This document shows positions 1-64,000 of a DNA stretch of 64,000 nt, in pieces. The notes beneath the pieces were generated by a model. It saw only the letters and a program-made list of their open reading frames with translations. It searched no databases and had not been told where the DNA came from. Numbering within the stretch: the first letter of the stretch is position 1; every line of letters starts with the position of its first letter. The DNA is from an uncultured Chloroflexia bacterium (GTDB taxonomy: Bacteria > Chloroflexota > Limnocylindria > Limnocylindrales > CSP1-4). The position numbers and the translations under genes are program-made. The stretch is taken from positions 256,001-320,000 of the forward strand of contig CAWHXD010000008.1 of assembly GCA_963833225.1 (NCBI GenBank), written 5' to 3'.

Positions 1-2
1 AT

Positions 3-611
3 GCCGACTCAACCGGCTACTCGGAGGGCACGCACCTCCACTTCATGGTCGAGGCCACGCCCACCATCCGGACGGCCCCCGGCTGGTGGTGGAGCCAGTC
101 CGTCCCGATCACGTTCGCCGACGCGGGACGACCGCTGGAGTGGCAGTCCTACACGTCCCGGAACGCGGCCCAAGTCGCTCCCACACCGACGCCTAGCCCG
201 ACCCCAGTCCCGCCCACGCTCAAGGTGGTGCAGTCGTGCAGGAAGGAGGCCACGCTGTCCAACCCCCCAGTGATCTGGTCGAGCCCCTTCCTCAAGATCA
301 GGTACACCGGGGACCTCGGGGTGAGGCGCGGGGGGGCGCTCGTGTTCCCGGCTGCTGGCTCGGGCTATCCTGAGACCTCTCCACGCAATGGCGGCATTGT
401 GGCCCAGTGGGGTGCGGGGATCCAGGTCTGGAATGGGAAGCTCACCGGCAACCCGCTGAAGACCATCACCCCGGACGCTCACTCAGCGTACTTCGAGATC
501 TCCGAACGCCGTCCGGGGTCCGAGGCTGGGAAGAAGTACTGGGTGGCATTCGCCCCGGCGTCCCCGCACGACCCGACAGCTGTAGAGATCACGATCCGGA
601 AGTGCCCCTGA
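3..611 (+). CDS. M23 family metallopeptidase, 5'-truncated by the window edge, with Pro/Thr linker and unknown C-terminal domain
   Basis: The frame from nt 3 reads ADSTGYSEGTHLHFMV, matching the M23 C-terminal 'TGxSxGxHLHF' motif. It is followed by the linker VAPTPTPSPTPVPPT and stop TGA at 609-611. Confidence 0.7.
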   Translation, partial: ADSTGYSEGTHLHFMVEATPTIRTAPGWWWSQSVPITFADAGRPLEWQSYTSRNAAQVAPTPTPSPTPVPPTLKVVQSCRKEATLSNPPVIWSSPFLKIRYTGDLGVRRGGALVFPAAGSGYPETSPRNGGIVAQWGAGIQVWNGKLTGNPLKTITPDAHSAYFEISERRPGSEAGKKYWVAFAPASPHDPTAVEITIRKCP

Positions 612-617
612 TATACC
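609..617 (+). promoter_or_regulatory. Extended -10-like element (TG-A-TATACC) of the IS110 circle-junction promoter
   Basis: After circularisation at the CT core it would pair with TTGACA at 2018-2023 with an 18-nt spacer. It lies ~6 nt before the predicted RNA 5' stem. Confidence 0.55.
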
Positions 618-622
618 GCCTT

Positions 623-787
623 GTGGGTCGATCATGACATCGACCTCCACGGGGAGACCGGTGCGGCCCTATCCGGCAGATGACCGTTGTCGCTAGTGTC
701 CGGCCCCCGACCTTCGGCCGTGAACGGTGATCGGGATCCTGCGGCAGTTGACCGGTGATCGGACCCGTCAGGTGACGTCGGCCGGGG
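623..787 (+). ncRNA. Putative IS110 bridge RNA (5' stem-loop, target-binding loop, donor-binding loop)
   Basis: Stem-loop at 623-650. Loop 651-707 contains CGCTAG (691-696), the reverse complement of target CTAGCG. Loop 712-787 contains GGGATC (733-738), equal to the donor left side 2033-2038. Twin internal hairpins CGGCAG(A/T)TGACCG sit at 674-686 and 742-754. Confidence 0.8.
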
Positions 788-830
788 CGTCCGGGACCCC
801 CTTGAGGTCCGCCGAAGGAGGCTGGCCAGG

Positions 831-2021
831 ATGACGACGATCGGGATCGACATCGGGGGACGGACGCACGTCGCAGCCCGCTGCCGGGACGGCGAGTCCC
901 GGGCCGACCGGGAGATCCTCCGGGTCAGCCAGGACCGAGCGGGCTTCACTGCCCTCGACACCTGGCTCGAGCAGCAGCCGGAACCCGTGACGCTCGTGAC
1001 GATGGAGTCGTCGGGCCACTACTGGATGCCGCTGGCCAGTCACCTGCGGCGGCGCGATGTCCCGGTCGCGGTGGTCAACCCGCTCGCGGCGAAGTACTTT
1101 GCGAGGAGCCGCCTGGGCCGCACGAAGTCCGACCCGGCCGACGCCCGGAGCCTTGCCGAGATGGCCATGCGCGACACGCCCGACACCCGCGATCCGCTCG
1201 CCGGCGCCGAGCTGCGCCAGGCGGCCCGCTTCGCGATGACCCTGGTGACCGAGCAGGCCAGGGTCTGCCAGCGCCTCATCCGCCTCGTCGAGCTCGGCTT
1301 CCCGGAGCTCGGCGAGCTGTTCGACGACCCGACCTGCCGAACGGCCCGGGAGGTGCTGCGCATCGCGCCGACGGCACGCGCTGCCACCCGTCGCCGGACG
1401 TCGACCCTGGCCAACGCCAATGCCGGTCCGGGTCACCGACGCCTCGGGACGGCGAAGGCGGAGTGGCTCCAGGCGGCTGCGGCCGACTCGATCGCGGTGC
1501 CCGGGCTTGACGCCGAGATCGCCTTCGAGGTCGACCTCCTGCTCGACCAGTACGACCTGCTCGAACGCCAGATCGGCGACGCCGACCGGCGGGTCGCGGG
1601 ACTCCTCGACGGCGAGACGGCCAGCCGGCTCCAGACCATCCCGGGTGTCGGGCCCTCGATCGCCGCCACCCTGCTCGCTGAGATCGGCGACATCGGGCGC
1701 TTCACCGACTTCGACGAGCTCCTCGCCTATGCCGGCGTCCACCCGGCCGAGCGGAGCTCGGGCCGCAAGGGGGCGAACCCCGAGACCTCCTGGCACATGA
1801 GCAAGGCCGGCAACGCCAACCTCCGGGCAGCGGCGTACCGGATGGCGGTCGTCGGGGTCCAGCACAACCCGGTCATCGCTGCCCACTACGCCCGGAAGCG
1901 GGCCGCCGGCAAGAGCAAGATGAACGCGCTCGGCCACTGCATGCGCAAGGCTCTGAGCATCGTCTGGGGCGTCTGGCGCAACGGAGCGGACTTCGACCCG
2001 GACTGGGGGGCCGAGGCTTGA
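831..2021 (+). CDS. IS110 family recombinase/transposase (DEDD RuvC-like + Transposase_20)
   Basis: IGIDIG, MESSGHYW and KSDPADA supply the DEDD residues, followed by IPGVG, ERSSG (Tnp serine) and SKAGN. RBS AAGGAGG at 815-821. Confidence 0.96.
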   Translation: MTTIGIDIGGRTHVAARCRDGESRADREILRVSQDRAGFTALDTWLEQQPEPVTLVTMESSGHYWMPLASHLRRRDVPVAVVNPLAAKYFARSRLGRTKSDPADARSLAEMAMRDTPDTRDPLAGAELRQAARFAMTLVTEQARVCQRLIRLVELGFPELGELFDDPTCRTAREVLRIAPTARAATRRRTSTLANANAGPGHRRLGTAKAEWLQAAAADSIAVPGLDAEIAFEVDLLLDQYDLLERQIGDADRRVAGLLDGETASRLQTIPGVGPSIAATLLAEIGDIGRFTDFDELLAYAGVHPAERSSGRKGANPETSWHMSKAGNANLRAAAYRMAVVGVQHNPVIAAHYARKRAAGKSKMNALGHCMRKALSIVWGVWRNGADFDPDWGAEA

Positions 2022-2023
2022 CA
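2018..2023 (+). promoter_or_regulatory. Perfect -35 box (TTGACA) in the IS110 right end
   Basis: TTGACA overlaps the transposase stop codon, 14 nt before the right CT core. Confidence 0.65.
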
Positions 2024-2164
2024 AGACCCTATGGGATCTAGCGTCTCACGCAAGATCGCCGAGCCGATCATCTGGCGAGCCCCACGGCGGATAGGCTGAC
2101 CAGCGGTCGCATTCGCGCGTTGCGACGATCACGACCGATGAATGCGTGCAGCGGGTCCCCAGAT

Positions 2165-2260
2165 TGGGGGTCCCTGCAGCCTCTTGGAGCACCTCTTTGG
2201 CGACGTCATGGAAAGCAGGGTTGCCTATCTGCGCGTACACACGGTCCACCCGTCGGCTGC
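2165..2260 (-). pseudogene. Decayed fragment of a third lipoprotein C-terminal domain
   Basis: VYAQIGNPAFHDVAKEVLQEAAGT aligns with VYTQTGEQAFYDLAKAVYAQASAT of 2350-2934. No signal peptide is present. Confidence 0.55.
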
Positions 2261-2349
2261 ACCAGGCCCTTCGCGGTGCAGGGCCCGTTGGCCACACCAG
2301 CGGCCGAGTCGGCTCGAACGCGTTGCGTGGTCCTCGCATGCGGGATCGG

Positions 2350-2934
2350 CTACGGATAGTTCCATCCTCCACTCAGCAGGTTTTCCCTCAGGACCTTCAC
2401 CTGGTAGTCGGACAGAGTCGCCGACGCCTGGGCGTACACCGCTTTCGCCAGGTCGTAGAAGGCTTGTTCACCGGTCTGCGTGTAGACGTAGTAGAGCCTG
2501 CCCAGCAACAGCTCGCAGGTCGCTTCGCGGCCCTTTCCTTCGATACTGAGGTTGTGACATTCCCCCCACGCCCCAAGGTATTCCGCCTCCGTGTACAGGT
2601 CGTCGGTGGAACCAGGCGTGCTCCCGAGGGCCCCCTTGAGGGTCTTCGCCACCTTCGTCGCGTTCGGCTTCGGGGCGACTGGGGGTTCGAAGACGCTGGA
2701 GATCGGCAGCAATGACGGCGCCGACGTTGGTGTCGGGGCGGGCTCCGGCGAGGATGTCGGGGTGGGCGTGTCGACCGGTGTCGGCGTGACGGTTGGCGCA
2801 TTGGGCGTGACCGGCGGCTGCGTGGCCGCCTGACTCCCTGCGACATCCGGCGCTGCACTGCCTCCGCACGCGGCGACCATCAAAGCGAGGAGCGTGGCCA
2901 CGACCGTGCCCTTGACTGCCCTGCCCTGCTGCAT
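2350..2934 (-). CDS. Lipoprotein, paralog A (lipobox VAAC, Pro/Thr linker, helical Cys-pair C-terminal domain)
   Basis: 194 aa ORF with signal peptide LLALMVAA-CGG and RBS GGGAGG upstream. Confidence 0.8.
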   Translation of the reverse strand: MQQGRAVKGTVVATLLALMVAACGGSAAPDVAGSQAATQPPVTPNAPTVTPTPVDTPTPTSSPEPAPTPTSAPSLLPISSVFEPPVAPKPNATKVAKTLKGALGSTPGSTDDLYTEAEYLGAWGECHNLSIEGKGREATCELLLGRLYYVYTQTGEQAFYDLAKAVYAQASATLSDYQVKVLRENLLSGGWNYP

Positions 2935-3020
2935 CCTTCCCTCCCATCGACTGGACGGTGATCCGGATCATCCGAGGTCCACGAGCATGATGCCCTCCGG
3001 CCTTGGCCGCTGCATTGCCC
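2725..3020. repeat. 296-bp direct repeat, copy 1 (promoter, signal peptide and linker of the lipoprotein)
   Basis: Identical by eye to 3702-3997. Confidence 0.93.
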
Positions 3021-3332
3021 CTGACGTCGGACGGTGGTCGATCCCTGCCCGCACCGCTCCTGCTGCGATACGTCAGTTCAGGCGACGGTGATGGCTGATA
3101 GAGAGTGGCGCCCGGCGAAGAGCGAGGTCCAGATCACCCAATCGAGCCGTTCGCGGACTGCGACGAGGAAGCGAGGCGTGCCTGGCCGTGCCGCCATGCC
3201 GCTCGCTGAAGGATCTGCCGGCCCTACCAGCGGCCAAGTCGCCTCGAACGCGCGGTGAGACACAGGGTTCGAGGTGTCAGGCTGCGCCCGCGGCAAGTAC
3301 GTGGTGTCCTAGCAAACACGGCCAGATTGACC

Positions 3333-3911
3333 CTAGTGGCTGAGGCCGTCCCTGATCCCCGCGACATAGGGCTTCGGCAGCGTCGCGTTCGCGTACGCAT
3401 AGACCATCCCGGCCAGGTTGTAGAACTCGAGGTCTTTGAACGTCGAGTAGTTGTCCCAAGTCCTGCGAATCAGCGCTTCGCAGTAGAGCGCCTTGTTGGT
3501 ATCGGGGTCGCCCTTCAGAGTCGGATCTCCGCTCTGGCAGTGCTTCCACGTGTCCAGGTACGTCTGGAGGACCCACTTGCTCTCGCCGCTGGTGTCAGTA
3601 GCACCCGGGTACTGCGCCAGAACCGACTTGATTGCCGAGCGGACCTTGGAAGCGGAAGGCTTCGCCATCGAGGCCTTGAAGAGGCTCGCTATCGGAAGCA
3701 GCGTTGGTGTCGGGGCGGGCTCCGGCGAGGATGTCGGGGTGGGCGTGTCGACCGGTGTCGGCGTGACGGTTGGCGCATTGGGCGTGACCGGCGGCTGCGT
3801 GGCCGCCTGACTCCCTGCGACATCCGGCGCTGCACTGCCTCCGCACGCGGCGACCATCAAAGCGAGGAGCGTGGCCACGACCGTGCCCTTGACTGCCCTG
3901 CCCTGCTGCAT
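3333..3911 (-). CDS. Lipoprotein, paralog B
   Basis: 192 aa. The first 70 aa are identical to paralog A. The C-terminal domain is divergent but keeps WxxC...CE...FYxLAxxVYAxAxATL. Confidence 0.8.
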   Translation of the reverse strand: MQQGRAVKGTVVATLLALMVAACGGSAAPDVAGSQAATQPPVTPNAPTVTPTPVDTPTPTSSPEPAPTPTLLPIASLFKASMAKPSASKVRSAIKSVLAQYPGATDTSGESKWVLQTYLDTWKHCQSGDPTLKGDPDTNKALYCEALIRRTWDNYSTFKDLEFYNLAGMVYAYANATLPKPYVAGIRDGLSH

Positions 3912-3997
3912 CCTTCCCTCCCATCGACTGGACGGTGATCCGGATCATCCGAGGTCCACGAGCATGATGCCCTCCGGCCTTGGCCGCTGCATTGCCC
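3702..3997. repeat. 296-bp direct repeat, copy 2
   Basis: Identical by eye to 2725-3020. Confidence 0.93.
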
Positions 3998-4259
3998 GCC
4001 GGCACCGATTCGTCGAAATCCGCGTCGCTGCCGAGGCTCTCCGGTACGCTGGCCGGCAGCCGCCGCGTCGCAGCACTCGGGCAGACGCCTTATCTCCGCG
4101 CGGTCTTGAGTACATCCGCTGCTCATCTGCCTGGACTCCGTCCGCGGGCTCTGGCAGCCGCGGGGCGAGCATCCACATGAGCGCGCGGTGGTAGGTCACC
4201 ACGAGCACGACCACAGGCTTGGGAATGGAGGCGTCGAGCCCCTGGCACCGCCCAGCTCG

Positions 4260-4286
4260 AACTCCCGACCAAACTCCCGACCAAAC
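4260..4286. repeat. 12-bp tandem direct repeat AACTCCCGACCA x2 next to the tRNA-Cys 3' end
   Basis: Copies at 4260-4271 and 4272-4283, followed by AAC. Confidence 0.75.
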
Positions 4287-4290
4287 GAAA

Positions 4291-4312
4291 GCCCGCTGGT
4301 CACCCAGCGGGC
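4291..4312 (-). terminator. GC hairpin downstream of tRNA-Cys (probable terminator)
   Basis: GCCCGCTGG-TCAC-CCAGCGGGC, followed on the minus strand by TTTCGTTT. Confidence 0.6.
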
Positions 4313-4330
4313 CTGTTCGTCCTCAGAAAG

Positions 4331-4407
4331 TGGAGGCGACGATCGGATTCGAACCGATGAATAGAGGTTTTGCAGACCTCCGTGTTGAGCCACTTCACCA
4401 CGTCGCC
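4331..4407 (-). tRNA. tRNA-Cys(GCA)
   Basis: Cloverleaf with anticodon loop CTGCAAA, GTTCGAATC and an encoded CCA. Confidence 0.95.
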
Positions 4408-4448
4408 CCGTGGTACCGGTCCATTCGCGGGCCGGCCGGATTCAGTTT

Positions 4449-4522
4449 TGGCTGCCCCTCGAGGATTCGAACCTCGGCTAACGGATCCAAAGTCCGCTGT
4501 CCTACCGCTAGACGAAGGGGCA
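4449..4522 (-). tRNA. tRNA-Gln(TTG)
   Basis: Anticodon loop CTTTGGA, T-arm GGTTCGAATCC, CCA end. Confidence 0.95.
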
Positions 4523-4556
4523 GCGGTGCCGGGCTATGTCGAGGATACAGGGGGAG

Positions 4557-4632
4557 TGGAGCGGAAGACGGGACTCGAACCCGCGACCCTCACCTTGGCA
4601 AGGTGATGCTCTACCAACTGAGCCACTTCCGC
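4557..4632 (-). tRNA. tRNA-Gly(GCC)
   Basis: GCGGAAGTGGCTCAGTTGGTAGAGC..., loop TTGCCAA, CCA end. Confidence 0.96.
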
Positions 4633-4651
4633 TCGATGACCGACCAGGTGA

Positions 4652-4727
4652 TGGTGCCGAGAGCCAGATTCGAACTGGCGACACCGCGATTTTCAGTCGC
4701 GTGCTCTACCAACTGAGCTATCTCGGC
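4652..4727 (-). tRNA. tRNA-Phe(GAA)
   Basis: GCCGAGATAGCTCAGTTGGTAGAGC..., loop CTGAAAA, CCA end. Confidence 0.96.
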
Positions 4728-4766
4728 CCGGTCCCGGACCCCCACGGGAGCCCGTCGGCGCGCCGG

Positions 4767-4775
4767 AGAATAGCA
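4767..4775 (-). promoter_or_regulatory. Extended -10 promoter (TGcTATTCT) for the tRNA Phe-Gly-Gln-Cys cluster
   Basis: TGn-TAnnnT about 40 nt upstream of tRNA-Phe. Similar TGcTA motifs precede tRNA-Leu(CAG), secG and tatA. Confidence 0.5.
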
Positions 4776-4814
4776 CGGGACGCGAAGGGCCAGCAACCAG
4801 CCGGGAACGGCATT

Positions 4815-5833
4815 TCAGCGTGGCCCGGCGGCCCCGGTGCGGACGTACGCAGCCTGGGCTGACGGGTCGAGGACAAGCCGGGCGTCGGGTACCGGGGGCT
4901 GGCCGGTGAGCTGCCGGAGGCGGTTGATCCGCTCGAGGGCCGGTGGATGGGTCGAGAACAGGCCGCGCTTGGATCCCGTCGCCGCCTTGACCGGATTGTC
5001 GAAGTAGAGGTGCTGCGTGGCGCGGTTCGCGACCTCGAGCGGCTCGGTGTCGAGGGTGATCTTGGCGAGCGCTCGCTCCAGCCCGACCGGGTTGCGCGTG
5101 AGCTCCACGCCGGAGGCGTCGGCGAGGTATTCGCGCTGCCGGCTCACCGCCAGCTGGACCAGGCGCGCGGCAATGGGGGCGAGGATCGCGAGCACGATCG
5201 CCACCACCATGATCACCACCTGGATGCCCCCTCCCCCTCGGAGGAGCCACGGCTCCTCCCCCGCCTCCCCATGCCGCCCCAGAAGGTGAAGCGCAGGAAG
5301 AAGTCGGCAAGCAGGGCGATGGATCCGACCAGCACCCCGACCATCAGCGAGAAGCGGATGTCGAAGTTGCGCACGTGGCTCAGCTCGTGGGCCATGACGC
5401 CCTGGAGCTCCTCCCGGTCGAGCTTCTGGAGGAGGCCGGTCGTGATCGCCACGGACGCGTGGGCCGGGTCGCGCCCGGTCGCAAACGCGTTGGGGGCCGA
5501 GTCGTTGATCAGGTAGACCCTGGGCATGGGCAGGCTTGCCGCGATGGCGAGCTCCTGGACCACGTTGAGGAGCTGCGGCAGGTCCGGGGGCTTGACCTCG
5601 CGCGCCCCGGACGTCGCGAGGACGAGGGAATCGCCCAGGTAGTAGGAGACGAGCGATGCCAGCAGCCCCACGCCGATCGCGATCAGGGTCGACGGCACCG
5701 CGGCCTTTGGATCTCCCGTCACCCCCCACCCGATGAACAGGCCCAGGAGGCCGAGCAGGATCACCACGGCCAGGGCGAGCACAACGGAGTTCCGCTTGTT
5801 CGCCCCGATCTGGCCGTAGAAGGTCGTTGCCAT
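4815..5833 (-). CDS. htpX: HtpX-like M48 zinc metalloprotease (one frameshift near 5230)
   Basis: PNAFATGR and HELSH lie in ORF 5213-5833, while SRQREYLADA and FSTHPP lie in ORF 4815-5729. The shift falls in a C-rich run. Confidence 0.88.
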
Positions 5834-5866
5834 GGTGGTTCTGCGCGGCGTCGGCTGCGCTGCGAC

Positions 5867-6430
5867 CTAGTTCAGCGACAGGTCCACGTTGGGGACGTTG
5901 GCGGCCTCGGGCTCAGCGTCGAAGAACTCGCGCTTGGCGAAGCCCATCGGCCCCGCGATCAGCACGCTGGGGATGGTCTGGATCGTGTTGTTGTAGTCCA
6001 GGACCGTGGCGTTGTAGTGCTGGCGCGAGAAGCTGATCTGGTTCTCCGTGGTGGTGAGCTCCTCCTGGAGCTGCATCACGTTCTGGTTGGCCTTGAGGTC
6101 CGGGTAGTTCTCGACCACCGCGAACAGGCTCCGCAGCGCGCCGGTCAGCTGGTTCTCGGCCTGGGCCTGCTGGACGGGACCCTGGGCGCCGGCGGCGACG
6201 GCAGAGGCGCGTGCCTCGGTCACCCGGGTCAGCACATCCTGCTCGAACCCCATGTAGCCCTTCACGGCCTGGACCAGGTTCGGGATGAGGTCGTGCCGGC
6301 GCTTGAGCTGGACCTCGATCTGCGCAAACGCCTCGTCGATGCGGTTGCGGCGGGTCACGAGACCGTTGTAGATCCCGACGAGGACGAGGACGATGACGAC
6401 GACAATCGCCAGGATGACGATGAGTTCCAA
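5867..6430 (-). CDS. lemA: LemA family protein
   Basis: YNGLV..RN, IEVQLKRRHDLIPNLV, ENYPDLKAN. Probable TTG start at 6430 after AGGAGG. Classic lemA-htpX pair. Confidence 0.93.
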   Translation of the reverse strand: MELIVILAIVVVIVLVLVGIYNGLVTRRNRIDEAFAQIEVQLKRRHDLIPNLVQAVKGYMGFEQDVLTRVTEARASAVAAGAQGPVQQAQAENQLTGALRSLFAVVENYPDLKANQNVMQLQEELTTTENQISFSRQHYNATVLDYNNTIQTIPSVLIAGPMGFAKREFFDAEPEAANVPNVDLSLN

Positions 6431-6566
6431 CTGGGCCTCCTGGTTGTGGACGGGGGCTCGAAGTCCCTTGGGGATCAGCATACCGCGCTCCGGGGAGGAG
6501 GTCGGGTCCCGCGGGTGTTGACGGGCCGGGCGCGACGGACGACGGGCCCGGTTCCATCGGTCCAGT

Positions 6567-6694
6567 CGGCCAAATTCATGTGGAGTGCGCGTTATCGCCT
6601 GCCGAGCGCGTCCGACCCGGCCAGATTCATGTGGGGTGCGCGTTATCGCCTGCCGAGCGCGTCCGACCCGGCCAATTCATGTGGGGTGCGCGTT
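6567..6694. repeat. 51-bp tandem repeat x2.5 (no spacers)
   Basis: Units start at 6567, 6618 and 6669: CGGCCA(A/G)ATTCATGTGG(A/G)GTGCGCGTTATCGCCTGCCGAGCGCGTCCGACC. Confidence 0.88.
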
Positions 6695-7033
6695 GGGCCA
6701 GATACAACTGGCCAGTGCTCCCGGGCAGACTGGCCGGCTCCCCGCGCGCATCGAGCACGGGGGCGGCTCGACGCGAGGTGGACTCGGCGACCACGGAGGC
6801 CAGGAAGACGGTCGATGCGCAACTCATCGGATTCTGGCAACGTGCGCCTGCGCGAGAAGAACCAGGGCCGCGCGGGCAGGGCAGCACGAGAAGGACCAGG
6901 GCCGCGCGGGCAAGGTTGCCGCGCAGGCCCCCCGTTCGATCGCGGCGAACCGGCTGACTGGTTCCCTGCGTGCAACCGGACAGGTGCTCGCTCGCCGGAG
7001 GGCGCGCGTCGCCGATGACGCGACTCAGGACAA

Positions 7034-7110
<77 letters not shown>

Positions 7111-7161
7111 GGAATGGCAAACGGGCGGCCATCCGGCCGCCCGCAATCGAGGTCAGGAGGG

Positions 7162-7246
7162 TGGTGCCCAGGCCGGGACTTGAACCCGGATGAGTTGCCT
7201 CATACGCCCCTCAAACGTACGCGTATACCAATTCCGCCACCTGGGC
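7162..7246 (-). tRNA. tRNA-Leu(GAG)
   Basis: GCCCAGGTGGCGGAATTGG..., loop TTGAGGG, long variable arm, CCA end. Confidence 0.94.
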
Positions 7247-7287
7247 TGGTGCACCTTCGCCGGCGTCGGGAGGCCCCCACGTGAGGG

Positions 7288-7373
7288 TGGTACCGAGGGA
7301 GGGAGTCGAACCCACACGGCCTTGCAGCCACTGGTACCTGAAACCAGCGCGTCTACCATTCCGCCACCTCGGC
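7288..7373 (-). tRNA. tRNA-Leu(CAG)
   Basis: GCCGAGGTGGCGGAATGG..., loop TTCAGGT, long variable arm, CCA end. Confidence 0.94.
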
Positions 7374-7401
7374 CCGACCACGAACCGGGGCCCCCGAGGG
7401 C

Positions 7402-9151
7402 TCACCGGTCTGCAGCGAGGCGCCATGCTAGCACATCCCAATACCGGTCGCCGGTGTCCACGATGAGCCGCGGAGTCACGCCCTCGAGGCCCCGGGCGAG
7501 CATGATCTCGTCGATCCATGCGAGCGGCAAGATGGGTTGCCGGGTGGCCAGGCCGGACGAGGAGCGCCTTCCACGCCGCAGCGCGCTCCTCCTGCGTTCC
7601 GGGCGCGCGTGCCGCCTCCAGGAGCGGGTCCAGGGTCGGGTCCTGGTAGCCGGCGAGGTTGGACCCGGTCGACTGGACCTGTGACGTCGCCAGCAGCGGA
7701 TACAGGTCTGGCTCCAGGCCCTCCGCGATGTCGACGACGGCTGCTGTGAAGCTCCCCTCGCGCAGGCGGGTCGCCAGGTCGGGGGCCTTCACCGTGACCG
7801 CCACGACGTTGAACCCGATCTCACGCCACGCTCGTCGCACGCTGTCCGCGATCGCGGCGAGGCGGGGGTTGGCAGCGGATGGGACGCTCAGGACCTCGAG
7901 CTCGTAGGGGGCCTTGCCGCCGGGCGCGACCCACTTGCCGTCCTTCTTCGTCCAGCCCGCCTTCTCCAGGGCCTTGCCCGCCGCCTTGGGGTCGTAGGCG
8001 ACGGAGCCGGCGGCCGAAGCGTCGTAGACGCCGGACGTCGGCGGGATCAGGGCGTCAGCCCGGGTCGCGTTGCCGCCCAGCACGCTGGCGACGAGCTGGT
8101 CGCGGTCGATCGCCCCGAGGAGCGCGGTCCGGACGGTCTCGTCGCGGAGCTCCTTGTGGCTGACGCGCAGGTTGAGCAGCACGGCGGACAGGGTCGTCTT
8201 GGGGTAGACGTGTCGCTCGAGCGTTGCGTCCTTCGTCACCCCCGCGAGGCGTGGCCGCCGAGAGACCCGAGGCCACGTCCACGTCGCGGGCCTCCAGCGC
8301 GTTGGCCAGCGTGGTCTCGTCCGGATAGAAGCGGACCTCGAGCTCGTCCAGGTAGGGCCTGCGGCAACGCCGCGGTCGCCTGGGGCGCCGGCGTGGCGAG
8401 CGAATCACCCGAAGGCGTCGGGGACGGCACCGCCGGCTGGCTCCTCGAGCTCCGGCGGCAGCACGCCGGACGCGGGCACGAGCGTCGCTCCCTGGTCGCT
8501 CACGTCCAGCAGCGCGAACGGTCCGCTGCCAAGCGGGAGCTGGGCGAAGCTGCTGGTCGCGAGATCCGCGTAGGCAACGTCGCCCAGCAGGTGGGCCGGG
8601 AGGAGAGGCTGGGTGGCCAGCGCCAGGACGCCGGCGATCGGCGTGCCAAGGGTCAGGCGAACGGTCCGGTCATCGAGCGCCTCGACGGTCACATCGGCCC
8701 AGGCCCCGGCGGCGGCGCCCGCTGCGTCTGGACTCTGCAACGCGCCGACCGTATACACCACGTCGTCCGCGGTCACGGGCACCCCGTCCTGCCAGATGGC
8801 ATCCCGACGGATGGTGAACGTCCAGACCGCACCCGTGTCGTCGGTCGACCATGACTCGGCGAGATCCGGCTGGTAGGTGGTGCCGGGGCCAAGCCGCACG
8901 AGCCCGCTGAACACGAGGCCGACCAGCACTCGGTCGGCACGGCTGCGCGCGGTCACCGGGGTGATGGACGTCGGCATGCCAACCACGCCCTCGCGCAGGA
9001 TGATCGGCGGGGGCATGGTGGGGTCAGGCGTCGGCTCGGTCTGTGGACCGGGATCGGTCGCGGCCGGCTGGCGCGGCGTGGCGATCACGCCGCCGAGGAC
9101 GACGAGCACCAGGACCAGCACGGCAACGACCGCGCGATCGAGGCGGTTCAT
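7402..9151 (-). CDS. Peptide/nickel ABC transporter substrate-binding protein (SBP_bac_5), several frameshifts
   Basis: LVFSGLVR, PDLAESW, WQDGVPVTADDVVYT, GSGPF, VRTALLGAIDR and NLAGY are spread over ORFs 8405-9151, 8055-8408 and 7211-8239. Confidence 0.85.
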
Positions 9152-9191
9152 GGGCTCGGGCTTCGGCGATGCGGCCGGGAAGGGGCCGCGC

Positions 9192-9413
9192 TCAGCGGAC
9201 GAAGATGAACGAGACCAGCGCGAAGACGATGAACAGCACGAGCAGCAGGATCGTGAACTGCCACAGCCGGCGCTCCACGCCGCGGCGGCTGCGGTACACG
9301 CCCGAGTCGCCGCCGAACGTGCCGGACAGGCCCGTACCGCGCGCCTGCATCAGGATGGATGCGATCAGCGCGATGCTGAGCAGGATCTGTCCGACGGCCA
9401 GGATAGGGTTCAC
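9192..9413 (-). CDS. secG: Preprotein translocase subunit SecG
   Basis: 73 aa, two TM helices, ILMQARGTGLSGTFGG...RRGVER. Confidence 0.93.
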   Translation of the reverse strand: MNPILAVGQILLSIALIASILMQARGTGLSGTFGGDSGVYRSRRGVERRLWQFTILLLVLFIVFALVSFIFVR

Positions 9414-9486
9414 GAGTGCGGCAACCTCCGTTGGGTGACGGAGGCGGATGGTAGCAGACCCCGCCCTCCGAGCCGTTCCATCGCCG

Positions 9487-11067
9487 TCACGCCGGGTCCA
9501 GCAGCGACCGGCCGGTCATGCCCGCCCAGCGCGGCAGGCCCGCCAGATCGAGAATGGTGGGCGCCACGTCGGCGAGCACCCCGTCCCGCAGCGTCCGGCC
9601 GTCGAGGGCACGGCCCATGCCGAGCAGGGGAACCGGGTTGAGCGAGTGCTTGGTCACGGGTTTGCCGGCGTCGTCGATCATGTCGTCCGCGTTGCCGTGA
9701 TCGGCGGTGACGAGCAGGGCAGCACCCCGGCCCGTCGTGGTCCGCGGCGTCGACCGCGTCGATCGCGTCGAAGACCGCGCCCAGGCAGCCGTCGATGACC
9801 CCGAGCGCCGTCACCGTGGCATCCCAGACACCCGTGTGGGCGACCATGTCGGGGTTCGCGAAGTTGGCGACGATGAAGTCGTACCGGCCGCTCCCGATCG
9901 CGGCGACCAGCTCCTCGGTCACGCCGGCGGCGCTCATCTCCGGCTGCAGGTCGTAGGTCGCGACCTTGGGCGACGGGACCAGCCGGCGAACCTCGCCCGG
10001 CCAGGCAGCTTCCACCCCGCCGTTGAAGAAGTAGGTGACGTGGGCGTACTTCTCGGTCTCCGCGACGTGGAACTGCGTCCAGCCGGCCTCGCTGAAGGCC
10101 TGGGCGAGCGAGCGCGCCTCCTCGGGTCCGAAGGCCACCTCGACCGGCAGCCCCGATTCGTACTCGGTCATGGTGACGACCAGCAGGTCCGCGGGAGCGG
10201 GCCGTCCGGAGGGAGAGGTGCGGTCGAAGTCGGCGAAGTCCGGCTCCGACAGCGCATGCGTCAGCTGGCGCGCCCGGTCGGCCCGGAAGTTGAAGTGCAC
10301 GATGGGGTCGCCGTCGCGCAGGGCGCCCTCGGTGCCGTCGACGATCGTTGGGGCCACGAACTCGTCGGTCTCGCCGCGTGCGTAGGCCTCCTCGATCGCC
10401 CCGACCGCGGACGCGGCGTGCAGCCCCTCGGCGTGGACGATCGCGTCGTAGCCGCGCTCGGTCCGCTCCCAGCGCCGATCACGGTCCATCGCGTAGTAGC
10501 GACCGCCGACCGAGGCGATCCGCACGTCCGGGTGCGCCGTGGCCAGACGGGCTTCAAGGTCTCGCATGAACGCCAGGGCGGAGCTGGGCGGCGTGTCACG
10601 ACCGTCGAGCAGCGCATGGATCCTCACCGCTGGCACGCCGAGGCGCGCCGCCAGCTCGACGAGCGCCACCAGATGCCGGTCGTTGGCATGGACGCCCCCG
10701 GGGCCGATGAGTCCCACCGCGTGCAGACGACCCGTCCGCTTCGCGCGCTCGCACGCGGCCAGCAGCGCGGGTCGCGTCGCGAACGAGCCGTCGGCGATCG
10801 CTGCGTCGATCCGCGGCAGGTCCTGCAGGACGGGCCGTCCCGCGCCCAGGTTGAGGTGTCCCACCTCGGAGTTCCCCATCTGGCCCGCGGGCAGGCCAAC
10901 GGCATCCTCCGACGCGCGCAGCGCCGAGTGTGGCCGGCGGGCCAGGGCGGCCCGCCAGCGGGGCATCGACGCGGCCGCGATCGCGTCCTTCGCCGGGTCG
11001 GGGCCGATGCCGAACCCGTCGAGCACGACCAGGACGATGGGCCGCGGCCGGGACGCCCTTCGCTCAC
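9487..11067 (-). CDS. gpmI: 2,3-bisphosphoglycerate-independent phosphoglycerate mutase (frameshifts near both ends)
   Basis: VLDGFG, GQMGNSEVGHLNLGAGR, GRYYAMDRD, FNFRADR, AETEKYAHVT, NPDMVAHTG. Confidence 0.94.
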
Positions 11068-11853
11068 GAGGCGAGGCCGCGCGCCTGCGCCGTGATCCCC
11101 GCTCGAGCGGCGATGCCGGCCATCTCGTCCGGCTTGAGCGAGGCCCCGCCGATGAGCGCCCCGTCCACGCCCGGCTCGGCGAGGAACTCGCCGATGTTCG
11201 CGGACGTGACAGAGCCGCCGTACAGGACGGGCGTGGCCTCGGCGCCGTCGCCCCAGCCCAGGCCGCGCAGGCTCGTCCGGATGGCGTCGGCCATCGCTGC
11301 CGCATCGGAGCCGAAGGCGTTCTTGCCGGTCCCGATGGCCCACACGGGCTCATAGGCGATCACGATCCCCGCGGCGAGGAGCGCGGCGGGATCACGCCCC
11401 TCGAGGGCGCCCACGAGCTGCGCGTTGACGACCTGCGTCTCGCGGCCGGCCTCGCGGTCCGCGAGGACCTCGCCGACGCACAGGATCGGTCGGAGGCCGC
11501 CGGCCACGGCGCGGTCCAGCTTGCTGCCGATCAGGGCGTCGGTCTCGGCGAAGGAGGCGCGGCGCTCGGAGTGCCCGAGGATGACCCAGGTCGCGAGGCC
11601 GTCCAGCATGGGCACCGACACCTCGCCGGTGTACGCCCCGGCGAGCTCATGGTGGACGTTCTGGGCACCAACCCCCACGTCCTCGCCCACCAGGGCGTCC
11701 CGGACGGCGGTCAGGCAGACATACGGTGGGCAGATGACCCGGGTGACCCCGGGCTCCCTGCGTCCGGGAGGCGATGATCCGCGCGAGCTCACCGGCATCG
11801 GCGGGGGTGGTGTTCATCTTCCAGTTGGCGGCAATCACGATCGGGCGGTTCAT
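11064..11853 (-). CDS. tpiA: Triosephosphate isomerase (frameshift ~11770)
   Basis: IAANWKMN, GHSERR, AYEPVWAIGTG, LYGGSV, GGASL. Confidence 0.95.
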
Positions 11854-11882
11854 GCCCGCAATGATGCCAGAGGGCGGCGGCC

Positions 11883-12790
11883 CTACCGACGGCCGACCGG
11901 CCTCCCGGGACCCGCCGCGCGGCCCGGAGACCGCCGGCCGTCGAGGCACCCCGGACCCGCGCCGGATGGCCCCCCGTGGCGCAGCCCGATCGCCCTCGTC
12001 GTCGTGGAGCGCGAGGCGCTCCACGCCGGTCCAGCGCCCGCTGGACGGTGCTCCGGTGCAGCTCGAGGCGGGCGGCGATGTCGGACAGGGACGCCTCCGG
12101 GGTCTCGCGGCGGGCCTCGGCGACGGCGCGCACGGTGCGCGGCTGGGTCGCGAGGCGGCCGTCCGCCTCGAGGGTGTCGATCGCGGCCAGCTGGCGGCCG
12201 GCGGCCTCGACCGACCGCTGGAGGTTGGCCGACTCCGCGTTGAGCACCCGGTTCAGCTCCCCGCGCAGGGTCCTCGCCACGCTCCGCGCCTCAAGCTCGA
12301 GGAGCGCGGCACTGCCCCCGATCCGCCCGAGGAACGCGGTGATCGACTCGGTGCTCTTCCAGGTCACCACTCCCTGCCCCCGGCGAAGGCGCCACGACGC
12401 GGGCAGGCCGACATCGGCCAGGCGGGTCGCGAGCTGCCGCGCATCTTCCGCCGGCACCGTGAACTCGAGGTGCGCCGCGGCCGGCCGCAAGGCTGAGCGA
12501 GCCGCGAGCGAGGAACCGGCCGCGCAGCCAGGCGAGGCGGCAGTGGTCGGCCGCGGCAGTCCCAGTCGCAGGTCGGCCTCGGGGAGCAGGAACGTGCGAC
12601 GGGAGACTCCCGCACCCTCGCGGGCGTGCCCGCCGAGGCGGACCACGAGACGGGCGACGGCCGGCTCCCGGGCATGGATTCGGGCTCCGAGCCCGGCGAT
12701 CTCGGCCTGTCGGTCGCAGGCGCGAGCCGGGTCGATGGCGGCCAGCTCGGCTCGCAGCGCGGCCACGAGGTCGCGGTCGGAGCCGGACAT
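11883..12790 (-). CDS. whiA: DNA-binding protein WhiA (frameshifts; 3' end approximate)
   Basis: [27 protein letters not shown] and a C-terminal HTH. Lies downstream of rapZ-yvcK. Confidence 0.82.
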
Positions 12791-12799
12791 CGGCTCCCG

Positions 12800-14203
12800 T
12801 CAGGACGCGCGCACGCGCGCGCGTGGAGGCGAGCGGCGCCGGTGGCCGCCCTGCCGTCTCCCAGATCCGCATGATCGCGGCAGCGAGCCGGGCCGGGTCG
12901 TGGCGATGGGCGTTGGCCGGGTCGACGATGTCATCGAGCACGAGCCGCGGGCCGGCGCCTGCCAGCTCCGGTCCGGCGGCCACCGGAGGCGGACCGGCTC
13001 GCCGAGCCAGCCCTCGGGCGCGGCGGCGTTCGAACCGGTTGTTGGCCAGGACGACGTCCAGCAGGCTCGCCGGCGCCATGGCGGTCGAGCGCCTCGATGT
13101 GGTCGGCGAGGTCGTAGCCGCCGGTCTCGCCGGCCTGGGTGGCCACGTTGCACGCGAAGACGACGCAGCGCGCCCGAGGCCGCGATCGCCTCGCGGATCC
13201 CGGGGACCAGCAGGGCCGGGCAGGATGCTGGTGTACAGGCTGCCCGGGCCGATGACGATCATGTCCGCCTCCTCGATCGCCCGCAGGGCATCGGCGCAGG
13301 CGCGGACATCCGCCGGTGTCACCCACACCCGCTCCACGGCCGCGGTGCGCGCCGATCCGGCTCTGGCCCTCGACCTCGGTGCCGTCGCGCAGGCGAGCGT
13401 GCAGGCTGAGCGCGGTGCCGGTCGCCGGGAGCACCCGCCCACGGACCGCGAGCACGCGGTTCATCTCGCGGACGCCCTCCTCGAAATCACCGTCCTCGAG
13501 GGCGACCAGCGCGGCCAGGAGCAGGTTGCCGACGGCGTGCCCGCCCAGCCCGACCGAGAGCGCCTCGGCCCCGCGAGCCGGGGGCAGGCCATGCTCGGAG
13601 TCGGCCGCCGGGACAGCCGGCCCGGTGCCCGGGAACCGGTACTGGAGCAGCCGGCCCATCGCGGCTCGGCATCGGCAAGCGCGACCACGCAGTTGCGGAT
13701 GTCGCCCACGGCCGGGATCCCCAGCTCGGCCCGCAGCGACGCCCGACGATCCCCCGTCGTCGGCCACGGTGACCACCGCGGTCAGGTTCGAGGTGTGCTC
13801 CTTGAGGCCGCGAAGGAGCGCGGACAGGCCGGTGCCACCGCCGATCGCCGCCATCCGCGGGCCCCTTGCCAGGAAGCGCTTCTGGTAGATGACCTCGACC
13901 ATCGGCTGGTCGCGGTCCCAGAGCGCGAACGGGTCCACCAGCGCACGCACCAGGCGGTAGGCGCCGAGGAGGAACAGGGCCAGGCCGAGGACGCCCGCGA
14001 TGAGCCCGCGCAGCTGGTACGGCAGGAACTGCAGGGTCAGCACGTCGAGCACCGTCATGACCGGGCCGCCGGGCTCGGCGGAGGCGGTGACCTGGCGGAT
14101 GACGTGTGCGACGCCGATCGCGAGGACGAGCAGCCCGAGGAAGGCGACCAGGAGCCAGCGCTTGACGCCGATGCCCGACGGCCAGCCAGCGGCGGAGGTT
14201 CAC
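12800..14203 (-). CDS. yvcK: YvcK/GlmR (CofD-like) UDP-GlcNAc-binding protein with N-terminal TM segment (frameshifts)
   Basis: [49 protein letters not shown]. Confidence 0.88.
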
Positions 14204-14206
14204 CGC

Positions 14207-15106
14207 TCAAGCTCGCGGTGGAAGACCGAGACGGGTCCGAAGTCCCGCTCCCGGAGCCACTGCGCCAGCTCCTCGCTCATCACGATCGAGCGGTGCCAGC
14301 CGCCGGTGCACCCGATCGCGATCGTGAGCCGGGTCTTGCCCTCCTCGACATAGGCCGGCACCAGCAGGTCGAGGAGATCCTCGAGCCGGTCGAGGAACCC
14401 CGCCGCGATGGGCTGGCCGAGGACGTACGTCGCGCACCTCGGCGCGTGAGGCCGGAGCGCGGCCGCAGCGCCTCGATGTAGTGCGGGTTCTTCATGAACC
14501 GGACGTCGAGCACGAGGTCCGCCTCGAGCGGCACGCCGTACTTGAAGCCGAAGCTGATGAGCTGGATCGACGAGCCGCTCCGAACCCTGGACATCGCCGA
14601 GGCGCGCGAAGATCCGCTCCCGCAGCTCGCGCAGGGCGAGGTCGCTGCGTATCGAGGATCACGTCCGCCTGCGCGCGAACCGAGTCCAGCATCGCGCGCT
14701 CCTGCGCGATGGACGCGGCGATCCCCCGCTCGTCGGCCAGTGGATGCCGGTGGCGGGTCTCGCTGAAGCGCCGGATCAGGATGTCGTCGCGCGCCTCCAG
14801 GAAGATGATGACCGGGCGGATCCCGCGTCCCTCGAGCGCGCCCGCGCATGGCCCCGAACGCGAGTGGCACGTCGCCCGTCCGGACATCGAGCACGATCGC
14901 CGTCCGGCCGTAGCGGCGGGGTCGGTGGCGATCAGGTCGGCGAGGTCGCGCAGCAGCTCGCCCGGCAGGTTGTCGACGACGACGTAGCCCAGGTCCTCGA
15001 ACAGCTTCGCCGCGGCCGTCTTGCCGCCCCCCGACAGGCCGGTGAGCACCACCACCTGCTGGTCACCCGGTGGCCCATCCCGGTGGCGCCCGGGCCGGCG
15101 GTCCAC
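14207..15106 (-). CDS. rapZ: RNase adapter RapZ/YvcJ P-loop protein (frameshifts)
   Basis: [54 protein letters not shown]. Confidence 0.9.
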
Positions 15107-15177
15107 GCCCGCGGTCGGTCGCCGTGGAGGTGTCGAGGAGGGGCTGTTCGTCGTCCGTCATGCCAGCTCCGACCGGC

Positions 15178-15972
15178 TCACTTGCCGCTGCGCCTGATGA
15201 ACAGGATGGTCAGCTCGAAGAGCAGGTACATCGTGCCACCCAGCGCCATCGGGCTGACGAGGTCACCGCCGGGCGTGATCGCCGCCGCGAAGATCGCGAT
15301 CCCGAGCAGCGCGATCCGCCGGCCGGAAGCCAGGCGCTGGGAGGTGACGATGCCCACCCGGGACAGCCCGAACAGCACGATCGGGAACTCCATGACCAGG
15401 CCGAAGGCGAGGAAGATCGTGGTCACGAAGTCGAAGTACGGACCCGCCGCCAGGTTGGCGACGAGCTGATTGTCCGTGAACCCGAGCAGGAAGCCGACGG
15501 CAGCGGGCAGCACCAGGTAGGCGATGCCGACGCCCAGCGCGAAGAAGCACAGCGCCAGCGGGATCCACGGCCGGACGATCCGCTTCTCGCGTCGGTGAGG
15601 CCGGGGGACACGAAGCGCCCAGATCTGCCACAGCAGGACCGGCATCGCGAGGATGATCCCGGCGACGACGGAGATGCGCAGGGCGATGGCGAACGCGTCT
15701 CCAGGCCCGAGAACCTGGACGGTCTTGGTGGGCAGCGGGTCCAGGAGGACGTTCCGGATCTGCTCCCAGAAGATGAAGCCGACGACGCTCCCCAGCGCGA
15801 TCGCGATCACGGACTTGACCAGCCGGTTGCGCAGCTCGACCAGGTGACCGACGAGGGACATCTCGCCCGGCGCCGGGGCAGGCGAGGCCGAGGCTGGGGA
15901 CGGAGACGGCGGCGCGGGGTCCGTCACCCGGGCCGGGGCGGTGTCCTCACCGCCAGCTTCGATCTCGGCCAT
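15178..15972 (-). CDS. tatC: Twin-arginine translocase subunit TatC
   Basis: MSLVGHLVELRNRL, FGLVMEFP, AAITPGGD. Short compensating frameshift near 15600. Confidence 0.93.
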   Translation of the reverse strand: MAEIEAGGEDTAPARVTDPAPPSPSPASASPAPAPGEMSLVGHLVELRNRLVKSVIAIALGSVVGFIFWEQIRNVLLDPLPTKTVQVLGPGDAFAIALRISVVAGIILAMPVLLWQIWALRVPRPHRREKRIVRPWIPLALCFFALGVGIAYLVLPAAVGFLLGFTDNQLVANLAAGPYFDFVTTIFLAFGLVMEFPIVLFGLSRVGIVTSQRLASGRRIALLGIAIFAAAITPGGDLVSPMALGGTMYLLFELTILFIRRSGK

Positions 15973-16002
15973 GCGGGCGCGGTCCGGGGCGTGGCTGACG
16001 TG

Positions 16003-16443
16003 CTACGCCGACGGCGTGGACTGCTGCTCGTCGACCGGGGTGACTTCGGCCGGCCACTCGGATGCCGGCGCGGCGGCCGCCTCGGCCCCTGCGACTTCCT
16101 GGGCCTCCGTGGCTGCGGGGCCTTCAGCGCCTGCGGCGGGTCCAACCGGGGCCGCGACCTGGCTGGCTGCCGACGCGGGCGGCATGGCGGGCACGGGGGG
16201 CGCCGAGGAGACGGCGGGCAGGGCCGCCTGCGCGGGCGGGGTCGCCGGCGCTGCGCCTGGCGCTTCCGGCGCGGCCGGGGCGTCCATGCTCGTGGACTCC
16301 TTCACGTCGGCCGCCGCCTTGCGGAACTCGCGGATGCTCTTGCCCAGCGAGGCGCCGACATCCGGCAGACGGCCCGGGCCCACGACGATGAGCGCAATGA
16401 TCAGGACGATGATGAGCTCACCCGGTCCGATATTGAACGGCAT
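16003..16443 (-). CDS. tatA: Twin-arginine translocase TatA/TatB subunit with long Ala/Pro tail
   Basis: IGPGELIIVLIIALIVVGPGRLPDVGASLGKSIREFRKA. Confidence 0.9.
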   Translation of the reverse strand: MPFNIGPGELIIVLIIALIVVGPGRLPDVGASLGKSIREFRKAAADVKESTSMDAPAAPEAPGAAPATPPAQAALPAVSSAPPVPAMPPASAASQVAAPVGPAAGAEGPAATEAQEVAGAEAAAAPASEWPAEVTPVDEQQSTPSA

Positions 16444-16495
16444 GACCAGCGTCGACCTCGTGACGGAGCGGTCCGCTCCCTGATATTGAAGGGCG

Positions 16496-17371
16496 TCAGG
16501 TTAGCACAGCGAGCCGGTTCGCCCACGCTCGCGCGGCCTCCGCCAGGCGCCCACCGGCGTCCCCTGACCCCCCGCCGGACGGTCCGTCGAGCGCCGCTTG
16601 CGCGATCCCCCGCGACACGTTGACGAGCAGGCCGCCGCCAGGGCGTCCACCAGCCGGTCCGCCGATCGCGGAGCCATGGGCCAGCACGGAGGCGATGTCA
16701 CCCCCCTGGGCGCCGACGCCAGGCACCAGGAAGGCGAGGCCCGGGGCCAGCATCCGGATCGCGGCGAGCTCGGCGGGCGCCGTGGCGCCGACCACCAGCC
16801 CGACCGTGCCACCGGGCCCCCAGGCCGTCGCCCGGCGGGCGACACGGGCCCAGAGCGGCTCCGACGGATCGCCGGCCGCGTCATCCGCGGCAACCTCGAG
16901 CCCCTGGAGCTCGGTGCCTCCCGGGTTCGAGGTCCGGCACAGGACGTACGCGAACCGGTCCGGGCGCTCGAGCAACGGGGCGATGGCCTCCTCGCCGAGG
17001 TATGGGTTGACGGTCACCGCGTCGGCCCCGAGGACGTCAAACAGGGCCACGGCCTGCCTGGCCGCCGTGGTCCCGATGTCGCCGCGCTTGGCGTCGGCCA
17101 CTACCGGCACGTCGGCCGGGATCCCGGCGCGAAGCCGCTCGAGGGCCGCGAGCCCGGCCGAGCCGTATGCCTCGAAGAACGCGAGGTTGGGCTTGACAGC
17201 GGCGGCGTACGGGAGCGATGCCTCGAGGATCAGCCGCGAGAAGGCTTCAACGCCGGCGAGGCCCGCCGGGAAGCCGGCCGGGAGCGCGGCGGGGTCGGGG
17301 TCCAGCCCCACGCACAGGACCGTCCGGGTCGACGCCGTCCGCGCCGCCAGCCGCTCCAGGTAACCGGGCAT
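16496..17371 (-). CDS. pyrF: Orotidine-5'-phosphate decarboxylase (type 2)
   Basis: LCVGLDP, KPNLAFFE, DAKRGDIGTT, TVNPYLG, LVPGVGAQGG, NVSRGI. Confidence 0.95.
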   Translation of the reverse strand: MPGYLERLAARTASTRTVLCVGLDPDPAALPAGFPAGLAGVEAFSRLILEASLPYAAAVKPNLAFFEAYGSAGLAALERLRAGIPADVPVVADAKRGDIGTTAARQAVALFDVLGADAVTVNPYLGEEAIAPLLERPDRFAYVLCRTSNPGGTELQGLEVAADDAAGDPSEPLWARVARRATAWGPGGTVGLVVGATAPAELAAIRMLAPGLAFLVPGVGAQGGDIASVLAHGSAIGGPAGGRPGGGLLVNVSRGIAQAALDGPSGGGSGDAGGRLAEAARAWANRLAVLT

Positions 17372-18639
17372 CACGAGCCCGCGGGGGACACGACGGGAGT
17401 GGGCGAAGGCGTGGGCGCCGGCAGCTGGTCCTTCGGGATCCACCAGCCCGGCCGCGAGATGCTCTCGAGCCCGGCATTGGTCGTCAGGTCGACCGTGTCG
17501 TCGACGGTCCACGCGGGCGCCGCACCGCCGAGGACGGCCAGCCGCAGGTCAACGACCTGCCCCGACACGTGCAGGTAGGCGATCTGGTTCCCGGCCGGCG
17601 ACCACACTGGCCCCCAGCTGTTGCCGTCGTCCGTGATCCGGACCAGCTCGGCACCACTTGAGGCATCGAGGATGACCACGTCCGTCCCGAACGAGCTCGT
17701 GCGCGTCGCGGCAAGGTAGCGGCCGTCCGGTGACCACGCCGGGTGGAGGTAGCCGGGTCCCGTGACCGCCTTCGTCTTGCCGGTTGACGGGGTGTAGAGG
17801 TAGATCCGCGGGGTGCCCTTGGCGCCGTCCCGGTCGTTGCGCACGTAGGCGATGCGCTGGCCATCCGGGCGCCAGGCCGCGTCCTGGTGCCCCAGCGGTG
17901 AACGCTGGTCGAGACCCGGGTCCGTGATCTTGCCGTTCTTGACGTTGAGCAGCTTGAGGGTGACGTCGCTGCGGGTTGGATCGGGCAGGTCGCTCACCAT
18001 CGCGATCGTGCTGCCATCCGGGGACACCACCGGGTTGCGGATGAAGCCCATCCACTTGAGGGTGCCCGGCGGGTCCACGAGACCGTCATAGACCTTGACG
18101 ACCGGGCCATCGGCGGTGGGGATGCGCATGATCGCCGGCACGTCCATGTCGTACTTGCGGATCACCCCGTTCACGCTCCAGGCGCCCTCCATCGCCCGGG
18201 TGCGCACGAAGTACACGGCGCTCCCGTCCCCCGAGAACGACGGCATGCTGTCCCTGCCGCTGTTGGTCAGCTGCTTCGCCTGCCCGTTCGACTGCACCCA
18301 GATGTTGCCATCCTTGGCATACACGAACGTGCCCGGGATCTCCAGCCCCGGTTCCTCGGTCGGCACGACCACGATGCCGGACGGGGTGGGGGTCTTGATC
18401 ACCTTCGGGTCGTCCGTCGGCGCCGGACCTCCGCTGCCGCCGTTGTTGCCGGCGCCGCCACCACCGAAGCTGGGGAGCTGGCCAGACAGCAACGTGAGCG
18501 ACACGGCGGCCACGACCACCAGGCCGACGACCGACACGATCGCGGCGATCGGAGTCCCTGCAGGCAGCAGACCATAGGGGTCCCGACCGGACGGCGGACG
18601 GGCGGCGCGGGGACGGCCAGCGCGCGATGAGCGGGTCAT
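17371..18639 (-). CDS. Membrane-anchored TolB-like beta-propeller (PD40 repeats)
   Basis: N-terminal TM helix and repeated P.(W/F)SPDG motifs. Confidence 0.8.
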   Translation of the reverse strand: MTRSSRAGRPRAARPPSGRDPYGLLPAGTPIAAIVSVVGLVVVAAVSLTLLSGQLPSFGGGGAGNNGGSGGPAPTDDPKVIKTPTPSGIVVVPTEEPGLEIPGTFVYAKDGNIWVQSNGQAKQLTNSGRDSMPSFSGDGSAVYFVRTRAMEGAWSVNGVIRKYDMDVPAIMRIPTADGPVVKVYDGLVDPPGTLKWMGFIRNPVVSPDGSTIAMVSDLPDPTRSDVTLKLLNVKNGKITDPGLDQRSPLGHQDAAWRPDGQRIAYVRNDRDGAKGTPRIYLYTPSTGKTKAVTGPGYLHPAWSPDGRYLAATRTSSFGTDVVILDASSGAELVRITDDGNSWGPVWSPAGNQIAYLHVSGQVVDLRLAVLGGAAPAWTVDDTVDLTTNAGLESISRPGWWIPKDQLPAPTPSPTPVVSPAGS

Positions 18640-20513
18640 GCGGTGCCTCCGGAGACGGGCACGGCTTCTCCGGGCCCGACGGGGATGCCGGTCCTGCCGG
18701 CGGCTCGCTCCAGGACGTCCCTGGCCCGCGGGTGGGAGCCGCTGGCGGCCACGTCACGGACCTCGAGCTGGAGCGTCTCGAGACCGCCGAAGACCCGGCT
18801 GACGAGGCGGGCGACGACGTCGACCCGGTCCCCCTCGGCCAGCTGCACGGCCAGGTCGGCCCGGCCGAAGGCGATGCCGTCAAGGACGTCCCGCTCCCGG
18901 CGCAGGACGAGCTGGGTGTGGCCGCCGTTCGCGGCCCGGACCCGCTGCACCGTGAGCCCAAGGACCGCGACCAGCGGCTCGGGATTGCCGGGGCCGCATG
19001 GCGCCAGGCGAGCGAGGTCCCGATACAGCGCGTAGTCCACGTACTCGGCCGGCAGTGCCAGGTCCACGGCCAGCGGCGTCCGGGGGTCGGGTGGACCTGC
19101 CGCGGCCGCCAGGGCGAGGAACCGCTCCGAGAACGCCTCCCAGCGGTCCGCCGGCAGCTCGAAACCCGCCGCAGCCGCGTGGCCGCCGAAGCGCACGAAG
19201 AGGTCGCCGCACGCGGCCAGCATCTCCGCGAGATCCAGCCGTCCATCGCTGCGGCAGGACGCGCGGATGACATCGCCGACCACGGTCCCGATCACGGCCG
19301 GCCGGCCGGCCTCGTCGGCCAGGCGGCCGGCGACGAGGCCGATGATCCCGATCGGCCACGGGCCGTACGCAACGATCGCCGGGGACGATCCATCGCCGGC
19401 GACGATCACCGGTCCGACGTCCGGCCGCGGCCCGGGGAGCAGCGGCTCCTGGCCGGGAACGGCACCCGGGTCCGGCAGGCCGACGGCGGCCCGGGCCTCG
19501 GCGATCGCCGCCCGCATCAGGTCCTTGCGGTTCGAGTTGGCGGCCTCCAGCGTGGCCGCAAGCCCGGCGGCCTCTGCCGGCGTCTCGGCGAGCAGCAGGC
19601 GTGCGGCGTCGAGGGCCTCCCCCACCCGCCCGGCGGCATTGAGCCGCGGCGCCAGGACGAACCCCACCGTCTCGAGGTCAACCGTCGCGGGTGCCACGCG
19701 GGCCCGCTCCAGCAGCGCGGCGATCCCGGGCCGTGGCGTGGTGCGCATCCGCTCGAGGCCGAGCCTGGCGATCGCGCGGTTCTCCCCCAGGATGGGCACC
19801 ACGTCCGACACGGTGCCGATGGTGGCGAGCTCCGCGAGGTCCAGCGCATCCGCCTCCGACCCCGCCAGCTCCCCGAGCAGCAGCCGCGCGACCGTGAAGG
19901 CGACCCCGGAGCCAGACAGCCGCGGATCCGGGTAGGTCGAGTCCGCCCGGTGGGGATTGACGATCGCCACGGCCGCGGGGAGCACGGGCGGCAGGTGGTG
20001 ATGGTCGGTCACGATGACGTCGATCCCGCGCGACCCGGCCGCGGCGATCTCGGTCACGCTCGTGGATCCCGTGTCCACCGTGACGATGAGCGCGAGTCCG
20101 AGACGTTCAGCCGTCTCCACCGCCGCCATCGACAGCCCGTGGCCCTCCTCCAGCCGGGACGGGACGTACGGGTGCGCCTCGAGACCCAGCCGCCGGAGCA
20201 CGATGACCAGCTGGGCGAGACCGGTGAGGCCATCGGCGTCAAAGTCGCCGAAGACCATGACCCGCTCGGCCCGCTCGCGCGCCCGGCGGATGCGCTCCAC
20301 GACCAGCGCCGAGTCGGGCAGGAGCCGCGGATCGTTGAGGCCGGCGATCGCCGGTCCCAGGAAGGCCGCCAGGGCCGTCTCGTCCGCGATGCCGCGGCGG
20401 GCCATCACCGTGGCGGCAACGGTGCCGACGCCCAGGGCCCGCGCGGCCGCGCGCAGACCCGGATCGAGCCGGAGCGGTTCAGCGAAGATCCAGCGGTGAC
20501 GGGCGTCGATCAT
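18636..20513 (-). CDS. recJ: ssDNA exonuclease RecJ
   Basis: FGDFDADGLT, TVDTG, TDHH, GTVSDVVP, APRLNAAGR, FGGHAAAAG. Confidence 0.94.
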   Translation of the reverse strand: MIDARHRWIFAEPLRLDPGLRAAARALGVGTVAATVMARRGIADETALAAFLGPAIAGLNDPRLLPDSALVVERIRRARERAERVMVFGDFDADGLTGLAQLVIVLRRLGLEAHPYVPSRLEEGHGLSMAAVETAERLGLALIVTVDTGSTSVTEIAAAGSRGIDVIVTDHHHLPPVLPAAVAIVNPHRADSTYPDPRLSGSGVAFTVARLLLGELAGSEADALDLAELATIGTVSDVVPILGENRAIARLGLERMRTTPRPGIAALLERARVAPATVDLETVGFVLAPRLNAAGRVGEALDAARLLLAETPAEAAGLAATLEAANSNRKDLMRAAIAEARAAVGLPDPGAVPGQEPLLPGPRPDVGPVIVAGDGSSPAIVAYGPWPIGIIGLVAGRLADEAGRPAVIGTVVGDVIRASCRSDGRLDLAEMLAACGDLFVRFGGHAAAAGFELPADRWEAFSERFLALAAAAGPPDPRTPLAVDLALPAEYVDYALYRDLARLAPCGPGNPEPLVAVLGLTVQRVRAANGGHTQLVLRRERDVLDGIAFGRADLAVQLAEGDRVDVVARLVSRVFGGLETLQLEVRDVAASGSHPRARDVLERAAGRTGIPVGPGEAVPVSGGTA

Positions 20514-20601
20514 CGCACGCAGAATGCCACGGCGGACGTATCTGCCACTTGACGGTGGCGCGGAGCGGATGACGGGCGCCGGCGACAACCGGGCCCCGTG
20601 A

Positions 20602-21867
20602 TCACGTGGCCGCGCGGCGGCTTGGGCGAGCCGCGAGCTCGCGGCCCTTCCTGCGGTCTTCCCAGAGATGCCAGACCACGAGGAGCGGGCTCGCGTTGAA
20701 GATCGATGAGTAGGTCCCGGACACGATGCCCAGGAGCAGCGCGAGGACGAAGGTGCCGATCGCCTCGCCGGCGAACAGGAGCAGCGCGAGGAGAGTGATG
20801 ACGACGGTGAGGCTTGTCGTGATCGAGCGGCCGAACGTCTGCAGGATCGAGTGGTTGACGATCTGGTCGAACGGCTCGCCCACGTGGCGGGCTCGGTTCT
20901 CGCGGACCCGGTCGAACACCACGATCGTGTCGTGGACCGAGAAGCCGATGACGGTCAGCATCGCCGTCACGAACAGGCTGTCGATCTGGAGGCCCACCAG
21001 CGTCCCCAGGATCGCGAACACGCCGACCACGACGAGCACGTCGTGGAGGAGCGCGATCAGGGCGCAGACGCCCATCTTGAAGTCGCGGAACCGGTACGTG
21101 ATCCACAGCAGGATCCCGATCGATCCGAAGAAGATCAGGGTCAGGGCCTGCAGGATGAGATCGCTCGAGACGACCGCGCCGACCGACGTCAGCGACTGCT
21201 GCTCGGCGATCGGGCCGAGCTTGGCCTCCAGGGCGAAGCGGACCTCGCCCAGCTTGCCGGTCGATGGCAGCGTCGCGCCGACACCCGCCGACGGCGATGC
21301 TGACGGGGAGGCCGAGGCGGCGGCGGAGGCCGACGGGGCGACGCTCGGGGAGGCCGACGGGGCGGCGGAGGGAGCGGTGCTCGCCGATGCCGAGGGCACG
21401 ACGCTCGCGGCGAGCGAGGGCACGACGCTCGCGGCGGCCGACGGAGCGGTCGAGATTGACGGCACGGCGGACGCGGAGGGCACGGCGGAGGGTGACACGG
21501 CCACGGACGCGGCCGGCGAGCTGGACGCGGCCACCGACGCCGACGGCGCAACCGACGGCAGCGGCGTCGCGACCGGCACCGGCGCCGCCAGGGCGGCCTC
21601 CTTGGTCCGGATCTCGATGAAGTCGCCCGTCTTGGTGGCGGAGGCGTCGTAGCCCTCCGCCTGGACGATGGCCCTGACCTCCTCGGGTGTGACCGCGGGG
21701 TTCTCGAACCGGATCGACCAGACGGTGCCACCCGTGAAGTCGATCGCGTACTGCAGGCCGACCGCGCCGCCGGTGATGGGCCCGAGGAGAATGAAGATGA
21801 GGCCGGGGATGGTGACGAGCAGGGAGAAGGCGAAGAACCACTTCCGCTTGCCGATGACGTCAAACAC
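20602..21867 (-). CDS. secF: Protein translocase subunit SecF with Ala/Ser/Pro-rich insertion
   Basis: IDFTGGT, HDVLVV, GFSVHDTIVVFDRVREN, GTYSSIF. GTG start. Confidence 0.94.
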   Translation of the reverse strand: MFDVIGKRKWFFAFSLLVTIPGLIFILLGPITGGAVGLQYAIDFTGGTVWSIRFENPAVTPEEVRAIVQAEGYDASATKTGDFIEIRTKEAALAAPVPVATPLPSVAPSASVAASSSPAASVAVSPSAVPSASAVPSISTAPSAAASVVPSLAASVVPSASASTAPSAAPSASPSVAPSASAAASASPSASPSAGVGATLPSTGKLGEVRFALEAKLGPIAEQQSLTSVGAVVSSDLILQALTLIFFGSIGILLWITYRFRDFKMGVCALIALLHDVLVVVGVFAILGTLVGLQIDSLFVTAMLTVIGFSVHDTIVVFDRVRENRARHVGEPFDQIVNHSILQTFGRSITTSLTVVITLLALLLFAGEAIGTFVLALLLGIVSGTYSSIFNASPLLVVWHLWEDRRKGRELAARPSRRAAT

Positions 21868-23266
21868 GCCCGCGCGCCTCTCGCCGAAGGGCGCCGCGGC
21901 CGGACGTCGGCCGGGCCAGGAACTCTTCCTCCGTGACCCCGTAGAGACTCGCCTTGCGAGCCCACGGCTGCGCAACGACGATCCGCATGACCGTCCGGGT
22001 CACGGTGACCGCGGTGAACATCGAGACCAGCACGCCGATGATCAGCACGAGACCGAACCCGCGGATGGTCGATGAGCCGAACAGGAACAGGATCGTGGCC
22101 GTGATCAGGCTGGACACGTTCGAGTCGAGGATCGAGTTCCAGGCCCGGTTGAACCCGGCCTCGATGGCCGCCGGCAGGCTCTTGCCCACGCGCATCTCTT
22201 CCTTGGTCCGCTCGAAGATCAGGATGTTGGCGTCGACCGCCATGCCCACCGAGAGCACGAAGCCCGCGATGCCGGCCAGGGTGAGGGTCACCGGGATGAT
22301 CCGGAACAGGGCGAGGACCACCAGCGCGTAGTAGACGAGCGCTCCGCTGGCCACGAGGCCCGGGAGCCGGTAGTGCACGACCATGAACACCAGGACCATC
22401 AGGACGGCGATCGCACCCGCCAGCAGGCTCTGGCGCAGGAACGCGTCGCCCAGGGTCGGGCTGACCTGCGCCCGGGACAGGGGCTCGATCGGGAATGGCA
22501 GCTGGCCGAACTGGAGGATCGTGACCAGGTTCTGGGCCTCAGCCAGCGGGTAGCCGCCGATGCCACCCTGGCTGATCTGGACCTGGCCATTGGGAATGGA
22601 CGACTGGATGACCGGGGCGCTGATGACCTCGCCGTCGAGGACGATCGCGAAGAAGTCCTGGATATGACCCGTCGTGTACTTGGCAAACAGGTCCTTGCCC
22701 TCGGCGTTGAGGGTGAAGTCGACCGTGCGCTGGCCGTTCTGGTCGGCACCGATCGACGCGGCGGCGACCTGGTTGCCGGAGAACAGCACGCAGTTGATCT
22801 GCTCGACATCCGCGCACTTCGTGTTGATCCAGGTTGGGTCGAGCTGCTGGCCCTGTGAGGCCGGCGCTGCGCCGCCCACGGCCGGCCCGAGGGGCATGAA
22901 GTCCAGCCGACCCGTGGTGCCGATCAGCGATTCGATCTGCTCGAAGTTCTTCACGCCCGGCATCTCGACCACGACGCGGTCCGAGCCCTGGACCACGACG
23001 GTCGGTTCCGACACGCCGGACTTGTCGACCCGGTTGAGGATGATCTGGCGCATGATGTTGAGGTCGCTGGGGGCAGGAACCTTGCCCTCGGCGGGGAGCA
23101 CCCGGTACTCGATCCGCAGGCCGCCGGTGAGGTCGAGGCCCAGCTTGGTCTCGAGGTTCCGCGCCTGCCCGGACGAGCTCAGGGCGGGGATGGGAAGCGG
23201 AAACACGCTCGCCAGAAAGGCGAGCAGACCCACGACGACAATCAGGATCGGACCGGCGCGACGCAT
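21860..23266 (-). CDS. secD: Protein translocase subunit SecD
   Basis: LGLDLTGG, GVSEP, VGMAVDANILIFER, ILDSNV. Confidence 0.95.
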   Translation of the reverse strand: MRRAGPILIVVVGLLAFLASVFPLPIPALSSSGQARNLETKLGLDLTGGLRIEYRVLPAEGKVPAPSDLNIMRQIILNRVDKSGVSEPTVVVQGSDRVVVEMPGVKNFEQIESLIGTTGRLDFMPLGPAVGGAAPASQGQQLDPTWINTKCADVEQINCVLFSGNQVAAASIGADQNGQRTVDFTLNAEGKDLFAKYTTGHIQDFFAIVLDGEVISAPVIQSSIPNGQVQISQGGIGGYPLAEAQNLVTILQFGQLPFPIEPLSRAQVSPTLGDAFLRQSLLAGAIAVLMVLVFMVVHYRLPGLVASGALVYYALVVLALFRIIPVTLTLAGIAGFVLSVGMAVDANILIFERTKEEMRVGKSLPAAIEAGFNRAWNSILDSNVSSLITATILFLFGSSTIRGFGLVLIIGVLVSMFTAVTVTRTVMRIVVAQPWARKASLYGVTEEEFLARPTSGRGALRREARGRV

Positions 23267-23387
23267 CGGGGCGGGATGATACAGGGAGCGGCCGGGTCGT
23301 GCGGCGCCGCCCAGCGGTCCCCCGGGGTCGTCGCGCCGGCCGCAGCGGACGGCACATTGGCCCAGAACGCCGCCGGCCCTGGATCGA

Positions 23388-25244
23388 TCAGGACTCGAGG
23401 TGGGCCTTGATCCGCTCCGCCAGCGCCCGCCCGATGCCGGGCACCGCGGCCACCTGCTCAACCGGCGCCTCCCGGACCCGCTTTGCCGAGCCGAACACCT
23501 TGAGCAGCTCACGCTTGCGCTTGGGACCCACGCCGGGCAGGTCGTCGAACGCCGACTTGACCGCGCGCTTGTTGCGCAGGTTGCGGTGGTACGTGATGGC
23601 GAACCGGTGCGCCTCGTCGCGCAGCCGCTGGACCAGGTACAGGGCCTGGGAGGTGGTCGGCAGCATCACCGGGTCATCGCGATCCGGGAGGACCAGCTCC
23701 TCGCGCTCCTTGGCCAGGCCGACCATCGGCAGGTCGTGCAGCCCCAGCTCGTCGAGGACCTCCTTCGCGGCGCTCACCTGGCCCCGGCCGCCATCGATGA
23801 TCACCAGGTCCGGCATCGCCCAGCGGCGCTCTTCCTCGGTCCCCTCCTCGCCCGCCCGCGTGTTGCGGAACCGGCGGCGCAGCACCTCCTGGTGGCTGGC
23901 GAAGTCATTGGGCCCCTGGACGCCGCGGACCTGGAACCGGCGGTACTCCCCGGTCCGAGGGCGGCCCTCCTCGAACACCACCATGCTGCCCACCGTCTGG
24001 GCGCCGCCGAGGTTGCTGATGTCGTAGCACTCGATCCGCATCGGCGGCCCGGGCAGGCCGAGCGCCGACGCCAGCTCCTCGAGCGCGCCGAGCGTGCGGC
24101 CCTCGTCGGCGAGCCAGCGGGCGGCCTCCCGGGCGAGCGACTCCTGGGCGTTCCGGGTCGCCAGGTCCATCAGCTGGCGCTTCTCGCCGCGCAGGGGGGT
24201 GCGCAGGTGGACGCCGCTGCCGCGACGCAGCGCGAGGAACGCCTCGAGGTCGGCCTTCTCGGTCACGGACCGCGGGACCAGCACCTCGCGCGGGACGCTG
24301 GTCGCCCGGGCGTAGTACTGGAGCAGGAACTGGCCAAGCACCTCGTCATCGGCGACATCGTGGTGGGCATCGAGGAAGAACACGTCCCGGCCCAGCATCT
24401 TGCCGTTGCGGACCACGAACAGCTGGACGGCAGCCTGGTCATCCTTGCGGGCCAGCGCCACAAGGTCGAGCTCCGTGCGGGCGAAGGCGGCCATCTTCTG
24501 GCTCTCCATCGTCCGCTCGATGGCGCGGATCTTGTCGCGGACCACCGCCGCCTTCTCGTACTGCTCGGCCTCGGAGGCGACGTGCATCTCGTGGCCGAGG
24601 CCGTCCAGCAGGACCTCGGCGTTGCCCTCGAGGAACAGCTCGACCTGGGCGATGTCGCGCCGGTAGGCAGCCCTGGAGATCGCCTCGATGCACGGGCCCT
24701 GGCAGCGCTTGATGTGGTACAGGAGGCATGGACGGGCGAGCGCCCGGACGCCCTCCTTGATCTCGATGGTGCAGGTCCGGAACGGGAACAGGCGCCGGAC
24801 GAGGTTCATCGCCTCGTCCACGGACGACGCCGACGCGTACGGCCCGAAGTAGCGCGACCCGTCATTGGGCAGCTTGCGCGTGCGTTCGACGCGCGGGAAG
24901 TCGTCAGCCAGCGTGACCTTGATGTACGGGTAGCTCTTGTCGTCCTTGAGCCTCACGTTGAACCGCGGCTTGAACCGCTTGATGAGGTTCGCCTCGAGCA
25001 GGAGGGCCTCGCTGACCGAGTCCACCTCCGTGACCTCGAGGTCGGTGACCCGCTCGATCGCCTGGCGGATCCGGTGCACCTCGCCCCGGCCGCCGGGTGC
25101 CTGCTTCTGCCAGTAGCTTCGGACGCGGCTGCGGAGGCTCTGGGCCTTGCCCACGTACAGGACCTCGCCGCGGGCGTCCTTCATCAGGTACACGCCCGGC
25201 CGGTCCGGGAGGGTCGCGAGGGTTGCCTTCAGCGCCGAGTTCAC
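23388..25244 (-). CDS. uvrC: Excinuclease ABC subunit C
   Basis: LPDRPGVY, YVGKA, DDKSYPY, IECYDIS, DGGRGQ, RDEAHRFA, HhH. Confidence 0.96.
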   Translation of the reverse strand: MNSALKATLATLPDRPGVYLMKDARGEVLYVGKAQSLRSRVRSYWQKQAPGGRGEVHRIRQAIERVTDLEVTEVDSVSEALLLEANLIKRFKPRFNVRLKDDKSYPYIKVTLADDFPRVERTRKLPNDGSRYFGPYASASSVDEAMNLVRRLFPFRTCTIEIKEGVRALARPCLLYHIKRCQGPCIEAISRAAYRRDIAQVELFLEGNAEVLLDGLGHEMHVASEAEQYEKAAVVRDKIRAIERTMESQKMAAFARTELDLVALARKDDQAAVQLFVVRNGKMLGRDVFFLDAHHDVADDEVLGQFLLQYYARATSVPREVLVPRSVTEKADLEAFLALRRGSGVHLRTPLRGEKRQLMDLATRNAQESLAREAARWLADEGRTLGALEELASALGLPGPPMRIECYDISNLGGAQTVGSMVVFEEGRPRTGEYRRFQVRGVQGPNDFASHQEVLRRRFRNTRAGEEGTEEERRWAMPDLVIIDGGRGQVSAAKEVLDELGLHDLPMVGLAKEREELVLPDRDDPVMLPTTSQALYLVQRLRDEAHRFAITYHRNLRNKRAVKSAFDDLPGVGPKRKRELLKVFGSAKRVREAPVEQVAAVPGIGRALAERIKAHLES

Positions 25245-25275
25245 GTGGCCGATTATCGACCCGGCGCCGCGCTGG

Positions 25276-25320
25276 GGCGCGGAACCGCTATGGTGCGGCG
25301 CGGAACCGCTATGGTGCGGC
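25276..25320. repeat. 21-bp tandem duplication in the uvrC / helicase divergent promoter region
   Basis: GGCGCGGAACCGCTATGGTGC x2. Confidence 0.85.
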
Positions 25321-25384
25321 CTGGCAACTGGTGCCCGATGGCACCGGCAAGCCGGCGATAAGCGGCGTGGCGCACGATCCGGGG

Positions 25385-27067
25385 ATGGCAATGCCTCCCC
25401 ATCCCTCGGTGGTCGAACGACTCGCGCGCCTGGCAGCCGATCAGCGCGCCGCGGCGACCTCGCCGCCGGGTCCCGTGCTGTGCGTCGCACCTGCGGGGAG
25501 CGGCAAGACCACGACGCTGGTCGCGCGCGTCGCCTGGCTGGTGGACGGCGGCGCCGACCCGGCGACCGTGTGCATCGTCGCGTTCAACAAGCGTGCCGCC
25601 GAGGAGCTCACCGACCGGGTCGACGCCGCGCTGGCCGTGCTCGGGATCGCCGCGGGTTCCGTGCGGGTGCGGACGTTCCACGCCCTGGGCCGCGAGATCC
25701 TGGGCGATGCGGGCATCCCGGTGGAGCCGCTCGCCGACCGGGACCAGGTCCTGCGGGAGCTGTTCCCGGGGATCACGGCAGGCGATCGCGGCCGGCTGGA
25801 CCTGGCGTTCTCGCGCCTCAAGCTGGACCTGCGGGTGACCGCCGCCGACGTCGCCGCCGACCCGGCGCCCGGCCCCGTGGCGCGGGCGTTCGTCGCGTAC
25901 GAGGAGGCCGTGCGCGCCACCGGCGGCGTCGACTTCGATGACCTGCTCGTGCGGGCGCTGGCCGAGCTCCGTGCCGACGAGTCGCTGCTTGCCCGCTGGC
26001 GCGGACGGACCGCGAGGCTGCTCGTCGACGAGGCGCAGGATCTCGATCGAACCCAGCTCGAGCTCGCGCTCCTGCTGGCCGCGCCGGCGAACGACGTGTT
26101 CCTCGTGGGCGACGATGACCAGACGATCTACTCCTGGCGGCTCGCGGACGTGCGCCGCGTCCTGGGGCTGGCGGCCGCGCTGCCCGGCCTGCGCCGGGTG
26201 GACCTCGAGACCAACTACCGGTGTCCTCCCCCGGTCGTCGAGCGCGCCGTGCGACTGGTGGAGCACAACCGCGAGCGGTTCGCGAAGCGGATCCTTGCGG
26301 GCTCCCGGTCGGGCGGCGCGATCATCCTGGCCGGCGATGCCTCCGATGATCCGGTCCGGGTTCGGAGGGTCATGGCGGCGTGGCCCGGCGATGGCTCGTC
26401 CCGGGCAGTCCTCGCGAGAACGAACCGGGAGCTGCTCGCCGCCATCGTCGCCGCCCTGGATCTCGGGGTCCCGTTCCGGGCGCCGTCCCTCGTCCTGCCG
26501 ATCGAGGATCCCCGGCTCGATGGGCTGATGGACCGCGCGGCCGGGCTCGAGGCAGGGGGGACAGCCCTGCTGCTGGCCCTGGGGCAGCTGCGGGCTGAGC
26601 TTCGCGCCGAGGAGGCACGTGCCGTCACCGGCGCGGCCCCCGCCGCCGCGGTCGACCCAGGCGACGAGCCGGCCCTATCCGACCTCGTCACGGCCCTGCT
26701 CGGGTGGGCCGCCCCGGTGACGTCCATCGACGTGCTCCGGGCTGCTGTCGACGCGCGACGGGTCCGCCTGGCCGAGCTTCGGCGGGAGGACGCCGCCCTC
26801 TCGCTAGCCACGGCCCACGGCACCAAGGGACTCGAGTGGGACCACGTCCTCGTCCTCACCGACGGGTTCCCGGGCCGTCGCTCCGTCACCGATGCCACCG
26901 AGCCGGAGCGGGCGCTGGAGGAGGAGCGGCGGCTGGCGTACGTCGCCTGGACGCGCGCACGGCGCTCCCTGACCCTGCTCTACGACCCGGACAGCCCGTC
27001 CCCGTTCCTCGGCGAGGCATTCGAACCCTGGGAGCTGGCGGCTCCTCACCGGGCGCGTGCCGCCTAG
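25385..27067 (+). CDS. UvrD/Rep-family ATP-dependent helicase (compact)
   Basis: APAGSGKT, RTFHA, VDEAQD, VGDDDQTIY, LETNYR, TAHGTKGLEW, EEERRLAYVAWTRAR. Confidence 0.92.
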   Translation: MAMPPHPSVVERLARLAADQRAAATSPPGPVLCVAPAGSGKTTTLVARVAWLVDGGADPATVCIVAFNKRAAEELTDRVDAALAVLGIAAGSVRVRTFHALGREILGDAGIPVEPLADRDQVLRELFPGITAGDRGRLDLAFSRLKLDLRVTAADVAADPAPGPVARAFVAYEEAVRATGGVDFDDLLVRALAELRADESLLARWRGRTARLLVDEAQDLDRTQLELALLLAAPANDVFLVGDDDQTIYSWRLADVRRVLGLAAALPGLRRVDLETNYRCPPPVVERAVRLVEHNRERFAKRILAGSRSGGAIILAGDASDDPVRVRRVMAAWPGDGSSRAVLARTNRELLAAIVAALDLGVPFRAPSLVLPIEDPRLDGLMDRAAGLEAGGTALLLALGQLRAELRAEEARAVTGAAPAAAVDPGDEPALSDLVTALLGWAAPVTSIDVLRAAVDARRVRLAELRREDAALSLATAHGTKGLEWDHVLVLTDGFPGRRSVTDATEPERALEEERRLAYVAWTRARRSLTLLYDPDSPSPFLGEAFEPWELAAPHRARAA

Positions 27068-27132
27068 ACTGGCGCGGTGATCGCAACCCCGACGCTGGCC
27101 GTCCCCGTGCCCGTTCGTTGGCTTCGGTCGGC

Positions 27133-27717
27133 ATGAGCCGGTCTCCGGATCCGGGACATCCCCCCGAGCCGTGCTTACCCGCGGAGCCGAGCCTCCTCTC
27201 TGAGCCGGGCTTGCCCGCGGAGCCCAGCCTCCTCCATGAGCCGAGCCGGCTGCCGGATCTCGGTCCACGCGGCGAGGGCTGGGTGGCGATCCAGTTCGTC
27301 CTCTTCGCGCTCGTCTTCGTCGCCGGGTCGACCGGTCCCGCGACCAGCGGGACTGCGCGCATCGTTCTCGTCGTGGCGGGCATGGGCTTCGGTGCCGCCG
27401 GAGGGATGCTCGCCCTGCGCGGGCTGTACGACCTGCGCGCCGCGCTCACGGCACTCCCGCACCCGCGCGACGGAGCCGAGCTCGTCGGGACCGGGTCCTA
27501 CGGGCTCGTCCGCCATCCGATCTACGGCGGGATCGTGCTCGCCGCCACCGGCTGGGCCCTGTTCATGGCCGCCCCGGCGGCCCTCCTGGGGGCGGCCCTG
27601 TTGCTCGCCTTCTTCCGGCTCAAGTCGAGTCGTGAGGAGGCCTGGCTCCGGGAGCGGTATCCGGAATACGCCGCGTATGCGGCCCGCACGAGGCGGATGC
27701 TCCCCTACCTCTACTGA
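27133..27717 (+). CDS. Isoprenylcysteine carboxylmethyltransferase/PEMT-family membrane protein
   Basis: LVGTGSYGLVRHPIYGG and EEAWLRERYPEYAAY. Start codon uncertain. Confidence 0.85.
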   Translation: MSRSPDPGHPPEPCLPAEPSLLSEPGLPAEPSLLHEPSRLPDLGPRGEGWVAIQFVLFALVFVAGSTGPATSGTARIVLVVAGMGFGAAGGMLALRGLYDLRAALTALPHPRDGAELVGTGSYGLVRHPIYGGIVLAATGWALFMAAPAALLGAALLLAFFRLKSSREEAWLRERYPEYAAYAARTRRMLPYLY

Positions 27718-27937
27718 CCGTCGACCGGCGTCGCGCCCCGTGGTCCCTGTTCGGTCGCACTTGTTGAACGCTGGCCGTTCCTTGCAGCGGCTCCGGGCAT
27801 CGCCAGCCTCCACGTGGAACGCCTTGGGTTCGGATTCAGGGCTCCGAGCCATCGGTCGGCGCATCTCGAACGGCCCGCGTTCAGGGTGGCGGTTGAGGGG
27901 GCGCGTCCACGGTAGTCACCCGCGGTAGGGAACGCTC

Positions 27938-28073
27938 GGCGTTCAGCCCGGGCGAGAGCACCGGGTCGTCGGGGCGTTCAGCCCGGGCGAGAGCACCGGG
28001 TCGTCGGGGCGTTCAGCCCGGGCGAGGGCACCGGGTCGTCGGGGCGTTCAGCCCGGGCGAGGGCACCGGGTCG
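27938..28073. repeat. 35-bp palindromic tandem repeat x4 (REP/VNTR-like)
   Basis: Units at 27938, 27973, 28008 and 28043: GGCGTTCAGCCCGGGCGAG(A/G)GCACCGGGTCGTCGG. Confidence 0.92.
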
Positions 28074-28103
28074 GCGTGGCCCGGTCTCAGACCGCGGGGC
28101 CGA

Positions 28104-28454
28104 TCAGCCGTCCGCGCTCAGCTCGCGCTTCGCGAGCTCCTTGAGCAGCCGGTCGATGGCGACGAGGAATGGCTCGGTCACGTCGGCCGGCAGCGAATCG
28201 CGGATCGAATCCTTGGGGCCGAACGCCGCACGGGCTCGGAGCGCGGCGCGGCGGAGGTCAACGAGCTCGTCGTCGCGCAGTCGATCCGGGATGGCTTCCA
28301 TGTAGGCGACCCACCGCGCGTTCCCCGCTTCCCGTGCGGCCGCCACCAGACGGTCAGCGGTGCGCGCCGCCGCGAGCGCGACATCGTCGATGACCGGCCG
28401 CTCGTGGCGCGCTGGTCCGCGCCGAACCGCGCGTTCCCCGCGTCGAACCGTCAC
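28104..28454 (-). CDS. Hypothetical protein
   Basis: 116 aa helical ORF whose start overlaps the stop of the upstream gene. Confidence 0.65.
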   Translation of the reverse strand: MTVRRGERAVRRGPARHERPVIDDVALAAARTADRLVAAAREAGNARWVAYMEAIPDRLRDDELVDLRRAALRARAAFGPKDSIRDSLPADVTEPFLVAIDRLLKELAKRELSADG

Positions 28455-28894
28455 GAGGTGGGGGCACCGCCCGCTGGCGCGTCTCCTGCGGCCGCCGGCG
28501 GCCGCACCAGGACGAGCCCCAGGCGCTTGCGCTCCGAGCCATTCACGAGGATCCGGAACGAGTAGTCGCCCGGCGCCGGAAACGTGAGGTTCCAGAGGTC
28601 GATGCTGAACGTGAGGATCGCATCGCGGGCGTCAGGGTTCGCGTGGGCGACCAGGCTGCCGGTCGCCCCGGTGACCTCGGCACCGTCGGGATCGAGGAGG
28701 ACGATCCGGAGCTCGTGCTCGTGCTCCGTCTCCGGCGCTGTGACGACGAGCCCCACGACCAGTGCCAGGTGCGGATGGCGAAGCGGAAAGGTCCGTCCAC
28801 CGATCCGGGTGATCCCGCCGCCGAGCACGTGGAACTTCTGGCCAGGCTGCGTCTCGGCCGCGTCGGCGAGGAAGGCGAAGTCGATCTCGGGCAT
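28451..28894 (-). CDS. Conserved hypothetical protein (DUF6941-like)
   Basis: FAFLADAA..GQKFHVLGGG...LTFPAPGDYSFRILVNG. Confidence 0.75.
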   Translation of the reverse strand: MPEIDFAFLADAAETQPGQKFHVLGGGITRIGGRTFPLRHPHLALVVGLVVTAPETEHEHELRIVLLDPDGAEVTGATGSLVAHANPDARDAILTFSIDLWNLTFPAPGDYSFRILVNGSERKRLGLVLVRPPAAAGDAPAGGAPTS

Positions 28895-28956
28895 GAGGGG
28901 ATGGTAGCCCCCCGCGTGACCCGCGTCAGGCGCGGCTGGCCCCAACGTGACCTGCG

Positions 28957-32049
<3,093 letters not shown>

Positions 32050-32079
32050 GGGTCCAGTGTACCGGGTTCGGCTCAAATC

Positions 32080-32091
32080 GAACAGCCGTTC
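32080..32091. promoter_or_regulatory. LexA (SOS) box upstream of uvrA
   Basis: GAAC-AGCC-GTTC, 31 nt upstream of the GTG start. -10 TACACT at 32056-32061 on the minus strand. Confidence 0.8.
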
Positions 32092-32110
32092 ACACGTGCC
32101 GGGCGCGCGC

Positions 32111-32689
32111 TCAGGATGCGGACGGAAGCGCGACCGAGTCCTGGCAGATCTTCCATGCACCGTCCTCGCGGAGGAGGCGCACCGACTGCTCGATGGGCAC
32201 ATCCTGCCCGTATGCCTCGAGCGTCTTGAGCAGGGCGTCCAACTGGTCGTCGGTCATCGTCGTGCCCTGCTGGTCGAGCACCTGCCGCAGGATGGGCTTC
32301 ATCGCCACGGCGTCAAAGGTGACCTTGAGCGTGCCGGTGACAGGCACCTGGGCCACGTCGCCATCGATCGCCGGCTCGCCCGCCGTCAGGCCAGAGACGT
32401 CGAGCCGGAGGGCGTCGATGAGCGCCTGGGTATCGAGACCGGGCAGCAGCTCCGCCCCGACCGCACCCGGCAGCCCGAGCTGGTCCCGGATCATGTCCTC
32501 CTGGCCCGGGCAGGCCAGGGTCCGCAGCCCGTCGAGGTCCTTGGCCGCGGTCATCGCGAGGGCCTGGTCGACGACGGCACCGGGGCCGTCCGCGGCGCCT
32601 CCCGGCCCACAGGCGCCGGCGACGAGCACGAGGGCGAGCATGCCCAGGGCAACGACGCCGCGGCGAGCGGAACGGACGGGTGTGCGCAT
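32111..32689 (-). CDS. Hypothetical lipoprotein
   Basis: Lipobox VAGA-C. The C-terminal REDGAWKIC is typical of DUF4878/NTF2-like lipoproteins. Confidence 0.72.
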
Positions 32690-32715
32690 GGACGAAGGCT
32701 ACCTCGGGCCGGCGG

Positions 32716-33906
32716 TCAGCGGCGCCGCCGGGGCCGGAACATGGCGTGGGGATCCGGCAGGAACCCCAGCTTCCGATACCAGGCGTCCAGCCCGGGCGCC
32801 ACGGCGAGCGAGAACCGCACGAGATCGTGACCGTCCGTGAGGCGGTGCATCATCCGCTCCCCCACCCCGAGCCCCTGGTAGTCCGGGTGCACCACGACCG
32901 TCGCGATCAGCGCGTTCTGGCCGCCGTCGGTGATCGAGCGGGCCGTCCCGACCAGGCGTTCGCCGTCCCACGCGGTCGCGAACTCGGGCGTGCCTGCGAT
33001 CGCCCGTTCCAGCGACGCCGGCTCCGACGCCCGCAGGTCCCAGCCCACCGATCGCAGGAGGGCCACCACCCGGCCCGTCTCCGGCACGCGGTCCATCACG
33101 ACATCCACGCGATCCGCCGTGCCGTCGACCCGCACCAGGCGCCGTTCCAGCTCCCAGCGGTGGTCGAAGCCGTGCGCCTGCATCCGGCGCAGGACCTTCG
33201 CGAGCGTCCAGGTCTCGCCGTGGCGGTCCGTGGCCTCGGCGCCGTCGTCGGACCGTCCCAGGGCCCGCAACCGCTCCATGGCCCACGCCCGTGAGCCGGC
33301 GAGGACGTCACGCACCGGGACGCCGTCCAGCAGCCCGTCGTAGCGGCCACCACCGGGCAGGCGGCCGACAAGCCAGGCCTCGGAGCCGGCCACGTGGCGG
33401 AGCACCGCCTCGGACGAGCGCTCGCCCCGGGTGGCCTCGGCCGGGAGCGGACCGTGCACCGCCTCGAACGCCTCCACCCGGTCGGCGGTCGCGAGCAGGT
33501 CCTCGCGGTTCCACTGCAGGCGGCGGATCGCGGTGGCGACGTCCTCCTGGGTCATCCGCCGAAGGTCGGCTGGCAGGGTGGCGTTGACCTCGTAGCCATC
33601 CGCCTCGTGCGCGGCGGCCAGCTCACCCACCGCGTCCGGGCGCCAGATGCGCGGGATCCCGGCCTCGTCGCCGTGCGCCTCGAGCCACTCCCGGACGCGC
33701 CCGGTCGTGGTCAGCGCGCCGCTGAGCGCCCGCTCCCGGGTCCGGGCGACCGCGAGCACCCCGGGCACGTCGGGCACCCAGCCGGCGATCCGTCCCCCGT
33801 CGTAGTCCGTCTCGAGCCACACGGCGAGCGGCGCGAAGCCGTCGAGGGGCGGGGGCGGCCCATCTCGCACGTCCTCGGTCACATCGGGACCCAGGTCTCG
33901 CGGCAC
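32716..33906 (-). CDS. HicB-like / DinB-like / GNAT acetyltransferase fusion protein
   Basis: GWVPDVPGVLAVARTRERAL; LRHVAGSEAW...WTLAKVLRRMQAHGFDH; VVVHPDYQGLGVG. Confidence 0.75.
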   Translation of the reverse strand: MPRDLGPDVTEDVRDGPPPPLDGFAPLAVWLETDYDGGRIAGWVPDVPGVLAVARTRERALSGALTTTGRVREWLEAHGDEAGIPRIWRPDAVGELAAAHEADGYEVNATLPADLRRMTQEDVATAIRRLQWNREDLLATADRVEAFEAVHGPLPAEATRGERSSEAVLRHVAGSEAWLVGRLPGGGRYDGLLDGVPVRDVLAGSRAWAMERLRALGRSDDGAEATDRHGETWTLAKVLRRMQAHGFDHRWELERRLVRVDGTADRVDVVMDRVPETGRVVALLRSVGWDLRASEPASLERAIAGTPEFATAWDGERLVGTARSITDGGQNALIATVVVHPDYQGLGVGERMMHRLTDGHDLVRFSLAVAPGLDAWYRKLGFLPDPHAMFRPRRRR

Positions 33907-33921
33907 GGCAGGACGACCCGC

Positions 33922-36273
<2,352 letters not shown>

Positions 36274-36304
36274 GCCTCGATCCTACCACGGGAAGCCGGA
36301 TATC

Positions 36305-36316
36305 GAACGTCCGTTC
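36305..36316. promoter_or_regulatory. LexA (SOS) box upstream of uvrB
   Basis: GAAC-GTCC-GTTC, 32 nt upstream of the start. Confidence 0.8.
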
Positions 36317-36534
36317 TAGGTCCGCGAACGCCACACGTCAGGGGTCGCTGGTACCAACGGGGAGTCGCCCCGGCTGGTGCGCAGCAGGCACCGTTGAAGC
36401 GGCACGCCGGCGCGTGTCACTCACGACCCTGCCGCCGGTCAGGCGGCACGGTCGGCGTCCCGAGACACCCAGGCCGGAGGGGATGCGGCACCACCACCGC
36501 CGGCATCCGCCGGTCCTGCCCGGGAGGTCAGTCG

Positions 36535-37527
36535 ATGGAGCTGGAGTACAGGGACCCGTCCAGGAAGGGTCGCTGGATCGTCCTCCTGGGCGTCGTGCTC
36601 GCGCTCGTTGCGGTGCGTCCGCGTTCTTCCTCATCAACAACGCCCAGCAACAGGCCGGCACCAGCGGCCTCAAGACGGTCGCGGGCTACGTCGCCGCCGA
36701 GCCGATCCTCGCCCGCAAGCCGATCGAGGCCGCGGACCTGCTGCTCCGTTAGGACATTCCCCTCGACGCGACCAACGCGGCCCTGATCACCGACGCCAGG
36801 CCAGCTGGTCGGCCACCTGCTCGCGGTCGATGTCGCCCAAGGCCAGCTCATCACCGCCAACCTGCTCGCATCGGGAACCGTGGGCCTGGGCTTCGCGATC
36901 CTGCGAGCCGGACGAGACCGTCGCCCCGGACTCCGAGGCGTGGCGCGCCGTCTCGATCACCGTGTCCGATGATCGCGCCGTCGGCGGTGTGCTCGGCGCG
37001 GGCATGGCGGTGGACGTGTTCGTCACTGCCCCGTGGCCGTGCCGGAGGCCTCCGCGGCACCATCGGGCACGCGCGGCGCGCCGGCGCCGGTAGACGCACG
37101 CCAAGGGGTACTATCGGACCCTCGACGAAGATCACGTACCAGGACATGACGATCCTGGCTCGCGTCCGGCACGTACTACATCCTCAAGGTGCCGCTCGTG
37201 GTCGCCGAGGAGATCAGCCACTGCAGGCCGACGGGGCCGAGCAGTTCAGCCTGGCCCTGCGCCCCGACGCAGGACCTGCGCGTCCTCGACGTCTCCGCCC
37301 TGGGCGCGACGACCAACCGCATCATCCAGCGATATGGCCTGCCGATCCCGCAGCCGTCGGCCCTCCGTCGATCGGGCGCGGCGCCGCTCGGACCCGCCCA
37401 TCCCGGCGCCACGCCGCCGCCGAGCCTGTCCCCCGCCCATGGCGTGCGCTCGATCCGTCGGTCCGCCCGCATCGCCCGGGCGACTGACCCGATCGCGCGG
37501 TGGCCCGCTCGACGGGCCGAGCGGTGA
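36535..37527 (+). CDS. CpaB/RcpC (SAF-domain) Flp pilus assembly-like protein, multiple frameshifts; 3' end approximate
   Basis: N-terminal TM, VAAEPILARKPIEAADL, RAVSITVSDDRAVGGVL.AGMAVDV and FSLALRP, spread across several frames. Confidence 0.72.
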
Positions 37528-37587
37528 CCCGAACGCGACGCGGCTTGCCCGGCCGCGCGCCTCCGTTGCCCGGCCGGTCGCCCAGCC

Positions 37588-38221
37588 TCAGGCGTTGCGC
37601 GGCGGTCGCGCTCGCCGCGATGGCCTCGCCGCGGCCCGCGGCCCGCGTCTCGTCCGCTCCGCCCGATGTGTCCAGCACGCGCGTCGCGAGGGGGCGGAGG
37701 CGGTCCACCAGTCCTGCCTGGGCGGCCATCCGCTGGTCCGCGTCGGCGGTGGCGTGCCCCGCGCCCGTGAGCCGGGCACGCTGCGCCTCCGGATCACAGG
37801 CGACCAGCCAGACCTCGTCGCACACCGCCGCCAGGCCGCCCTCCACGAGCTTGATCGCCTCGACCACGACGGCCGGCGCACCGCTGCCACCTCGGCGTCG
37901 CATCGCGGCGAGGATCCACGGCCGGACCGCCGGGTGGACGAGTCGCTCCAGGTCCGCAGCGCCGCCGGATCCGCGAACACCAGCCGTGCCGAGGGCCGCG
38001 CGGTCCAGGGTGCCGTCAGGTGGCGCGATCACCGGCGCGCCGAAGCGGGCCAGGATCGCGTCGTGGACCGGCTCGCCGGGAGCGGTCACGGCGCGCGCAA
38101 CCTCGTCCGCATCCACGACCACGGCTCCCGCCTCGGCGAGCCATCGCGCCACCGTCGACTTCCCGCAGCCGATCGGCCCCGTGATCCCGATGCGGACCGT
38201 CCGGGCGGGGCGGGGCGGCCG

Positions 38222-38225
<4 letters not shown>
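37588..38225 (-). CDS. coaE: Dephospho-CoA kinase (frameshifts)
   Basis: IGITGPIGCGKSTV, DADEVAR, LERLVHP, EAIKLVE. Confidence 0.9.
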
Positions 38226-40298
<2,073 letters not shown>

Positions 40299-40302
<4 letters not shown>

Positions 40303-41351
40303 GGGGCGGCCCCCGCCCGCGCGGCCGCTCGCCGGGCCGCGGCCGCGGCCTTCGTCCGCGCGGCACGCTCCCGCGCCCGGGACGCCTCGTCGGCCGTCCG
40401 TCCCAGGGACCCGTCTCCCTCGAGGTCCACCCAGCGTCGGCCCCGGCGCCCGCTCGCGTCCCGGCCGGGACGCGGGGTCATGGTCGCCAGCAGCACCCGC
40501 GCTGCCGGCCGCTGGGCGGCCGGCAGCCGCTGGCAGAACGAGCAGAAGTGCGTCGCCCGGATCCCGATCACGATGCGCCGGATCGGCCGTCCACATCGCG
40601 GGCACGGCTCGCCCGTCCGCTGGTACACGTCGAGCTGCTCCTGCATCGCCCCGTCGCCGTCGGGCGCGGTGTAGTCGTCGATGGAGCTGCCACGCCGGTC
40701 CACCGCCTCGGCAAGGATCTCGCGGACGTGCCGGTACAGGACCCGCTGATCACGGGGTCGGAGCGAGGCGGCGGAGCGGAGCGGGTGGAGCCGGGCGCGC
40801 CACAGTGCCTCGTCGGCGTAGATGTTGCCCACGCCGGCCACGAACGACTGGTCAACGAGCAGCGGCTTGAGGCGGGCGCGACGGCCATCGAGCCGGGCGC
40901 GCCACGCACGGAGGGTGAACCGCGGGTCGAGCGGCTCCGGGCCCAGGCCGTCGAATGGGTCGTCGTCCGCCGCATACAGGCCGATCCGCCCGAACTTGCG
41001 CACGTCCCGGAAGCGGATCTCCCGCCCGTCGCCGAGCAGGAGCGCTGCCCGCTCGTACGGGTCGAGGGGGATGGACGCCGGCACCACGAACAGCTGGCCG
41101 GTCATCTTGAGGTGGATGGCAAGGAAGCTGCCGCCATCGAGGTCGAGCAGGACTTGCTTGCCGCGCCGGCCGACCGCCTCGATCCGCCGGCCGGTCACCG
41201 CGTGCGCGAACGACGCCGGATCGCCGTCACGCAGGGTCCTGGCCCAGGCGATGCGCGCGCCGGTGATCTCCGGGCCGGATCCCGCCCCCTCGGGCAGCAG
41301 TCGGCGCCGGAGATCGCGGGCGACGGTCTCGACCTCGGGCAGCTCAGGCAT
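40299..41351 (-). CDS. mutM: Formamidopyrimidine-DNA glycosylase
   Basis: MPELPEVETV, RRGK, HLKMTG, GVGNIYADE, C4 zinc finger. Confidence 0.96.
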
Positions 41352-41453
41352 CGTCCAGACGATAGGGCACGCGCGCCGGAAGCGCGCCATCGGGGCAGGG
41401 AGTCCCTTGCCGGCTTCGCGCGGCGTCCGTCCTTCAGGCACCATGACAGGCCC

Positions 41454-42692
41454 ATGCCTGCCAGCCCGTCGCCCGTCATCACACCCACCCGCGCCCGCGC
41501 CGCGCGGATCGGCGTGAGCGCCATGTTCTTCGTGAACGGCGCCGTCGCCGCGTCGATCATCCCGCGGCTCCCCGCCATCAAGGACGGCCTGGCCCTGTCC
41601 AACGGCGAGCTGGGGGCCGCGGTGGCCGCGATGCCGCTCGGCGGCCTGCTCGCGGGCGGCCTGGTGGGGGTCCTCGTCGGCCGCTTTGGCAGCGGGCGCG
41701 TCGCGATGGTGGCCGGGACAGCGGCGGCGCTGACGTTGGTCGGCGTGGGTCTTGCGGGATCCTGGATGACCCTCGCCGCGGCTTACCTCGTCCTGGGCAT
41801 GTTCGATGCCACGATGGACGCGTCGATGAACGCCCACGGCCTTGGGCTCCAGCGGCAGTACGGGCGGTCCATTCTCCAGGGGTTCCACGGGATCTGGAGC
41901 CTGGGCAGCATGGCGGCGGGAGCGGCCGGCGCCATCGCGGCCGGTGTCGGGGTGCCGGTGTCGATCCATCTCACCGCAGCCGCCCTCGCCCTCGCCGCCA
42001 CCGCGATCCTGGCAGGCCGGCAGTTCCTCCCCACATCCGTCGCGGATGCCCATGTCGACGACGGGGCCGCGGCCGAGCACATCCACCCGCGCAATGCCCC
42101 GCGGCTGGTGCGGGTGCTGCTGCCGGTCGCCATGCTCGGGATCCTGTGCGTGATGCTCCAGAGCTCCGCTGCCACATGGAGCTCGGTATACCTCTCCGAC
42201 GTCCTCGGCCAGCCGGCCGGGATCGCAGCCACGGGGTTCGTGCTGTACATGGGCGCGATGGTGGTCGGCCGCATGACCAACGACCGCTGGGTCGATCGCT
42301 GGGGCTCGACCGTGGTCGTCCGGGCGGGCGCGCTGGTGGGTGCGGTGGCGGTGGTCATGGTGATCGTGGCAGCGCCGCTCGACATCGCGCCCCTCGCCCT
42401 GGCCGGCTTCGCGCTGGTGGGCCTCGGGTCCTCGTCGATGTTCCCGGTGATGGTCCTGGCCGCCGGATCCCGACCTGGGATCCCCGCCCGCCACGGCGTG
42501 GCGCTGGTGTCCTGGATGGTCAGGATCGGCCTGGTCATCGCCCCGGCCCTGATCGGAGCGGCCGCGGACGCCTACGGGCTCGCGGCGGCGCTGGGGTTCT
42601 CGCTCGCCGCGACGCTGATCGTGGCGCTGGTTGCGCCAGCCCTCACCGGCGGCCGGCTCCGGCGGCGCGCCTCCGATCCCATCGCCGCCTGA
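41454..42692 (+). CDS. MFS transporter
   Basis: About 12 TM helices, DASMNAHG..QRQYGRSILQGFHG motif. Confidence 0.9.
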   Translation: MPASPSPVITPTRARAARIGVSAMFFVNGAVAASIIPRLPAIKDGLALSNGELGAAVAAMPLGGLLAGGLVGVLVGRFGSGRVAMVAGTAAALTLVGVGLAGSWMTLAAAYLVLGMFDATMDASMNAHGLGLQRQYGRSILQGFHGIWSLGSMAAGAAGAIAAGVGVPVSIHLTAAALALAATAILAGRQFLPTSVADAHVDDGAAAEHIHPRNAPRLVRVLLPVAMLGILCVMLQSSAATWSSVYLSDVLGQPAGIAATGFVLYMGAMVVGRMTNDRWVDRWGSTVVVRAGALVGAVAVVMVIVAAPLDIAPLALAGFALVGLGSSSMFPVMVLAAGSRPGIPARHGVALVSWMVRIGLVIAPALIGAAADAYGLAAALGFSLAATLIVALVAPALTGGRLRRRASDPIAA

Positions 42693-42710
42693 CGCGGGTC
42701 CTAGCCTCCG

Positions 42711-45691
42711 CTACCCCTCGATGATCGCCGGCGCCTCGTCCGCCTCGGCGAGGACCGCATCCGGGCGCGACAGCGGCGTCATCCCCTCCCACGAGTCGCC
42801 CACCTTCACGTCGACCGTGAGCGGCACCGACAGCGGCAGCGCGCCCTCCATCGCCTCGCGCAGGACCGGCACCAGCCGGTCGACCTCGTCGCGCGGCGTC
42901 TCGAGCAGCAGCTCGTCGTGGACCGAGAGCAGGAGCCGCGACCGGAAACCGCCCTCGCGCAGCGCGTGGTCCGCGCCGGATCATCGCGATCTTGACGATG
43001 TCGGCGGCCGTGCCCTGGATCGGCATGTTGATGGCCATCCGCTCGCCCGCCGCCTTGAGGGCCCGGTTCGCCGACTGGAGCTCGGGGATCTGGCGCTTGC
43101 GACCGAGGAGCGTGGCCACGTGTCCCCGTTCGGCCGCGGTCTCGCGGATATGGAGCATGTAGCGGCTGATCCCGCTGTACGCCGCGAAGTAGCTGGTGAT
43201 GAACTCCTGGGCATCCTGGCGGCTGATCCCCGCCCGGCTCGAGAGCCCGAAGTCGCTCATGCCGTAGGCCAGCCCGAAGTTGACCATCTTGGCCATCGAT
43301 CGCTCGTCCGGGGTGATGTCCTCGGGCGCCTTGCGGAGCACGCGGGCCGCGGTCTCGCGGTGGATGTCGGCGCCGCGCGCGAACGCGTCGCGCAGGTGCT
43401 CGTCGCCCGACACGTGGGCGAGGATCCGCAGCTCGATCTGGCTGTAGTCCGCGGCAACCAGCGTGGTGTCCGGCGTCCCGGCCACGAACGCGTGCCGGAT
43501 CCGGCGGCCGAGCGGCGTCCGGATCGGGATGTTCTGGAGGTTCGGGTCGGACGAGGAGAGGCGCCCTGTCGCGGCCACGGCCTGGTGGAACAGGGTGTGG
43601 AGCCGCCCGTCGGGCCCCAGCAGGATCGGCAGCGCCTCGACGTACGTCGAGCGGAGCTTGGTGTAGGTGCGCCAGTCCAGCGACGAGCTCGACGACGGGG
43701 TGGACGCCGCGGAGCTCCTCGAGGACGGTCGCGTCCGTCGAGTAGCCGGTCTTCGTCTTGCGGCCCTTGGGCAGGCCCAGCTCCACGAACAGGAGCTCAC
43801 CCAGCTGCTTGGGGCTGCCGATGGTGAACTGGTGACCGACGACCGCGAAGATCTCGCTCTCCAGGCGATCGATCTCGGTCGCGAACTCGCGCTCCAGCGT
43901 GGACAGGGCGCCCTGGTCGAGGGCGATGCCCACGGCCTCCATGCGGGCGAGGATCGGGATCAGCGGCAGCTCGATCTCGGCGAACAGCCGCTCGGCGCCT
44001 TCGTCGCGGAGCGACTGCTCAAGCGAGGGGCGCACGGCCAGGACCGACAGCGCCTCCAGGCCCGCGGTGGCCGTGGCCGGCAGCCCCGCGGCCGCCGGTG
44101 GCAGCACGAGGTCAAGACGCTCTGCCACGACATCGGCGATCTTCTGGGCCCGAAGCGCCGCATTCACGAGGTAGGCGGCGATCTGCGTGTCGAACGCGAC
44201 CGGCGTCGAGATCGTGTCCGGCTCGTCGGCGAAGCGGGCGGTGAGCAGCGACTTGACCTCGTGGCCGACGAGCGGGGTGCCGAGGCGCTCCAACAGCTTC
44301 CGGAGCGCGAGTGCCGCCGCCGGACCATCGGCCGCCACGACCCGTCCGTCGGGGCCGGCGACGGCGAGTGCGATCGGCGTCCCCGCAAGTGGGCGGGGGT
44401 CGTCGACGACGAGCGCGACGCCCATGGCGTCCAGGCCGGCCAGCCACGCCTCCAGGGTCGCTACGCGTGCCTCGTCCGCGAGCTCGATCCGTCCCGGATC
44501 CACGATGGCGGCGGAGAGGGCTCCAGGCAGGTCGCCGGCCGCTTGCGCAATCGCCTCGGCCCGGGCTTCAACCGCGGCCGATGTCACGGCGACCGGGTGC
44601 TGGGCCGGCTGGGGGGCCGCTGCGGTCCCGCCGCCTGAGACCATGTCGAAGTCCATCGAGAGCTGGAGCGAGCCGTCATCCGGTCGCGGCTTCACGGGGC
44701 CGCCGTACCGTCCGCCACCGGGTCCCGTGCCGGCGCCCGGCCCACGGCCCTGGGCCGCCGGGAACCCGGCCTCGCGGAGCTCGCGCATGGCGGCGACGGC
44801 ATCCTCGGGTCGCTCGCCGACGAGCGGCGGCAGGCGGTCGATCAACGTCCGGAACTCGTACTCCCGGAACAGCCGCACCACGGCCTCGCGGTCGTACTCC
44901 CCCACCCGACCCTGCTCGGGGTCGAGCTCGACATCCACGTCCCGGACCAGGCGCATCAGCTCGCGACTCTCCAGCACCTGCTCGCGGTGCTCCTGCAGGA
45001 GCGGGCGCAGCTTCTCGGGCATCACCTCGTCGAGGTGCTCGTACAGGGCGTCGAGGCTCCCCCAGGACGCGATCAGCTTCGACGCGGTCTTCTCCCCCAC
45101 TCCGGGGATGCCCGGAATGTTGTCGGTGGGGTCACCCTTGAGCGCCTTGTAGTCGAGCATCTGGTCGGGCCGCAGGCCCCAGCGGTCCTGGATCTTCGCG
45201 AGGTCGTAGCTGACCGTGTTCGCGATCCCGCCGCGCAGGCTGACCATGAGCGTCGTGTGCTCGCTGACCAGCTGGAGCATGTCCAGGTCGCCGGTGAGGA
45301 TGATGGTCTCGAGACCGGCCGCCTCGGCCTGGCCGACCAGCGTGGCGATCGCGTCGTCGGCCTCGAAGCCCTCCTGCTCGTACACCGGGATCCCGAGTGC
45401 CGCAACGACCTCGCGCACCTTCGGGATCTGCTCGCGCATGTCGTCCGGCATCCTGGTGCGGGTGCCCTTGTACTCGGCATATCGCTCGTGGCGGAAGGTG
45501 GGCTTGCCGAGGTCGAAGGCAACGGCGATCCGGTCCGGCCGCGTGTCGGCGATCGCGCGCAGGACGATGTTGGTGAAGCCGAAGACGGCGGTGACCAGCT
45601 CGCCCCGGCTCGTGGTCAACGGCTGGTCGATGAGCGCGAAATAGCCGCGGTAGATGAGCCCGTTGCCGTCGAGCAGCAGGAGGCGTTCCAT
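42711..45691 (-). CDS. polA: DNA polymerase I (frameshifts ~42970 and ~43680)
   Basis: LLDGNGL, EADD, GDPTDNIPG, TGRLSSSDPNLQNIP, DYSQIELR, KMVNFGLAYG, VHDEL. Confidence 0.95.
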
Positions 45692-45767
45692 CGGCTCCGG
45701 ACCTGCGGGTTGGGGCACCAGTGTAGCCGCGGGCCCCTCGGTCACGGTGCCGTCGCAGCCGGTCAGG

Positions 45768-46133
45768 TCAGCCGGCATCGCTCTCCAGACGCAGGCGCAG
45801 GGCCTCGGGGGTCGGGAGGAACCAGTGCTGCCGGCCGGCGTTCGACTCACGAACCAGGGCGGCGAACGCCCGCGACGATGCGGCCGGCTCGGGTGGCGTC
45901 CCGATCACCGCGAGGCGCATCCGGTAGACCGCCGAGACCTGCAGGATGTCCCCCGCGAGGCCGGTCCGCAGGTCGAAGAACGCCGGGGCAAGGCGTTCAA
46001 CGGGGATCGCCACCAGCGTTGCGCCGGCAGCGAACGCATCCCCGAGCAGGTCTCGCGCACCGGCGCCCGCGACCACCGGGCCCGAGTCCTCGACCACCAG
46101 CACCGTCGTCCCGCCCCACCGCTCGATCGTCAC
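45768..46133 (-). CDS. DUF4180 domain protein
   Basis: FFDLRTGLAGDILQ...YRMRLAVIG...VRESNAG. Confidence 0.8.
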   Translation of the reverse strand: MTIERWGGTTVLVVEDSGPVVAGAGARDLLGDAFAAGATLVAIPVERLAPAFFDLRTGLAGDILQVSAVYRMRLAVIGTPPEPAASSRAFAALVRESNAGRQHWFLPTPEALRLRLESDAG

Positions 46134-46271
46134 CTTCGGTCTCCTGTGGGCCCATCGAATCGCGACAGGCTGCGCACAGGTTCTGCACATCCGGTCGCCA
46201 CGATGAGCCTCATCAACGCACCACCTGCCCGGCGCACCCGGGACCGGCACCTGTCACGGAGATCATCATCC

Positions 46272-46625
46272 ATGCGCGCACTGTTCGGCCTCCTCCTCAC
46301 GAGCGCCGTCGCCCTCACCGCGGGCGTCATCGGCTACCAGGCCGGGGTGGCCTCCAACGTCGCCGCCGCCGGCGGGGTCGTCGTCCTCGGCGGGGGGTTC
46401 GGGGGCTTCGGGTTCCTGTTCTTCCTCATGTTCGTTGGCCTCGTGTTCTTCGCGGTCGGCGGCGTGCGCCGCCGGGCCCTGGGCACCGGCCGGTGGACCG
46501 GCCCCGGCCACTGGGCTCCCGGATCCGACACCCGCCGCGATTGGGTCGCGGACATGCACCGCCGCCTCCATGAGGCCGACGCGGCCACGGGTGCGACCGG
46601 CACGGACCAGCCCCCCGTCGCCTGA
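46272..46625 (+). CDS. Small membrane protein upstream of the two-component system
   Basis: Two hydrophobic segments, GFGFLFFL, C-terminal DMHRRLHE. Confidence 0.7.
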   Translation: MRALFGLLLTSAVALTAGVIGYQAGVASNVAAAGGVVVLGGGFGGFGFLFFLMFVGLVFFAVGGVRRRALGTGRWTGPGHWAPGSDTRRDWVADMHRRLHEADAATGATGTDQPPVA

Positions 46626-46688
46626 CGCCTCCTCACCCCCACGCCGGGCGGGTATCCTCGCCCGGCGTCCTTCCTGTTCCGGAGCTCC

Positions 46689-47375
46689 ATGCGCACGATC
46701 CTCGTCGTCGAGGACGAGCCCCAGATCGCGGGCCTCGTCCGCGACTATCTCGAGCACGCCGGCTTCGCCGTCCTGGTCGCGACCGACGGGCCGGGTGCCC
46801 TCGCGCTGGCACGGGCGCGCCGACCGGATGCCCTCGTCCTGGACCTTGGGCTGCCGCGAATGGATGGCCTCGACGTCATCCGCGCGATCCGGCGAGGCTC
46901 GCGCGTCCCGATCCTGGTCCTCTCGGCCAGGGGCGACGAGGCGGACCGGGTGGCCGGGCTTGAGCTCGGTGCGGACGACTACGTCACCAAGCCATTCAGC
47001 CCCCGCGAGCTGGTCGCCCGCGTTCGCGCCGTCCTCCGACGCGCCGAGGCAACCCCGCTCACGGACGAGCGGATCACGGCGGGGGACCTCGAGCTCGACC
47101 TGGTGCGCCGCCGGGTCACCGCGGCCGGTCGCGCCGTCGAGCTCACGCCGACCGAGTTCGAGCTCCTGGCGACGCTCGCGAGGGAACCGGGGCGCGTCTG
47201 GACGAGATCGCAGCTGCTCGACGCCGTCCACGGGTTCAGCCTCGAGACCTACGAGCGGGCCATCGACGGGCACATCCGCAACCTTCGTCGCAAGCTCGAG
47301 CCGGACGATGCCGCGCCCAGGTACGTGCGGACCGTCCATGGTGTCGGCTACGCGCTCGCGGATCCGGACGCGTGA
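46689..47375 (+). CDS. OmpR-family response regulator
   Basis: VVEDE, LDLGLP, GADDYVTKPF, winged helix TVHGVGY. Confidence 0.95.
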   Translation: MRTILVVEDEPQIAGLVRDYLEHAGFAVLVATDGPGALALARARRPDALVLDLGLPRMDGLDVIRAIRRGSRVPILVLSARGDEADRVAGLELGADDYVTKPFSPRELVARVRAVLRRAEATPLTDERITAGDLELDLVRRRVTAAGRAVELTPTEFELLATLAREPGRVWTRSQLLDAVHGFSLETYERAIDGHIRNLRRKLEPDDAAPRYVRTVHGVGYALADPDA

Positions 47376-48484
47376 CCTGGCGCGACCACCGGCGGCGCGA
47401 CGGCCCGCCATGGCCCGGCACCGATCGCCCACGGCCGGGCCGGTGGGGCACCGGATCCCGGCGTCATCGCCGAGGGGGCCTGACCTTCCTCGGCTGTCTC
47501 GTCATCGGGATGATCCTGGTCGTGGCGCTCCTGTCCACGCTCGCGACCTGGGTCACCGGGGCGCTGCTCGGCCTGCTGGCCCCCCCGGCGGCTCCGTCGT
47601 CCCTGACCGCGGTCGCGGTGGTCGTGGTGCTCGTTGTCGCGCTCCTCGCCGGCATCCGTGTGCTCGTGACGGCCGTCCGGCCGCTCGGTGAGGTCGCAGC
47701 CGCGACGACCCGCCTGGCCGATGGGGAGCCCGGCGTGCGGGTGGATCCGCGAGGCCCGCGGCCCGTGCGTGGTCTGGGGCTGTCGTTCAACACCATGGCG
47801 GAGCGTCTCGACCGCTCTCGGGACGATCGGCGGTCGCTGCTCGCGGACGTCACCCACGAGCTCCGGACGCCGCTGACCGTCATCCAGGGCGGCCTCGAGG
47901 CCATGCTCGACGGCGTCCACCCCATGGACGAGGATCACCTCTCGCCGATCCTTGCCGAGACCGCCGTGATGGACCGGCTCCTCGATGACCTGCGGACGCT
48001 CTCCCTCGCGGACGCCGGTGCGCTCACCCTTCATCGCGAGCCCGCCGACCTGCCGACCGTCGCCCGGGAAGCCGCCGCCGCCCAGTCGACGATGGCTGCC
48101 GCGAAGCGGGTGGGCCTGCTCGTAACGGGCGGCGCACGCCTGGTCGCGGACGTGGATCCGGTGCGCTATCGCGAGATCGTCGCGAACCTGCTGGCCAACG
48201 CGATCCGCCACACGCCCCCGGGCGGGCGCGTCGAGGCCGATGTCCGCGCGGTCGGCCAGATGGCGGTGCTGACCGTGCATGACACCGGTGAGGGCATCCC
48301 GGCCGGGGACCTCGAGCGCATCTTCGATCGTTACCAGCGCCGATCGGATACCGGCGGGACCGGCCTCGGGCTGGCCATCGTCCGGGACCTCGCCGAGGCG
48401 CACGGCGGCTCAGTCAGCGCCGAGAGTGACGGCGTCCCCGGCCAGGGTGCCAGCTTCCGCGTCGCCATCCCCCTCCGGGATTGA
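47372..48484 (+). CDS. HAMP sensor histidine kinase (BaeS-like)
   Basis: HELRTPL, NLLANAIRH, DTGEGI, GTGLGL. Confidence 0.95.
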   Translation: MTWRDHRRRDGPPWPGTDRPRPGRWGTGSRRHRRGGLTFLGCLVIGMILVVALLSTLATWVTGALLGLLAPPAAPSSLTAVAVVVVLVVALLAGIRVLVTAVRPLGEVAAATTRLADGEPGVRVDPRGPRPVRGLGLSFNTMAERLDRSRDDRRSLLADVTHELRTPLTVIQGGLEAMLDGVHPMDEDHLSPILAETAVMDRLLDDLRTLSLADAGALTLHREPADLPTVAREAAAAQSTMAAAKRVGLLVTGGARLVADVDPVRYREIVANLLANAIRHTPPGGRVEADVRAVGQMAVLTVHDTGEGIPAGDLERIFDRYQRRSDTGGTGLGLAIVRDLAEAHGGSVSAESDGVPGQGASFRVAIPLRD

Positions 48485-48492
48485 CCCCCCGC

Positions 48493-49371
48493 TCAGGCGA
48501 GGCGGCGCGCCGCAAGCCGGAGCACGCTCAGCCCGATCCCCGTCGCGAGCATGAGCCCGGCCAGCACGAGCAGCGGGATGCTTGACGATCGCGCCGGGGG
48601 CAGCGGCGCTTCGGCGGCCGTTGGCAACCCTGACGCATCCGATGCTCCCGGCAGCCCGGCGAGCCCCCGCCCAGGAGAAGCCAGCTCGGGCAGGGGCGAG
48701 CCCGCCGCAGCCGCGTCGTCGACGCCGCTCGCGTGCGGGGCGCCGACCGGTGCCTCGTCGCCGGGCGAGCGGAGGTGGTCGATGGTGTTGTCCCGATCGT
48801 CGCCGGGCCGCGCACTCGGCCGCGGCGCCTGCAGGACGTCCGGCGCTGCCTCCGCGGAGGCCGACGGCGCGCTCACCTGCGCGGGAGCAACGAAGGCCGG
48901 AGCCTCGGATTCCGTGCTGACGGCACCGGAGCCATCGACCGGCTCACCAGCGGCCTCCGGTCCCGAAACGCCTCCCGCGGTCGGCGCCGTGGCTGCCAGC
49001 GGTGCCCCGAGCGAGCCCGCGACCAGGAGGCCGGCGATGCCCAGGGTGGCGAGCCCGGTGCCGAGCGGGCCGGCGAAGGCGAACCGGGGACCCGCGAAGG
49101 GCTCCAGCAGCCGGCGCCAGGTGGGGGGTCGCAGCCCCGCCGCCTGGGCGGACGTGAGACGGAAGTCGCGAGGCGGCCTGACCGGGGCCGGCAGGGCCGG
49201 CAGGGCCGCGGCGATGACGCGCAGGTCGCGGTGGAGGACGGCGCAGTCGGCACAGCTGGCGACCAGGGTCCGGGCCGCCTCGAGGTCAGCGCCGGTCGCG
49301 TCACCCGCGGCATAGGCGGCAACGAGGAGCCGGTCGTGATCGGCGTGCGGGCTGGCGGGGACGGACGGCAT
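48493..49371 (-). CDS. Anti-sigma factor, paralog 2 (CxxC N-terminal domain, two TM helices)
   Basis: SCADC, RDFRLT, TM, low-complexity loop, C-terminal TM. Lies downstream of the ECF sigma gene. Confidence 0.78.
   Translation of the reverse strand: MPSVPASPHADHDRLLVAAYAAGDATGADLEAARTLVASCADCAVLHRDLRVIAAALPALPAPVRPPRDFRLTSAQAAGLRPPTWRRLLEPFAGPRFAFAGPLGTGLATLGIAGLLVAGSLGAPLAATAPTAGGVSGPEAAGEPVDGSGAVSTESEAPAFVAPAQVSAPSASAEAAPDVLQAPRPSARPGDDRDNTIDHLRSPGDEAPVGAPHASGVDDAAAAGSPLPELASPGRGLAGLPGASDASGLPTAAEAPLPPARSSSIPLLVLAGLMLATGIGLSVLRLAARRLA
48972..49371. repeat. ~400-bp direct repeat (5' part of anti-sigma 2)
   Basis: Matches 49793-50189 except for a 3-nt insertion (extra Pro). Confidence 0.92.
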
Positions 49372-49409
49372 GACCCTGCCTTGACGAGCCGGCCCCGCCC
49401 GCGGTTCCG

Positions 49410-50189
49410 TCAGCCGAGAACGCCTAGGCGCCGGCCGGCGAGCCGGAGCCCGGCAAGCAACACGCCGGCCACCAGGGCGAGGCCCGAGAGGAGGGGCAGC
49501 GCGTGGCCGGCGACGGCATCCACACCGTCGTCTTCGGCCGAGAGATCGCCCGGGGGCGGCGTTACCGCTTCAGCATTGGGGGCACCCGCCGCATCGCTCC
49601 CAACCGTGGCGCGTTCGGGACCCGGTGCCTCGGACGCCTCGCCGTCGGCCACAGCCGGACCCGCGGGGCCGAGAGCGGGCGAGGCCTCCTCCTGGCGCTT
49701 GAACTCGAGCACGCTCGGCGAGGCGTCCTGCGCCTCCGGCGCAGCCACGGCCGGCGCCGGCTGTGGCACGGCCGCCCCACCCCCCGTCCCTGCTCCCGCG
49801 GTCGGCGCCGTGGCTGCCAGCGGTGCCCCGAGCGAGCCCGCGACCAGGAGGCCGGCGATGCCCAGGGTGGCGAGCCCGGTGCCGAGCGGGCCGGCGAAGG
49901 CGAACCGGGGACCCGCGAAGGGCTCCAGCAGCCGGCGCCAGGTGGGGGGTCGCAGCCCCGCCGCCTGGGCGGACGTGAGACGGAAGTCGCGAGGCCTGAC
50001 CGGGGCCGGCAGGGCCGGCAGGGCCGCGGCGATGACGCGCAGGTCGCGGTGGAGGACGGCGCAGTCGGCACAGCTGGCGACCAGGGTCCGGGCCGCCTCG
50101 AGGTCAGCGCCGGTCGCGTCACCCGCGGCATAGGCGGCAACGAGGAGCCGGTCGTGATCGGCGTGCGGGCTGGCGGGGACGGACGGCAT
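49410..50189 (-). CDS. Anti-sigma factor, paralog 1
   Basis: The ATG overlaps the sigma stop (TGATG). The N-terminal ~132 aa match paralog 2. Confidence 0.8.
   Translation of the reverse strand: MPSVPASPHADHDRLLVAAYAAGDATGADLEAARTLVASCADCAVLHRDLRVIAAALPALPAPVRPRDFRLTSAQAAGLRPPTWRRLLEPFAGPRFAFAGPLGTGLATLGIAGLLVAGSLGAPLAATAPTAGAGTGGGAAVPQPAPAVAAPEAQDASPSVLEFKRQEEASPALGPAGPAVADGEASEAPGPERATVGSDAAGAPNAEAVTPPPGDLSAEDDGVDAVAGHALPLLSGLALVAGVLLAGLRLAGRRLGVLG
49793..50189. repeat. 397-bp direct repeat (5' part of anti-sigma 1)
   Basis: Matches 48972-49371. Confidence 0.92.
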
Positions 50190-50806
50190 CAGTCACCCTC
50201 TCCGCGGAACAGGCCCAGGTGGCCCTCGAGACGGTCCCGCAGCGCGAGCCGTCCACGGTGGATCCGCGACTTGACGGTGCCCAGCGAGACCCCGGTGATC
50301 TCGGCGATCTCCGCGTAGTCGTACCCTTCAACGTCGAACAGGACGATGGCCTGGCGCTGGTCGGGGGTGATCGTGGCCAGGGCACCGTTGAGCACGCGGG
50401 TCCGCTCCCCCTGCATCGCGGTCCGGACCGGGTCGGCGTCCTCGCCCGCGGGGGGCTGCCAGCTCTCGTCCTCGAGCTCCGGGTACGGCTGTGATGGGCG
50501 ACGCTTCTTGAGCCGCTGCATGTCCATGGCGGCGTTGATCGCGATCCTGCTGAGCCAGGAGCGAACGCTGCCGCCGCGGAAGGACCGCATGTTGCGGTAC
50601 GCGGAGAAGAACGCCTCCTGGACCGCGTCCGACGCCTGGTCCCGATCCGGGACCATCCGCGCAACGAGGCTGTAGAGGTGGTCCTGGTAGCACTCGACGA
50701 GGCTGTTGAAGGCGTCGAGGCTGCCCTCCCGCGCCTGCTCCATCAGGATCAGGTCACGGCGTTGGACCGGGTCGTCGACGGCCTCCGTCGGCCGGGCGTC
50801 CTGCAC
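50189..50806 (-). CDS. ECF RNA polymerase sigma factor (sigma-70 family)
   Basis: DAVQEAF, SWLSRIAIN, YAEIAE..GVSLGTVKSRIHRGR. Start approximate. Confidence 0.93.
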   Translation of the reverse strand: MQDARPTEAVDDPVQRRDLILMEQAREGSLDAFNSLVECYQDHLYSLVARMVPDRDQASDAVQEAFFSAYRNMRSFRGGSVRSWLSRIAINAAMDMQRLKKRRPSQPYPELEDESWQPPAGEDADPVRTAMQGERTRVLNGALATITPDQRQAIVLFDVEGYDYAEIAEITGVSLGTVKSRIHRGRLALRDRLEGHLGLFRGEGD

Positions 50807-50940
50807 GACGGGCGCGGCCCTCCTGGCGGCGATGGTGAGGCGCGCCGAGTCTAGCATCGGGGTGCGGTCTGGCTGGGCATCCTCCCGGGGACGCCCTGCC
50901 GGCGCCACCGGTTCCCGCTCCGCTACGATGACCTGGCCAT

Positions 50941-51026
50941 GGCGAAGTGGCGGAATGGCAGACGCGGCGGTCTCAAACACCGCTGAGGGCAACCTCGTGT
51001 GGGTTCGAATCCCACCTTCGCTACCA
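50941..51026 (+). tRNA. tRNA-Leu(CAA)
   Basis: GGCGAAGTGGCGGAATGG..., loop CTCAAAC, variable arm, CCA end. Confidence 0.94.
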
Positions 51027-51083
51027 GCGCTCGGGCCGCGACCGGCCCGAGAATGCCTCCAGCCGCACCCGGAGCCTGGTCTG

Positions 51084-51659
51084 TTGAGCCTCTTCCGTCG
51101 TGTCCTCGGCCTTGATGAGCCGGCCTCGCCCGACGTCCCGGGTGACCCGAACGCGCCCCTGCCGGCGTCCGTGCCCGGCGACACCCAGAGCGTCCGCCTG
51201 TTGTCCGCCAGGCTCTCGATGCTGCCGCCGGCCCGCGCCCGCCACCTCGCGGCGTTTGCCTACCTGCTGGGGCGCGCGGCCCAGGCGACCGACGGGATGA
51301 ACGACGCGGAGCGGGCCGAGATGCGCCGGATCGTCGCGGCCGAAGGGCTCGACGCCGCGAGCGCCGACCTGATCGTGGATCTCGCCGGCGGGCTCGCGGG
51401 CTCGTTCGGGGCGACCGAGGACTACCTGGTCACGCGCGAGTTCAAGTCGATCTCGACCGCGGATGAGCGCAGGACCCTGCTCCGGTGCTGCTACCTCGTG
51501 ATGGCGGCTGACGACGAGATCGACGCCACCGAGTCGTGGCTGGCCAACCGCCTCGCCGAGGAGCTGGACGTCGAGCGCCCGGATCTCAACGCCATCCGCG
51601 CCGAGTTCCACGAGCAGCTCTCGGGCGTGCGCGCCGTCCGCGACCTCCAGCAGGGCTGA
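51084..51659 (+). CDS. TerB-family (tellurite resistance-like) protein
   Basis: AYLLGRAA..TD...AE and VMAADDEIDATE form the duplicated TerB half motifs. TTG start. Confidence 0.78.
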   Translation: MSLFRRVLGLDEPASPDVPGDPNAPLPASVPGDTQSVRLLSARLSMLPPARARHLAAFAYLLGRAAQATDGMNDAERAEMRRIVAAEGLDAASADLIVDLAGGLAGSFGATEDYLVTREFKSISTADERRTLLRCCYLVMAADDEIDATESWLANRLAEELDVERPDLNAIRAEFHEQLSGVRAVRDLQQG

Positions 51660-51684
51660 CCCTCGAGGAAAGCGGACGGGCTCC

Positions 51685-54600
51685 TCAGCTCAGCTGGATG
51701 TCGATGACGCCGTCGCCGACGCGGCGGCGAACCTCGGCCTCGAGCTCGGCGTCGTACGCCACGCCACGCAGCTCCATCGGCAGCGCGGACCCGCCGGGCG
51801 CCGGCACGTGGACCACGACGCGAGTTGCACCGGGACGCTCGCGGAGCAGCGCCTTGAAGGCCTGCATCGCCGACACGACGCGGTCGGTGCCCGCCTCGCG
51901 GGTGAACCGGACGTTGAGCACGGCCCCGGCGGCTGCCTCGACCGGCCGGGACGGCGCCTGGGCCGCCCGGGCAGCGCGCAGCCGCTCCTCCTCGGGGAGC
52001 GGGGCCTCCTCCGATCCACCCGGGCCGCCGGCATCGGCCGCCGATGCGAGGTCGGGCGGCTCCGAGTAGGCGGGCAGCGGCTCGGCGGGCCGGATCGGCG
52101 GCAACGGTGAGCGGGCCGGCTCCTGGGCCACGGCTCCGCGGAGCGGGCTCGCCGCCCAGGCTTCGACCGGACGTGGCCCGCTGCCGGCGTCGGATGGACG
52201 GCGCCCGCCGCCTGTTCCGCCCCCGCCACCACTGCCGTTGGCGCCTCCGGGACCGCGTCGAGCCCGCTTGTCAAGCGACCCGACCTCGCGGGCGAACGCC
52301 TCGGGTCCGCGCTCGGCAACGGTGTCCCAGTCCCAGACCGAAATCCGCCAGCAGCGAGGCCTCGTCGCCCCGATGATCGACACGACCGGCAACCAGCAGG
52401 ATCGCGCCATCGCGCCAGGTGCCGGCCGTGGTCTCGTAGGTCCTGGGGAAGACCACTACCTCGAGGGTGCCCTGGAGGTCCTCGAGCGTGACCACGGACA
52501 TCGTGGACCGCGCCTTGGTCAGGATGGTCCGGATGCCGGTGACGATGCCACCCAGGACCACGCGCTGGCCATCGAGCAATTCGTCCTTGAGGTCTCCGCT
52601 GTAGGCCGTGACGTACTCCCCGACCCGCTCGGCGACCTCGCCCATCGGATGGTCGGAGAGGTAGAGCCCCATCAGCTCCTTCTCCCAGCGGAGACGCTCG
52701 CGGACCGGCGTCTCCGGCGTGGCTGGCAGCGGTCGCTCCAGCGTTGCCGCCTCGTCGCCTCCCATCTCGAACAAGGACGTCTGACCGCTGATGCGATCCC
52801 GCTGCGCCGCCTGGCCGGCCGCAAGCGCATCGTCAAGGCCAAGCAGGATCTGGGCCGGGTAGCCGAGCATGTTGAGCGCCCCGACCCGGGCCAGCGACTC
52901 CAGCACCTTGCGGTTGGCCAACCGCAGATCCACCCGCGTGCAGAAGTCCGTGAGCGAGCGGAAGTCGCCGCCCTCCTCGCGCGCGTCGATGATCGACTGG
53001 ATCGCGCTCTCGCCCACGTTCTTGACGGCCAGCAGCCCGAAGCGGATCGCGTCGTCCTCGACCGTGAACCCGAGGTGCGAGCGATGGACGTCCGGGGTCC
53101 GCACGTCGATGCCCAGCCGCCGGCACTCGGCGACGGCCGCGGCGACCTTCTCCGCGTTGTCGCGGAACGCCGTCAGCACCGACGTCATGTACTCGACCGT
53201 GAAGTTGGCCTTGAGGTACGCGGTCTGGTACGCGATCAGCCCGTAGCACGTGGCATGGGCCTTGTTGAAGCCGTAGCGCTCGAACGGCTCGAACGCTTTG
53301 AACACCGCGTCGATCGTCTGGGCCGGGACCCCGCGCTCGGCCGCCTGGGTGACGAACTTGTCCTTCATCGACCGCAGGACCGACGACTTCTTCTTGCGGA
53401 TCGCGTAGCCCAGCGTGTCCGCCTCGGGGCCCGTGAACCCGCCGAGGGCCATGGCCGCGGCCATGATGTCCTCCTGGTACACGAAGATCCCGTACGTCCG
53501 GTTCAGGAACGGCTCCAGCAGCGGGTGGAGGTAGACGACCGGCTCCTGGCCGTGCTTGCGCCGGATGTAGGAGGGGATGTTGTCCATGGGGCCCGGCCGG
53601 TACAGCGCGACCATCGCTGCCAGGTCGAACACCGATGACGGCTGGAGCTCGCGCACGTAGCGCCGCATGCCCGCGGACTCCAGCTGGAACACGCCGGTCG
53701 TCTCGCCCGACGCGAGGAGCTCGAACGTCTTCCCATCGTCGAGCGGGATCGTCTCGAGGTCCACGACCACGCCCCGGTGCTCGCGGATGAGCTCCACCGC
53801 CTTGCGCAGGATGGTGAGGTTGGACAGGCCCAGGAAGTCGAACTTGAGCAGCCCGAGCGCCTCGATGCCGTGCATCTCGTACTGGGTCATGAGCGCGTCC
53901 GAGTTGGTCGCCTTCTGGAGCGGCATCAGCTCGGTGAGCGGCTCGCGGCTGATCACCACCCCGGCGGCATGCGTGGATGCGTTCCGCGCGACGCCCTCCA
54001 GCTGGCGCGCGAGGCCCAGCAGCTTCGCGATCTGGGGGTCGCCGTCCTGCATGTCCTTGAGCTGGGGCGACAGCTGGACCGCTTCCTCGAGCTTGATGCC
54101 AAGCTGGTTGGGAACCGCCTTCGCGATCCGGTCCACATCCCCATAGCTCATGCCCAGGACGCGACCCACGTCCCGGATCGCTGCCCGCGCGAGCATCGTG
54201 CCGAACGTGATGATCTGGGCCACGTGGTCCTGGCCGTACTTGCGGCTGACGTAGTTGATGACCTCGTCCCGGCGCTCGTCCTCGAAGTCCACGTCGATGT
54301 CGGGCATCGTCACCCGGTCCGGGTTGAGGAAGCGCTCGAACGGGAGCCCGTAGTGGAGCGGGTCAACGGGGGTGATGCCCAGCGTGTAGGTCACGATGGA
54401 CCCGGGCGCCGAGCCCCGGCAGGTGGTTGCGATCCCCTGCTGCCGGGCGAACTGCACGAAGTCGGCCACGATCAGGAAGTAGCCCGCGTAGCCCATCGAG
54501 ATGATCACGCCCAGCTCGTAGTCCAGGCGCTGCTGCAGCTCCGGCGTGATCCCGCCGTAGCGTCGGACGAGCCCCGCCTCGCACTCCTTGCGCAGCCACG

Positions 54601-55498
54601 TCTCCACGGTCTCGCCCTCGGGCACCGGGAAGTGCGGGATCCGCAGCTCGCCCAGCGGGAGCTTGAGGTCCACCATGTCCGCGATCCGGCGCGTGTTGAG
54701 ATATGCCTCACGCTGGTCCGGGAAGAGCGCGAACATCTCGGCCGCGGTCTTGAGGTAGAACTCCTGGCCCTCGAACCGCATCCGGTTGGGCGTGTCGAGG
54801 TTGCTCCCGGTGCCCACGCACAGCAGGACGTCGTGCGCCTCGTGCTGCGGCTGGTGGACGTAGTGCAGATCGTTGGTGACGACGAGCGGCAGGTCCATCT
54901 CCGGAGCGAGGCGGAGGAGCTGCTCGTTGAGGCGGCGCTGCTCGGGGATGCCGTGGTCCTGGAGCTCCAGGTAGAAGCGGTCCTTGCCCAGGATGTCGCT
55001 GTACTCACCCGCCAGCCGGCGGGCCAGCTCCCAGTCGTCCACCTCGAGCGCCTTGGGGATCTCGCCACCCAGGCAGGCCGACATTCCAACCAGGCCCTCG
55101 CTGTGCTTCGCGAGGTGCTCCCGGTCGATCCGCGGCTTGTAGTAGTAGCCGTCGATGTGGGCGTCGGTGATCAGCCGGTTGAGGTTCTGGTAGCCCGTCA
55201 TGTCCGTCGCGAGGAGGACCAGGTGGAAGGGCTGGCTGTCCGCCTTGCCCTCCTTGTCCGTCATGGATCGCCGCGCCACGTAGGTCTCGACGCCGATGAT
55301 CGGCTTGATCCCCGCCTTGGTGGCGGCCTGGTAGAACGCGACCGAGCCGTAGAGGGCGCCATGGTCGGTGACGGCGAGGCTGTCGAACCCGTGCTTCACC
55401 GAGGTGTCGACGAGGTCGGTGATCCGTCCCAGCCCGTCGAGCAGGCTGAACTCCGAGTGGGTGTGGAGGTGGACGAAGTCGTTCGGAGCGATGGTCAT
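51685..55498 (-). CDS. dnaE: DNA polymerase III alpha subunit (frameshift ~52340)
   Basis: HLHTHSEFSLLDG, RGSAPGS, MPDIDVDF, KFDFLGL, YGFNKAH, OB fold. The C-terminus lies in ORF 51685-52410. Confidence 0.96.
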
Positions 55499-55693
55499 CG
55501 GGAGGGCAATGGTACCGGGAGGACCGTCGTTCCTCACCGTCATCGCCCGACCGCTCCGGGCGCGTTCGGCCGACCGGCTACGCTGATGGGGTCGCTGTGG
55601 AGACTGCCCAGCCATTCGCCGACCGGCCTGTGGCGCGCCGGCAGCCGGAGGTTGGCCGAGGGAGCGGGCAGTGGCTCGGGAGGTGACCGGCTC

Positions 55694-56986
55694 GTGGGCA
55701 ACGCAGGCAACGGCAAGATCGGGTTCTGGGCGGTGGTCGCCATCGGCGTCGGCGGGATGGTCGGGGGCGGGATCTTCGCGGTCCTGGGCCTGGCCGTGCA
55801 GCTGGCGCACGGCGGCACGCCGGTGGCCTTCGCGCTGGCGGGCGTCGTGGCGCTGCTCACCACGTACTCGTACACGAAGCTCTCGGTCGCCTACCCGAGC
55901 CGCGGAGGGACGGTCACGTTCCTGGATCGCGTCTTCGGGTCCGGCATGTTGACCGGCAGCCTCAACGTTCTGCTGTGGCTGAGCTACGTCGTGATGCTCT
56001 CGTTGTACGCATTCGCGTTCGGCAGCTATGGCGCAACGTTCCTGCCACAGGCCTGGCAGGGAATTGGAACGCACGTCCTGATCAGCCTCAGCGTGATCAC
56101 GATCGGCGGGCTGAACCTGCTCAGCGCCGAGCTGATCGGGAGGGCGGAGAGCTGGATCGTGGGCCTGAAGGTCGCGATCCTGCTGTTCTTCGTCGGCGCC
56201 GGCCTGACCGGCATCAACACCGGCCAGCTCGCGCCAGGCACCTGGTCGCCGCCCCTGCAGCTGGCGGCAGGCGGGATGATCATCTTCCTCGCCTACGAAG
56301 GCTTCGAGCTGATCGCCAACACGGCGCAGGACGTCAACGACGCGGCTCGGACGCTGCCGCGCGCGTACTTCACGGCGGTCGGGTTCGTGATCGCGCTCTA
56401 TGTCCTGGTCGCGCTCGTCACGTCGGCAATCTGCCGGTGGACAGGATCGTGGCGGCCAAGGACTACGCGCTGGCGGAAGCGGCCCGACCGTTTCTCGGAC
56501 AGACCGGCTTCACGCTGATCGCGATCGCCGCGATGCTGTCCACGGCCTCGGCGATCAATGCCACGCTCTACGGCGCGGCGCGCCTGAGCTACAGCATCGC
56601 GCGCGACGGCGAGCTGCCGGCGACGCTGGAGCGCAAGGTGTGGGGCCAGCCGTTCGAGGGACTGCTGATCACGGCCGGGTTGACGCTGCTGATCGCCAAC
56701 GTGTTTGACCTGACCAGCATCGCGACGCTGGGCAGCGCGGGCTTCCTGCTGATCTTCGCCGCGGTGAACGCCGCCAACGCGCGGCACGCGTCCCACGCCG
56801 GCAGTCGCGTCTGGATCTCGGTCGTCGGGGCCGGCGCGTGCCTCGTTGCGCTGAGTGCCCTGATCTGGCAGACGACAACGACCTCACCCGCCAAGCTGTG
56901 GATCCTGGCCGCGATGCTCGCACTGGCGCCTGGCGATCGAGGGGGCCTATCGGCTGGCGAAGCGAGAGCTCCGCCTGGACGCGTAG
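55694..56986 (+). CDS. APC-family amino acid permease (frameshifts ~56420 and ~56930)
   Basis: IGVGGMVGGGIFAVLG, FLAYEGFELI, STASAINATLYG. Confidence 0.88.
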
Positions 56987-57114
56987 GTGGTGGTGTCAGG
57001 GCTGGGCCAGGGCCGTGATGGCGGGCTGCAAGGGCTGCGTCGCGATCCCACTGGCGGGTCCCAGGACCTCAGGGGGCTGGCGGATCCGGGGTCGCGGTGT
57101 CACGGTGCACGCAC

Positions 57115-57891
57115 ATGACCGCTCGCATTCGCGTCGTCCGCCTGGTGATCGTGGCCCTGGCCGGGCTCCTGCTGGCCCTCGCGATTGTCACGATCGGCCG
57201 CGTGATCCTCACGCCCCATCGCACCACGCCCGTGTATGACCCGCCGGTGCTTGCCGGCCAGTGGATCCCGGGCTATTGCTCGGCCGGCGTCTATGCGCGG
57301 CTCGGAGGCTCCGTCGTGCTCACGTCGTCCCCGCACTGCGCGGATGAGGGCACGGTGGCCACGTCGCCGGACGGGACCGTCCAGGGCGTCTTCGGGCCGA
57401 CGGCCACGGAGTCCGCGTGCGCGCACCCCGACCACACGTGCAAGCCATCGGACATGAACTCCCTCATCGTGGCGCCCGACCGTATCCCCTGGGGCCATCT
57501 CAACGAGATCGACCTGGGAACGGGCGGCTACCGGATCCTCGCGCCGGATACGCGGCCGCTGGGATGCGCCGACATCGCCGTCGACGATCCGATCGAGATG
57601 GACGGCCGGGGCAGCTACCGCACCGGGACCGTGGCCGGGATCGGCGAGTATCTCCACCCGACCGATCAGGACGGGGACTACTTCGCGTGCCTGATCGTCT
57701 CGCGCCTCCAGGTGGGCAGCGGTGACTCCGGCAGCGTGGTGCTCGTGCGGGGGATCCCGGCCGGGGTCACCTCGCGCAGCCTGGACGGCAACCTGGGGTT
57801 CACCCCGCTGGCGGAGGGCCTGTCCGTGCTGGGCCTTGAGCTGTGCACCACTCCGGATTGCGGGCTGACCCCTCCCACCGCGTCGAGGTGA
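57115..57891 (+). CDS. Secreted/anchored trypsin-like (S1) serine protease
   Basis: N-terminal TM, LTSSPHC (His), PSD (Asp), GSGDSGS (Ser), Cys-rich. Confidence 0.72.
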   Translation: MTARIRVVRLVIVALAGLLLALAIVTIGRVILTPHRTTPVYDPPVLAGQWIPGYCSAGVYARLGGSVVLTSSPHCADEGTVATSPDGTVQGVFGPTATESACAHPDHTCKPSDMNSLIVAPDRIPWGHLNEIDLGTGGYRILAPDTRPLGCADIAVDDPIEMDGRGSYRTGTVAGIGEYLHPTDQDGDYFACLIVSRLQVGSGDSGSVVLVRGIPAGVTSRSLDGNLGFTPLAEGLSVLGLELCTTPDCGLTPPTASR

Positions 57892-57952
57892 AGCCGGTGC
57901 GCACCCCGTCGCTCTCCGCTCGACGCCGGGGCTGGAGGGTTCGCGGTCTGCG

Positions 57953-60400
57953 TCACCCGTCGCTGGTGGCCGTCTCCGCCACACGGACGCGGAAGTCGCG
58001 TCCCTCCCAGCGTCCGGGATCGGGCCACCAGAACGTGAACTCGACCGACGCGCCGGGCGCCAGGCGATCCGATCCCGGGACGTCGGCCAGCCAGACCCCG
58101 AGGCCCGTGTCGAGCGTCTCGAGGTCCGTCCACGTTGCGCCGCCGTCGACGGAGCAGTGGACCCGCGCCGGCGCCATGACCTCGAGGCGCAGGGTGCGTC
58201 CAGCGGGCATCGTGGGTCGCTGGGCCGTGAAGCGCCACGTCGCCCGCGTCGCGACGGGCCGCTTGCCCCGGTAGCGACGCCAGGCCGCCTCGGGGCGGTC
58301 GATGGAGTGGCCCAGGGCGATCGAGCGCACGAGCTTGATGTACTCCGCGTGCGCCCACGCCAGGGGCATCGCCGAGCCACTTGGCCGGCCGGGGTACAGG
58401 TTGTGTCCGGGGATCGGCGCCGTGTCCCAGACCTGCTCTGGCAGCATGCCCCCGCTCGACGCCATTCGGCGCATGGACTCCAGGTACGGGCGGGCGTCGC
58501 GGCCGGCGTCGAGCTCGTAGTGGCCGCGCTCCCCGGTCAGCAGCGGCCAGCCGCGACCGAGCCCGGTCCCATCGTACGGGCCGCCATCCTCGTGCTCGCC
58601 GTAGCCATCGCCCGTGTACCGATGCCAGACCGGGCCATTCGGGGTTTCCGTCCGGAGAAGCGCGTCGGCGACCGCGAGGCTCGCGACGATCCGCTGGTCA
58701 TCGGGCAGCCGGAGTCCGAACCGCACGAGCGCGATGAAGTCCGTGCCCACCATCTCGTCGGCTGGCACCATCGAGAACTCGGCCGGCCGGTTGCGCACCG
58801 GGACCGGCGTCGAGATCGGCGCCCCCGCGAGCACGTCTGGCGACGCGATCCGCACATAGGTCCCGTCAACGCCATGCGCCCGGGCAAGGCGGGAACCCCG
58901 CGCGTAGGTCCAGTCCTCGATCGAGGCGTTCCAGTCGTCGGCCAGCTCGAGACAGTAGGCGGCGGCCGGCCCCGGCAGGTGCTCCGCCGCGACCACGAGG
59001 GCGGCCACGACTGGCGCCAGCGTCGAGGGGCACAGCCCGGCGGTCTCCTCCCAGCGATCCTGGCTGGTGGATGGGCCGGTCCGGGCGATGAAGCCGGCGG
59101 CGCGCGCGATCATCGCGTCCAGGAAGCTTGCCGTGACAAGGTTCTGGAACGCCTCCACGTGGCTCCCGGTCTTGCCGTGCATGTGCGTGGCGCCGCTGCG
59201 GAGAGCCCCGGCCAGGAGGATCGGGTACGCCGCCTCGTCAAGCTGGAGGCCGCTCCAGTACGCGTCCCCATCCACCCACTGGTTCTGCGGCCAGTGCCCG
59301 TCCGGCTCCTGCGATGCGACCAGGTAGCCGAGCGTGCGACGGGCGGTTGCCGCGGCCCCCAGGGCCACGAACGCGCCTGCCGATTCGACGAGGTCGCGGG
59401 ACCACACGAGGTGGTAGCCGCCCCGGTCGTTGCGGGTGTTGCCCCACGGGATCGACAGGCTGGCCACGGTCGCGCCGGGCAGCGTCCGGTCCTGGTGGGA
59501 TCGCAACACGGCGGCCGAGGTCAGGTACAGGTCCCGGGATTGGGCGGGCAGGTCTGCCGGAGGGTCCGCCAGGGTGCGGACGTAGCCCTCCCAGTTGGTG
59601 ACGTACTCATTCCATGCCCCATCGAAATGGGTGGCCAGGGCCGCACAGGCCTCCAGCCCCGCCTCGTCGGGTGTGGCGCCGAACGCGAGGGCGAGGTGAG
59701 CGGTCCCGCCATCGAGCGCGAGCTCCGTCGTGCCGGCCACGTTCCCTGGACCGGCTTGACCATGGGTCCAGGTCATGCGGCCGTTCGCCGTGAAGTCCTG
59801 CCAGCCGTCGGACACCCCGACGTGACCGACGCCCTGGCGGAGCGGGACCGGATCCGAGGCCAGCGCCAGCGCCCAAGGCCCGTTCTGCGCGAACAGCATC
59901 GGCCGCCCCTTCGTCGCGCCGGTCCAGGCCCGCCCGTGCAGGCCGCCGAACCCCAGGTGCGGTGCCAGGAGCGGGTACAGCCGAAGCGGATGGGCCGCCC
60001 GTCCCGGGTCGCCGTCGGCACGCGTGTCGACGAGGCGCGCCTCGATCCGGATGACATCGGCATGGTCGTCCGCACAGATCCGCAGGATCAGCTCGTAGCG
60101 CGGGTGGCGATGGATGATCGTGATCGCGGGGATCCCGTCCCGCTCGTGGCGGACCTCGTGCTCGGCATCACGCTTGACCTCGCTCCAGAACCCGGCATCG
60201 TCGGCCACGATGAAGCCGAGGTCCCGGATCTGGGGCCTGTCGACGTGGGGCCAGTAGACCTCGTTGAGGATCCCGCGCCCGATCGTGAACCACACGCGGC
60301 TCGCGTAGTGGGAGGTTCCGATCGCGTCCTTGTCGCTGCTGGACCAGGTCGGCGGGATACCGGGCGCCCCCGGGGCGAGCGTGCCGCCCGGCCCGCTCAT
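57953..60400 (-). CDS. Glucoamylase / glucan 1,4-alpha-glucosidase (GH15 with glucodextranase N domain)
   Basis: ASLSIPWG, YHLVWSRD, QLDE, DRWEE, GRGWPLLTGERGHYE, LPEQVWD, PLAWAHAEY. Confidence 0.92.
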   Translation of the reverse strand: MSGPGGTLAPGAPGIPPTWSSSDKDAIGTSHYASRVWFTIGRGILNEVYWPHVDRPQIRDLGFIVADDAGFWSEVKRDAEHEVRHERDGIPAITIIHRHPRYELILRICADDHADVIRIEARLVDTRADGDPGRAAHPLRLYPLLAPHLGFGGLHGRAWTGATKGRPMLFAQNGPWALALASDPVPLRQGVGHVGVSDGWQDFTANGRMTWTHGQAGPGNVAGTTELALDGGTAHLALAFGATPDEAGLEACAALATHFDGAWNEYVTNWEGYVRTLADPPADLPAQSRDLYLTSAAVLRSHQDRTLPGATVASLSIPWGNTRNDRGGYHLVWSRDLVESAGAFVALGAAATARRTLGYLVASQEPDGHWPQNQWVDGDAYWSGLQLDEAAYPILLAGALRSGATHMHGKTGSHVEAFQNLVTASFLDAMIARAAGFIARTGPSTSQDRWEETAGLCPSTLAPVVAALVVAAEHLPGPAAAYCLELADDWNASIEDWTYARGSRLARAHGVDGTYVRIASPDVLAGAPISTPVPVRNRPAEFSMVPADEMVGTDFIALVRFGLRLPDDQRIVASLAVADALLRTETPNGPVWHRYTGDGYGEHEDGGPYDGTGLGRGWPLLTGERGHYELDAGRDARPYLESMRRMASSGGMLPEQVWDTAPIPGHNLYPGRPSGSAMPLAWAHAEYIKLVRSIALGHSIDRPEAAWRRYRGKRPVATRATWRFTAQRPTMPAGRTLRLEVMAPARVHCSVDGGATWTDLETLDTGLGVWLADVPGSDRLAPGASVEFTFWWPDPGRWEGRDFRVRVAETATSDG

Positions 60401-61851
60401 CCGGCGACTCCGGTTCGCGCCGCGGGCTCGTGCCACCGGTCGCCTCGGACGAGGACGCTCGCGGCCTCCGGCGGGCCCCAGGACCCGGGCTCGTACACGA
60501 GTGGCGGGGGGGTCTGCGCCAGGACGCCATCCACGATCCGCCACGCCGCCTCAACCGAGTCCTCGCGAGCGAACAGGGACTGGTCGCCCCGGATCGCGTC
60601 GCCGATCAGGCGCTGGTACGGCGGCCGTTCCGTGCCGGCCTGGTGCGAGGCGTACAGCTCGACGGCCTCGCCGACCATGGCCTCGCCGGGCTTCTTGGCG
60701 CGTGCTCCAAGCGAGATCGACATGTCGGGCGACAGCCGGAACCGGAAGGCGCTTGCGTCCGCGGGCTCCGGCTCATCGAACACGGCCTGCGGCGGGCGGC
60801 GCATCTCGACGAGGACCTCGGTCGCGGTGACGGGCAGGCACTTGCCGGTCCGGATGTAGAACGGCACGCCGCCCCAGCGCCAGGTGTCGACGTGCAGGCG
60901 GAGGGCCGCGAATGTCTCCACCGTGGAGTCCGGAGCGACCCCCTTGACCTCCCGGTAGCCCCGGTACTGACCGCGCACGAGGTCGGCCGGTGCCACGGGC
61001 CGGATGGAATCGAGGACCTTGAACTGCTCGTTTCGGACGGCCTCGGGCGTGTGGCCCGACGGGGCCTCCATCGCGAGCAGGCTGACGACCTGGAGGAGGT
61101 GGTTCTGGACCACATCGCGGATCGCTCCCGCCTGGTCATAGAACGCCCCTCGGTCAGCGACATCGAGCGCCTCGGGCATGTTGACCTGGATGCTGGCGAC
61201 GTGGTCGCGATTCCAGATCGGCTCGAGGAACGAGTTGGCGAACCGGAAGTAGAGCAGGTTCTGCACCGGCTCCTTGCCCAGGTAGTGGTCGATGCGGAAG
61301 ATGGCCGGCTCGGGGAACACCGCGTGGATCGTCTCGTTGAGGGCCACCGCCGAGGCGAGGTCCTGCCCGAACGGCTTCTCAACGATGATCCGCGCCCCGG
61401 CCGCGCACCCGGACGCCTCCAGGTGGCCGACCACCTCCGCGAACAGCGCCGGCGGGATGGCGAGGTAGTGCAGCGGATGCTGCGCTTCGCCGAGCTCCTG
61501 CCGAAGGGCGTGGAACGTCTCGGCGTCGTCGTCGGAGCCCTTGACGTAGCGCAGGCGGTCCGTCAGCGCCCGGATCGCGTCGGGATCGCCGATTCCATGG
61601 GCTTCGAGGCTCTGCCGGGCGCGCACCTTGAGGCTGTCCAGGTCGCCCGAACGGGCGACCCCGATGATCGGCACCTCCAGACCCTCGTCACGGATGAGCC
61701 CGGCGAGGGCCGGAAAGATCTGCTTGAAGGCAAGGTCGCCGGTCGCCCCGAAGAAGACGACGGCGTCGGAGGGCTGGGCGGCGCTGGCGGCAGCCCGCCG
61801 GCCGGAGCTGGCAGTCACGGTCAGGCTAGCCCTTGCCTTCCTCGTGGCCAC
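60397..61851 (-). CDS. zwf: Glucose-6-phosphate dehydrogenase
   Basis: [32 protein letters not shown]. Confidence 0.96.
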
Positions 61852-62845
61852 CGAACCCGAAGCGCATCGCGGACAGGACCCGGTCGGCGAAGTCGGCCTC
61901 GCCGCGCGACATGAAGCGCTCGTACAGGGCCGTGGTCAGGACCGGGACCGGAGCCCCCACGTCGATGGCGGCGATGCTGGTCCAGCGGCCCTCGCCGGAG
62001 TCCGAGACCCGGCCCGCATAGTCGGACAGGTCCCCGCTGCGCAGGAACCCCTCGGCGGTCAGGTCGAGCAGCCACGAAGCGATCACGCTGCCGCGCCGCC
62101 AGACCTCGGTCACGGCCGGGATGTCGAGCTGGTACTGGTACAGCTCCGGGTCACGCAGCGGCGTGACCTCGGCGCTCACCTCGCGCTGGTGCAGGCCGGC
62201 GTCGGCATGCCGGAGGATGTTCAGCCCCTCGGCATAGGCGGCCATCACGCCGTACTCGATCCCGTTGTGGACCATCTTGACGAAGTGGCCGGCGCCGCTC
62301 GGTCCGCAGTGCAGGTAGCCGTTCTCGGCAGCATCGGGCGTTCCCGTCCGCCCGGGTGTCCGGGGCGCCGCATCCACGCCCGGGGCCAGGGCACGAAAGA
62401 CGGGGTCGAGACGCTCCACGGCGTCGCTCGAGCCGCCGATCATCAGGCAGTAGCCGCGCTCCAGGCCGACGACCCCGCCGCTCGTCCCGCAGTCGAGGTA
62501 GGCGATCCCCTTCGGCGCCAGCGCCGCGGACCGACGGATGTCGTCCACGTAGTGGGAGTTGCCGCCGTCAACGACGACATCGCCGGGGGCCAGGAGCGGC
62601 ACGATCTGGTCGAGCGTCGCGTCGACGGCGGCCGCAGGGACCATCAGCCACAGGAGCCTCGGCGTCGCGAGCTGGCTCACCAGGTCGACGAGCGACGTGG
62701 CACCGGACGAGATGGCGCCGTCCGCGACGAGCCCGTCCACCGTCTCGGCGTGGCGCGCATAGCCGACAACGGCGTGGCCGGCCCCCAGCCACCGGCGCGA
62801 CATGTTGGCGCCCATCCTGCCCAGTCCAATGAGTCCGATCTGCAT
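61826..62845 (-). CDS. gnd: 6-phosphogluconate dehydrogenase (decarboxylating, short YqeC type)
   Basis: GLGRMG, DGGNS, SGG, GHFVKMVHNGIEYG, DSGEGRW, FGGH. Confidence 0.95.
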   Translation of the reverse strand: MQIGLIGLGRMGANMSRRWLGAGHAVVGYARHAETVDGLVADGAISSGATSLVDLVSQLATPRLLWLMVPAAAVDATLDQIVPLLAPGDVVVDGGNSHYVDDIRRSAALAPKGIAYLDCGTSGGVVGLERGYCLMIGGSSDAVERLDPVFRALAPGVDAAPRTPGRTGTPDAAENGYLHCGPSGAGHFVKMVHNGIEYGVMAAYAEGLNILRHADAGLHQREVSAEVTPLRDPELYQYQLDIPAVTEVWRRGSVIASWLLDLTAEGFLRSGDLSDYAGRVSDSGEGRWTSIAAIDVGAPVPVLTTALYERFMSRGEADFADRVLSAMRFGFGGHEEGKG

Positions 62846-62970
62846 GGTCATCTCCCGAAGAGGCGCGGCGGCCCGCTCCGGATGATCATCCACCGTCCCC
62901 GGGAATCGTGCGGGCGCCCGTCGACGCGCCAGCAGGCGGCGATGCGGGCATCCGGGCTACGCTGCCGGTA

Positions 62971-63351
62971 ATGGACGCGCCGATCGACGACGACACGTTC
63001 GAGAGCTGGGTGGTCGAGGCGATCGACGCCCTCCCGCCGCAGTTCCGTGAGCGGCTTGGCAGCGTGGCGATCGTGATCGAGGACTGGGCGACGCCCGAGC
63101 AGCTCGCCGTGACCCACGCCCACGGCCTATATGGCCTCTACTCCGGCGTCCCCCGCAGCCGGCTCGGGGCCGACTGGGCGACCACGCCGTCAAGGATCAC
63201 GATCTACCGTGGCCAGCTCGAAGCCCACTTCCGCACGCCTGCGGCGCTCCGGGCGAAGGTGATCGATACGGTCCACCACGAGATCGCCCACCACTTCGGG
63301 ATCTCCGACGACCGACTCCAGGAGCTCGCGAGGGACCGGGGCACCCCGTAG
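62971..63351 (+). CDS. Zincin-like metallopeptidase (Zincin_1)
   Basis: LYGLYSGVP, RITIYR, HEIAHHFGI. Confidence 0.88.
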   Translation: MDAPIDDDTFESWVVEAIDALPPQFRERLGSVAIVIEDWATPEQLAVTHAHGLYGLYSGVPRSRLGADWATTPSRITIYRGQLEAHFRTPAALRAKVIDTVHHEIAHHFGISDDRLQELARDRGTP

Positions 63352-63373
63352 GGCCCGCTGCCATACTCCACCC

Positions 63374-64000
63374 GTGGACGCGCGCATCCTGCTGGTGGAG
63401 GACGACCCGTCGATCCGGGAGGTCGTGGCGCTGGGGCTCCGCACGGCCGGGTTCGAGGTCGAGACCGCGAGCGACGGCGAAGAGGGCCTGGCCCGGTGGC
63501 GCTCCGGATCGCCGGACCTTGTCCTGCTTGACGTGATGCTGCCGCGCCTGGACGGGCTGGAGGTCTGCCGGGCGATCCGCCGCGAATCCACGACCCCGGT
63601 GGTCATGCTGACCGCGCGCGGCGACACGATCGACGTGGTCGTCGGGCTGGAGTCGGGCGCAGACGACTACGTGCGCAAGCCGTTCGAGATGCCCGAGCTC
63701 GTCGCCAGGATCCGGGCCGCCCTGCGCCGCCAGCGGGCCGAAGCCGGACCCGGCGAGGTCGCGCTCCTGCAGCTGGGCCCGCTCAGGATCGACACGGCCG
63801 GGCGCAGCGTGGACCGTGATGGGGTCGAGCTCGCGCTCACCCGCACCGAGTTCGATCTGCTGGTCGAGCTTGCCCGTCACCCCGGCCAGGTGTTCACCCG
63901 CGAGATGCTGCTGGACCGCGTCTGGGGCTACGACTACCTCGGTGATTCGCGCCTGGTGGATGTCGCGGTCGGCCGGCTTCGGGCGCGGATCGAGAGGGAC
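63374..64000 (+). CDS. OmpR/MtrA-like response regulator (3'-truncated by the window edge)
   Basis: Read by hand from GTG at 63374: ILLVEDD, LDVMLP, GADDYVRKPF, LTRTEFDLL, VWGYDY. Confidence 0.9.
   Translation, partial: MDARILLVEDDPSIREVVALGLRTAGFEVETASDGEEGLARWRSGSPDLVLLDVMLPRLDGLEVCRAIRRESTTPVVMLTARGDTIDVVVGLESGADDYVRKPFEMPELVARIRAALRRQRAEAGPGEVALLQLGPLRIDTAGRSVDRDGVELALTRTEFDLLVELARHPGQVFTREMLLDRVWGYDYLGDSRLVDVAVGRLRARIERD

Follow-up and report, generated by a model that had tools for sequence, protein, structure and literature searches.

A probable bridge RNA-encoding insertion sequence of the IS110 group in a high-G+C Chloroflexota genome

The window analysed here (the whole 64,000-nt stretch, positions 256,001 to 320,000 of contig CAWHXD010000008.1 from an uncultured Chloroflexia bacterium) very probably contains, at 608–2039, an intact IS110-family insertion sequence belonging to the IS110 group, with a bridge RNA gene located 5' of the recombinase gene. 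All features are read on the + strand. The element is 1,432 bp long and has a CT core at each end (608–609 and 2038–2039). The left end (610–830) is non-coding and comprises 221 nt, the recombinase gene (831–2021) encodes 396 aa, and the right end (2022–2039) comprises 18 nt. A long left end and a short right end, with no long sub-terminal inverted repeats, distinguish members of the IS110 group from those of the IS1111 group, and this organization is present here; near the element ends only a TAT...ATA trinucleotide pair was seen. A ribosome-binding site, AGGAGG (817–822), was read in the sequence 8 nt 5' of the ATG and is conserved in the alignment of homologues. Between the bridge RNA and this site lies a small hairpin, GGACC/GGTCC (794–810), also read in the sequence, and a GGxACCCC..GGGGTCC-like motif occurs in the homologues.

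The recombinase reading frame is intact. The protein contains PF01548, the N-terminal RuvC-like DEDD domain (1.9e-27, residues 4–158), and PF02371, the Tnp domain (2.5e-22, residues 265–353). Its family profile matched the solved IS621 recombinase 8wt6 (E=5.2e-35) and the ISCro4 recombinase (PDB 9t56; E=9.1e-35). The RuvC-like DEDD residues are D7, E59, D101, and D104 and the Ser-Gly pair of the Tnp domain is S310-G311; all of these catalytic residues are present, and they align to D11, E60, D102, D105, and S241-G242 of IS621 (chain numbering offset by 2). Across 19 homologues they are either invariant or at least 90% conserved.

The initial annotation had placed the element ends at the two CT dinucleotides 608–609 and 2038–2039, and three copies in the host genome fix the same ends independently. 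The stretch shared by these copies is exactly 608–2039, with unrelated flanks. Exact agreement begins at CT 608 and ends right after CT 2039, and beyond 2039 the copies additionally have the flank AGC in common. The junctions read GCCC-CT..CT-AGCGT, AGCC-CT..CT-AGCGG, and GCCC-CT..CT-AGCTG, with the core CT at both junctions in all three copies, and all 68 homologous left ends that were located also start with CT, followed by GATATA. The left target, AGTGCCC (601–607, LT positions 1–7), is bounded by the left copy of the core (608–609), where copy identity starts, and the flanks of the three copies differ up to this point. The left donor ATGGGAT with the right copy of the core (2031–2039) was placed from the end of copy identity at 2039 and from the right-end alignment, and the right target AGCGT (2040–2044, RT positions 1–5) from the copy flanks and flank-guide matching. 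The left-flank DNA (1–607) had no orthologue in 40 other genomes (24 of the same genus and 16 of the same order), where matches extended over 54 nt at most, and the left-flank protein had no relative in metagenome_contigs. From four DNA sequencing runs came only short contig fragments lying within the element, which covered neither flank, contained no joints, and are uninformative on a circle or an empty allele; the best-matching runs contained at most 0.25 of the query words. It is plausible that the element is uncharacterised; large catalogues of bridge RNAs exist.

The left end can be drawn as a bridge RNA with a 5' stem-loop and, after it, two loop modules, and every sequence string quoted for it in the initial annotation was found in place. 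The 5' stem-loop (622–649) is formed by GGTCGAT (626–632) and ATCGACC (639–645), with MFE pairs running from 622-649 to 632-639. In homologues the 5' stem has 13 bp; the window copy has a 2-nt deletion relative to them, which leaves a bulge. The target-binding loop module (651–708) has an outer stem of 651–654/705–708 and 658–661/700–703, with GGGG at 651–654 and CCGG at 658–661 on its 5' side, and an inner hairpin at 674–686. The initial annotation had recognized this module and ended it at 707; the module is present, with a 3' arm made of CCGG (700–703) and CCCC (705–708), so that its end lies at 708. The donor-binding loop module (712–787) has an outer stem of 712–720/779–787, with the arms CTTCGGCCG and CGGCCGGGG, extended by 724–726/776–778, and an inner hairpin at 742–754. 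The two inner hairpins, CGGCAGATGACCG (674–686) and CGGCAGTTGACCG (742–754), are identical at 12 of 13 positions, and both retain CGGC...GACCG across all homologues, a conservation equally compatible with the internal duplication of loops that the initial annotation had proposed and with a single protein-binding module present twice.

Comparison of homologues supports this structure unevenly along its length. The outer stem of the donor loop shows compensatory changes (e.g., UA:29 CG:17 UG:11), and the pair 724/778 is AU in 47 sequences and GC in 8. RNAalifold produced an automatic structure in which GG 726–727 pairs with CC 738–739; it would bury the left donor guide, and pairing of 724–726 with 776–778 was preferred on the AU-to-GC covariation. 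The stems of the target loop are paired in 99.6–100% of cases in 57 sequences and, being nearly invariant, give no covariation evidence for or against. Helices 2–3 of the 5' stem have double-sided changes, yet just 68–71% of cells pair in this poorly aligned stretch. For the hand-placed structure of 38 pairs as a whole, 86% were paired vs 28–50% in slid controls, and double-change cells numbered 104 vs at most 45 in these controls. The MFE of 620–800 compared with 200 shuffles gave z=+0.92, with 160 of the 200 folding at least as well; in so G+C-rich a sequence the folding energy gives no support for or against the structure. A permissive Rfam search of 400–2300 found no matching family, the only match being a chance one to psbNH (E=6.3).

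The guides of the target loop were compared with the flanking DNA at homologous loci from other MAGs, about 55–66 for these tests (66 for the left and 55 for the right target guide). The left target guide (LTG), TGCGGCCCT (662–670), has its informative part at 665–670 (GGCC+CT). This part repeats the top-strand sequence of the left target, and hence would pair with the bottom strand. The right target guide (RTG), TCGCTAG (690–696), is the reverse complement of CT+AGCGA, the actual flank being CT+AGCGT. The LTG gave 360 matches to the left flank vs 291.5+/-8.6 in permutations (maximum 321; z=8.0), and the RTG 381 matches to the right flank vs 274.3+/-7.2 (maximum 300; z=14.9), z-scores that somewhat overstate independence since loci of one genome share guides. 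None of 2,000 permutations reached the observed value for either guide. By position, matching at LTG positions 4–7 was.48/.65/.73/.85 vs.28/.27/.33/.63 in permutations, while positions 1–3 matched the flank at chance level; at RTG positions +1 to +5 it was.93/.93/.82/.89/.82 vs.86/.66/.30/.30/.32, and at +6 to +8 it was at chance. The right flank starts with A at 51 of 55 loci and with AG at 49 of 55. The initial annotation had assigned CGCTAG (691–696) as the right target guide, which agrees with this covariation, and had proposed an LTG of 9 nt with an ideal target of GCGGCC-CT-AGCGA. The LTG signal is limited to positions 4–7 plus CT, so the programmed target becomes 11 bp, GGCC-CT-AGCGA; the ideal target is borne out in this trimmed form, and the outer left bases carry no signal. 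Of the left target itself, only 604–607 (GCCC) lies within the part that covaries with the guide.

An unbiased MI scan of 3,668 pairs of RNA column and DNA position placed eight of its nine top pairs on the guides or the handshake, namely four on RTG/right flank, three on LTG/left flank (666–668), and one on 772/L-1; the ninth, 773/R+4, shows neither identity nor complementarity. These results bear on another explanation, by which the left end merely serves the transposase gene as a 5' leader or regulatory region, the junction matches being due to chance in a genome of 71% G+C. The folding energy no better than that of shuffled sequence, the lack of an Rfam family, and the chance-level matching of LTG positions 1–3 would all suit such a leader. 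It is nevertheless extremely improbable, given that the matching of both guides to their flanks exceeds every permutation, that the strongest covariation of the unbiased scan sits on both sides of the loop in the expected strand sense, and that the donor guide tracks four different variants of the right end. The protein domains, the genomic copies, and the guide covariation thus agree with a bridge RNA of two loops in the left end, the first reading the target and the second the donor, as the initial annotation had described it. The covariation analysis of guide segments with flanks and element ends that it had proposed was run across the homologous loci, and such covariation was found.

The copies in the host genome also vary in their guides and in their fit to the sites that they occupy. 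Between copies 1 and 2 there are 3 differences in 1,432 bases, of which two are within the LTG (662 and 665); LTG position 4, which is G in one copy and A in the other, is in each case the same as position 4 of its own target. The actual site of the window copy has 2 mismatches to its own guides over the 9 programmable positions. The target of copy 2 matches its guides at 8 of 9, and of the genome's 1,922 oriented CTAG sites only 7 reach this score; the target of copy 3 matches poorly, at 5 of 9. Copy 3 is decayed, with 95% identity and a reading frame broken into three pieces. Among the homologues, 46 of 54 loci have at most two mismatches over these positions. The TBL handshake guide position, TG (697–698), is not complementary to donor positions 7–6 (T, A) in the window copy, and complementarity to the donor was found at 20 of 58 loci for the first base and 19 of 58 for the second.

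Such observations might suggest that the family uses bridge RNAs and that the window copy is itself stranded or weakened and no longer mobile. Its two mismatches of nine, a G.T wobble in the right donor guide, the non-complementary TBL handshake position, and the 2-nt deletion in the 5' stem are all in keeping with this, as are the clear decay of the third copy and a perfect 9/9 site for the guides that is present in the genome and stands unoccupied. Against it, the window copy retains an intact frame with every catalytic residue, the near-identity of the second copy (3 of 1,432 bases different) implies recent transposition, and one or two target mismatches are the commonest state among the homologues (41 of 54 loci). 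Loss of mobility is accordingly considered rather unlikely, and this bridge recombinase from a Chloroflexota-type genome of 71% G+C is, judged by its sequence, probably active.

In the donor loop, the left donor guide (LDG) is GGGATC (733–738), as the initial annotation had proposed, and exactly matches the final hexamer of the right end through the core C (2033–2038). The LDG hexamer equals the right-end hexamer at 58 of 61 loci and follows it through four variants (GGGATC 47, GGGACC 5, GGGTTC 3, and GGGACT 3); the misfits are L003, which is decayed, L028, and L040. The right donor guide (RDG) is most probably GTCAG (767–771), which pairs with CTGAT (608–612) with one G.T wobble at 767/612. 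Of 70 left ends, 68 contain the motif (A/G)TCAG. GTCAG accompanies a CTGAC left end at both loci having one and a CTGAT left end at 6, and the remainder have ATCAG with CTGAT; the test of RDG tracking thus depends on just 2 loci with a changed left end. Directly after the RDG is the DBL handshake guide (772–773), whose G772 is the complement of C607 at target position 7. Complementarity of base 772 to LTG position 7 holds at 67 of 70 loci (C-G 56, G-C 9, T-A 2), and to the actual flank base L-1 at 87% of 54 loci.

The initial annotation had instead assigned the right donor guide to ATCGG (758–762), a reading by which the bridge RNA is real and GTCAG (767–771) is incidental. ATCGG can be drawn opposite CTGAT with one G.T wobble, its block (GGTGATCGG) shows good conservation in the nearest homologues, and a discontiguous RDG has been described for IS621 in the portion of PMC11208160 drawn on here. 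This assignment was abandoned as improbable. ATCGG lies within a conserved GGTGAT(C/G)G block and is replaced by ATGGG, ATGGA, or ATCGA where a homologue keeps CTGAT at its left end, which breaks the pairing, whereas (A/G)TCAG is present at 68 of 70 loci and has G as its first base at both CTGAC loci. Moreover, the base covarying with target position 7 (67 of 70) comes directly after (A/G)TCAG, the place taken by the handshake relative to the RDG in IS621 according to the part of PMC11208158 consulted. The 758–762 block could still add contacts, e.g., U-AU opposite ATA 613–615. With GTCAG taken as the RDG, the positions of three guides out of four had been right in a reading of the raw sequence made without tools.

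The ends of the element also contain the parts of a presumed promoter that would be assembled at a circle junction. An extended -10-like box, TG-A-TATACC (609–617), lies at the left end, and its bases 610–612 are also the right donor GAT read by the RDG; a -35-like box, TTGACA (2018–2023), whose promoter function is presumed, lies in the right end and overlaps the stop codon (2019–2021). In 65 of 68 left ends the opening 8 nt are CTGATATA, TG-n-TATA is likewise found in 65 of 68, TTGACA occurs in 67 of 77 right ends, and, counted through the junction, 18 nt separate TTGACA from TATA in 69 of 77. T is missing from position 6 of the -10-like box, both in the window copy and in the left ends inspected by eye, and the conservation of CTGATATA could be purely that of a donor sequence. 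A scan of the linear element (500–2200) for promoters and terminators found none; a junction promoter is invisible to such a scan.

By analogy with IS621, the element would excise as a circle in which the right end is joined to the left end at one CT, and TTGACA (2018–2023) would then come to lie 18 nt upstream of TG-n-TATACC (609–617). Transcription might start near 623–626 and give an RNA of about 165–190 nt. Loop 1 (651–708) of this RNA would read the target and loop 2 (712–787) the donor, with GGGAUC (733–738) corresponding to the terminus of the right end and GUCAG (767–771) pairing with CTGAT at the start of the left end. The handshake base G772 could pair with target position 7 once strands have been exchanged. 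Strand exchange at CT is predicted to be carried out by the 396-aa DEDD/Ser recombinase as a tetramer, and insertion would take place into 11-bp sites of the GGCC-CT-AGCGA type.

The target sequence suggests a further, tentative proposal, that the subfamily in Chloroflexota/Dormibacterota may be a "CTAG-seeking" bridge system that limits harm to host genes. CTAG is ten-fold depleted in the host genome, with 961 occurrences found vs about 10,300 expected. The UAG with which the RTG ends is conserved and would force insertion between the CT and AG of such a site, which by this proposal would often be located on a TAG stop codon. With CT-GA as the first bases of the element, TAG would become TGA at one junction and CTAG would persist at the other, leaving intact any genes that end there. 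If true, the shortened 4+2+5-bp address would have a built-in limitation of harm. Independently of this proposal, about 50 related elements with re-addressed guides (among the homologous loci, 48 LTG and 38 RTG sequences were distinct) make up a natural series that indicates the programmable RNA positions in this branch of IS110, namely 4+2+5 bp and one handshake base. This series could aid the design and testing of orthologues for high-GC hosts. The mechanistic picture of bridge systems is unchanged, and the element is a genuine and unsurprising addition to the bridge-recombinase family.

Among the known systems, IS621 of Escherichia coli, a member of the IS110 group, has a bridge RNA of 177 nt (Durrant et al. 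2024, PMC11208160; Hiraizumi et al. 2024, PMC11208158). In the portions of these reports drawn on here, the RNA begins with a 5' stem-loop, after which come a first loop that varies and a second that is conserved; the 5' loop sides engage the bottom strand, and the 3' sides pair with top-strand sequence for 4–7 nt, core included (PMC11208160). A handshake next to the RTG is described as tuning efficiency and as "conserved in many" systems, and hence is no strict criterion (PMC11208158). The window element shares with IS621 both Pfam domains with aligned DEDD and Ser-Gly residues, the CT core, and the long left and short right ends. So far as IS621 is described in those portions, the two also agree in the order of 5' stem-loop, variable target loop, and conserved donor loop, in loops whose 5' sides carry top-strand sequence and whose 3' sides are complementary to it with the core included, in a right target of 5 nt, in a DBL handshake base adjoining the RDG, and in a -35 box of the right end, here a putative one, facing a -10-like box of the left end. 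IS621 is known from experiments, whereas the window element is known from sequence alone. The two differ in protein length (326 aa in IS621 vs 396 aa here, residues ~122–208 of which are unaligned to the solved chain) and in target, which here is centred on CTAG and for IS621 is of the REP type named in the cited part of PMC11208160. In addition, the TBL handshake is non-complementary at 38 of 58 loci here, including the window copy, and 12 nt separate the inner hairpin from the RDG. ISCro4 (PDB 9t56), a bridge recombinase for genome engineering (related preprint: 10.1101/2025.05.14.653916), has the same domain order; it is a distant relative with two aligned stretches, compared by protein alone. 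The IS1111 group with its seekRNA (PMC13604230) shares the recombinase family and the RNA-guided principle. In that group the guide RNA is located in a long right end and long sub-terminal inverted repeats are present, according to the same portion of PMC11208160, whereas the window element has its RNA in the left end and a right end of 18 nt.

The sole long open reading frame of the element region (831-2021, plus strand) encodes a protein of 396 aa that carries PF01548 (E=1.9e-27) and PF02371 (E=2.5e-22), the domain pair defining IS110-family recombinases. Among solved structures, the protein matched bridge recombinases only, both as a single sequence (ISCro4 3.1e-23, IS621 8e-23) and as a profile of 19 homologues (IS621 5.2e-35, ISCro4 9.1e-35). 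The profile alignment sets D7, E59, D101, D104 and S310-G311 against D11, E60, D102, D105 and S241-G242 of IS621, and each of these residues is either invariant or shared by 90% or more of the 19 homologues. Another IS110-family DEDD domain match (E=1.7e-16) at G000:C19:756340-756780 (minus strand) is not a copy of the window element. The element's own genome (G000, 3.89 Mb in 20 contigs) contains three copies with unrelated flanks, and their alignment agrees on an element bounded by the CT at 608 and the CT at 2039. The junctions read GCCC/CT...CT/AGCGT in copy 1 (the window), AGCC/CT...CT/AGCGG in copy 2 and GCCC/CT...CT/AGCTG in copy 3, which is decayed (95% identity, numerous small indels, frame in three pieces). 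With the end positions fixed by this alignment, the left end measures 221 nt and the right end 18 nt, and the element therefore has the long left end and short right end of the IS110-group layout (PMC11208160). Two neighbouring minus-strand ORFs, 2350-2934 (194 aa) and 3333-3911 (192 aa), have an identical N-terminal stretch of ~70 residues, consisting of a lipoprotein-like signal and then a Pro/Thr-rich linker, and C-terminal halves that are related yet different. The intergenic stretches are repeated too, and the pair looks, from its sequence, like a recent tandem duplication.

A protein scan of genome contigs yielded 142 relatives, and the best 80 of these were retained (L004-L083). These best 80 of 142 have 59-91% amino-acid identity to the window protein and come mostly from Chloroflexota (Limnocylindria) and Dormibacterota MAGs. 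Together with the three own copies they make up 83 loci, of which 70 have sufficient upstream DNA and 72 the right-end region. A recognisable left end was absent at the aligned place in 4 of the 70 (L009, L040, L048 and L051); nearly all remaining loci start with CTGATATA and finish with ...CTTGACAAGACCCTATGGGATCT, and flank divergence begins exactly there. Close relatives also occur on contigs binned to unrelated lineages (L064, L018, L030, L043, L060 and L075; Nitrosopolaris, an archaeon, on a 76-kb contig, Binatia, Thermoanaerobaculia, Gemmatimonadota, Acidiferrum and Solirubrobacteraceae), which could be horizontal spread or mis-binned repeat contigs. Loci L059 and L062 of one Dormibacterota MAG carry a tandem duplication of the right-end terminal ~34 nt, which contains the TTGACC box and ends at ...ATGGGAT. 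Five loci of one MAG (L026, L027, L028, L037 and L077) have a ~30-nt insertion separating the -10-like box from the 5' stem-loop. The sites of L028 and L077 read CT/CAGCC in place of CT/AGCC, as if cut one base off or inserted off target.

The initial annotation had read the left end as a bridge RNA (623-787) with loops matching its own insertion junctions. This reading was right in substance, as the guides match the flanks and the element ends across homologous loci. The sequence strings it quoted are all in place in the window; the 3' arm of the first stem ends at 708, not 707. The left target guide was examined in 66 loci by comparing the segment aligned to 662-670 with the seven flank bases and CT; for the right target guide, the segment corresponding to 687-696 was reverse-complemented and compared, in 55 loci, with CT plus eight right-flank bases. 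The totals, which somewhat overstate independence because same-genome loci often have common guides (48 distinct left and 38 distinct right guides), were 381 for the right guide against 274.3+/-7.2 permuted (maximum 300 among 2,000 permutations) and 360 for the left guide against 291.5+/-8.6 (maximum 321 among 2,000). Right-guide positions +1 to +5 matched at.93,.93,.82,.89 and.82 (permuted.86,.66,.30,.30 and.32), and +6 to +8 at chance. The proposed 9-nt left guide holds at positions 4-7 (.48,.65,.73 and.85; permuted.28,.27,.33 and.63) and is over-extended at positions 1-3, which are at chance (.27,.23 and.27; permuted.36,.28 and.29).

An unbiased mutual-information scan of each variable RNA column against each flank or end position (54 loci, 3,668 pairs) recovered the same guides. 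Its top nine pairs, with L and R counting flank bases left and right of the element, include the complementary pairs 691/R+4, 690/R+5, 692/R+3 and 693/R+2, the identical-base pairs 667/L-2, 666/L-3 and 668/L-1, and the complementary pair 772/L-1. In the ninth, 773/R+4, the bases are neither identical nor complementary, and the signal resembles noise contributed by the flank column that varies most. At most two mismatches over nine programmable positions were found in 46/54 loci (none in 5, one in 21, two in 20, three in 5, four in 2 and six in 1); the window copy has two against its own target (GGCC vs GCCC and AGCGA vs AGCGT). At the handshake position of the target-binding loop, 697-698, complementarity to donor positions 7-6 is limited to 20/58 and 19/58 loci and is absent from the window copy. 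Sediment metagenome contigs of run X5 match the element from 669 on and differ just upstream (in 660-669), at the place of the left target guide, which fits a hypervariable guide among otherwise similar elements.

The donor-loop hexamer at the place of 733-738 is identical to the six terminal right-end bases (to the core C) in 58/61 loci, and its variants track the right end (GGGATC 47, GGGACC 5, GGGTTC 3, GGGACT 3). Three loci do not fit: L003, the decayed copy; L028, with a single mismatch; and L040, whose left end is not homologous. The right donor guide had been misplaced at ATCGG, 758-762; (A/G)TCAG stands at the place of window 767-771 in 68/70 loci. GTCAG occurs in both loci with left end CTGAC and in six with CTGAT (G.T wobble), the window among them, and the other loci have ATCAG. 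At 758-762, homologues read ATGGG, ATGGA and ATCGA despite an unchanged left end, and ATCGG may be a piece of a conserved GGTGAT block with a different role. Base 772 is complementary to left target guide position 7 in 67/70 loci (C-G 56, G-C 9, T-A 2), and corresponds in position and behaviour to the donor-binding-loop handshake guide of IS621 (PMC11208158).

Folding energy of the bridge RNA region gave no support for the structure (z=+0.92) and no Rfam family matched the element RNA, so a comparative test was needed. RNAalifold recovered the outer stem and the inner hairpin of each loop from a 57-sequence alignment. The hand-drawn 38-pair structure was 86% paired vs 28-50% in slid controls, with 104 double-change cells vs at most 45, and its covariation score was reached by 0/500 shuffles. 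Covariation lies chiefly in the donor-loop outer stem and pair 724/778 (AU 47, GC 8). No variation occurs in the target-loop stems and inner hairpins, which thus speak neither for nor against the structure. The 5' stem-loop is visible by eye, aligns poorly and is 68-71% paired.

Copies 1 and 2 differ at 3 of 1,432 positions (662, 665 and 1716), two of them inside the 9-nt left target guide, where copies 1 and 2 have G and A, respectively, at position 4, each the same base as in its own target. The genome's 1,922 oriented CTAG sites were scored against the guides of each copy. The real target of copy 2 scores 8/9 with its own guides, reached by only 7 sites, and that of copy 1 scores 7/9, reached by 62; with the other copy's guides the scores are 7 and 6, respectively. 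Copy 3 fits its target poorly (5/9), and the one perfect site for copy 1 guides is unoccupied. CTAG, the centre of the family's target, was found 961 times in this genome vs ~10,300 expected from its 71% G+C composition. Upstream, an ORF at 3-611, which is open where the window begins, stops at a TGA created by the junction (C/TGA). In the empty site as reconstructed from the junctions (606-611 and 2038-2041), this frame would read CCC TAG, so that insertion exchanges stop codons without altering the upstream protein. In homologous loci, frames that end at the junction stop are open for at least 80 codons in 27/63 cases on the left (control frames 41/126) and in 35/62 on the right, where the frames run on the minus strand and TAG is retained (control 38/124); in G+C-rich DNA, this is suggestive only.

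TTGACA is present in 67/77 right ends, and lies 18 nt from the TATA of CTGATATA across the joined right and left ends in 69/77, with TG-n directly before TATA. This arrangement mirrors the junction promoter published for IS621, and a promoter may be rebuilt across the junction. Against such a promoter, the -10-like box has no T as its sixth base, conservation of the left-end motif is otherwise explained because it is donor sequence too, and no promoter-like site was found in the linear element. Four DNA sequencing runs gave short contigs within the element only, with no flanks or joints, and an empty site was found neither among 40 other genomes nor in a metagenome collection queried with the upstream protein. 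Expression, circle formation, RNA binding and catalysis would be expected by analogy with IS621.

Thousands of IS110 elements have predicted bridge RNAs. The window element's cluster may already be catalogued, since a 2026 preprint (10.64898/2026.10.21.760802) sorted into clusters 181,180 intergenic sequences adjoining IS110 elements in GTDB genomes. This preprint was the sole match in a full-text literature search for a Chloroflexota IS110 bridge RNA, and the Chloroflexota mention in its matching text concerns another RNA. In architecture, the element agrees with what has been published on IS110-group bridge RNAs (PMC11208160), with differences of degree only: the protein is longer, the left target guide is informative at no more than four positions besides the core, the target is centred on CTAG, and the target-binding-loop handshake is weakly kept.
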